A stretch of DNA of 64,000 nt from positions 13,020,001 to 13,084,000 of the forward strand of contig OZ059896.1 in assembly GCA_964057225.1 (NCBI GenBank), written 5' to 3'. This DNA is from Auanema rhodensis. Its lineage: Eukaryota; Animalia; Nematoda. The notes below the pieces were generated by a model. The model was not told the origin of the DNA. It did not search any database and worked only from the letters and a program-made list of their open reading frames with translations. Position numbers and translations under genes: made by a program. Shown piece by piece: positions 1 through 64,000 of this stretch (positions within the stretch are counted from its first letter, which is position 1; every line of letters begins with the position of its first letter).

Positions 1-420
1 TTAATTATTTCTCTTTCCATAGTCATAACCTTGTTCTGTTTTTCTGTTCGTGACAATTGGCAACAGTTTCCTATTTTCATCCCTTCTTTACTCCTTTGTT
101 ACTTCGTTTCATATCTTATAGACATGAGTCATACGGATTGAACGCAAGTTATCTCCTATTGTTAGAACGGGCTCGGCTCAACTTATGAGTACCTCCGTAC
201 CTAACAACTACCAACAGGAGATCAGCTTTTATGCTGAACAAACCCCCTGTTTTCTGAAAAAAAAAGGAACTGCTTACAAATATTCACTCTCAGATTAACT
301 TATTATTTTTATCCACCCTTCATTTTTTTCAATGTTCTTATTGTATGGCTCTTACTCATGTAACTTCTCATTTGTACTAATACCGTTTAGCCTGTAATAC
401 TGAACAATAAACCAATAAAC
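1..420 (+). mobile_element. 3' UTR and 3' end of a CR1-type LINE (subfamily A), truncated by the window start
   Basis: Collinear blocks are shared with the reverse complement of 55367-55735 (e.g. AGAACGGGCTCG, CTGAACAAA, TTTTATCCAC, CCTGT.AT...GAACAATAAACC). It ends in the 8-bp tandem tail (CAATAAAC)2 at 405-420, typical of CR1, and joins the satellite at AC|GTGTAC. Confidence 0.85.
117..239 (+). ncRNA. Putative conserved structured cis-RNA element in the LINE 3' UTR (copy A)
   Basis: Stems: GAC121-123/GTC128-130, GTT148-150/AAC237-239, ATCTCCT151-157/AGGAGAT216-222, TTGTTAG159-165/CTAACAA201-207, ACGG167-170/CCGT195-198, GCTCA176-180/TGAGT186-190, CAGC223-226/GCTG233-236. Compensatory changes are seen relative to the copy at 55606-55735. 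Confidence 0.65.
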
Positions 421-3400
421 GTGTACAATTAATTAGCATAAATTAAAGTTCACGTAAATTTCAAAGTCATAGTTACCATGCACCAATATCAATAAAAATT
501 TGTTCTTAGATTAATATGGACATGGGTAATCTAATTTTGAAAACCGCATCTCTTTATCTTTAACGGGAAGCGAGTTACATACCATGTGCACATCACGTGT
601 ACAATTAATTAGCATAAATTAAAGTTCACGTAAATTTCAAAGTCATATTACCATGCACCAATATCAATAAAACTTTGTTCTCAGACTAATATGGACATGG
701 GTAATCTAATTTTGAGAACCGCATTTCTTTATCTTTCACGGGAAGCGAGTTACATACCATGTGCACACCACGTGTACAATTAATTAGCATAAATTGAAGT
801 TCACGTAAAGTTCAAAGTCATGGTTACCATGTATCAATAAAAATTTGTTATTAGACTAATATTGACATGAGGAATCTAATTTTGAAAACCGCATCTCTTT
901 ATCTTTAACGGGAAGCGAGTTACCTACCATGTGCACAACACGTGTACAATTAATTAGCATAAATTAAACTTCACGTAAACTTCAAAGTCCCGGTTACCAT
1001 GCACCAATATCAATAAAACTTTGTTCTCAGACTAATATGGACATGGGTAATCTAATTTTGAGAACCGCATTTCTTTATCTTTCACAGGAAGCGAGTTACA
1101 TACCATGTGCACATTACGTGTACAATTAATTAGCATAAATTAAAGTTCACGTAAATTTCAAAGTCATGGTTACCATGCACCAATATCAATAAAAATTTCT
1201 TATTAGGCTAAAATGGACATGAGGAATCTAATTTTGAGAACCGCATTTCTTTATCTTTCACGGGAAGCGAGTTACATACCATGTGCACATCACGTGTACA
1301 ATTAATTAGCATAAATTAAAGTTCACGTAAATTTCAAAGTCATGGTTACCATTCACCAATATCAATAAAAATTTGTTCGTAGACTAATATGGACATGGGT
1401 AATCTAATTTTGAAAACCGCATCTCTTTATCTTTCACGTGAAGCGAGTTACATACCAAGTGCACATCACGTGTACATTTAATTAGCATAAATTAAAGTTC
1501 ACGTAAATTTCAAAGTCATGGTTACCATGCACCAATATCAATAAAAATTTGTTTTTAGACTAATATGGACATGGGTAATCTAATTTTGAAAACCGCATCT
1601 CTTTATCTTTAACGGGAAGCGAGTTACATACCATGTGCACATCACGTGTACAATTAATTAGCATAAATTAAAGTTCACGTAAATTTCAAAGTCATGGTTA
1701 CCATGTATCAATAAAAATTTGTTATTAGACTAATATAGACATGAGGAATCTAATTTTGAAAATCGCATCTCTTTATCTTTAACGGGAAGCGAGTTACATA
1801 CCATGTGCACATCACGTGTACAATTAATTAGCATAAATTAAAGTTCACGTTAATTTCAAAGTCATGGTTGCCATGCACCAATATCAATAAAATTTTGTTC
1901 TTAGACTAATATGGACATGGGTAATCTAATTTTGAAAACCGCATTTCTTTATCTTTCACGGGAAGCGAGTTACATACCATGTGCACATCACGTGTACAAT
2001 TAATTAGCATAAATTAAAGTTCACGTTTATTTCAAAGTCATATTACCATGCACCAATATCAATAAAACTTTGTTCTCAGACTAATATGGACATGGGTAAT
2101 CTAATTTTGAAAACCGCATTTCTTTATCTTTCACGGGAAGCGAGTTACATACCATGTGCACATCACGTGTACAATTAATTAGCATAAATTAAAGTTCACG
2201 TAAATTTCAAAGTCATGGTTACCATTCACCAATATCAATAAAAATTTGTTCGTAGACTAATATGGACATGGGTAATCTAATTTTGAAAACCGCATCTCTT
2301 TATCTTTCACGTGAAGCGAGTTACATACCAAGTGCACATCACGTGTACATTTAATTAGCATAAATTAAAGTTCACGTAAATTTCAAAGTCATGGTTACCA
2401 TGCACCAATATCAATAAAAATTTGTTTTTAGACTAATATGGACATGGGTAATCTAATTTTGAAAACCGCATCTCTTTATCTTTAACGGGAAGCGAGTTAC
2501 ATACCATGTGCACATCACGTGTACAATTAATTAGCATAAATTAAAGTTCACGTAAATTTCAAAGTCATGGTTACCATGTATCAATAAAAATTTGTTATTA
2601 GACTAATATAGACATGAGGAATCTAATTTTGAAAATCGCATCTCTTTATCTTTAACGGGAAGCGAGTTACATACCATGTGCACATCACGTGTACAATTAA
2701 TTAGCATAAATTAAAGTTCACGTTAATTTCAAAGTCATGGTTGCCATGCACCAATATCAATAAAATTTTGTTCTTAGACTAATATGGACATGGGTAATCT
2801 AATTTTGAAAACCGCATTTCTTTATCTTTCACGGGAAGCGAGTTACATACCATGTGCACATCACGTGTACAATTAATTAGCATAAATTAAAGTTCACGTA
2901 AATTTCAAAGTCATGGTTACCATTCACCAATATCAATAAAAATTTGTTTTTAGACTAATATGGACATGGGTAATCTAATTTTGAAAACCGCATCTCTTTA
3001 TCTTTAACGGGAAGCGAGTTACATACCATGTGAACATCACGTGTACAATTAATTAGCATAAATTAAAGTTCACGTTTATTTCAAAGTCAAATTACCATGC
3101 ACCAATATCAATAAAACTTTGTTCTCAGACTAATATGGACATGGGTAATCTAATTTTGAAAACCGCATTTCTTTATCTTTCACGGGAAGCGAGTTACATA
3201 CCATGTGCACATCACGTGTACAATTAATTAGCATAAATTAAAGTTCACGTAAAGTTCAAAGTCATGGTTATCATGTATCAATAAAAATTTGTTATTAGAC
3301 TAATATAGACATGAGGAATCTAATTTTGAAAATCGCATCTCTTTATCTTTAACGGGAAGCGAGTTACATACCATGTGCACATCACGTGTACAATTAATTA

Positions 3401-5799
3401 GCATAAATTAAAGTTCACGTAAACTTCAAAGTCCTGGTTACCATGCACCAATATCAATAAAACTTTGTTCTCAGACTAATATGGACATGGGTAATCTAAT
3501 TTTGAGAACCGCATTTCTTTATCTTTCACGGGAAGCGAGTTACATACCATGTGCACATCACGTGTACAATTAATTAGCATAAATTAAAGTTCACGTAAAG
3601 TTCAAAGTCATGGTTACCATGTAACAATACAAATTTGTTATTAGACTAATATAAACATGAGGAATCTAATTTTGAAAATCGCATCTCTTTATCTTTCACG
3701 GGAAGCGAGTTACATACCATGTGCACATCACGTGTACAATTAATTAGCATAAATTAAAGTTCACGTTTATTTCAAAGTCATATTACCATGCACCAATATC
3801 AATAAAACTTTGTTCTCAGACTAATATGGACATGGGTAATCTAATTTTGAAAACCGCATTTCTTTATCTTTCACGGGAAGCGAGTTACATACCATGTGCA
3901 CATCACGTGTACAATTAATTAGCATAAATTAAAGTTCACGTAAAGTTCAAAGTCATGGTTATCATGTATCAATAAAAATTTGTTATTAGACTAATATAGA
4001 CATGAGGAATCTAATTTTGAAAATCGCATCTCTTTATCTTTAACGGGAAGCGAGTTACATACCATGTGCACATCACGTGTACAATTAATTAGCATAAATT
4101 AAAGTTCACGTAAACTTCAAAGTCCTGGTTACCATGCACCAATATCAATAAAACTTTGTTCTCAGACTAATATGGACATGGGTAATCTAATTTTGAGAAC
4201 CGCATTTCTTTATCTTTCACGGGAAGCGAGTTACATACCATGTGCACATCACGTGTACAATTAATTAGCATAAATTAAAGTTCACGTAAAGTTCAAAGTC
4301 ATGGTTACCATGTAACAATAAAAATTTGTTATTAGACTAATATAAACATGAGGAATCTAATTTTGAAAATCGCATCTCTTTATCTTTCACGGGAAGCGAG
4401 TTACATACCATGTGCACATCACGTGTACAATTAATTAGCATAAATTAAAGTTCACGTAAAGTTCAAAGTCATGGTTACCATGCACCAATATCAATAAAAT
4501 TTTGTTCTTAGACTAATATGGACATGGGTAATCTAATTTTGAAAACCGCATTTCTTTATCTTTCACGGGAAGCGAGTTACATACCATGTGCACATCACGT
4601 GTACAATTAATTAGCATAAATTAAAGTTCACGTAAATTTCAAAGTCATGGTTACCATGCACCAATATCAATAAAAATTTGTTCTTAGACTAATATGGACA
4701 TGGGTAATCTAATTTTGAAAACCGCATCTCTTTATCTTTAACGGGAAGCGAGTTACATACCATGTGCACATCACGTGTTTAATTAATTAGCATAAATTAA
4801 AGTTCACGTTAATTTCAAAGTCATGGTTACCATGCACCAATATCAATAAAAATTTTTTCTTAGATTAATATGGACATGGGTAATCTAATTTTGAAAACCG
4901 CATCTGTTTATCTTTCACGGGAAGCGAGTTACATACCATGTGCACATGACGTGTACAATTAATTAGCATAAATTAAAGTTCACGTTAATTTCAAAGTCAT
5001 ATTACCATGCACCAATATCAATAAAACTTCGTTCTCAGACTAATATGGACATGGGTAATCTAATTTTGAGAACCGCATTTCTTCATCTTTCACGGGAAGC
5101 GAGTTACATACCATGTGCACATCACGTGTACAATTAATTAGCATAAATTAAAGTTCACGTAAAGTTCAAAGTCATGGTTACCATGCACCAATATCAATAA
5201 AAATTTGTTCTTAGACTAATATGGACATGGGTAATCTAATTTTGAAAACCGCATCTCTTTATCTTTAACGGGAAGCGAGTTACATACCATGTGCACATCA
5301 CGTGTACAATTAATTAGCATAAATTAAAGTTCACGTAAACTTCAAAGTCCTGGTTACCATGCACCAATATCAATAAAAATTTGTTCTTAGATTAATATGG
5401 ACATGGGTAATCTAATTTTGAAAACCGCATTTTTTTATCTTTCACGGGAAGCGAGTAACATACCATGTGCACATCACGTGTACAATTAATTAGCATAAAT
5501 TAAAGTTCACGTTAATTTCAAAGTCATGGTTACCATGTATCAATAAAAATTTGTTATTAGACTAATATAGACATGAGGAATCTAATTTTGTAAACCGCAT
5601 CTCTTTATCTTTAACGGGAAGCGAGTTACATACCATGTGCACATCACGTGTACAATTAATTAGCATAAATTAAAGTTCACGTTAATTTCAAAGTCATGGT
5701 TACCATGCACCAATATCGATGAAAATTTGTTCTTAGATTAATATGGACATGGGTAATCTAATTTTGAAAACCGCATTTCTTTATCTTTCACGGGAAGCG

Positions 5800-8700
5800 A
5801 GTTACATACCATGTGCACATCACGTGTACAATTAATTAGCATAAATTAAAGTTCACGTTAATTTCAAAGTCATGGTTACCATGTATCAATAAAAATTTGT
5901 TATTAGACTAATATGGACATGGGTTATCTAATTTTGAAAACCGCATTTCTTTATCTTTCACGGGAAGCGAGTTACATACCATGTGCACATCACGTGTACA
6001 ATTAATTAGCATAAATCAAAGTTCACGTTAATTTCAAAGTCATGGTTACCATGTATCAATAAAAATTTGTTCTTAGATTAATATGGACATGGGTAATCTA
6101 ATTTTGAAAACCGCATTTCTTTGTCTTTCACGGGAAGCGAGTCACATACCATGTGCACATCACGTGTACAATTAATTAGCATAAATTAAAGTTCACGTAA
6201 AGTTCAAAGTCATGGTTACCATGCACCAATATCAATAAAAATTTGTTCTTAGACTAATATGGACATGGGTAATCTAATTTTGAAAACCGCATTTCTTTAT
6301 CTTTCACGGGAAGCGAGTTACATACCATGTGCACATCACGTGTACAATTAATTAGCATAAATTAAAGTTCACGTTAATTTCAAAGTCATGGTTACCATGC
6401 ACCAATATCGATAAAAATCTGTTCTTAGATTAATATGGACATGGGTAATCTAATTTTGAAAACCGCATTTCTTTATCTTTCACGGGAAGCGAGTCACATA
6501 CCATGTGCACATCACGTGTACAATTAATTAGCATAAATTAAAGTTCACGTAAAGTTCAAAGTCATGGTTACCATGTATCAATAAAAATCTGTTATTAGAC
6601 TAATATAGACATGAGGAATCTAATTTTGAAAATCGCATCTCTTTATCTTTAACGGGAAGCGAGTTACATACCATGTGCACATCACGTGTACAATTAATTA
6701 GCATAAATTAAAGTTCACGTTAATTTCAAAGTCATGGTTACCATGCACCAATATCAATAAAACTTTGTTCTCAGACTAATATGGACATGGGTAATCTAAT
6801 TTTGATAACCGCATCTCTTTATCTTTCACGGGAAGCGAGTCACATACCATGTGCACATCACGTGTACAATTAATTAGCATAAATTAAAGTTCACGTAAAG
6901 TTCAAAGTCATGGTTACCATGCACCAATATCAATAAAAATTTGTTCTTAGATTAATATGGACATGGGTAATCTAATTTTGAAAACCGCATTTCTTTGTCT
7001 TTCACGGGAAGCGAGTCACATACCATGTGCACATCACGTGTACAATTAATTAGCATAAATTAAAGTTCACGTAAAGTTCAAAATCATGGTTACCATGCAC
7101 CAATATCAATAACAATTTGTTCTTAGACTAATATGGACATGGGTAATCTAATTTTGAAAACCGCATTTCTTTATCTTTCACGGGAAGCGAGTTACATACC
7201 ATGTGCACATCACGTGTACAATTAATTAGCATAAATTAAAGTTCACGTTAATTTCAAAGTCATGGTTACCATGCACCAATATCGATAAAAATTTGTTCTT
7301 AGATTAATATGGACATGGGTAATCTAATTTTGAAAACCACATTTCTTTATCTTTCACGGGAAGCGAGTCACATACCATGTGCACATCACGTGTACAATTA
7401 ATTAGCATAAATTAAAGTTCACGTTAATTTCAAAGTCATGGTTACCATGCACCAATATCGATAAAAATTTGTTCTTAGATTAATATGGACATGGGTAATC
7501 TAATTTTGAAAACCGCATTTCTTTATCTTTCACGGGAAGCGAGTTACATACCATGTGCACATCACGTGTACAATTAATTAGCATAAATTAAAGTTCACGT
7601 TAATTTCAAAGTCATGGTTACCATGTATCAATAAAAATTTGTTATTAGACTAATATAGACATGAGGAATCTAATTTTGAAAACCGCATCTGTTTATCTTT
7701 AACGGGAAGCGAGTTACATACGATGTGCACAACACGTGTACAATTAATTAGCATAAATTAAAGTTCACGTAAATTTCAAAGTCATGGTTACCATGCACCA
7801 ATATCAATAAAACTTTGTTCTTAGACTAATATGGACATGGGTAATCTAATTTTGAAAACCGCATTTCTTTATCTTTCACGGGAAGCGAGTTACATACCAT
7901 GTGCACATCACGTGTACAATTATTAGCATAAATTAAAGTTCACGTTAATTTCAAAGTCATGGTTACCATGCACCAATATCAATAAAAATTTGTTCTTAGA
8001 TTAATATGGACATGGGTAATCTAATTTTGAGAACCGCATTTCTTCATCTTTCACGGGAAGCGAGTTACATACCATGTTCACATCACGTGTACAATTAATT
8101 AGCATAAATTAAAGTTCACGTAAAGTTCAAAGTCATGGTTACCATGCACCAATATCAATAAAAATTTGTTCTTAGACTAATATGGACATGGGTAATCTAA
8201 TTTTGAAAACCGCATCTCTTTATCTTTAACGGGAAGCGAGTTACATACCATGTGCACATCACGTGTACAATTAATTAGCATAAATTAAAGTTCACGTAAA
8301 CTTCAAAGTCCTGGTTACCATGCACCAATATCAATAAAAATTTGTTCTTAGATTAATATGGACATGGGTAATCTAATTTTGAAAACGGCATTTTTTTATC
8401 TTTCACGGGAAGCGAGTAACATACCATGTGCACATCACGTGTACAATTAATTAGCATAAATTAAAGTTCACGTTAATTTCAAAGTCATGGTTACCATGTA
8501 TCAATAAAAATTTGTTATTAGACTAATATAGACATGAGGAATCTAATTTTGTAAACCGCATTTCTTTATCTTTCACGGGAAGCGAGTTACATACCATGTG
8601 CACATCACGTGTACAATTAATTAGCATAAATTAAAGTTCACGTTAATTTCAAAGTCATGGTTACCATGCACCAATATCAATAAAAATTTGTTCTTAGATT

Positions 8701-11700
8701 AATATGGACATGGGTAATCTAATTTTGAAAACCGCATTTCTTTATCTTTCACGGGAAGCGAGTTACATACCATGTGCACATGACGTGTACAATTAATTAG
8801 CATAAATTAAAGTTCACGTTAATTTCAAAGTCATATTACCATGCACCAATATCAATAAAACTTTGTTCTCAGACTAATATGGACATGGGTAATCTAATTT
8901 TGAGAACTGCATTTCTTCATCTTTAACGGGAAGCGAGTTACATACCATGTGCACATCACGTGTACAATTAATTAGCATAAATTAAAGTTCACGTAAACTT
9001 CAAAGTCCTGGTTACCATGCACCAATATCAATAAAAATTTGTTCTTAGATTAATATGGACATGGGTAATCTAATTTTGAAAACCGCATTTTTTTATCTTT
9101 CACGGGAAGCGAGTAACATACCATGTGCACATCACGTGTACAATTAATTAGCATAAATTAAAGTTCACGTTAATTTCAAAGTCATGGTTACCATGCACCA
9201 ATATCAATAAAATTTTGTTCTTAGACTAATATGGACATGGGTTATCTAATTTTGAAAACCGCATTTCTTTATCTTTCACGGGAAGCGAGTTACATACCAT
9301 GTGCACATCACGTGTACAATTAATTAGCATAAATTAAAGTTCACGTTAATTTCAAAGTCATGGTTACCATGTATCAATAAAAATTTGTTATTAGACTAAT
9401 ATAGACATGAGGAATCTAATTTTGAAAATCGCATCTCTTTATCTTTAACGGGAAGCGAGTTACATATAATGTGCACATCACGTGTACAATTAATTAGCAT
9501 AAATTAAAGTTCACGTAAAGTACAAAGTCATGGTTACCATGCACCAATATCAATAAAATTTTGTTCTTAGACTAATATGGACATGGGTTATCTAATTTTG
9601 AAAACCGCATTTCTTTATCTTTCACGGGAAGCGAGTTACATACCATGTGCACATCGCGTGTACAATTAATTAGCATAAATCAAAGTTCACGTTAATTTCA
9701 AAGTCATGGTTACCATGTATCAATAAAAATTTGTTCTTAGATTAATATGGACATGGGTAATCTAATTTTGAAAACCGCATTTCTTTGTCTTTCACGGGAA
9801 GCGAGTCACATACCATGTGCACATCACGTGTACAATTAATTAGCATAAATTAAAGTTCACGTAAAGTTCAAAGTCATGGTTACCATGCACCAATATCAAT
9901 AAAAATTTGTTCTTAGACTAATATGGACATGGGTAATCTAATTTTGAAAACCGCATTTCTTTATCTTTCACGGGAAGCGAGTCACATACCATGTGCACAT
10001 CACGTGTACAATTAATTAGCATAAATTAAAGTTCACGTAAAGTTCAAAGTCATGGTTACCATGCACCAATATCGATAAAAATCTGTTCTTAGATTAATAT
10101 GGACATGGGTAATCTAATTTTGAAAACCGCATTTCTTTATCTTTCACGGGAAGCGAGTCACATACCATGTGCACATCACGTGTACAATTAATTAGCATAA
10201 ATTAAAGTTCACGTAAAGTTCAAAGTCATGGTTACCATGTATCAATAAAAATCTGTTATTAGACTAATATAGACATGAGGAATCTAATTTTGAAAATCGC
10301 ATCTCTTTATCTTTAACGGGAAGCGAGTTACATACCATGTGCACATCACGTGTACAATTAATTAGCATAAATTAAAGTTCACGTTAATTTCAAAGTCATG
10401 GTTACCATGCACCAATATCAATAAAACTTTGTTCTCAGACTAATATGGACATGGGTAATCTAATTTTGATAACCGCATCTCTTTATCTTTCACGGGAAGC
10501 GAGTCACATACCATGTGCACATCACGTGTACAATTAATTAGCATAAATTAAAGTTCACGTAAAGTTCAAAGTCATGGTTACCATGCACCAATATCAATAA
10601 AAATTTGTTCTTAGATTAATATGGACATGGGTAATCTAATTTTGAAAACCGCATTTCTTTGTCTTTCACGGGAAGCGAGTCACATACCATGTGCACATCA
10701 CGTGTACAATTAATTAGCATAAATTAAAGTTCACGTAAAGTTCAAAATCATGGTTACCATGCACCAATATCAATAACAATTTGTTCTTAGACTAATATGG
10801 ACATGGGTAATCTAATTTTGAAAACCGCATTTCTTTATCTTTCACGGGAAGCGAGTTACATACCATGTGCACATCACGTGTACAATTAATTAGCATAAAT
10901 TAAAGTTCACGTTAATTTCAAAGTCATGGTTACCATGCACCAATATCGATAAAAATTTGTTCTTAGATTAATATGGACATGGGTAATCTAATTTTGAAAA
11001 CCACATTTCTTTATCTTTCACGGGAAGCGAGTCACATACCATGTGCACATCACGTGTACAATTAATTAGCATAAATTAAAGTTCACGTTAATTTCAAAGT
11101 CATGGTTACCATGTATCAATAAAAATTTGTTATTAGACTAATATAGACATGAGGAATCTAATTTTGAAAATCGCATCTCTTTATCTTTAACGGGAAGCGA
11201 GTTACATATAATGTGCACATCACGTGTACAATTAATTAGCATAAATTAAAGTTCACGTAAAGTTCAAAGTCATGGTTACCATGCACCAATATCAATAAAA
11301 TTTTGTTCTTAGACTAATATGGACATGGGTTATCTAATTTTGAAAACCGCATTTCTTTATCTTTCACGGGAAGCGAGTTACATACCATGTGCACATCACG
11401 TGTACAATTAATTAGCATAAATCAAAGTTCACGTTAATTTCAAAGTCATGGTTACCATGTATCAATAAAAATTTGTTCTTAGATTAATATGGACATGGGT
11501 AATCTAATTTTGAAAACCGCATTTCTTTGTCTTTCACGGGAAGCGAGTCACATACCATGTGCACATCACGTGTACAATTAATTAGCATAAATTAAAGTTC
11601 ACGTAAAGTTCAAAGTCATGGTTACCATGCACCAATATCAATAAAAATTTGTTCTTAGACTAATATGGACATGGGTAATCTAATTTTGAAAACCGCATTT

Positions 11701-14700
11701 CTTTATCTTTCACGGGAAGCGAGTTACATACCATGTGCACATCACGTGTACAATTAATTAGCATAAATTAAAGTTCACGTTAATTTCAAAGTCATGGTTA
11801 CCATGCACCAATATCGATAAAAATCTGTTCTTAGATTAATATGGACATGGGTAATCTAATTTTGAAAACCGCATTTCTTTATCTTTCACGGGAAGCGAGT
11901 CACATACCATGTGCACATACGTGTACAATTAATTAGCATAAATTAAAGTTCACGTAAAGTTCAAAGTCATGGTTACCATGTATCAATAAAAATCTGTTAT
12001 TAGACTAATATAGACATGAGGAATCTAATTTTGAAAATCGCATCTCTTTATCTTTAACGGGAAGCGAGTTACATACCATGTGCACATCACGTGTACAATT
12101 AATTAGCATAAATTAAAGTTCACGTTAATTTCAAAGTCATGGTTACCATGCACCAATATCAATAAAACTTTGTTCTCAGACTAATATGGACATGGGTAAT
12201 CTAATTTTGATAACCGCATCTCTTTATCTTTCACGGGAAGCGAGTCACATACCATGTGCACATCACGTGTACAATTAATTAGCATAAATTAAAGTTCACG
12301 TAAAGTTCAAAGTCATGGTTACCATGCACCAATATCAATAAAAATTTGTTCTTAGATTAATATGGACATGGGTAATCTAATTTTGAAAACCGCATTTCTT
12401 TGTCTTTCACGGGAAGCGAGTCACATACCATGTGCACATCACGTGTACAATTAATTAGCATAAATTAAAGTTCACGTAAAGTTCAAAATCATGGTTACCA
12501 TGCACCAATATCAATAACAATTTGTTCTTAGACTAATATGGACATGGGTAATCTAATTTTGAAAACCGCATTTCTTTATCTTTCACGGGAAGCGAGTTAC
12601 ATACCATGTGCACATCACGTGTACAATTAATTAGCATAAATTAAAGTTCACGTTAATTTCAAAGTCATGGTTACCATGCACCAATATCGATAAAAATTTG
12701 TTCTTAGATTAATATGGACATGGGTAATCTAATTTTGAAAACCACATTTCTTTATCTTTCACGGGAAGCGAGTCACATACCATGTGCACATCACGTGTAC
12801 AATTAATTAGCATAAATTAAAGTTCACGTTAATTTCAAAGTCATGGTTACCATGCACCAATATCGATAAAAATTTGTTCTTAGATTAATATGGACATGGG
12901 TAATCTAATTTTGAAAACCGCATTTCTTTATCTTTCACGGGAAGCGAGTTACATACCATGTGCACATCACGTGTACAATTAATTAGCATAAATTAAAGTT
13001 CACGTTAATTTCAAAGTCATGGTTACCATGTATCAATAAAAATTTGTTATTAGACTAATATAGACATGAGGAATCTAATTTTGAAAACCGCATCTGTTTA
13101 TCTTTAACGGGAAGCGAGTTACATACGATGTGCACATCACGTGTACAATTAATTAGCATAAATTAAAGTTCACGTAAATTTCAAAGTCATGGTTACCATG
13201 CACCAATATCAATAAAACTTTGTTCTTAGACTAATATGGACATGGGTAATCTAATTTTGAAAACCGCATTTCTTTATCTTTCACGGGAAGCGAGTTACAT
13301 ACCATGTGCACATCACGTGTACAATTATTAGCATAAATTAAAGTTCACGTTAATTTCAAAGTCATGGTTACCATGCACCAATATCAATAAAAATTTGTTC
13401 TTAGATTAATATGGACATGGGTAATCTAATTTTGAGAACCGCATTTCTTCATCTTTCACGGGAAGCGAGTTACATACCATGTTCACATCACGTGTACAAT
13501 TAATTAGCATAAATTAAAGTTCACGTAAAGTTCAAAGTCATGGTTACCATGCACCAATATCAATAAAACTTTGTTCTCAGACTAATATGGACATGGGTAA
13601 TCTAATTTTGAGAACTGCATTTCTTCATCTTTAACGGGAAGCGAGTTACATACCATGTGCACATCACGTGTACAATTAATTAGCATAAATTAAAGTTCAC
13701 GTAAACTTCAAAGTCCTGGTTACCATGCACCAATATCAATAAAAATTTGTTCTTAGATTAATATGGACATGGGTAATCTAATTTTGAAAACCGCATTTTT
13801 TTATCTTTCACGGGAAGCGAGTAACATACCATGTGCACATCACGTGTACAATTAATTAGCATAAATTAAAGTTCACGTTAATTTCAAAGTCATGGTTACC
13901 ATGCACCAATATCAATAAAATTTTGTTCTTAGACTAATATGGACATGGGTTATCTAATTTTGAAAACCGCATTTCTTTATCTTTCACGGGAAGCGAGTTA
14001 CATACCATGTGCACATCACGTGTACAATTAATTAGCATAAATTAAAGTTCACGTTAATTTCAAAGTCATGGTTACCATGTATCAATAAAAATTTGTTATT
14101 AGACTAATATAGACATGAGGAATCTAATTTTGAAAATCGCATCTCTTTATCTTTAACGGGAAGCGAGTTACATATAATGTGCACATCACGTGTACAATTA
14201 ATTAGCATAAATTAAAGTTCACGTAAAGTTCAAAGTCATGGTTACCATGCACCAATATCAATAAAATTTTGTTCTTAGACTAATATGGACATGGGTTATC
14301 TAATTTTGAAAACCGCATTTCTTTATCTTTCACGGGAAGCGAGTTACATACCATGTGCACATCACGTGTACAATTAATTAGCATAAATCAAAGTTCACGT
14401 TAATTTCAAAGTCATGGTTACCATGTATCAATAAAAATTTGTTCTTAGATTAATATGGACATGGGTAATCTAATTTTGAAAACCGCATTTCTTTGTCTTT
14501 CACGGGAAGCGAGTCACATACCATGTGCACATCACGTGTACAATTAATTAGCATAAATTAAAGTTCACGTAAAGTTCAAAGTCATGGTTACCATGCACCA
14601 ATATCAATAAAAATTTGTTCTTAGACTAATATGGACATGGGTAATCTAATTTTGAAAACCGCATTTCTTTATCTTTCACGGGAAGCGAGTTACATACCAT

Positions 14701-17700
14701 GTGCACATCACGTGTACAATTAATTAGCATAAATTAAAGTTCACGTTAATTTCAAAGTCATGGTTACCATGCACCAATATCGATAAAAATCTGTTCTTAG
14801 ATTAATATGGACATGGGTAATCTAATTTTGAAAACCGCATTTCTTTATCTTTCACGGGAAGCGAGTCACATACCATGTGCACATCACGTGTACAATTAAT
14901 TAGCATAAATTAAAGTTCACGTAAAGTTCAAAGTCATGGTTACCATGTATCAATAAAAATCTGTTATTAGACTAATATAGACATGAGGAATCTAATTTTG
15001 AAAATCGCATCTCTTTATCTTTAACGGGAAGCGAGTTACATACCATGTGCACATCACGTGTACAATTAATTAGCATAAATTAAAGTTCACGTTAATTTCA
15101 AAGTCATGGTTACCATGCACCAATATCAATAAAACTTTGTTCTCAGACTAATATGGACATGGGTAATCTAATTTTGATAACCGCATCTCTTTATCTTTCA
15201 CGGGAAGCGAGTCACATACCATGTGCACATCACGTGTACAATTAATTAGCATAAATTAAAGTTCACGTAAAGTTCAAAGTCATGGTTACCATGCACCAAT
15301 ATCAATAAAAATTTGTTCTTAGATTAATATGGACATGGGTAATCTAATTTTGAAAACCGCATTTCTTTGTCTTTCACGGGAAGCGAGTCACATACCATGT
15401 GCACATCACGTGTACAATTAATTAGCATAAATTAAAGTTCACGTAAAGTTCAAAATCATGGTTACCATGCACCAATATCAATAACAATTTGTTCTTAGAC
15501 TAATATGGACATGGGTAATCTAATTTTGAAAACCGCATTTCTTTATCTTTCACGGGAAGCGAGTTACATACCATGTGCACATCACGTGTACAATTAATTA
15601 GCATAAATTAAAGTTCACGTTAATTTCAAAGTCATGGTTACCATGCACCAATATCGATAAAAATTTGTTCTTAGATTAATATGGACATGGGTAATCTAAT
15701 TTTGAAAACCACATTTCTTTATCTTTCACGGGAAGCGAGTCACATACCATGTGCACATCACGTGTACAATTAATTAGCATAAATTAAAGTTCACGTTAAT
15801 TTCAAAGTCATGGTTACCATGCACCAATATCGATAAAAATTTGTTCTTAGATTAATATGGACATGGGTAATCTAATTTTGAAAACCGCATTTCTTTATCT
15901 TTCACGGGAAGCGAGTTACATACCATGTGCACATCACGTGTACAATTAATTAGCATAAATTAAAGTTCACGTTAATTTCAAAGTCATGGTTACCATGTAT
16001 CAATAAAAATTTGTTATTAGACTAATATAGACATGAGGAATCTAATTTTGAAAACCGCATCTGTTTATCTTTAACGGGAAGCGAGTTACATACGATGTGC
16101 ACATCACGTGTACAATTAATTAGCATAAATTAAAGTTCACGTAAATTTCAAAGTCATGGTTACCATGCACCAATATCAATAAAACTTTGTTCTTAGACTA
16201 ATATGGACATGGGTAATCTAATTTTGAAAACCGCATTTCTTTATCTTTCACGGGAAACGAGTTACATACCATGTGCACATCACGTGTACAATTATTAGCA
16301 TAAATTAAAGTTCACGTTAATTTCAAAGTCATGGTTACCATGCACCAATATCAATAAAAATTTGTTCTTAGATTAATATGGACATGGGTAATCTAATTTT
16401 GAGAACCGCATTTCTTCATCTTTCACGGGAAGCGAGTTACATACCATGTTCACATCACGTGTACAATTAATTAGCATAAATTAAAGTTCACGTAAAGTTC
16501 AAAGTCATGGTTACCATGCACCAATATCAATAAAAATTTGTTCTTAGACTAATATGGACATGGGTAATCTAATTTTGAAAACCGCATCTCTTTATCTTTA
16601 ACGGGAAGCGAGTTACATACCATGTGCACATCACGTGTACAATTAATTAGCATAAATTAAAGTTCACGTAAACTTCAAAGTCCTGGTTACCATGCACCAA
16701 TATCAATAAAAATTTGTTCTTAGATTAATATGGACATGGGTAATCTAATTTTGAAAACGGCATTTTTTTATCTTTCACGGGAAGCGAGTAACATACCATG
16801 TGCACATCACGTGTACAATTAATTAGCATAAATTAAAGTTCACGTTAATTTCAAAGTCATGGTTACCATGTATCAATAAAAATTTGTTATTAGACTAATA
16901 TAGACATGAGGAATCTAATTTTGTAAACCGCATTTCTTTATCTTTCACGGGAAGCGAGTTACATACCATGTGCACATCACGTGTACAATTAATTAGCATA
17001 AATTAAAGTTCACGTTAATTTCAAAGTCATGGTTACCATGCACCAATATCGATAAAAATTTGTTCTTAGATTAATATGGACATGGGTAATCTAATTTTGA
17101 AAACCACATTTCTTTATCTTTCACGGGAAGCGAGTCACATACCATGTGCACATCACGTGTACAATTAATTAGCATAAATTAAAGTTCACGTTAATTTCAA
17201 AGTCATGGTTACCATGCACCAATATCGATAAAAATTTGTTCTTAGATTAATATGGACATGGGTAATCTAATTTTGAAAACCGCATTTCTTTATCTTTCAC
17301 GGGAAGCGAGTTACATACCATGTGCACATCACGTGTACAATTAATTAGCATAAATTAAAGTTCACGTTAATTTCAAAGTCATGGTTACCATGTATCAATA
17401 AAAATTTGTTATTAGACTAATATAGACATGAGGAATCTAATTTTGAAAACCGCATCTGTTTATCTTTAACGGGAAGCGAGTTACATACGATGTGCACATC
17501 ACGTGTACAATTAATTAGCATAAATTAAAGTTCACGTAAATTTCAAAGTCATGGTTACCATGCACCAATATCAATAAAACTTTGTTCTTAGACTAATATG
17601 GACATGGGTAATCTAATTTTGAAAACCGCATTTCTTTATCTTTCACGGGAAGCGAGTTACATACCATGTGCACATCACGTGTACAATTATTAGCATAAAT

Positions 17701-19000
17701 TAAAGTTCACGTTAATTTCAAAGTCATGGTTACCATGCACCAATATCAATAAAAATTTGTTCTTAGATTAATATGGACATGGGTAATCTAATTTTGAGAA
17801 CCGCATTTCTTCATCTTTCACGGGAAGCGAGTTACATACCATGTTCACATCACGTGTACAATTAATTAGCATAAATTAAAGTTCACGTAAAGTTCAAAGT
17901 CATGGTTACCATGCACCAATATCAATAAAAATTTGTTCTTAGACTAATATGGACATGGGTAATCTAATTTTGAAAACCGCATCTCTTTATCTTTAACGGG
18001 AAGCGAGTTACATACCATGTGCACATCACGTGTACAATTAATTAGCATAAATTAAAGTTCACGTAAACTTCAAAGTCCTGGTTACCATGCACCAATATCA
18101 ATAAAAATTTGTTCTTAGATTAATATGGACATGGGTAATCTAATTTTGAAAACGGCATTTTTTTATCTTTCACGGGAAGCGAGTAACATACCATGTGCAC
18201 ATCACGTGTACAATTAATTAGCATAAATTAAAGTTCACGTTAATTTCAAAGTCATGGTTACCATGTATCAATAAAAATTTGTTATTAGACTAATATAGAC
18301 ATGAGGAATCTAATTTTGTAAACCGCATTTCTTTATCTTTCACGGGAAGCGAGTTACATACCATGTGCACATCACGTGTACAATTAATTAGCATAAATTA
18401 AAGTTCACGTTAATTTCAAAGTCATGGTTACCATGCACCAATATCAATAAAAATTTGTTCTTAGATTAATATGGACATGGGTAATCTAATTTTGAAAACC
18501 GCATTTCTTTATCTTTCACGGGAAGCGAGTTACATACCATGTGCACATGACGTGTACAATTAATTAGCATAAATTAAAGTTCACGTTAATTTCAAAGTCA
18601 TATTACCATGCACCAATATCAATAAAACTTTGTTCTCAGACTAATATGGACATGGGTAATCTAATTTTGAGAACTGCATTTCTTCATCTTTAACGGGAAG
18701 CGAGTTACATACCATGTGCACATCACGTGTACAATTAATTAGCATAAATTAAAGTTCACGTAAACTTCAAAGTCCTGGTTACCATGCACCAATATCAATA
18801 AAAATTTGTTCTTAGATTAATATGGACATGGGTAATCTAATTTTGAAAACCGCATTTTTTTATCTTTCACGGGAAGCGAGTAACATACCATGTGCACATC
18901 ACGTGTACAATTAATTAGCATAAATTAAAGTTCACGTTAATTTCAAAGTCATGGTTACCATGTATCAATAAAAATTTGTTATTAGACTAATATGGACATG
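5800..19000 (+). repeat. Large higher-order repeat domain (~21-mer with 17-, 10- and 8-mer derivatives); boundaries approximate
   Basis: Marker GATAACC recurs at 6804, 10468, 12209 and 15176 (spacings 3664, 1741, 2967). Marker CGATGTG recurs at 7721, 13126, 16093 and 17488 (spacings 5405, 2967, 1395). Confidence 0.75.
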
Positions 19001-19599
19001 GGTAATCTAATTTTGAAAACCGCATTTCTTTGTCTTTCACGGGAAGCGAGTCACATACCATGTGCACATCACGTGTACAATTAATTAGCATAAATTAAAG
19101 TTCACGTAAAGTTCAAAGTCATGGTTACCATGTATCAATAAAAATTTGTTATTAGACTAATATGGACATGGGTAATCTAATTTTGAAAACCGCATTTCTT
19201 TGTCTTTCACGGGAAGCGAGTCACATACCATGTGCACATCACGTGTACAATTAATTAGCATAAATCAAAGTTCACGTTAATTTCAAAGTCATGGTTACCA
19301 TGTATCAATAAAAATTTGTTCTTAGATTAATATGGACATGGGTAATCTAATTTTGAAAACCGCATTTCTTTGTCTTTCACGGGAAGCGAGTCACATACCA
19401 TGTGCACATCACGTGTACAATTAATTAGCATAAATTAAAGTTCACGTAAAGTTCAAAGTCATGGTTACCATGCACCAATATCAATAAAAATTTGTTCTTA
19501 GACTAATATGGACATGGGTAATCTAATTTTGAAAACCGCATTTCTTTATCTTTCACGGGAAGCGAGTTACATACCATGTGCACATCACGTGTACAATTA

Positions 19600-22500
19600 A
19601 TTAGCATAAATTAAAGTTCACGTTAATTTCAAAGTCATGGTTACCATGCACCAATATCGATAAAAATCTGTTCTTAGATTAATATGGACATGGGTAATCT
19701 AATTTTGAAAACCGCATTTCTTTATCTTTCACGGGAAGCGAGTCACATACCATGTGCACATCACGTGTACAATTAATTAGCATAAATTAAAGTTCACGTA
19801 AAGTTCAAAGTCATGGTTACCATGTATCAATAAAAATCTGTTATTAGACTAATATAGACATGAGGAATCTAATTTTGAAAATCGCATCTCTTTATCTTTA
19901 ACGGGAAGCGAGTTACATACCATGTGCACATCACGTGTACAATTAATTAGCATAAATTAAAGTTCACGTAAAGTTCAAAGTCATGGTTACCATGCACCAA
20001 TATCAATAAAAATTTGTTCTTAGATTAATATGGACATGGGTAATCTAATTTTGAAAATCGCATTTCTTTGTCTTTCACGGGAAGCGAGTCACATACCATG
20101 TGCACATCACGTGTACAATTAATTAGCATAAATTAAAGTTCACGTAAAGTTCAAAGTCATGGTTACCATGCACCAATATCAATAACAATTTGTTCTTAGA
20201 CTAATATGGACATGGGTAATCTAATTTTGAAAACCGCATTTCTTTATCTTTCACGGGAAGCGAGTTACATACCATGTGCACATCACGTGTACAATTAATT
20301 AGCATAAATTAAAGTTCACGTAAAGTTCAAAGTCATGGTTACCATGTATCAATAAAAATCTGTTATTAGACTAATATAGACATGAGGAATCTAATTTTGA
20401 AAATCGCATCTCTTTATCTTTAACGGGAAGCGAGTTACATACCATGTGCACATCACGTGTACAATTAATTAGCATAAATTAAAGTTCACGTAAAGTTCAA
20501 AGTCATGGTTACCATGCACCAATATCAATAAAAATTTGTTCTTAGATTAATATGGACATGGGTAATCTAATTTTGAAAATCGCATTTCTTTGTCTTTCAC
20601 GGGAAGCGAGTCACATACCATGTGCACATCACGTGTACAATTAATTAGCATAAATTAAAGTTCACGTAAAGTTCAAAGTCATGGTTACCATGCACCAATA
20701 TCAATAACAATTTGTTCTTAGACTAATATGGACATGGGTAATCTAATTTTGAAAACCGCATTTCTTTATCTTTCACGGGAAGCGAGTCACATACCATGTG
20801 CACATCACGTGTACAATTAATTAGCATAAATTAAAGTTCACGTAAAGTTCAAAGTCATGGTTACCATGTATCAATAAAAATCTGTTATTAGACTAATATA
20901 GACATGAGGAATCTAATTTTGAAAATCGCATCTCTTTATCTTTAACGGGAAGCGAGTTACATACCATGTGCACATCACGTGTACAATTAATTAGCATAAA
21001 TTAAAGTTCACGTTAATTTCAAAGTCATGGTTACCATGCACCAATATCAATAAAACTTTGTTCTCAGACTAATATGGACATGGGTAATCTAATTTTGATA
21101 ACCGCATCTCTTTATCTTTCACGGGAAGCGAGTCACATACCATGTGCACATCACGTGTACAATTAATTAGCATAAATTAAAGTTCACGTAAAGTTCAAAG
21201 TCATGGTTACCATGCACCAATATCAATAAAAATTTGTTCTTAGATTAATATGGACATGGGTAATCTAATTTTGAAAATCGCATTTCTTTGTCTTTCACGG
21301 GAAGCGAGTCACATACCATGTGCACATCACGTGTACAATTAATTAGCATAAATTAAAGTTCACGTAAAGTTCAAAGTCATGGTTACCATGCACCAATATC
21401 AATAACAATTTGTTCTTAGACTAATATGGACATGGGTAATCTAATTTTGAAAACCGCATTTCTTTATCTTTCACGGGAAGCGAGTTACATACCATGTGCA
21501 CATCACGTGTACAATTAATTAGCATAAATTAAAGTTCACGTTAATTTCAAAGTCATGGTTACCATGCACCAATATCGATAAAAATCTGTTCTTAGATTAA
21601 TATGGACATGGGTAATCTAATTTTGAAAACCGCATTTCTTTATCTTTCACGGGAAGCGAGTCACATACCATGTGCACATCACGTGTACAATTAATTAGCA
21701 TAAATTAAAGTTCACGTAAAGTTCAAAGTCATGGTTACCATGTATCAATAAAAATCTGTTATTAGACTAATATAGACATGAGGAATCTAATTTTGAAAAT
21801 CGCATCTCTTTATCTTTAACGGGAAGCGAGTTACATACCATGTGCACATCACGTGTACAATTAATTAGCATAAATTAAAGTTCACGTTAATTTCAAAGTC
21901 ATGGTTACCATGCACCAATATCAATAAAACTTTGTTCTCAGACTAATATGGACATGGGTAATCTAATTTTGATAACCGCATCTCTTTATCTTTCACGGGA
22001 AGCGAGTCACATACCATGTGCACATCACGTGTACAATTAATTAGCATAAATTAAAGTTCACGTAAAGTTCAAAGTCATGGTTACCATGCACCAATATCAA
22101 TAAAAATTTGTTCTTAGATTAATATGGACATGGGTAATCTAATTTTGAAAATCGCATTTCTTTGTCTTTCACGGGAAGCGAGTCACATACCATGTGCACA
22201 TCACGTGTACAATTAATTAGCATAAATTAAAGTTCACGTAAAGTTCAAAGTCATGGTTACCATGCACCAATATCAATAACAATTTGTTCTTAGACTAATA
22301 TGGACATGGGTAATCTAATTTTGAAAACCGCATTTCTTTATCTTTCACGGGAAGCGAGTTACATACCATGTGCACATCACGTGTACAATTAATTAGCATA
22401 AATTAAAGTTCACGTTAATTTCAAAGTCATGGTTACCATGCACCAATATCAATAAAAATTTGTTCTTAGATTAATATGGACATGGGTAATCTAATTTTGA

Positions 22501-25500
22501 AAATCGCATTTCTTTGTCTTTCACGGGAAGCGAGTCACATACCATGTGCACATCACGTGTACAATTAATTAGCATAAATTAAAGTTCACGTAAAGTTCAA
22601 AGTCATGGTTACCATGTATCAATAAAAATTTGTTATTAGACTAATATGGACATGGGTAATCTAATTTTGAAAACCGCATTTCTTTGTCTTTCACGGGAAG
22701 CGAGTCACATACCATGTGCACATCACGTGTACAATTAATTAGCATAAATCAAAGTTCACGTTAATTTCAAAGTCATGGTTACCATGTATCAATAAAAATT
22801 TGTTCTTAGATTAATATGGACATGGGTAATCTAATTTTGAAAACCGCATTTCTTTGTCTTTCACGGGAAGCGAGTCACATACCATGTGCACATCACGTGT
22901 ACAATTAATTAGCATAAATTAAAGTTCACGTAAAGTTCAAAGTCATGGTTACCATGCACCAATATCAATAAAAATTTGTTCTTAGACTAATATGGACATG
23001 GGTAATCTAATTTTGAAAACCGCATTTCTTTATCTTTCACGGGAAGCGAGTTACATACCATGTGCACATCACGTGTACAATTAATTAGCATAAATTAAAG
23101 TTCACGTTAATTTCAAAGTCATGGTTACCATGCACCAATATCGATAAAAATCTGTTCTTAGATTAATATGGACATGGGTAATCTAATTTTGAAAACCGCA
23201 TTTCTTTATCTTTCACGGGAAGCGAGTCACATACCTTGTGCACATCACGTGTACAATTAATTAGCATAAATTAAAGTTCACGTAAAGTTCAAAGTCATGG
23301 TTACCATGTATCAATAAAAATCTGTTATTAGACTAATATAGACATGAGGAATCTAATTTTGAAAATCGCATCTCTTTATCTTTAAAGGGAAGCGAGTTAC
23401 ATACCATGTGCACATCACGTGTACAATTAATTAGCATAAATTAAAGTTCACGTAAAGTTCAAAGTCATGGTTACCATGCACCAATATCAATAAAAATTTG
23501 TTCTTAGATTAATATGGACATGGGTAATCTAATTTTGAAAATCGCATTTCTTTGTCTTTCACGGGAAGCGAGTCACATACCATGTGCACATCACGTGTAC
23601 AATTAATTAGCATAAATTAAAGTTCACGTAAAGTTCAAAGTCATGGTTACCATGCACCAATATCAATAACAATTTGTTCTTAGACTAATATGGACATGGG
23701 TAATCTAATTTTGAAAACCGCATTTCTTTATCTTTCACGGGAAGCGAGTTACATACCATGTGCACATCACGTGTACAATTAATTAGCATAAATTAAAGTT
23801 CACGTTAATTTCAAAGTCATGGTTACCATGCACCAATATCGATAAAAATCTGTTCTTAGATTAATATGGACATGGGTAATCTAATTTTGAAAACCGCATT
23901 TCTTTATCTTTCACGGGAAGCGAGTCACATACCATGTGCACATCACGTGTACAATTAATTAGCATAAATTAAAGTTCACGTAAAGTTCAAAGTCATGGTT
24001 ACCATGTATCAATAAAAATCTGTTATTAGACTAATATAGACATGAGGAATCTAATTTTGAAAATCGCATCTCTTTATCTTTAACGGGAAGCGAGTTACAT
24101 ACCATGTGCACATCACGTGTACAATTAATTAGCATAAATTAAAGTTCACGTTAATTTCAAAGTCATGGTTACCATGCACCAATATCAATAAAACTTTGTT
24201 CTCAGACTAATATGGACATGGGTAATCTAATTTTGATAACCGCATCTCTTTATCTTTCACGGGAAGCGAGTCACATACCATGTGCACATCACGTGTACAA
24301 TTAATTAGCATAAATTAAAGTTCACGTAAAGTTCAAAGTCATGGTTACCATGCACCAATATCAATAAAAATTTGTTCTTAGATTAATATGGACATGGGTA
24401 ATCTAATTTTGAAAATCGCATTTCTTTGTCTTTCACGGGAAGCGAGTCACATACCATGTGCACATCACGTGTACAATTAATTAGCATAAATTAAAGTTCA
24501 CGTAAAGTTCAAAGTCATGGTTACCATGCACCAATATCAATAACAATTTGTTCTTAGACTAATATGGACATGGGTAATCTAATTTTGAAAACCGCATTTC
24601 TTTATCTTTCACGGGAAGCGAGTTACATACCATGTGCACATCACGTGTACAATTAATTAGCATAAATTAAAGTTCACGTTAATTTCAAAGTCATGGTTAC
24701 CATGCACCAATATCGATAAAAATCTGTTCTTAGATTAATATGGACATGGGTAATCTAATTTTGAAAACCGCATTTCTTTATCTTTCACGGGAAGCGAGTC
24801 ACATACCATGTGCACATCACGTGTACAATTAATTAGCATAAATTAAAGTTCACGTAAAGTTCAAAGTCATGGTTACCATGTATCAATAAAAATCTGTTAT
24901 TAGACTAATATAGACATGAGGAATCTAATTTTGAAAATCGCATCTCTTTATCTTTAACGGGAAGCGAGTTACATACCATGTGCACATCACGTGTACAATT
25001 AATTAGCATAAATTAAAGTTCACGTTAATTTCAAAGTCATGGTTACCATGCACCAATATCAATAAAACTTTGTTCTCAGACTAATATGGACATGGGTAAT
25101 CTAATTTTGATAACCGCATCTCTTTATCTTTCACGGGAAGCGAGTCACATACCATGTGCACATCACGTGTACAATTAATTAGCATAAATTAAAGTTCACG
25201 TAAAGTTCAAAGTCATGGTTACCATGCACCAATATCAATAAAAATTTGTTCTTAGATTAATATGGACATGGGTAATCTAATTTTGAAAATCGCATTTCTT
25301 TGTCTTTCACGGGAAGCGAGTCACATACCATGTGCACATCACGTGTACAATTAATTAGCATAAATTAAAGTTCACGTAAAGTTCAAAGTCATGGTTACCA
25401 TGCACCAATATCAATAACAATTTGTTCTTAGACTAATATGGACATGGGTAATCTAATTTTGAAAACCGCATTTCTTTATCTTTCACGGGAAGCGAGTTAC

Positions 25501-28500
25501 ATACCATGTGCACATCACGTGTACAATTAATTAGCATAAATTAAAGTTCACGTTAATTTCAAAGTCATGGTTACCATGCACCAATATCGATAAAAATCTG
25601 TTCTTAGATTAATATGGACATGGGTAATCTAATTTTGAAAACCGCATTTCTTTATCTTTCACGGGAAGCGAGTCACATACCATGTGCACATCACGTGTAC
25701 AATTAATTAGCATAAATTAAAGTTCACGTAAAGTTCAAAGTCATGGTTACCATGTATCAATAAAAATCTGTTATTAGACTAATATAGACATGAGGAATCT
25801 AATTTTGAAAATCGCATCTCTTTATCTTTAACGGGAAGCGAGTTACATACCATGTGCACATCACGTGTACAATTAATTAGCATAAATTAAAGTTCACGTA
25901 AAGTTCAAAGTCATGGTTACCATGCACCAATATCAATAAAAATTTGTTCTTAGATTAATATGGACATGGGTAATCTAATTTTGAAAATCGCATTTCTTTG
26001 TCTTTCACGGGAAGCGAGTCACATACCATGTGCACATCACGTGTACAATTAATTAGCATAAATTAAAGTTCACGTAAAGTTCAAAGTCATGGTTACCATG
26101 CACCAATATCAATAACAATTTGTTCTTAGACTAATATGGACATGGGTAATCTAATTTTGAAAACCGCATTTCTTTATCTTTCACGGGAAGCGAGTTACAT
26201 ACCATGTGCACATCACGTGTACAATTAATTAGCATAAATTAAAGTTCACGTTAATTTCAAAGTCATGGTTACCATGCACCAATATCGATAAAAATCTGTT
26301 CTTAGATTAATATGGACATGGGTAATCTAATTTTGAAAACCGCATTTCTTTATCTTTCACGGGAAGCGAGTCACATACCATGTGCACATCACGTGTACAA
26401 TTAATTAGCATAAATTAAAGTTCACGTAAAGTTCAAAGTCATGGTTACCATGTATCAATAAAAATCTGTTATTAGACTAATATAGACATGAGGAATCTAA
26501 TTTTGAAAATCGCATCTCTTTATCTTTAACGGGAAGCGAGTTACATACCATGTGCACATCACGTGTACAATTAATTAGCATAAATTAAAGTTCACGTTAA
26601 TTTCAAAGTCATGGTTACCATGCACCAATATCAATAAAACTTTGTTCTCAGACTAATATGGACATGGGTAATCTAATTTTGATAACCGCATCTCTTTATC
26701 TTTCACGGGAAGCGAGTCACATACCATGTGCACATCACGTGTACAATTAATTAGCATAAATTAAAGTTCACGTAAAGTTCAAAGTCATGGTTACCATGCA
26801 CCAATATCAATAAAAATTTGTTCTTAGATTAATATGGACATGGGTAATCTAATTTTGAAAATCGCATTTCTTTGTCTTTCACGGGAAGCGAGTCACATAC
26901 CATGTGCACATCACGTGTACAATTAATTAGCATAAATTAAAGTTCACGTAAAGTTCAAAGTCATGGTTACCATGCACCAATATCAATAACAATTTGTTCT
27001 TAGACTAATATGGACATGGGTAATCTAATTTTGAAAACCGCATTTCTTTATCTTTCACGGGAAGCGAGTTACATACCATGTGCACATCACGTGTACAATT
27101 AATTAGCATAAATTAAAGTTCACGTTAATTTCAAAGTCATGGTTACCATGCACCAATATCGATAAAAATCTGTTCTTAGATTAATATGGACATGGGTAAT
27201 CTAATTTTGAAAACCGCATTTCTTTATCTTTCACGGGAAGCGAGTCACATACCATGTGCACATCACGTGTACAATTAATTAGCATAAATTAAAGTTCACG
27301 TAAAGTTCAAAGTCATGGTTACCATGTATCAATAAAAATCTGTTATTAGACTAATATAGACATGAGGAATCTAATTTTGAAAATCGCATCTCTTTATCTT
27401 TAACGGGAAGCGAGTTACATACCATGTGCACATCACGTGTACAATTAATTAGCATAAATTAAAGTTCACGTTAATTTCAAAGTCATGGTTACCATGCACC
27501 AATATCAATAAAACTTTGTTCTCAGACTAATATGGACATGGGTAATCTAATTTTGATAACCGCATCTCTTTATCTTTCACGGGAAGCGAGTCACATACCA
27601 TGTGCACATCACGTGTACAATTAATTAGCATAAATTAAAGTTCACGTAAAGTTCAAAGTCATGGTTACCATGCACCAATATCAATAAAAATTTGTTCTTA
27701 GATTAATATGGACATGGGTAATCTAATTTTGAAAATCGCATTTCTTTGTCTTTCACGGGAAGCGAGTCACATACCATGTGCACATCACGTGTACAATTAA
27801 TTAGCATAAATTAAAGTTCACGTAAAGTTCAAAGTCATGGTTACCATGCACCAATATCAATAACAATTTGTTCTTAGACTAATATGGACATGGGTAATCT
27901 AATTTTGAAAACCGCATTTCTTTATCTTTCACGGGAAGCGAGTTACATACCATGTGCACATCACGTGTACAATTAATTAGCATAAATTAAAGTTCACGTT
28001 AATTTCAAAGTCATGGTTACCATGCACCAATATCGATAAAAATCTGTTCTTAGATTAATATGGACATGGGTAATCTAATTTTGAAAACCGCATTTCTTTA
28101 TCTTTCACGGGAAGCGAGTCACATACCATGTGCACATCACGTGTACAATTAATTAGCATAAATTAAAGTTCACGTAAAGTTCAAAGTCATGGTTACCATG
28201 TATCAATAAAAATCTGTTATTAGACTAATATAGACATGAGGAATCTAATTTTGAAAATTGCATCTCTTTATCTTTAACGGGAAGCGAGTTACATACCATG
28301 TGCACATCACGTGTACAATTAATTAGCATAAATTAAAGTTCACGTTAATTTCAAAGTCATGGTTACCATGCACCAATATCAATAAAACTTTGTTCTCAGA
28401 CTAATATGGACATGGGTAATCTAATTTTGATAACCGCATCTCTTTATCTTTCACGGGAAGCGAGTCACATACCATGTGCACATCACGTGTACAATTAATT

Positions 28501-28850
28501 AGCATAAATTAAAGTTCACGTAAAGTTCAAAGTCATGGTTACCATGCACCAATATCAATAAAAATTTGTTCTTAGATTAATATGGACATGGGTAATCTAA
28601 TTTTGAAAATCGCATTTCTTTGTCTTTCACGGGAAGCGAGTGACATACCATGTGCACATCACGTGTACAATTAATTAGCATAAATTAAAGTTCACGTAAA
28701 GTTCAAAGTCATGGTTACCATGCACCAATATCAATAACAATTTGTTCTTAGACTAATATGGACATGGGTAATCTAATTTTGAAAACCGCATTTCTTTATC
28801 TTTCACGGGAAGCGAGTTACATACCATGTGCACATCACGTGTACAATTAA
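19600..28850 (+). repeat. Homogeneous 5-monomer higher-order repeat (874 bp) with 4-mer (698 bp) variants; boundaries approximate
   Basis: Marker GATAACC lies at 21097, 21971, 24235, 25109, 26681, 27555 and 28429. Spacings of 874 bp (4x176+170) and 1572 bp (874+698) recur. Confidence 0.9.
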
Positions 28851-31800
28851 TTAGCATAAATTAAAGTTCACGTTAATTTCAAAGTCATGGTTACCATGCA
28901 CCAATATCGATAAAAATTTGTTCTTAGATTAATATGGACATGGGTAATCTAATTTTGAAAACCACATTTCTTTATCTTTCACGGGAAGCGAGTCACATAC
29001 CATGTGCACATCACGTGTACAATTAATTAGCATAAATTAAAGTTCACGTTAATTTCAAAGTCATGGTTACCATGCACCAATATCGATAAAAATTTGTTCT
29101 TAGATTAATATGGACATGGGTAATCTAATTTTGAAAACCGCATTTCTTTATCTTTCACGGGAAGCGAGTTACATACCATGTGCACATCACGTGTACAATT
29201 AATTAGCATAAATTAAAGTTCACGTAAAGTTCAAAGTCATGGTTACCATGCACCAATATCAATAAAAATTTGTTCTTAGATTAATATGGACATGGGTAAT
29301 CTAATTTTGATAACCGCATCTCTTTATCTTTCACGGGAAGCGAGTCACATACCATGTGCACATCACGTGTACAATTATTTAGCATAAATTAAAGTTCACG
29401 TAAAGTTCAAAGTCATGGTTACCATGCACCAATATCAATAAAAATTTGTTCTTAGATTAATATGGACATGGGTAATCTAATTTTGAAAACCGCATTTCTT
29501 TGTCTTTCACGGGAAGCGAGTCACATACCATGTGCACATCACGTGTACAATTAATTAGCATAAATTAAAGTTCACGTTAATTTCAAAGTCATGGTTACCA
29601 TGCACCAATATCAATAAAAATTTGTTCTTAGATTAATATGGACATGGGTAATCTAATTTTGAAAACCGCATTTCTTTGTCTTTCACGGGAAGCGAGTCAC
29701 ATACCATGTGCACATCACGTGTACAATTAATTAGCATAAATTAAAGTTCACGTAAAGTTCAAAGTCATGGTTACCATGCACCAATATCAATAAAAATTTG
29801 TTCTTAGATTAATATGGACATGGGTAATCTAATTTTGAAAACCGCATTTCTTTGTCTTTCACGGGAAGCGAGTCACATACCATGTGCACATCACGTGTAC
29901 AATTAATTAGCATAAATTAAAGTTCACGTAAATTTCAAAGTCATGGTTACCATGCACCAATATCAATAAAACTTTGTTCTCAGACTAATATGGACATGGG
30001 TAATCTAATTTTGAAAACCGCATATCTTTATCTTTCACGGGAAGCGAGTTACATACCATGTGCACATCACGTGTACAATTAATTAGCATAAATTAAAGTT
30101 CACGTAAAGTTCAAAGTCATGGTTGTCATGCACCAATATCAATAAAACTTTGTTCTCAGACTAATATGGACATGGGTAATCTAATTTTGAGAACTGCATC
30201 TATTTATCTTTCACGGGAAGCGAGTTATATATCATGTGTACATCACGTGTACAATTAATTAGCTTAATTAAAGTTCACGTAAAGTTCAAAGTCTTGGTTA
30301 CCATGCACCAATATCAATAAAAATTTGTACTTAGACTAATATGAACATGGGGAATCTAATTTCGAAAACCGCATCTCTTTATCTTTAACGGGAAGCGAGT
30401 TATATATCATGTGCACATCACGTGTACAATTAATTCGCATAAATTAAAGTTCACGTAAATTTCAAAGTCATGGTTACCATGTATCAATAAAAATTTGTTA
30501 TTAGACTAATATAGACATGAGGAATCTAATTTTGTAAATCGCATCTCTTTATCTTTCACGTGAAGCGAGTTACATACCATGTGCACATCACGTGTACATT
30601 TAATTAGCATAAATTAAAGTTCACGTAAATTTCAAAGTCATGGTTACCATGCACCAATATGAATACAAATTTGTTCTTAGACTAATATGGACATGGGTAA
30701 TCTAATTTTGAAAACCGCATTTCTTTGTCTTTCACGGGAAGCGAGTCACATACCATGTGCACATCACGTGTACAATTAATTAGCATAAATTAAAGTTCAC
30801 GTAAAGTTCAAAGTCATGGTTACCATGCACCAATATCAATAAAAATTTGTTCTTAGACTAATATGGACATGGGTAATCTAATTTTGAAAACCGCATTTCT
30901 TTATCTTTCACGGGAAGCGAGTTACATACCATGTGCACATCACGTGTACAATTAATTAGCATAAATTAAAGTTCACGTTAATTTCAAAGTCATGGTTACC
31001 ATGCACCAATATCGATAAAAATTTGTTCTTAGATTAATATGGACATGGGTAATCTAATTTTGAAAACCACATTTCTTTATCTTTCACGGGAAGCGAGTCA
31101 CATACCATGTGCACATCACGTGTACAATTAATTAGCATAAATTAAAGTTCACGTTAATTTCAAAGTCATGGTTACCATGCACCAATATCGATAAAAATTT
31201 GTTCTTAGATTAATATGGACATGGGTAATCTAATTTTGAAAACCGCATTTCTTTATCTTTCACGGGAAGCGAGTTACATACCATGTGCACATCACGTGTA
31301 CAATTAATTAGCATAAATTAAAGTTCACGTAAAGTTCAAAGTCATGGTTACCATGTATCAATAAAAATTTGTTATTAGACTAATATAGACATGAGGAATC
31401 TAATTTTGAAAATCGCATCTCTTTATCTTTAACGGGAAGCGAGTTACATACCATGTGCACATCACGTGTACAATTAATTAGCATAAATTAAAGTTCACGT
31501 TAATTTCAAAGTCATGGTTACCATGCACCAATATCAATAAAATTTTGTTCTTAGACTAATATGGACATGGGTAATCTAATTTTGAAAACCGCATTTCTTT
31601 ATCTTTCACGGGAAGCGAGTTACATACCATGTGCACATCACGTGTACAATTAATTAGCATAAATTAAAGTTCACGTAAATTTCAAAGTCATGGTTACCAT
31701 GCACCAATATCAATAAAACTTTGTTCTCAGACTAATATGGACATGGGTAATCTAATTTTGAAAACCGCATATCTTTATCTTTCACGGGAAGCGAGTTACA

Positions 31801-34800
31801 TACCATGTGCACATCACGTGTACAATTAATTAGCATAAATTAAAGTTCACGTAAATTTCAAAGTCATGGTTACCATGCACCAATATCAATAAAACTTTGT
31901 TCTCAGACTAATATGGACATGGGTAATCTAATTTTGAGAACTGCATCTATTTATCTTTCACGGGAAGCGAGTTATATATCATGTGCACATCACGTGTACA
32001 ATTAATTAGCTTAATTAAAGTTCACGTAAAGTTCAAAGTCTTGGTTACCATGCACCAATATCAATAAAAATTTGTACTTAGACTAATATGGACATGGGGA
32101 ATCTAATTTTGAAAACCGCATCTCTTTATCGTTCACGTGAAGCGAGTTACATACCAAGTGCACATCACGTGTACATTTAATTAGCTTAATTAAAGTTCAC
32201 GTAAAGTTCAAAGTCTTGGTTACCATGCACCAATATCAATAAAAATTTGTACTTAGACTAATATGGACATGGGGAATCTAAGTTTGAAAACCGCATCTCT
32301 TTATCTTTAACGGGAAGCGAGTTATATATCATGTGCACATCACGTGTACAATTAATTCGCATAAATTAAAGTTCACGTAAATTTCAAAGTCATGGTTACC
32401 ATGCACCAATATGAATACAAATTTGTTATTAGACTAATATGGACATGAGGAATCTAATTGTGAAAACCGCATCTCTTTTATCTTTAACGGGAAGCGAGTT
32501 ACATACCATGTGCACATCACGTGTACAATTAATTAGCATAAATTAAAGTTCACGTAAAGTTCAAAGTCATGGTTACCATGCACCAATATCAATAAAAATT
32601 TGTTCTTAGACTAATATGGACATGGGTAATCTATTTTTGAAAACCGCATCTCTTTATCTTTAACGGGAAGCGAGTCACATACCATGTGCACATCACGTGT
32701 ACAATTAATTAGCATAAATTAAAGTTCACGTAAAGTTCAAAGTCATGGTTACCATGCACCAATATCAATAAAAATTTGTTCTTAGACTAATATGGACATG
32801 GGTAATCTAATTTTGAAAACCGCATTTCTTTATCTTTCACGGGAAGCGAGTTACATACCATGTGCACATCACGTGTACAATTAATTAGCATAAATTAAAG
32901 TTCACGTTAATTTCAAAGTCATGGTTACCATGCACCAATATCGATAAAAATTTGTTCTTAGATTAATATGGACATGGGTAATCTAATTTTGAAAACCACA
33001 TTTCTTTATCTTTCACGGGAAGCGAGTCACATACCATGTGCACATCACGTGTACAATTAATTAGCATAAATTAAAGTTCACGTTAATTTCAAAGTCATGG
33101 TTACCATGCACCAATATCGATAAAAATTTGTTCTTAGATTAATATGGACATGGGTAATCTAATTTTGAAAACCGCATTTCTTTATCTTTCACGGGAAGCG
33201 AGTTACATACCATGTGCACATCACGTGTACAATTAATTAGCATAAATTAAAGTTCACGTTAATTTCAAAGTCATGGTTACCATGCACCAATATCGATAAA
33301 AATTTGTTCTTAGATTAATATAGACATGGGTAATCTGATTTTGAAAACCGCATTTCTTTATCTTTCACGGGAAGCGAGTTACATACCATGTGCACATCAC
33401 GTGTACAATTAATTAGCATAAATTAAAGTTCACGTAAAGTTCAAAGTCATGGTTACCATGTATCAATGAAATTTGTTATTAGACTAATATAGACATGAGG
33501 AATCTAATTTTGAAAATCGCATCTCTTTATCTTTAACGGGAAGCGAGTTACATACCATGTGCACATCACGTGTACAATTAATTAGCATAAATTAAAGTTC
33601 ACGTTAATTTCAAAGTCATGGTTACCATGCACCAATATCAATAAAATTTTGTTCTTAGACTAATATGGACATGGGTAATCTAATTTTGAAAACCGTATTT
33701 CTTTATCTTTCACGGGAAGCGAGTTACATACCATGTGCACATCACGTGTACAATTAATTAGCATAAATTAAAGTTCACGTAAATTTCAAAGTCATGGTTA
33801 CCATGCACCAATATCAATAAAACTTTGTTCTCAGACTAATATGGACATGGGTAATCTAATTTTGAGAACTGCATCTATTTATCTTTCACGTGAAGCGAGT
33901 TACATACCAAGTGCACATCACGTGTACATTTAATTAGCTTAATTAAAGTTCACGTAAAGTTCAAAGTCTTGGTTACCATGCACCAATATCAATAAAAATT
34001 TGTTCTTAGACTAATATGGACATGGGGAATCTAATTTTGAAAACCGCATCTCTTTATCTTTCACGTGAAGCGAGTTACATACCAAGTGCACATCACGTGT
34101 ACATTTAATTAGATTAATTAAAGTTCACGTAAAGTTCAAAGTCTTGGTTACCATGCACCAATATGAATAAAAATTTGTTATTAGACTAAAATGGACATGA
34201 GGAATCTAATTGTGAGAACCGCATCTCTTTTATCTTTAACGGGAAGCGAGTTACATACCATGTGCACATCACGTGTACAATTAATTAGCTGAATTAAAGT
34301 TCACGTAAAGTTCAAAGTCTTGGTTACCATGCACCAATATGAATAAAAATTTGTTATTAGACTAAAATGGACATGAGGAATCTAATTGTGAGAACCGCAT
34401 CTGTTTTATCTTTAACGGGAAGCGAGTTACATACCATGTGCACATCACGTGTACAATTAATTAGCATAAATTAAAGTTCACGTAAAGTTCAAAGTCATGG
34501 TTACCATGCACCAATATCAATAAAAATTCGTTCTTAGACTAATATGGACATGGGTAATCTATTTTTGAAAACCGCATCTCTTTATCTTTAACGGGAAGCG
34601 AGTTACATACCATGTGCACATCACGTGTACAATTAATTCGCATAAATTAAAGTTCACGTAAATTTCAAAGTCATGGTTACCATGCACCAATATGAATAAA
34701 AATTTGTTATTAGACTAAAATGGACATGAGGAATCTAATTTTGAGAACCGCATTTCTATATCTTTCCCGGGAAGCGAGTTACATACCATGTGCACATTAC

Positions 34801-37800
34801 GTGTACATTTAATTAGCATAAATTAAAGTTCACGTAAATTTCAAAGTCATAGTTACCATGAACCAATATCGATTAAAATGTGTTCTCAGACTAATATGGA
34901 CATGGGTAATCTAATTTTGAGAACCGCATCTCTTTATCTTTAACGGGAAGCGAGTTATATATCATGTGCACATCACGTGTACAATTAATTCGCATAAATT
35001 AAAGTTCACGTAAATTTCAAAGTCATGGTTACCATGCACTAATATGAATAAAAATTTGTTATTAGACTAAAATGGACATGAGTAATCTAATTTTGAGAAC
35101 CGCATCTCTTTATCTTTCACGTGAAGCGAGTTACATACCAAGTGCACATCACGTGTACATTTAATTAGCATAAATTAAAGTTCACGTAAAGTTCAAAGTC
35201 TTGGTTACCATGCACCAATATCAATAAAAATTTGTTCTTAGACTAATATGGACATGGGTAATCTAATTTTGAGAACTGCATCTATTTATCTTTCACGGGA
35301 AGCGAGTTACATACCATGTGCACATCACGTGTACAATTAATTAGCATATATTAAAGTTCACGTAAATTTCAAAGTCATGGTTACCATGCACCAATGTGAA
35401 TACAAATTTGTTATTAGACTAAAATGGACATGAGGAATCTAATTTTGAGAACCGCATCTCTTTATCTTTCACGTAAAGCGAGTTACATACCAAGTGCACA
35501 TCACGTGTACAATTAATTAGCATAAATTAAAGTTCACGTAAATTTCAAAGTCATGGTTACCATGCACCAATGTGAATACAAATTTCTTATTAGACTAAAA
35601 TGGACATGAGGAATCTAATTTTGAGAACCGCATTTCTTTATCTTTCACGGGAAGCGAGTTACATACCATGTGCACATTACGTGTACATTCAATTAGCATA
35701 AATTAAAGTTCACGCAAATTTCAAAGTCATGGTTACCATGCACCAATATCAATAAAAATTTCTTATTAGACTAAAATGGACATGAGGAATCTAATTTTGA
35801 GAACCGCATTTCTTAATCTTTCACGTGAAGCGAGTTACATACCAAGTGCACATCACGTGTACATTTAATTAGCATAAATTAAAGTTCACGTAAAGTTCAA
35901 AGTCTTGGTTACCATGCACCAATATCAATAAAAATTTGTTCTCAGACTAATATGGACATGGGTAATCTAATTTTGAGAACCGGTTCTCTTTATCTTTAAC
36001 GGGAAGCGAGTTATATATCATGTGCACATCACGTGTACAATTAATTCGCATAAATTAAAGTTCACGTAAATTTCAAAGTCATGGTTACCATGCACCAATA
36101 TCAATAAAAATTTGTTCTCAGACTAAAATGGACATGAGGAATCTAATTTTGAGAACCGCATCTCCTTATCTTTCACGTGAAGCGAGTTACATACCATGTG
36201 CACATCACGTGTACAATTAATTAGCATAAATTAAAGTTCACGTAAATTTCAAAGTCATGGTTACCATGCACCAATATCAATAAAACTTTGTTCTCAGACT
36301 AATATGGACATGGGTAATCTAATTTTGAGAACTGCATCTATTTATCTTTCACGGGAAGCGAGTTATATATCATGTGCACATCACGTGTACAATTAATTAG
36401 CTTAATTAAAGTTCACGTAAAGTTCAAAGTCTTGGTTACCATGCACCAATATCAATAAAAATTTGTACTTAGACTAATATGGACATGGGGAATCTAATTT
36501 TGAAAACCGCATCTCTTTATCTTTCACGTGAAGCGAGTTACATACCAAGTGCACATCACGTGTACATTTAATTAGCTTAATTAAAGTTCACGTAAAGTTC
36601 AAAGTCTTGGTTACCATGCACCAATATCAATAAAAATTTGTTCTTAGACTAATATGGACATGGGTAATCTAATTTTGAGAACTGCATCTATTTATCTTTC
36701 ACGGGAAGCGAGTTACATACCATGTGCACATCACGTGTACAATTAATTAGCATATATTAAAGTTCACGTAAATTTCAAAGTCATGGTTACCATGCACCAA
36801 TGTGAATACAAATTTGTTATTAGACTAAAATGGACATGAGGAATCTAATTTTGAGAACCGCATCTCTTTATCTTTCACGTAAAGCGAGTTACATACCAAG
36901 TGCACATCACGTGTACAATTAATTAGCATAAATTAAAGTTCACGTAAATTTCAAAGTCATGGTTACCATGCACCAATGTGAATACAAATTTCTTATTAGA
37001 CTAAAATGGACATGAGGAATCTAATTTTGAGAACCGCATTTCTTTATCTTTCACGGGAAGCGAGTTACATACCATGTGCACATTACGTGTACATTCAATT
37101 AGCATAAATTAAAGTTCACGCAAATTTCAAAGTCATGGTTACCATGCACCAATATCAATAAAAATTTCTTATTAGACTAAAATGGACATGAGGAATCTAA
37201 TTTTGAGAACCGCATTTCTTAATCTTTCACGTGAAGCGAGTTACATACCAAGTGCACATCACGTGAACATTTAATTAGCATAAATTAAAGTTCACGTAAA
37301 GTTCAAAGTCTTGGTTACCATGCACCAATATCAATAAAAATTTGTTCTTAGACTAATATGGACATGGGTAATCTAATTTTGAAAACCGCATCTCTTTATC
37401 TTTAACAGGAAGCGAGTTACATACCATGTGCACATCACGTGTACAATTAATTAGCATAAATTAAAGTTCACGTTAATTTCAAAGTCATGGTTACCATGCA
37501 TCAATATCAATAAAAATTTGTTCTCAGACCAATATGGACATGGGTAATCTAATTTTGAAAACCGCATCTCTTTATCTTTAACGAGAAGCGAGTCACATAC
37601 CATGTGCACATCACGTGTACATTCAATTAGCATAAATTAAAGTTCACGCAAATTTCAAAGTCATGGTTACCATGCACCAATATCAATAAAAATTTCTTAT
37701 TAGACTAAAATGGACATGAGGAATCTAATTTTGAGAACCGCATTTCTTCATCTTTCACGGGAAGCGAGTTAAATACCATGTGCACATTACGTGTACAATT

Positions 37801-40800
37801 AATTAGCATAAATTAAAGTTCACGTAAACTTCAAAGTCATGGTTACCATGCACCAATATCAATAAAAATTTGTTCTCAGACTAATATGGACATGGGTAAT
37901 CTAATTTTGAAAACCCCATATCTTTATCTTTCACGGGAAGCGAGTTACATACCATGTGCACATCACGTGTACAATTAATTAGCATAAATTAAAGTTCACG
38001 TAAATTTCAAAGTCATGGTTACCATGCACCAATATCAATAAAACTTTGTTCTCAGACTAATATGGACATGGGTAATCTAATTTTGAGAACTGCATCTATT
38101 TATCTTTCACGGGAAGCGAGTTATATATCATGTGCACATCACGTGTACAATTAATTAGCTTAATTAAAGTTCACGTAAAGTTCAAAGTCTTGGTTACCAT
38201 GCACCAATATCAATAAAAATTTGTACTTAGACTAATATGGACATGGGGAATCTAATTTTGAGAACCGCATTTCTTAATCTTTCACGTGAAGCGAGTTACA
38301 TACCAAGTGCACATCACGTGTACATTTAATTAGCATAAATTAAAGTTCACGTAAAGTTCAAAGTCTTGGTTACCATGCACCAATATCAATAAAAATTTGT
38401 TCTTAGACTAATATGGACATGGGTAATCTAATTTTGAAAACCGCATCTCTTTATCTTTCACGGGAAGCGAGTTATATATCATGTGCACATCACGTGTACA
38501 ATTAATTAGCTTAATTAAAGTTCACGTAAACTTCAAAGTCATGGTTACCATGCACCAATATCAATAAAAATTTGTTCTCAGACTAATATGGACATGGGTA
38601 ATCTAATTTTGAAAACCGCATCTCTTTATCTTTAACGAGAAGCGAGTCACATACCATGTGCACATCACGTGTACATTCAATTAGCATAAATTAAAGTTCA
38701 CGCAAATTTCAAAGTCATGGTTACCATGCACCAATATCAATAAAAATTTCTTATTAGACTAAAATGGACATGAGGAATCTAATTTTGAGAACCGCATATC
38801 TTTATCTTTCACGGGAAGCCAGTTACATACCATGTGCACATCACGTGTACAATTAATTAGCATAAATTAAAGTTCACGTAAATTTCAAAGTCATGGTTAC
38901 CATGCACCAATATCAATAAAACTTTGTTCTCAGACTAATATGGACATGGGTAATCTAATTTTGAGAACTGCATCTATTTATCTTTCACGGGAAGCGAGTT
39001 ATATATCATGTGCACATCACGTGTACAATTAATTAGCTTAATTAAAGTTCACGTAAAGTTCAAAGTCTTGGTTACCATGCACCAATATCAATAACAATTT
39101 GTACTTAGACTAATATGGACATGGGGAATCTAATTTTGAAAACCGCATTTCTTAATCTTTCACGTGAAGCGAGTTACATACCAAGTGCACATCACGTGTA
39201 CATTTAATTAGCTTAATTAAAGTTCACGTAAAGTTCAAAGTCTTGGTTACCATGCACCAATAACAATAAAAATTTGTACTTAGACTAATATGGACATGGG
39301 GAATCTAATTTTGAAAACCGCATCTCTTTATCTTTAACGGGAAGCGAGTTATATATCATGTGCACATCACGTGTACAATTAATTAGCTTAATTAAAGTTC
39401 ACGTAAACTTCAAAGTCATGGTTACCATGCACCAATATCAATAAAAATTTGTTCTCAGACTAATATGGACATGGGTAATCTAATTTTGAAAACCGCATCT
39501 CTTTATCTTTAACGAGAAGCGAGTCACATACCATGTGCACATCACGTGTACATTCAATTAGCATAAATTAAAGTTCACGCAAATTTCAAAGTCATGGTTA
39601 CCATGCACCAATATCAATAAAAATTTCTTATTAGACTAAAATGGACATGAGGAATCTAATTTTGAGAACCGCATATCTTTATCTTTCACGGGAAGCGAGT
39701 TACATACCATGTGCACATCACGTGTACAATTAATTAGCATAAATTAAAGTTCACGTAAATTTCAAAGTCATGGTTACCATGCACCAATATCAATAAAACT
39801 TTGTTCTCAGACTAATATGGACATGGGTAATCTAATTTTGAGAACTGCATCTATTTATCTTTCACGGGAAGCGAGTTATATATCATGTGCACATCACGTG
39901 TACAATTAATTAGCTTAATTAAAGTTCACGTAAAGTTCAAAGTCTTGGTTACCATGCACCAATATCAATAACAATTTGTACTTAGACTAATATGGACATG
40001 GGGAATCTAATTTTGAAAACCGCATCTCTTTATCTTTCACGTGAAGCGAGTTACATACCAAGTGCACATCACGTGTACATTTAATTAGCTTAATTAAAGT
40101 TCACGTAAAGTTCAAAGTCTTGGTTACCATGCACCAATAACAATAAAAATTTGTACTTAGACTAATATGGACATGGGGAATCTAATTTTGAAAACCGCAT
40201 CTCTTTATCTTTAACGGGAAGCGAGTTATATATCATGTGCACATCACGTGTACAATTAATTCGCATAAATTAAAGTTCACGTAAATTTCAAAGTCATGGT
40301 TACCATGCACCAATATGAATACAAATTTGTTATTAGACTAATATGGACATGAGGAATCTAATTGTGAGAACCGCATCTCTTTTATCTTTAACGGGAAGCG
40401 AGTTACATACCATGTGCACATCACGTGTACAATTAATTAGCATAAATTAAAGTTCACGTAAAGTTCAAAGTCATGGTTACCATGCACCAATATCAATAAA
40501 AATTCGTTCTTAGACTAATATGGACATGGGTAATCTATTTTTGAAAACCGCATCTCTTTATCTTTAACGGGAAGCGAGTTACATACCATGTGCACATCAC
40601 GTGTACAATTAATTCGCATAAATTAAAGTTCACGTAATTTTCAAAGTCATGGTTACCATGCACCAATATGAATAAAAATTTGTTATTAGACTAAAATGGA
40701 CATGAGGAATCTAATTTTGAGAACCGCATTTCTATATCTTTCACGGGAAGCGAGTTACATACCATGTGCACATTACGTGTACATTTAATTAGCATAAATT

Positions 40801-40899
40801 AAAGTTCACGTAAATTTCAAAGTCATAGTTACCATGAACCAATATCGATTAAAATGTGTTCTCAGACTAATATGGACATGGGTAATCTAATTTTGAGAA

Positions 40900-43800
40900 C
40901 CGCATCTCTTTATCTTTAACGGGAAGCGAGTTATATATCATGTGCACATCACGTGTACAATTAATTCGCATAAATTAAAGTTCACGTAAATTTCAAAGTC
41001 ATGGTTACCATGCACTAATATGAATAAAAATTTGTTATTAGACTAAAATGGACATGAGGAATCTAATTTTGAGAACCGCATCTCTTTATCTTTCACGTGA
41101 AGCGAGTTACATACCAAGTGCACATCACGTGTACATTTAATTAGCATAAATTAAAGTTCACGTAAAGTTCAAAGTCTTGGTTACCATGCACCAATATCAA
41201 TAAAAATTTGTTCTTAGACTAATATGGACATGGGTAATCTAATTTTGAGAACTGCATCTATTTATCTTTCACTTGAAGCGAGTTACATACCATGTGCACA
41301 TCACGTGTACAATTAATTAGCATATATTAAAGTTCACGTAAATTTCAAAGTCATGGTTACAATGCACCAATGTGAATACAAATTTGTTATTAGACTAAAA
41401 TGGACATGAGGAATCTAATTTTGAGAACCGCATCTCTTTATCTTTCACGTAAAGCGAGTTACATACCATGTGCACATCACGTGTACAATTAATTAGCATA
41501 AATTAAAGTTCACGTAAATTTCAAAGTCATGGTTACCATGCACCAATGTGAATACAAATTTCATATTAGACTAAAATGGACATGAGGAATCTAATTTTGA
41601 GAACCGCATTTCTTTATCTTTCACGGGAAGCGAGTTACATACCATGTGCACATTACGTGTACATTCAATTAGCATAAATTAAAGTTCACGCAAATTTCAA
41701 AGTCATGGTTACCATGCACCAATATCAATAAAAATTTCTTATTAGACTAAAATGGACATGAGGAATCTAATTTTGAGAACCGCATTTCTTAATCTTTCAC
41801 GTGAAGCGAGTTACATACCAAGTGCACATCACGTGTACATTTAATTAGCATAAATTAAAGTTCACGTAAAGTTCAAAGTCTTGGTTACCATGCACCAATA
41901 TCAATGAAAATTTGTTCTTAGACTAATATGGACATGGGTAATCTAATTTTGAAAACCGCATCTCTTTATCTTTAACAGGTAGCGAGTTACATACCATGTG
42001 CACATCACGTGTACAATTAGTTAGCATAAATTAAAGTTCACGTTAATTTCAAAGTCATGGTTACCATGCACCAATATCAATAAAAATTTGTTCTCAGACC
42101 AATATGGACATGGGTAATCTAATTTTGAAAACCGCATCTCTTTATCTTTAACGAGAAGCGAGTCACATACCATGTGCACATCACGTGTACATTCAATTAG
42201 CATAAATTAAAGTTCACGCAAATTTCAAAGTCATGGTTACCATGCACCAATATCAATAAAAATTTCTTATTAGACTAAAATGGACATGAGGAATCTAATT
42301 TTGAGAACCGCATTTCTTTATCTTTCACGGGAAGCGAGTTACATACCATGTGCACATTACGTGTACAATTAATTAGCATAAATTAAAGTTCACGTAAACT
42401 TCAAAGTCATGGTTACCATGCACCAATATCAATAAAAATTTGTTCTTAGACTAATATGGACATGAGTAATCTAATTTTGAAAACCGCATTTCTTTATCTT
42501 TAACGGGAAGCGAGTTATATATCATGTGCACATCACGTGTACAATTAATTCGCATAAATTAAAGTTCACGTAAATTTCAAAGTCATGGTTACCATGCACT
42601 AATATGAATAAAAATTTGTTATTAGACTAAAATGGACATGAGGAATCTAATTTTGAGAACCGCATCTCTTTATCTTTCACGTGAAGCGAGTTACATACCA
42701 AGTGCACATCACGTGTACATTCAATTAGCATAAATTAAAGTTCACGTAAAGTTCAAAGTCTTGGTTACCATGCACCAATATCAATAAAAATTTGTTCTTA
42801 GACTAATATGGACATGGGTAATCTAATTTTGAGAACTGCATCTATTTATCTTTCACTTGAAGCGAGTTACATACCATGTGCACATCACGTGTACAATTAA
42901 TTAGCATATATTAAAGTTCACGTAAATTTCAAAGTCATGGTTACCATGCACCAATGTGAATACAAATTTGTTATTAGACTAAAATGGACATGAGGAATCT
43001 AATTTTGAGAACCGCATCTCTTTATCTTTCACGTAAAGCGAGTTACATACCATGTGCACATCACGTGTACAATTAATTAGCATAAATTAAAGTTCACGTA
43101 AATTTCAAAGTCATGGTTACCATGCACCAATGTGAATACAAATTTCATATTAGACTAAAATGGACATGAGGAATCTAATTTTGAGAACCGCATTTCTTTA
43201 TCTTTCACGGGAAGCGAGTTACATACCATGTGCACATTACGTGTACATTCAATTAGCATAAATTAAAGTTCACGCAAATTTCAAAGTCATGGTTACCATG
43301 CACCAATATCAATAAAAATTTCTTATTAGACTAAAATGGACATGAGGAATCTAATTTTGAGAACCGCATTTCTTAATCTTTCACGTGAAGCGAGTTACAT
43401 ACCAAGTGCACATCACGTGTACATTTAATTAGCATAAATTAAAGTTCACGTAAAGTTCAAAGTCTTGGTTACCATGCACCAATATCAATGAAAATTTGTT
43501 CTTAGACTAATATGGACATGGGTAATCTAATTTTGAAAACCGTATCTCTTTATCTTTAACAGGTAGCGAGTTACATACCATGTGCACATCACGTGTACAA
43601 TTAGTTAGCATAAATTAAAGTTCACGTTAATTTCAAAGTCATGGTTACCATGCACCAATATCAATAAAAATTTGTTCTCAGACCAATATGGACATGGGTA
43701 ATCTAATTTTGAAAACCGCATCTCTTTATCTTTAACGAGAAGCGAGTCACATACCATGTGCACATCACGTGTACATTCAATTAGCATAAATTAAAGTTCA

Positions 43801-44070
43801 CGCAAATTTCAAAGTCATGGTTACCATGCACCAATATCAATAAAAATTTCTTATTAGACTAAAATGGACATGAGGAATCTAATTTTGAGAACCGCATTTC
43901 TTTATCTTTCACGGGAAGCGAGTTACATACCATGTGCACATTACGTGTACAATTAATTAGCATAAATTAAAGTTCACGTAAACTTCAAAGTCATGGTTAC
44001 CATGCACCAATATCAATAAAAATTTGTTCTTAGACTAATATGGACATGAGTAATCTAATTTTGAAAACCG
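40900..44070 (+). repeat. Tandem duplication of a 9-monomer block (1584 bp); boundaries approximate
   Basis: Rare variants (ACAGGTAGCG, ACTTGAAGCG, CAATTAGTTAG, GACCAATATG) repeat at an offset of 1584 = 9x176. The identical spurious ORFs at 42021 and 43605 are 1584 bp apart. Confidence 0.9.
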
Positions 44071-44298
44071 CATTTCTTTATCTTTCACGGGAAGCGAGTT
44101 ACATACCATGTGCACATCACGTGTACAATTAATTAGCATAAATTAAAATTCACGTTAATTTCAAAGTCATGGTTACCATGCACCAATATCGATAAAAATT
44201 TGTACTTAGACTAATATGGACATGTTTAATCTAATTTTGAGAACCGCATTTCTTTATTTTTCACGGGAAGCAAGTTACATACCATGTGCACATCACGT

Positions 44299-44469
44299 TT
44301 TATATCATTGTAAAAGGAAATATGCTGAACCTGTTTCTTGTACATATATTTAGTCAATTATTACAAGTATGTTTGTATTGTAAGGTTCTTTTGAATATCT
44401 GCAATTTTCCCTATTTATTAACCTTGTTTTCCGATTATAACCTGTGATTCGAACAATAAACCCGTTCAA
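44299..44469 (+). mobile_element. 5'-truncated CR1-type LINE 3'-end stub (subfamily B), 171 bp, ACGT target-site duplication
   Basis: Non-satellite sequence flanked by ACGT at 44295-44298 and 44470-44473. It shares TATTGTAAGG and TTATAACCTGTGAT..GAACAATAAACC with the 3' end of the full-length LINE, and TATGCTGAAC with 230-239. Confidence 0.88.
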
Positions 44470-46051
44470 ACGTGTACAATTAATAAGCATAAATTAAAGT
44501 TCACGTAAAGTTCAAAGTCTTGGTTACCATGAACCAATATCGATTAAAATTTGTTATTAGACTAATATGGACATGGGTAATCTAATTTTGAGAACTGCAT
44601 CTATTTATCTTTAACGGGAAGCGAGTTACATACCATGTGCACATCACGTATACAATTAATTAGCATAAATTAAAGTTCACGTAAAGTTCAAAGTCATGGT
44701 TACCATGAACCAATATCGATTAAAATTTGTTATTAGACTAAAATGGACATGAGGAATCTAATTTTGAGAACCGCATCTCTTTATCTTTCACGTAAAGCGA
44801 GTTACATACCAAGTGCACATCACGTGTACAATTAATTAGCATAAATTAAAGTTCACGTAAATTTCAAAGTCATGGTTACCATGCACCAATATCAATAAAA
44901 TTTTGTTCTTAGACTAATATGGACATGGGTAATCTAATTTTGAAAACCGCATTTCTTTATCTTTCACGGGAAGCGAGTTACATACTATGTGCACATCACG
45001 TGTACAATTAATTAGCATAAATTAAAGTTCACGTAAATTTCAAAGTCATGGTTACCATGCACCAATATCAATAAAACTTTGTTCTCAGACTAATATGGAC
45101 ATGAGGAATCTAATTTTGAGAACCGCATCTCTTTATCTTTCACGGGAAGTGAGTCACATACCATGTGCACATCACGTGTACAATTAATTAGCATAAATTA
45201 AAGTTCACGTAAAGTTCAAAGTCATGGTTACCATGCACCAATATCAATAAAACTTTGTTATTAGACTAAAATGGACATGAGGAATCTAATTTTGAGAACC
45301 GCATCTCTTTATCTTTCACGGGAAGCGAGTCACATACCATGTGCACATCACGTGTACAATTAATTAGCATAAATTAAAGTTCACGTAAAGTTCAAAGTCA
45401 TGGTTACCATGCACCAATATTGATAAAAATTTGTTCTTAGATTAATATGGACATGGGTAATCTAATTTTGAAAACCGCATTTCTTTATCTTTCACGGGAA
45501 GCGAGTCACATACCATGTGCACATCACGTGTACAATTGATTAGCATAAATTAAAGTTCACGTAAAGTTCAAAGTCATGGTTACCATGTATCAATAAAAAT
45601 TTGTTATTAGACTAATATAGACATGAGGAATCTAATTTTGAAAATCGCATCTCTTTATCTTTAACGGGAAGCGAGTTACATACCATGTGCACATCACGTG
45701 TACAATTAATTAGCATAAATTAAAGTTCACGTAAAATTCAAAGTCATGGTTACCATGCACCAATATCAATAAAATTTTGTTCTTAGACTAATATGGACAT
45801 GGGTAATCTAATTTTGAAAACCGCATTTCTTTATCTTTCACGGGAAGCGAGTTACATACCAAGTGCACATCACGTGTACAATTAATTAGCATAAATTAAA
45901 GTTCACGTAAATTTCAAAGTCATGGTTACCATGCACCAATATCAATAAAATTTTGTTCTTAGACTAATATGGACATGGGTAATCTAATTTTGAAAACCGC
46001 ATTTCTTTATCTTTCACGGGAAGCGAGTTACATACCATGTGCACATCACGT

Positions 46052-46221
46052 TTTATTTCATTGTAAAAGGAAATATGCTGAACCTGTTTCTTGTACATAT
46101 ATTTAGTCAATTATTACAAGTATGTTTGTATTGTAAGGTTCTTTTGAATATCTGCAATTTTCCCGATTTATAACCTTGTTTTCCGATTATAACCTGTGAT
46201 TCGAACAATAAACCCGTTCAA
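46052..46221 (+). mobile_element. Second copy of the LINE 3'-end stub, 170 bp, ACGT target-site duplication
   Basis: It has the same ends as 44299-44469 and differs by 2 substitutions and 1 indel. ACGT lies at 46048-46051 and 46222-46225, nine monomers downstream of the first copy. Confidence 0.88.
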
Positions 46222-49200
46222 ACGTGTACAATTAATTAGCATAAATTAAAGTTCACGTAAAGTTCAAAGTCTTGGTTACCATGAACCAATATCGATTAAA
46301 ATTTGTTATTAGACTAATATGGACATGGGTAATCTAATTTTGAGAACTGCATCTATTTATCTTTCACGGGAAGCGAGTTACATACCATGTGCACATCACG
46401 TGTACAATTAATTAGCATATATTAAAGTTCACGTAAATTTCAAAGTCATGGTTACCATGCACCAATGTGAATACAAATTTGTTATTAGACTAAAATGGAC
46501 ATGAGGAATCTAATTTTGAGAACCGCATCTCTTTATCTTTCACGTAAAGCGAGTTACATACCAAGTGCAAATCACGTGTACAATTAATTAGCATAAATTA
46601 AAGTTCACGTAAATTTCAAAGTCATGGTTACCATGCACCAATATCAATAAAATTTTGTTCTTAGACTAATATGGACATGGGTAATCTAATTTTGAAAACC
46701 GCATTTCTTTATCTTTCACGGGAAGCGAGACATACCATGTGCACATCACGTGTACAATTAATTAGCATAAATTAAAGTTCACGTAAATTTCAAAGTCATG
46801 GTTACCATGCACCAATATCAATAAAACTTTGTTCTCAGACTAATATGGACATGGGTAATCTAATTTTGAAAACCGCATCTCTTTATCTTTCACGGGAAGT
46901 GAGTCACATACCATGTGCACATCACGTGTACAATTAATTAGCATAAATTAAAGTTCACGTAAATTTCAAAGTCATGGTTACCATGCACCAATATCAATAA
47001 AAATTTGTTCTTAGATTAATATGGACATGGGTAATCTAATTTTGAAAACCGCATTTCTTTGTCTTTCACGGGAAGCGAGTCACATACCATGTGCACATCA
47101 CGTGTACAATTAATTAGCATAAATTAAAGTTCACGTAAAGTTCAAAGTCATGGTTACCATGCACCAATATCGATAAAAATTTGTTCTTAGATTAATATGG
47201 ACATGGGTAATCTAATTTTGAAAACCGCATTTCTTTATCTTTCACGGGAAGCGAGTCACATACCATGTGCACATCACGTGTACAATTAATTAGCATAAAT
47301 TAAAGTTCACGTAAAGTTCAAAGTCATGGTTACCATGTATCAATAAAAATTTGTTATTAGACTAATATAGACATGAGGAATCTAACTTTGAAAATCGCAT
47401 CTCTTTATCTTTAACGGGAAGCGAGTTACATACCATGTGCACATCACGTGTACAATTAATTAGCATGAATTAAAGTTCACGTAAATTTCAAAGTCATGGT
47501 TACCATGCACCAATATCAATAAAACTTTGTTCTCAGACTAATATGGACATGGGTAATCTAATTTTGATAACCGCATCTCTTTATCTTTCACGGGAAGCGA
47601 GTCACATACCATGTGCACATCACGTGTACAATTAATTAGCATAAATTAAAGTTCACGTAAAGTTCAAAGTCATGGTTACCATGCACCAATATCAATAAAA
47701 ATTTGTTCTTAGATTAATATGGACATGGGTAATCTAATTTTGAAAACCGCATTTCTTTGTCTTTCACGGGAAGCGAGTCACATACCATGTGCACATCACG
47801 TGTACAATTAATTAGCATAAATTAAAGTTCACGTACAGTTCAAAGTCATAGTTACCATGCACCAATATCGATAAAAATTTGTTCTTAGATTAATATGGAC
47901 ATGGGTAATCTAATTTTGAAAACCAAATTTCTTTATCTTTCACGGGAAGCGAGTCACATACCATGTGCACATCACGTGTACAATTAATTAGCATAAATTA
48001 AAGTTCACGTTAATTTCAAAGTCATGGTTACCATGCACCAATATCGATAAAAATTTGTTCTTAGATTAATATGGACATGGGTAATCTAATTTTGAAAACC
48101 GCATTTCTTTATCTTTCACGGGAAGCGAGTTACATACCATGTGCACATCACGTGTACAATTAATTAGCATAAATTAAAGTTCACGTTAATTTCAAAGTCA
48201 TGGTTACCATGTATCAATAAAAATTTGTTATTAGACTAATATAGACATGAGGAATCTAATTTTGAAAACCACATCTCTTTATCTTTAACGGGAAGCGAGT
48301 TACATACCATGTGCACATCACGTGTACAATTAATTAGCATAAATTAAAGTTCACGTTAATTTCAAAGTCATGGTTACCATGCACCAATATCGATAAAAAA
48401 TTGTTCTTAGATTAATATGGACATGGGTAATCTAATTTTGAAAATCGCATTTCTTTATCTTTCACGGGAAGCGAGTCACATACCATGTGCACATCACGTG
48501 TACAATTAATTAGCATAAATTAAAGTTCACGTAAAGTTCAAAGTCATGGTTACCATGCACCAATATCGATAAAAATTTGTTCTTAGATTAATATGGACAT
48601 GGGTAATCTAATTTTGAAAACCACATTTCTTTATCTTTCACGGGAAGCGAGTCACATACCATGTGCACATCACGTGTACAATTAATTAGCATAAATTAAA
48701 GTTCACGTTAATTTCAAAGTCATGGTTACCATGCACCAATATCGATAAAAATTTGTTCTTAGATTAATATGGACATGAGGAATCTAATTTTGAGAACCGC
48801 ATCTCTTTATCTTTCACGGGAAGCGAGTCACATACCATGTGCACATCACGTGTACAATTAATTAGCATAAATTAAAGTTCACGTAAAGTTCAAAGTCATG
48901 GTTACCATGCACCAATATCGATAAAAATTTGTTCTTAGATTAATATGGACATGGGTAATCTAATTTTGAAAACCGCATTTCTTTATCTTTCACGGGAAGC
49001 GAGTCACATACCATGTGCACATCACGTGTACAATTGATTAGCATAAATTAAAGTTCACGTTAATTTCAAAGTCATGGTTACCATGCACCAATATCAATAA
49101 AAATTTGTTATTAGACTAATATAGACATGAGGAATCTAACTTTGAAAATCGCATCTCTTTATCTTTAACGGGAAGCGAGTTACATACCATGTGCACATCA

Positions 49201-52200
49201 CGTGTACAATTAATTAGCATAAATTAAAGTTCACGTAAATTTCAAAGTCATGGTTACCATGCACCAATATCAATAAAACTTTGTTCTCAGACTAATATGG
49301 ACATGGGTAATCTAATTTTGATAACCGCATCTCTTTATCTTTCACGGGAAGCGAGTCACATACCATGTGCACATCACGTGTACAATTAATTAGCATAAAT
49401 TAAAGTTCACGTAAAGTTCAAAGTCATGGTTACCATGCACCAATATCAATAAAAATTTGTTCTTAGATTAATATGGACATGGGTAATCTAATTTTGAAAA
49501 CCGCATTTCTTTGTCTTTCACGGGAAGCGAGTCACATACCATGTGCACATCACGTGTACAATTAATTAGCATAAATTAAAGTTCACGTAAAGTTCAAAGT
49601 CATGGTTACCATGCACCAATATCGATAAAAATTTGTTCTTAGATTAATATGGACATGGGTAATCTAATTTTGAAAACCACATTTCTTTATCTTTCACGGG
49701 AAGCGAGTCACATACCATGTGCACATCACGTGTACAATTAATTAGCATAAATTAAAGTTCACGTTAATTTCAAAGTCATGGTTACCATGCACCAATATCG
49801 ATAAAAATTTGTTCTTAGATTAATATGGACATGGGTAATCTAATTTTGAAAACCGCATTTCTTTATCTTTCACGGGAAGCGAGTTACATACCATGTGCAC
49901 ATCACGTGTACAATTAATTAGCATAAATTAAAGTTCACGTTAATTTCAAAGTCATGGTTACCATGTATCAATAAAAATTTGTTATTAGAATAATATAGAC
50001 ATGAGGAATCTAATTTTGAAAACCACATCTCTTTATCTTTAACGGGAAGCGAGTTACATACCATGTGCACATCACGTGTACAATTAATTAGCATAAATTA
50101 AAGTTCACGTTAATTTCAAAGTCATGGTTACCATGCACCAATATCGATAAAAAATTGTTCTTAGATTAATATGGACATGGGTAATCTAATTTTGAAAATC
50201 GCATCTCTTTATCTTTAACGGGAAGCGAGTTACATACCATGTGCACATCACGTGTACAATTAATTAGCATAAATTAAAGTTCACGTTAATTTCAAAGTCA
50301 TGGTTACCATGCACCAATATCAATAAAATTTTGTTCTTAGACTAATATGGACATGGGTAATCTAATTTTGAAAACCGCATTTCTTTATCTTTCACGGGAA
50401 GCGAGTTACATACCATGTGCACATCACGTGTACAATTAATTACCATAAATTAAAGTTCACGTAAATTTCAAAGTCATGGTTACCATGCACCAATATCAAT
50501 AAAACTTTGTTCTCAGACTAATATGGACATGGGTAATCTAATTTTGAGAACTGCATCTATTTATCTTTCACGGGAAGCGAGTTATATATCATGTGCACAT
50601 CACGTGTACAATTAATTAGCTTAATTAAAGTTCACGTAAAGTTCAAAGTCTTGGTTACCATGCACCAATATCAATAAAAATTTGTACTTAGACTAATATG
50701 GAGATGAGGAATCTAATTTTGAAAACCGCATCTCTTTATCTTTCACGTGAAGCGAGTTACATACCAAGTGCACATCACGTGTACATTTAATTAGCTTAAT
50801 TAAAGTTCACGTAAAGTTCAAAGTCTTGGTTACCATGCACCAATATCAATAAAAATTTGTACTTAGACTAATATGGAGATGAGGAATCTAATTTTGAAAA
50901 CCGCATCTCTTTATCTTTAACGGGAAGCGAGTTATATATCATGTGCACATCACGTGTACATTTAATTAGCTTAATTAAAGTTCACGTAAAGTTCAAAGTC
51001 TTGGTTACCATGCACCAATATCAATAAAAATTTGTACTTAGACTAATATGGACATGGGGAATCTAATTTTGAAAACCGCATCTCTTTATCTTTAACGGGA
51101 AGCGAGTTATATATCATGTGCACATCACGTGTACAATTAATTCGCATAAATTAAAGTTCACGTAAATTTCAAAGTCATGGTTACCATGCACCAATATGAA
51201 TACAAATTTGTTATTAGACTAATATGGACATGAGGAATCTAATTTTGAGAACCGCATCTCTTTTATCTTTAACGGGAAGCGAGTTACATACCATGTGCAC
51301 ATCACGTGTACAATTAATTAGCATAAATTAAAGTTCACGTAAAGTTCAAAGTCATGGTTACCATGCACCAATATCAATAAAAATTTGTTCTTAGACTAAT
51401 ATGGACATGGGTAATCTATTTTTGAAAACCGCATCTCTTTATCTTTCACGGGAAGCGAGTTACATACCATGTGCACATCACGTGTACAATTAATTAGCAT
51501 AAATTAAAGTTCACGTAAAGTTCAAAGTCATGGTTACCATGAACCAATATCGATTAAAATTTGTTATTAGACTAATATGGACATGGGTAATCTAATTTTG
51601 AGAACTGCATCTATTTATCTTTCACGGGAAGCGAGTTACATACCATGTGCACATCACGTGTTCAATTAATTAGCATATATTAAAGTTCACGTAAATTTCA
51701 AAGTCATGGTTACCATGCACCAATGTGAATACAAATTTGTTATTAGACTAAAATGGACATGAGGAATCTAATTTTGAGAACCGCATCTCTTTATCTTTCA
51801 CGTAAAGCGAGTTACATACCAAGTGCAAATCACGTGTACAATTAATTAGCATAAATTAAAGTTCACGTAAATTTCAAAGTCATGGTTACCATGCACCAAT
51901 ATCAATAAAATTTTGTTCTTAGACTAATATGGACATGGGTAATCTAATTTTGAAAACCGCATTTCTTTATCTTTCACGGGAAGCGAGACATACCATGTGC
52001 ACATCACGTGTACAATTAATTAGCATAAATTAAAGTTCACGTAAATTTCAAAGTCATGGTTACCATGCACCAATATCAATAAAACTTTGTTCTCAGACTA
52101 ATATGGACATGGGTAATCTAATTTTGAAAACCGCATCTCTTTATCTTTCACGGGAAGCGAGTCACATACCATGTGCACATCACGTGTACAATTAATTAGC

Positions 52201-55200
52201 ATAAATTAAAGTTCACGTAAATTTCAAAGTCATGGTTACCATGCACCAATATCAATAAAAATTTGTTCTTAGATTAATATGGACATGGGTAATCTAATTT
52301 TGAAAACCGCATTTCTTTGTCTTTCACGGGAAGCGAGTCACATACCATGTGCACATCACGTGTACAATTAATTAGCATAAATTAAAGTTCACGTAAAGTT
52401 CAAAGTCATGGTTACCATGCACCAATATCGATAAAAATTTGTTCTTAGATTAATATGGACATGGGTAATCTAATTTTGAAAACCGCATTTCTTTATCTTT
52501 CACGGGAAGCGAGTCACATACCATGTGCACATCACGTGTACAATTAATTAGCATAAATTAAAGTTCACGTAAAGTTCAAAGTCATGGTTACCATGTATCA
52601 ATAAAAATTTGTTATTAGACTAATATAGACATGAGGAATCTAACTTTGAAAATCGCATCTTTTTATTTTTAACGGGAAGCGAGTTACATACCATGTGCAC
52701 ATCACGTGTACAATTAATTAGCATAAATTAAAGTTCACGTAAATTTCAAAGTCATGGTTACCATGCACCAATATCAATAAAACTTTGTTCTCAGACTAAT
52801 ATGGACATGGGTAATCTAATTTTGATAACCGCATCTCTTTATCTTTCACGGGAAGCGAGTCACATACCATGTGCACATCACGTGTACAATTAATTAGCAT
52901 AAATTAAAGTTCACGTAAAGTTCAAAGTCATGGTTACCATGCACCAATATCAATAAAAATTTGTTCTTAGATTAATATGGACATGGGTAATCTAATTTTG
53001 AAAACCGCATTTCTTTGTCTTTCACGGGAAGCGAGTCACATACCATGTGCACATCACGTGTACAATTAATTAGCATAAATTAAAGTTCACGTAAAGTTCA
53101 AAGTCATGGTTACCATGCACCAATATCGATAAGAATTTGTTCTTAGATTAATATGGACATGGGTAATCTAATTTTGAAAACCACATTTCTTTATCTTTCA
53201 CGGGAAGCGAGTCACATACCATGTGCACATCACGTGTACAATTAATTAGCATAAATTAAAGTTCACGTTAATTTCAAAGTCATGGTTACCATGCACCAAT
53301 ATCGATAAAAATTTGTTCTTAGATTAATATGGACATGGGTAATCTAATTTTGAAAACCGCATTTCTTTATCTTTCACGGGAAGCGAGTTACATACCATGT
53401 GCACATCACGTGTACAATTAATTAGCAAAAATTAAAGTTCACGTAAATTTCAAAGTCATGGTTACCATGTATCAATAAAAATTTGTTATTAGACTAATAT
53501 AGACATGAGGAATCTAATTTTGAAAATCGCATCTCTTTATCTTTAACGGGAAGCGAGTTACATACCATGTGCACATCACGTGTACAATTAATTAGCATAA
53601 ATTAAAGTTCACGTTAATTTCAAAGTCATGGTTACCATGCACCAATATCAATAAAAATTTGTTCTTAGACTAATATGGACATGGGTAATCTATTTTTGAA
53701 AACCGCATCTCTTTATCTTTAACGGGAAGCGAGTCACATACCATGTGCACATCACGTGTACAATTAATTAGCATAAATTAAAGTTCACGTAAAGTTCAAA
53801 GTCATGGTTACCATGCACCAATATCAATAAAAATTTGTTCTTAGATTAATATGGACATGGGTAATCTAATTTTGAAAACCGCATTTCTTTGTCTTTCACG
53901 GGAAGCGAGTCACATACCATGTGCACATCACGTGTACAATTAATTAGCATAAATTAAAGTTCACGTAAAGTTCAAAGTCATGGTTACCATGCACCAATAT
54001 CGATAAAAATTTGTTCTTAGATTAATATGGACATGGGTAATCTAATTTTGAAAACCACATTTCTTTATCTTTCACGGGAAGCGAGTCACATACCATGTGC
54101 ACATCACGTGTACAATTAATTAGCATAAATTAAAGTTCACGTTAATTTCAAAGTCATGGTTACCATGCACCAATATCGATAAAAATTTGTACTTAGACTA
54201 ATATGGACATGGGGAATCTAATTTTGAAAACCGCATCTCTTTATCTTTAACGGGAAGCGAGTTATATATCATGTGCACATCACGTGTACAATTAATTCGC
54301 ATAAATTAAAGTTCACGTAAATTTCAAAGTCATGGTTACCATGCACCAATATGAATACAAATTTGTTATTAGACTAATATGGACATGAGGAATCTAATTT
54401 TGAGAACCGCATCTCTTTTATCTTTAACGGGAAGCGAGTTACATACCATGTGCACATCACGTGTACAATTAATTAGCATAAATTAAAGTTCACGTAAAGT
54501 TCAAAGTCATGGTTACCAAGCACCAATATCAATAAAAATTTGTTCTTAGACTAATATGGACATGGGTAATCTATTTTTGAAAACCGCATCTCTTTATCTT
54601 TAACGGGAAGCGAGTTACATACCATGTGCACATCACGTGTACAATTAATTCGCATAAATTAAAGTTCACGTAAATTTCAAAGTCATGGTTACCATGCACC
54701 AATATCAATAAAACTTTGTTCTCAGACTAATATGGACATGGGTAATCTAATTTTGAGAACTGCATCTCTTTATCTTTCACGTAAAGCGAGTTACATACCA
54801 AGTGCAAATCACGTGTACAATTAATTAGCATAAATTAAAGTTCACGTAAATTTCAAAGTCATGGTTACCATGCACCAATATGAATACAAATTTGTTATTA
54901 GACTAATATGGACATGAGGAATCTAATTTTGAGAACCGCATCTCTTTTATCTTTAACGGGAAGCGAGTTACATACCATGTGCACATCACGTATACAATTA
55001 ATTAGCATAAATTAAAGTTCACGTAAAGTTCAAAGTCATGGTTACCATGAACCAATATCGATTAAAATTTGTTATTAGACTAATATGGACATGGGTAATC
55101 TAATTTTGAGAACTGCATCTATTTATCTTTCACGGGAAGCGAGTTACATACCATGTGCACATCACGTGTACAATTAATTAGCATATATTAAAGTTCACGT

Positions 55201-55605
55201 AAATTTCAAAGTCATGGTTACCATGCACCAATGTGAATACAAATTTGTTATTAGACTAAAATGGACATGAGGAATCTAATTTTGAGAACCGCATCTCTTT
55301 ATCTTTCACGTAAAGCAAGTTACATACCAAGTGCAAATCACGTGTACAATTAATTAGCATAAATTAGTCAAGGTTTATTGTTCTTTATCACAGGTTATAA
55401 CAATAGCAGTTTTGAAAAAAGAAAGTGGATAAAAGAAGTTCCTTACAATATGAACATGATTATATAAATTGATTGACATGAAAACATTAATTGTATAGAG
55501 ATAAGAATAATTATTGAATCAATTATGTCAGTAGAAAATATATATTCTAAACAAGTAAATCTATGTGTCATAGTTGTCAACCCATCCTTGATAAACAAGG
55601 GATTT

Positions 55606-55735
55606 GTTCAGTTCAAAAAATATGACCTGACCTCATTTTTACTTTTACCAGGTGCGGTGGAACTTAGAGAAAAAGTCGAGCCCGTTCTGGTAATCAGAGG
55701 TAACTATCACCAGATTCGTATGGCTAATGCCTATA
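55606..55735 (-). ncRNA. Putative conserved structured cis-RNA element in the LINE 3' UTR (copy C)
   Basis: Element-sense stems GGC/GCC, GTT/AAC, ACCTC/GAGGT, TTACCAG/CTGGTAA, CGG/CCG, ACTT/AAGT and CAG/CTG occur in the same order as in 117-239. Confidence 0.65.
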
Positions 55736-55907
55736 GAGTCCATGGTGAAGTAACATTGTAGCAAAGGGAACAAGGATGTGGTTGAAAACAAAAAATGATA
55801 CATGAAGAACATAGTTTGCATAGATATTTGTAGAAGACATATTGAAATAATAATTAGAGAACAAAATATCATAAGCAGACGAAAAACATTAATAATGAAA
55901 GTGCAAG

Positions 55908-58737
55908 CTAATCGCTAAGGAAAAGTTGAAGATGTTTGCGAAATTTGGGAGCTTTTTCAAGACTCACAATGTTTGATGGTATTGAATTCCAGAGTTCTAT
56001 GGCTCTGTACTCGATACCTCTTCTAGTTTGAGTCTTCTGGACGTTTGGAAAATCCACAGTCCATTCGTGACGCCTTAGTGAGTGTGTGAATTTTTTGAGC
56101 TTAAAAATTTTCAAAGTATTCTCTGAAATTGGTTGTTTTATTTGGTTAAAATAAAAAATTAAATCGAAAACTAGTCTTCTGAAAAATAACTTTTGCCCCC
56201 CTAACAAAGACAGTTGATCTTCATAGCTCATTTTAGATCCTGAGCGCATGAAAACTGCGCGCAGAAACTTTTTTTGAACATATTCAATCCGGTCTTTGTC
56301 TTTAGAATCTTGTGGGGACCAGATAATAGAAGCATATTCCAATATTGGTCTTATGTAAGTACAGAATAAGTTGTACATAAGAGAAGGCGATTTAGAGTAG
56401 AAACAACGTAAAATTATTTTACATTTTTTTGCTGCTTCACTTGTGATTTTGTTTATGTGATTTGAGAAGGAGAGATTGTAATCTGTGAATACTCCAAGAT
56501 CTTTGTAACAATCTACTGAAGATAGGTTAAAGTTACCAAAAGTGAAAGCGAAGTTTTCAGGATTACTAATTGGTTTATTTGACATAACCATTATTTTAGA
56601 TTTAGAGATGTTAACGGCCATCCCGTTTGAGTCGCACCATAATTTTAATTGATCAAGAGCCCGCTGTAAACTAGTAGGGTTTTTGCTGTAGAGCTTCAAA
56701 TCATCTGCATAGAGAATGGAGCTGACATCATTAGGAAAATTGGATGTTATGTCATTTATGTAAAATAAAAACAACAGAGGACCAAGAACTGTACCTTGTG
56801 GTACACCACAAGTGAGTTGTTTAGGTGGTGATAAGGAATTATTGACCATAACTGAAAAAAAACCTACCAGAGATGAAACTTTGGAGAAAGGAATGAAGTG
56901 GGCCTTGAATACCAATGGACTTGAGTTTTGAAAAAAGAGTAGAATGTTGTATAAGATCGAAGGCTTTTGAAAAGTCGATATAAGCTACAAAAACCGGAGT
57001 ATTACAGTCCAATGATGATCTGAAAGAGATGTGGCTACTCAGAATTGCAGAAACAGTGCTTCTTTTAGGAAGGAAGGCGTGTTGATTTTGAGATATGGCA
57101 CCATTGGAAATACCAAAATTAAGAAGTGGAGTACGTATTATACGTTCAAAGATTTTTGAAAGACTGGAAGTGAGTGAAATTGGGCGGTAGTTACTTGGAT
57201 TTTCAGGTCGGCCCGTTTTGAAAATGGGACGAATCCAGGCTAACTTCCAATCAGGAGGACAAGTTGAGGTAACTAACAAATTGTGAAAAATGAAAGCTAA
57301 TGGATTAGCCAGAGTAAAAGCACATTGTTTAAGAAAGTAATATGGAATACCATCCGGAGATGTGGAAACCCTGAGTGGAAGACTATGAAGAGTTTTGTAG
57401 ACCAATTCAGGTGTTATATCCATGAAATCAATGGTATGACTGGAAGAAGAAGAGACGGAAACATGAGTGTTTTCCTGAGAGACAAGAGGAGAAAGAGGAG
57501 AAACCGTGAAAACCTCGGCAAATGCTGACACTTTATCAATATCTGAAGAAACTGACACATTGTTGACAGTGAGGTTTGGAATGTCAGATGTTTTACCATT
57601 TAATCGGGCCTTACAAAAACGATAAAAAAGCTTGGAGTTTTTTAAGGCAGCAATACGCTCTTCCTCTAAAGCACATTTGATTTTTATTAGTTTGTCCAAT
57701 TTTACTGAAAGATTTTTACGGCGAATCTCGTCAGATAGATATAAAGAGCAACTTAGCCTGTTAATTTGATTTCTGAGTTTTGCAATGTTACGATCCGCTT
57801 TTTTATTTTTCCTCGGTTGTTTTTTAGGAACATAAATGTCAATGATTGAATGTAGAATAGAGATAAACTTTGAATAGGATTGGAGTGGAGTAAGAACTGA
57901 AAGTTCAGAACAGAAGTCGATGTTGACCAGTTGCCTATTGATACGTTCATAATCAGCCAAAAGGAAATTGCGGTCTGATAACATGGAGAGAGATGTGGAT
58001 TCAGCACTATGTAAATCTTGTAGATGAAAATTTTCAGATTTTGAAAGTATATGAAAGGTGATGGAAAAATGATCCGAAGCTCCAAGTGGACCAGATCGCT
58101 TGATATTGTTGACACAACGAACGTTATTTGTAATTATATAGTCAAGAATATTTTCACCTCTAGTAGGAAAATTTACTAGCTGGTTTAGACAATTGTGATT
58201 GAGAAATTGGAGTAGAATTCTACTAGAAGGAGTAGGTTGAGAACATATACCAAGATCCCAGTTTATTTTAGGGAAATTAAGATCACCAGTGAGATAGAGA
58301 GACCGATTAACTAAATGATTTTGTAGATCACAAAGATAGTTTGAGAAATCTAAGCTAGATGATGATGGAGAACGGTAACAAACAGAAAAAATAGAATTGG
58401 AAGATGTGATGAGAATATTTATAAACTGTATGGTAGATGAATTACAAGAGCAGGAAAGAAGACGAAAAGTAATATGTTTTTTGATGAAAAGTAGTACACC
58501 ACCACCCCGTGATGAACATCTATCAGCCCTGAGGATATTATAGATGTCACCTAACGGAAGAAGATTAGTGTTAAATTGGGGGTAAAGCCAGGACTCTGAT
58601 ATAGCAATTATATCAGGAGAATTGGGAGAGATGATAACTGGGAGAAGATGAAGTTTGTTGAGAATTGAGCGTGCATTGTAACAGTGAACAGAAATGTAAG
58701 TGTGGTTAGAGACGAGAACAGGTGTTGACGATAACAT
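55908..58737 (-). pseudogene. LINE ORF2 (AP endonuclease + reverse transcriptase), split by a +1 frameshift at 56855-56862; about 942 aa if repaired
   Basis: APE motifs: YNARS, ISESWL, RGGGV, CYRSP, GDLN, PTR..ILD, SDH. RT motifs: NYRPISL, QHAF, DFSKAFD, GVPQGTVLGPLLF, YADD, LGV. It also has the CR1/L2-type C-terminal RPILEYASIIWSP. The first ATG is at 58737; the ORF-track start at 58773 is TTG. Confidence 0.93.
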
Positions 58738-58741
58738 TGGA

Positions 58742-59745
58742 TCAACGAAAGGACCCGTTATTGGACAAAACAACAGAAGATGATGCAGAAGGACTACTCA
58801 TAGATCTGGTATTAGGTCCAGTTGGTTTAACTACCCGAGGCGGATTTTTTCTCCTTCTTGGGCTTATTGAATGATTTTTATCTGTTGGTACAGACACCTG
58901 CCTATTGTTAGACCGACTGGGTCTACCAGATTTACGAGGGGGGCTGGAGATGAGAGAAGAAATTGGTTTTAAGATTGAACTGCAAACGGCATCAACTACT
59001 GAAGGGGTTTCAGCTGGTTGAGTGTCCACAGTGACAGAGAGAGTGTTGATGGCATGCGAAGTAACATTGGTAGATTTACGGGGGACTTCAATAATTTTGA
59101 GATCCCGTACAAGAAAAGTCTTTTCAGTGTTATTTTCATTCTTGATTTTTGCTTCTTTTCGCAAGTTTTTCTCCAGTTCAATTTCGAAGGGGAGATAATC
59201 TCGTCGCAAAAACGTTTTTGAGAGGAAATCGAAGCATTTTGATTTATTGAATTTGATAACTTGGATAATCTTGTCACGTAAATCTACCGATGGACACGTA
59301 ATTATGAGAGGGCCAGGGGAATTAGATTTGAGAGTTGAACGTGCAATAGTAATTTGATTGCTATCGATCAAAGAAGACAAAGTGGTGTCCTGAGATTTCT
59401 CGATAATAAGTTTTAGTAACAACAGAGGTTCAGTTGGAAATTCTGTTGACTTTAATGGCACTCGAAACCAAAGGGCTCTTTTGGCACGGTAGAGGTACTT
59501 TGTCTCCTCTGATCGTAATTTTTGAAAATGACATGCTACATTGAGTGGGGAAAAAGTTGGAACACAGGTAGAGTTAAGGTTGCTAGTGGTTTGAAATGAG
59601 TTAAAAGTTTGCTCTAACTTATCTAAGCGGGATTTGAAATCCGTTTCGATAGTTTTTAAGCGAGCCTCATGCGACGTGATACTAATTTTCATACAGTTAA
59701 GCTCATTTTTTATATCATTTGACAATTTTGAAAAAGAGTTCTCGA
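58742..59745 (-). pseudogene. Second, N-terminally truncated copy of ORF1
   Basis: It is identical to 59968-61029 from LENSFSK onward and lacks the native ATG. An in-frame TAA lies just upstream of the junction. Confidence 0.85.
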
Positions 59746-59963
59746 GATATTATAGATGTCACCTAACGGAAGAAGATTAGTGTTAAATTGGGGGTAAAGC
59801 CAGGACTCTGATATAGCAATTATATCAGGAGAATTGGGAGAGATGATAACTGGGAGAAGATGAAGTTTGTTGAGAATTGAGCGTTGAGAATTGAGCGTGC
59901 ATTGTAACAGTGAACAGAAATGTAAGTGTGGTTAGAGACGAGAACAGGTGTTGACGATAACAT
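59746..59963 (-). pseudogene. Duplicated 5' stub of ORF2 (start of the endonuclease), frameshifted by the 14-bp duplication
   Basis: It matches 58534-58737 plus the 14-bp duplication. Confidence 0.85.
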
Positions 59964-59967
59964 TGGA

Positions 59968-61029
59968 TCAACGAAAGGACCCGTTATTGGACAAAACAAC
60001 AGAAGATGATGCAGAAGGACTACTCATAGATCTGGTATTAGGTCCAGTTGGTTTAACTACCCGAGGCGGATTTTTTCTCCTTCTTGGGCTTATTGAATGA
60101 TTTTTATCTGTTGGTACAGACACCTGCCTATTGTTAGACCGACTGGGTCTACCAGATTTACGAGGGGGGCTGGAGATGAGAGAAGAAATTGGTTTTAAGA
60201 TTGAACTGCAAACGGCATCAACTACTGAAGGGGTTTCAGCTGGTTGAGTGTCCACAGTGACAGAGAGAGTGTTGATGGCATGCGAAGTAACATTGGTAGA
60301 TTTACGGGGGACTTCAATAATTTTGAGATCCCGTACAAGAAAAGTCTTTTCAGTGTTATTTTCATTCTTGATTTTTGCTTCTTTTCGCAAGTTTTTCTCC
60401 AGTTCAATTTCGAAGGGGAGATAATCTCGTCGCAAAAACGTTTTTGAGAGGAAATCGAAGCATTTTGATTTATTGAATTTGATAACTTGGATAATCTTGT
60501 CACGTAAATCTACCGATGGACACGTAATTATGAGAGGGCCAGGGGAATTAGATTTGAGAGTTGAACGTGCAATAGTAATTTGATTGCTATCGATCAAAGA
60601 AGACAAAGTGGTGTCCTGAGATTTCTCGATAATAAGTTTTAGTAACAACAGAGGTTCAGTTGGAAATTCTGTTGACTTTAATGGCACTCGAAACCAAAGG
60701 GCTCTTTTGGCACGGTAGAGGTACTTTGTCTCCTCTGATCGTAATTTTTGAAAATGACATGCTACATTGAGTGGGGAAAAAGTTGGAACACAGGTAGAGT
60801 TAAGGTTGCTAGTGGTTTGAAATGAGTTAAAAGTTTGCTCTAACTTATCTAAGCGGGATTTGAAATCCGTTTCGATAGTTTTTAAGCGAGCCTCATGCGA
60901 CGTGATACTAATTTTCATACAGTTAAGCTCATTTTTTATATCATTTGACAATTTTGAAAAAGAGTTCTCGAGAGACTTTGAGAAATTTTGAAGAGCATTT
61001 GTAAGAAAATCATTAGTCACGAAAGACAT
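59968..61029 (-). CDS. LINE ORF1 protein (353 aa): coiled coil, L1-type RRM/CTD-like region, basic S/P/R-rich tail
   Basis: It starts at ATG (MSFVTND) at 61029 and has a heptad-like N-terminus. RAKRALWFRVP, PGPLIITCPSVDLRDKII and FLRRDYLPFEIELEKNLR resemble motifs in CR1/L2 ORF1s. It lies directly upstream of ORF2. Confidence 0.85.
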   Translation of the reverse strand: MSFVTNDFLTNALQNFSKSLENSFSKLSNDIKNELNCMKISITSHEARLKTIETDFKSRLDKLEQTFNSFQTTSNLNSTCVPTFSPLNVACHFQKLRSEETKYLYRAKRALWFRVPLKSTEFPTEPLLLLKLIIEKSQDTTLSSLIDSNQITIARSTLKSNSPGPLIITCPSVDLRDKIIQVIKFNKSKCFDFLSKTFLRRDYLPFEIELEKNLRKEAKIKNENNTEKTFLVRDLKIIEVPRKSTNVTSHAINTLSVTVDTQPAETPSVVDAVCSSILKPISSLISSPPRKSGRPSRSNNRQVSVPTDKNHSISPRRRKNPPRVVKPTGPNTRSMSSPSASSSVVLSNNGSFR

Positions 61030-61229
61030 ATTGAAAAACGAGGGAGTAAAAGAAGGGAAGTAAGAAAGAATAAGAATAAACACTGAAGTGGAAAATAAAA
61101 AAGAAACAAATACGAGAGAAAGAAAATAATGATAAAACTAAAATGCGATACGAAAGAGAGCGCACCTTGACAAAGCCAGTCCGACGAAAATTTCCTTGAC
61201 AGAAACGGATCCGGATCCAAACAGCGGAA

Positions 61230-61578
61230 GTCAACTGACGAGTGGGAGGTCAACTGACGAGTGGGAGGTCAACTGACGAGTGGGAGGTCAACTGACGAGT
61301 GGGAGGTCAACTGACGACTGAGGGAGGTCAACTGACGACTGAGGGAGGTCAACTGTGACGACTGAGGGAGGTCAACTGACTGAGGGAGGTCAACTGACTG
61401 AGGGAGGTCAACTGACTGAGGGAGGTCAACTGACTGAGGGAGGTCAACTGACTGAGGGAGGTCAACTGACTGAGGGAGGTCAACTGACTGAGGGAGGTCA
61501 ACTGACTGAGGGAGGTCAACTGACTGAGGGAGGTCAACTGACTGAGGGAGGTCAACTGACTGAGGGAGGTCAACTCGG
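61230..61578 (-). repeat. 5'-terminal tandem minisatellite of the LINE: 11x18 bp, 1x23 bp, 2x21 bp, 4x19 bp, plus a 10-bp partial unit
   Basis: Plus-strand units: GTCAACTGACGAGTGGGAG (61230-61305), GTCAACTGACGACTGAGGGAG (61306-61347), GTCAACTGTGACGACTGAGGGAG (61348-61370) and GTCAACTGACTGAGGGAG (61371-61568). The array lies inside the TSD. Confidence 0.95.
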
Positions 61579-64000
61579 AAATTAAAGTTCACGTAAATTT
61601 CAAAGTCATGGTTACCATGCACAAATATCAATAAAATTTTGTTCTTAGACTAATATGGACATGGGTAATCTAATTTTGAAAACCGCATTTCTTTATCTTT
61701 CACGGGAAGCGAGACATACCATGTGCACATCACGTGTACAATTAATTAGCATAAATTAAAGTTCACGTAAATTTCAAAGTCATGGTTACCATGCACCAAT
61801 ATCAATAAAACTTTGTTCTCAGACTAATATGGACATGGGTAATCTAATTTTGAAAACCGCATCTCTTTATCTTTCACGGGAAGCGAGTCACATACCATGT
61901 GCACATCACGTGTACAATTAATTAGCATAAATTAAAGTTCACGTAAATTTCAAAGTCATGGTTACCATGCACCAATATCAATAAAAATTTGTTCTTAGAT
62001 TAATATGGACATGGGGAATCTAATTTTGAAAACCGCATCTCTTTATCTTTAACGGGAAGCGAGTTATATATCATGTGCACATCACGTGTACAATTAATTC
62101 GCATAAATTAAAGTTCACGTAAATTTCAAAGTCATGGTTACCATGCACCAATATGAATACAAATTTGTTATTAGACTAATATGGACATGAGGAATCTAAT
62201 TTTGAGAACCGCATCTCTTTTATCTTTAACGGGAAGCGAGTTACATACCATGTGCACATCACGTGTACAATTAATTAGCATAAATTAAAGTTCACGTAAA
62301 GTTCAAAGTCATGGTTACCATGCACCAATATCAATAAAAATTTGTTCTTAGACTAATATGGACATGGGTAATCTATTTTTGAAAACCGCATCTCTTTATC
62401 TTTAACGGGAAGCGAGTTACATACCATGTGCACATCACGTGTACAATTAATTCGCATAAATTAAAGTTCACGTAAATTTCAAAGTCATGGTTACCATGCA
62501 CCAATATCAATAAAACTTTGTTCTCAGACTAATATGGACATGGGTAATCTAATTTTGAGAACTGCATCTCTTTATCTTTCACGTAAAGCGAGTTACATAC
62601 CAAGTGCAAATCACGTGTACAATTAATTAGCATAAATTAAAGTTCACGTAAATTTCAAAGTCATGGTTACCATGCACCAATATGAATACAAATTTGTTAT
62701 TAGACTAATATGGACATGAGGAATCTAATTTTGAGAACCGCATCTCTTTTATCTTTAACGGGAAGCGAGTTACATACCATGTGCACATCACGTGTACAAT
62801 TAATTAGCATAAATTAAAGTTCACGTAAAGTTCAAAGTCATGGTTACCATGAACCAATATCGATTAAAATTTGTTATTAGACTAATATGGACATGGGTAA
62901 TCTAATTTTGAGAACTGCATCTATTTATCTTTCACGGGAAGCGAGTTACATACCATGTGCACATCACGTGTACAATTAATTAGCATATATTAAAGTTCAC
63001 GTAAATTTCAAAGTCATGGTTACCATGCACCAATGTGAATACAAATTTGTTATTAGACTAAAATGGACATGAGGAATCTAATTTTGAGAACCGCATCTCT
63101 TTATCTTTCACGTAAAGCGAGTTACATACCAAGTGCAAATCACGTGTACAATTAATTAGCATAAATTAAAGTTCACGTAAATTTCAAAGTCATGGTTACC
63201 ATGCACCAATGTGAATACAAATTTGTTATTAGACTAAAATGGACATGAGGAATCTAATTTTGAGAACCGCATCTCTTTATCTTTCACGTAAAGCGAGTTA
63301 CATACCAAGTGCAAATCACGTGTACAATTAATTAGCATAAATTAAAGTTCACGTAAATTTCAAAGTCATGGTTACCATGCACCAATATCAATAAAATTTT
63401 GTTCTTAGACTAATATGGACATGGGTAATCTAATTTTGAAAACCGTATTTCTTTATCTTTCACGGGAAGCGAGACATACCATGTGCACATCACGTGTACA
63501 ATTAATTAGCATAAATTAAAGTTCACGTAAATTTCAAAGTCATGGTTACCATGCACCAATATCAATAAAACTTTGTTCTCAGACTAATATGGACATGGGT
63601 AATCTAATTTTGAAAACCGCATTTCTTTGTCTTTCACGGGAAGCGAGTCACATACCATGTGCACATCACGTGTACAATTAATTAGCATAAATTAAAGTTC
63701 ACGTAAAGTTCAAAGTCATGGTTACCATGAACCAATATCGATTAAAATTTGTTATTAGACTAATATGGACATGGGTAATCTAATTTTGAGAACTGCATCT
63801 ATTTATCTTTCACGGGAAGCGAGTTACATACCATGTGCACATCACGTGTACAATTAATTAGCATATATTAAAGTTCACGTAAATTTCAAAGTCATGGTTA
63901 CCATGCACCAATGTGAATACAAATTTGTTATTAGACTAAAATGGACATGAGGAATCTAATTTTGAGAACCGCATCTCTTTATCTTTCACGTAAAGCAAGT
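61579..64000 (+). repeat. 176-bp satellite array continued (about 14 monomers, runs off the window)
   Basis: It has the same monomer, orientation and variant set as 50-55 kb. Confidence 0.99.

Follow-up and report, generated by a model that had tools for sequence, protein, structure and literature searches.

What preserves a stretch of some 150 nucleotides in two LINE 3' UTRs that otherwise align poorly? The question is raised by a 64,000-nucleotide stretch of DNA from the nematode Auanema rhodensis (the window), nearly the whole of which is a 176-bp AT-rich satellite. The satellite runs at 419-55366 and 61579-63990, in 314 and 14 units, respectively, with a match of 92-93%. Two LINE pieces, here termed copy A and copy B, are embedded in it:

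Window start to 418, + strand: copy A, comprising only the last 418 nt of its element.
55367-61578, - strand: copy B, a full-length LINE of 6212 bp with satellite on both sides, a 6-bp duplication, and endonuclease and reverse transcriptase domains.

The duplicated target at the two ends of copy B, at 55361-55366 and 61579-61584, reads TAATTT in the orientation of the element. Site-specific insertion was rejected, given that copies A and B occupy differing sites and opposite orientations in the 176-bp unit. All sequences were analyzed as read.

Domain detection in ORF2 of copy B returned Exo_endo_phos, Exo_endo_phos_2, and RVT_1; this ORF2 is of the AP-endonuclease and reverse transcriptase type. 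A previous reading of the window made from its letters (the sequence-only reading) had labeled the elements CR1, a name that is borne out so far only to the extent of an ORF2 of this type and a short octamer-like tail. The reverse transcriptase domain is broken across two overlapping frames on the - strand, 55908-56915 and 56839-58773 (overlap 56839-56915), and copy B probably does not encode an intact ORF2. Two further ORFs lie upstream on the same strand, at 58742-59725 (327 aa) and 59968-61083 (371 aa), neither with a Pfam family; the 371-aa ORF gave weak matches only, under every cut-off, and the 327-aa ORF runs into the beginning of the ORF2 piece, which is AUG-less. The 5' UTR of copy B contains an 18-bp unit repeated 18.6 times (61226-61575, - strand), the unit sequence drifting gradually along the array. 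Protein searches with both pieces of this ORF2, including an exhaustive one of 1.84 billion representatives, returned no relative that exceeded 36-37% identity across most of the length. The nearest proteins, 34-37% identical, come from a mixture of animals (Meloidogyne incognita, Ancylostoma ceylanicum, Pleurobrachia, and Artemia). The LINE lineage of copy B is essentially unsampled among public protein collections.

We aligned the 3' UTRs of the two copies. In copy B, the ORF2 stop codon is at 55910-55908 and the domain of interest begins 152 nt later. The sequence-only reading had placed a conserved block at 117-239 (+) and 55606-55735 (-), and the block lies at these positions in both copies. 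It had also described the 3' UTRs as poorly alignable outside this block and the terminus, as the alignment confirms: they are gap-rich throughout except for the domain stretch, which extends over 97-240 (+) in copy A and 55755-55605 (-) in copy B and has its sole gaps in one hairpin loop, and for the last ~90 nt. The distance from the end of the domain to the 3' end of the element is 178 nt in copy A and 238 nt in copy B, close to the 180-240 nt previously estimated. Within the 117-239 block, the copies are 61% identical. Identity is unevenly spread, with 50 of 66 paired columns identical compared to 30 of 66 unpaired columns, and all 16 of the paired columns that differ are compensated or wobble-compatible. 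A coding role for the stretch was rejected because every frame has stop codons in at least one copy and none is open in both. Also rejected was the idea that the 3' UTR carries a copied satellite target, as the shared sequence amounts to 9-10-mers at most and occurs in copy B only.

Each copy was then folded singly with short flanks added, and both yielded the same four-way junction as the minimum-energy structure. Its parts are as follows:

97-240, + strand: whole domain of copy A, 144 nt.
97-100, + strand: 5' strand UGUU of the closing helix P1 in copy A, pairing with AACA at 237-240.
101-149, + strand: arm I of copy A, with ACU/AGU, CGUUU/GAACG, and the GAC/GUC hairpin; 16 pairs, six of them compensatory relative to copy B.
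151-222, + strand: arm II of copy A, with AUCUC/GAGAU, UUGUUAG/CUAACAA, CGG/CCG, and GCUC/GAGU; 19 pairs, five compensatory and one changed from G-U to A-U.
223-236, + strand: arm III of copy A, a CAGC/GCUG hairpin in which CAG/CUG is invariant and the loop is unlike that of copy B in length and sequence.
237-240, + strand: 3' strand AACA of the closing helix P1 in copy A.
241-253, + strand: single strand AAACCCCCUGUUU straight after the junction in copy A, near-invariant as AAAYCCCYUGUUU (copy B, 55592-55604, - strand).
55605-55755, - strand: whole domain of copy B, 151 nt.
55703-55751, - strand: arm I of copy B, with ACU/AGU, CACCA/UGGUG, and the GGC/GCC hairpin.
55630-55701, - strand: arm II of copy B, with ACCUC/GAGGU, UUACCAG/CUGGUAA, CGG/CCG, and ACUU/AAGU.
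55609-55629, - strand: arm III of copy B, a CAG(G)UC/GA(A)CUG hairpin.

The arms are separated by one unpaired nucleotide, and UGUU/AACA closes the junction. When 97-240 was folded without flanks, the three arms formed with a z of -4.06 relative to 200 dinucleotide shuffles; the isolated stretch of copy B gave the same three arms. Arm II holds the conserved internal loops AGAA, GCUCG, NCCN, and NAC, together with an A-rich bulge on its 3' side. An internal loop in this arm had been called invariant. The description holds for AGAACGGGCUCG, which is the same in both copies and has no further occurrence in the window; the loop nevertheless contains a conserved 3-bp helix, CGG/CCG, and one of the variant contigs described below carries a C-to-U change within GCUCG. 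The single strand that follows the junction matches copy B in 11 of 13 letters. The AACA of the closing helix could instead pair with the UGUU of this strand (241-253), a possible switch to which folding assigned a probability of at most 0.05.

This fold departs from the sequence-only reading in its topology. That reading had proposed a three-way junction of 123-130 nt closed by GUU/AAC, a helix that is invariant between the copies and has a probability of 0.00 in both once 20 extra 5' nt are included. The GUU/AAC helix also clashes with ACU/AGU, the base of a longer arm I, since AGU overlaps GUU. The longer arm adds four compensatory pairs (CGUUU/GAACG versus CACCA/UGGUG) and makes the GAC/GUC hairpin the tip of the arm, and the domain is thereby enlarged to a four-way junction of 144-151 nt. 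The compensatory differences that had been listed, namely GAC/GUC versus GGC/GCC, AUCUC/GAGAU versus ACCUC/GAGGU, UUGUUAG/CUAACAA versus UUACCAG/CUGGUAA, and GCUC/GAGU versus ACUU/AAGU, were all recovered. In the revised fold, the closing helix, CGG/CCG, and CAG/CUG are invariant between the copies, and the junction topology itself is consequently unsupported by covariation. Topology is the least secure feature of the fold model, because the closing helix is invariant and its pairing probability, 0.6-0.8 in copy A, is only about 0.1 in copy B.

The helices within the arms were evaluated by covariation. All 42 pairs of the common fold occur in both copies: 11 have changed on both sides and two on one side, the latter gaining or losing a G-U pair, and no pair is lost. 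Sliding the partners by columns in this 42-pair model left 0-2 compensatory pairs and 27-39% paired cells. The consensus energy of the full domain was -30.25, whereas column shuffles averaged -8.47 ± 2.84 (z = -7.65) and none of 400 was as low; compensatory pairs in the shuffles averaged 3.4 and never exceeded 9, compared to the 11 observed. Similar results were obtained for the 117-239 block alone. All 33 of its pairs are present in both copies, seven through compensatory change; with partners slid by 1-3 columns, 0-1 compensatory pairs remained and 26-38% of cells were paired, compared to 100% in register. Its consensus energy was -23.6 kcal/mol versus -6.85 ± 2.85, a value reached by none of 1000 column shuffles, and its seven compensatory pairs (mean 2.85) were reached in 21 of 1000; these covariation counts rest on two complete sequences, and column shuffling ignores shared ancestry. 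Another null gave copy B no part in the choice of structure, the fold being taken from copy A alone and the differences of copy B being relocated to other columns. Copy B retains 44 of the 52 pairs in the copy A-only fold, 12 of them via compensatory change. Under the null, 33.8 ± 2.5 pairs were retained (1 of 5000 replicates reaching 44) and 3.4 were compensatory (0 of 5000 reaching 12).

Exchange of LINE 3' ends is a known phenomenon. The block might accordingly have been exchanged recently between subfamilies and have no function at all, with the matched changes reflecting chance or a hitch-hiking palindrome; that two full sequences only are available, and that the flanks may just be older, leaves some room for this explanation. 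Recent exchange, however, predicts high identity, and the 117-239 block is only 61% identical. Furthermore, the differing paired columns are compensated or wobble-compatible without exception while unpaired columns are freer, the nulls are exceeded at about 1e-3 or better, and the island is kept in at least five variants (see below). We regard absence of function as distinctly unlikely. Because each substitution in a paired column is compensated or wobble-compatible, it is instead very probable, judging from the aligned copies, that the helices are held by selection and constitute a real RNA structure.

The covariation signal does not by itself identify the strand that folds, as the antisense strand folds nearly as well as the sense strand. 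The antisense alignment gave a z of -6.23 with 11 compensatory pairs, and the selected fold might on this ground form in the single-stranded first-strand cDNA while the element integrates, e.g., priming or positioning second-strand synthesis. Helix sets score on both strands, though, such that an antisense score adds nothing in itself; moreover, three G-U pairs in the copy A junction become A-C mismatches on the opposite strand, and the sense z of -7.65 is the better of the two. A cDNA structure is very unlikely on this evidence. We conclude with moderate confidence that the folded molecule is the sense RNA, given the G-U pairs of copy A, the better sense z, and the fact that the sense strand is that of the LINE transcript. 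The domain stretch was not found in any public RNA run, and its transcription is assumed.

We also searched for other diverged copies in public DNA runs. Logan contigs from four DNA runs, representing three studies and three organism labels, were aligned to 55372-56100 at 80% likeness. In all four runs, a near-identical contig spans the full 55372-56100, and the flanks are covered by this contig alone. The remaining contigs represent at least five distinct variants. Their matches, with 5-12 differences apiece, are almost confined to all or part of the following island:

55636-55766, - strand: domain island matched by the diverged contigs, in pieces at 55636-55766, 55647-55755, 55649-55706, 55649-55689, and 55674-55736.

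Short pieces of diverged contigs were in addition aligned at 55372-55413, 55437-55457, and 55488-55529. All matched pieces keep the order that they have in copy B, indicating that they derive from homologous 3' UTRs rather than from an independent repeat. Across subfamilies, it is the domain that forms the conserved island within the 3' UTR. Differences in the variants are visible only beyond about 32 letters from the ends of the pieces, and within this range the variants together have eight variable sites in 22 visible unpaired columns and four in 28 visible paired columns. Seven substitutions and a deletion are listed for the commonest variant (depth 128.6 in run X4), and with one exception these fall in unpaired columns. 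The odd one out lies at a covarying position in arm I (alignment column 44), and its partner, like those of alignment columns 63 and 65, is outside the displayed range.

The sequence-only reading had proposed a scan against Rfam, and this was run without yielding a confident family match. Rfam 15 at gathering thresholds returned no matches in the whole window. At E ≤ 10, the two 3' UTRs gave just two chance-level matches, NEAT1_1 (13.9 bits) and Afu_304 (13.3 bits), neither of which lies on the sense strand of the domain. The models R2_retro_el, hairpin, hammerhead, HDV-like, twister, pistol, hatchet, 5S, U1, and xrRNA were all without a match at this threshold, and ARAGORN detected no tRNA genes in 1-450 and 55300-61700. 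A 14-base pattern of the fixed loop occurred in 120 metagenome stretches, none of which fit the covariance model, and these occurrences are attributed to chance; a 26-base two-part pattern was absent from the prokaryote-genome and viral contig collections. In the 3' flanks of five ORF2 relatives, including the Ancylostoma ceylanicum element, no match to the model had an E below 1.6. By sequence, the domain is specific to the LINE lineage of copies A and B as far as these searches extend. The suggestion of an undescribed structured 3' UTR RNA domain shared by diverged LINEs agrees with these results, with 11-12 compensatory pairs, none broken, and no Rfam match for the domain at E ≤ 10.

Small ribozymes are typically built as multi-helix junctions in which internal loops are fixed, and the hairpin ribozyme in its natural form is a four-way junction; the LINE ribozymes known so far act at the 5' end. 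There is precedent for self-cleavage or RNA processing as the role of such a structure, as twister variants occur in Schistosoma non-LTR elements (PMC8501958). Yet no hammerhead, hairpin, HDV-like, twister, pistol, or hatchet model matched at E ≤ 10, in keeping with the misfit to the first three that had previously been judged by eye. In addition, the GUC of arm I in copy A is GCC in copy B, and cleavage would cut the coding region off from the terminal priming site. A self-cleaving ribozyme or RNA-processing signal is most unlikely on these grounds.

The priming site in question is associated with a second conserved module, located at the extreme 3' end of both elements:

333-418, + strand: terminal stem and tail AUAAACCAAUAA of copy A, holding AAUAAA; 333-348 pairs with 391-406, and 14 pairs are kept in both copies.
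55367-55456, - strand: terminal stem and tail AUAAACCUUGAC of copy B; 55456-55441 pairs with 55394-55379.

This long-range stem is conserved in all 14 pairs, none of them compensatory, and encloses about 45 variable nt. The sequence between the junction and the terminal stem is variable, and both strands of the stem are retained in diverged contigs. The stem is followed by the tail AAUAAACC(AAUAA), which contains the polyadenylation hexamer AAUAAA; copy A ends in AAUAAACC-AAUAA, about 1.6 repeat units, and copy B has one unit. By analogy, the stem and tail would be the natural counterpart of the terminal hairpin and short repeat of CR1/L2 elements (PMC4316615, PMC4176376), and the terminal stem is likely to be the classical priming or recognition site.

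How, then, might the upstream junction contribute to the element? By analogy with other non-LTR elements, we tentatively prefer a role in recognition by the element's own proteins during retrotransposition, although this is put forward as the foremost candidate rather than as a settled assignment. The fixed loops of arm II (AGAA, CGG/CCG, GCUCG, CC, and the A-rich bulge), displayed on a rigid junction, may form a binding surface for ORF2p or ORF1p. Such binding would allow the transcript to be picked in cis (cis-preference) and assembled into a particle. Placing the template for target-primed reverse transcription would then fall to the terminal stem and AAUAAACC tail. Against own-protein recognition, the conserved terminal stem could already be the recognition site of the reverse transcriptase, in which case priming would not have to involve the junction.

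The same features would also suit a host-factor element, i.e., one that recruits a cellular protein for export, exonuclease protection, translation, or stability control. A structure with fixed internal loops is compatible with any protein ligand, and the position of the domain, 178-238 nt from the 3' end and ahead of a variable spacer before the terminal stem, implies that it need not act in priming. A ligand that stays constant, as a host protein would, furthermore predicts its retention across several diverged subfamilies. Intronless or unspliced RNA is exported by means of the retroviral CTE and the mouse RTE, and flaviviral xrRNAs confer protection from exonucleases. The MPMV CTE and mouse IAP RTE are structured 3' UTR elements that serve unspliced retroelement RNA and whose fixed internal loops sit on an extended stem; they resemble the domain in architecture but have no sequence or Rfam similarity to it. 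We know of no description of CTE/RTE-type export elements in LINEs, and no export, xrRNA, or stability element in Rfam was similar at E ≤ 10. We consider a host-factor element possible but somewhat unlikely. Still less probable is a broader proposal, in which the domain is a portable RNA module of unrelated retroelements that hijacks a host pathway (export, exonuclease resistance, or evasion of small-RNA silencing) or has catalytic or RNA-guided activity. The ribozyme, cDNA-structure, and no-function explanations are less likely than recognition by either the element's own proteins or a host factor.

The preference for recognition by the element's own proteins draws on several known systems. 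R2 protein takes the RNA that encodes it as template by binding selectively to the folded 3' UTR (PMC11194090). In stringent LINEs of the L2/CR1 group, ORF2p must recognize a 3' stem-loop (PMC4176376), and amniote CR1 subfamilies retain a 3' UTR hairpin and octamer (PMC4316615). Structured 3' UTR elements of stringent LINEs are already known, and the domain is a sense-strand 3' UTR part of an autonomous non-LTR element. The 3' UTR RNAs of R2 from Bombyx, Drosophila, and birds resemble it in being multi-helix structures of a non-LTR 3' UTR that are conserved in structure more than in sequence, and R2 protein binds them selectively in choosing a template for target-primed reverse transcription (PMC11194090, PMC12222951). 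However, R2 belongs to a restriction-like-endonuclease, rDNA-specific lineage, whereas copy B has an AP-type endonuclease and sits in a satellite. The R2 RNAs are also pseudoknotted and fill most of the UTR to its end, whereas the junction described here is an island 178-238 nt from the end.

UnaL2, ZfL2-1/2, and amniote CR1 probably share with the present elements their broad group and the logic of cognate recognition by ORF2p, and a conserved terminal stem, with a tail that may be octamer-like, is found here as well. Their recognition elements, in contrast, each consist of one small hairpin at the very 3' terminus, whereas the four-armed domain of 144-151 nt lies upstream of the terminal stem and is additional to it. 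The CORE, V, Deu, and Ceph domains of SINE bodies provide a further parallel, as non-coding islands kept across diverged retroposon families with no function assigned; some derive from LINE UTRs, the LINE parts so far being 5' regions of RTE and Vingi elements (PMC5786205). They differ in being defined by sequence in SINEs without an established covarying fold, and no domain-bearing SINE was seen here.

Neither Rfam nor the literature searched describes an AP-endonuclease LINE in which a four-way junction of some 150 nt precedes the terminal stem. The domain is a candidate new RNA family, absent from Rfam, and its covariance model could be used to annotate this genome and its relatives. Should the portable-module or catalytic proposal prove true, the domain would represent a new functional RNA class instead of a lineage-specific protein-binding site. 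To our knowledge, the choice of own RNA by stringent LINEs is detailed only for R2 and for small terminal hairpins in a few fish L2 elements. The covarying junction of about 150 nt provides a defined, mutable RNA target for this question of template choice in a nematode LINE. As a structure separate from the priming stem, it would show that template choice and template positioning may occupy different RNA modules.
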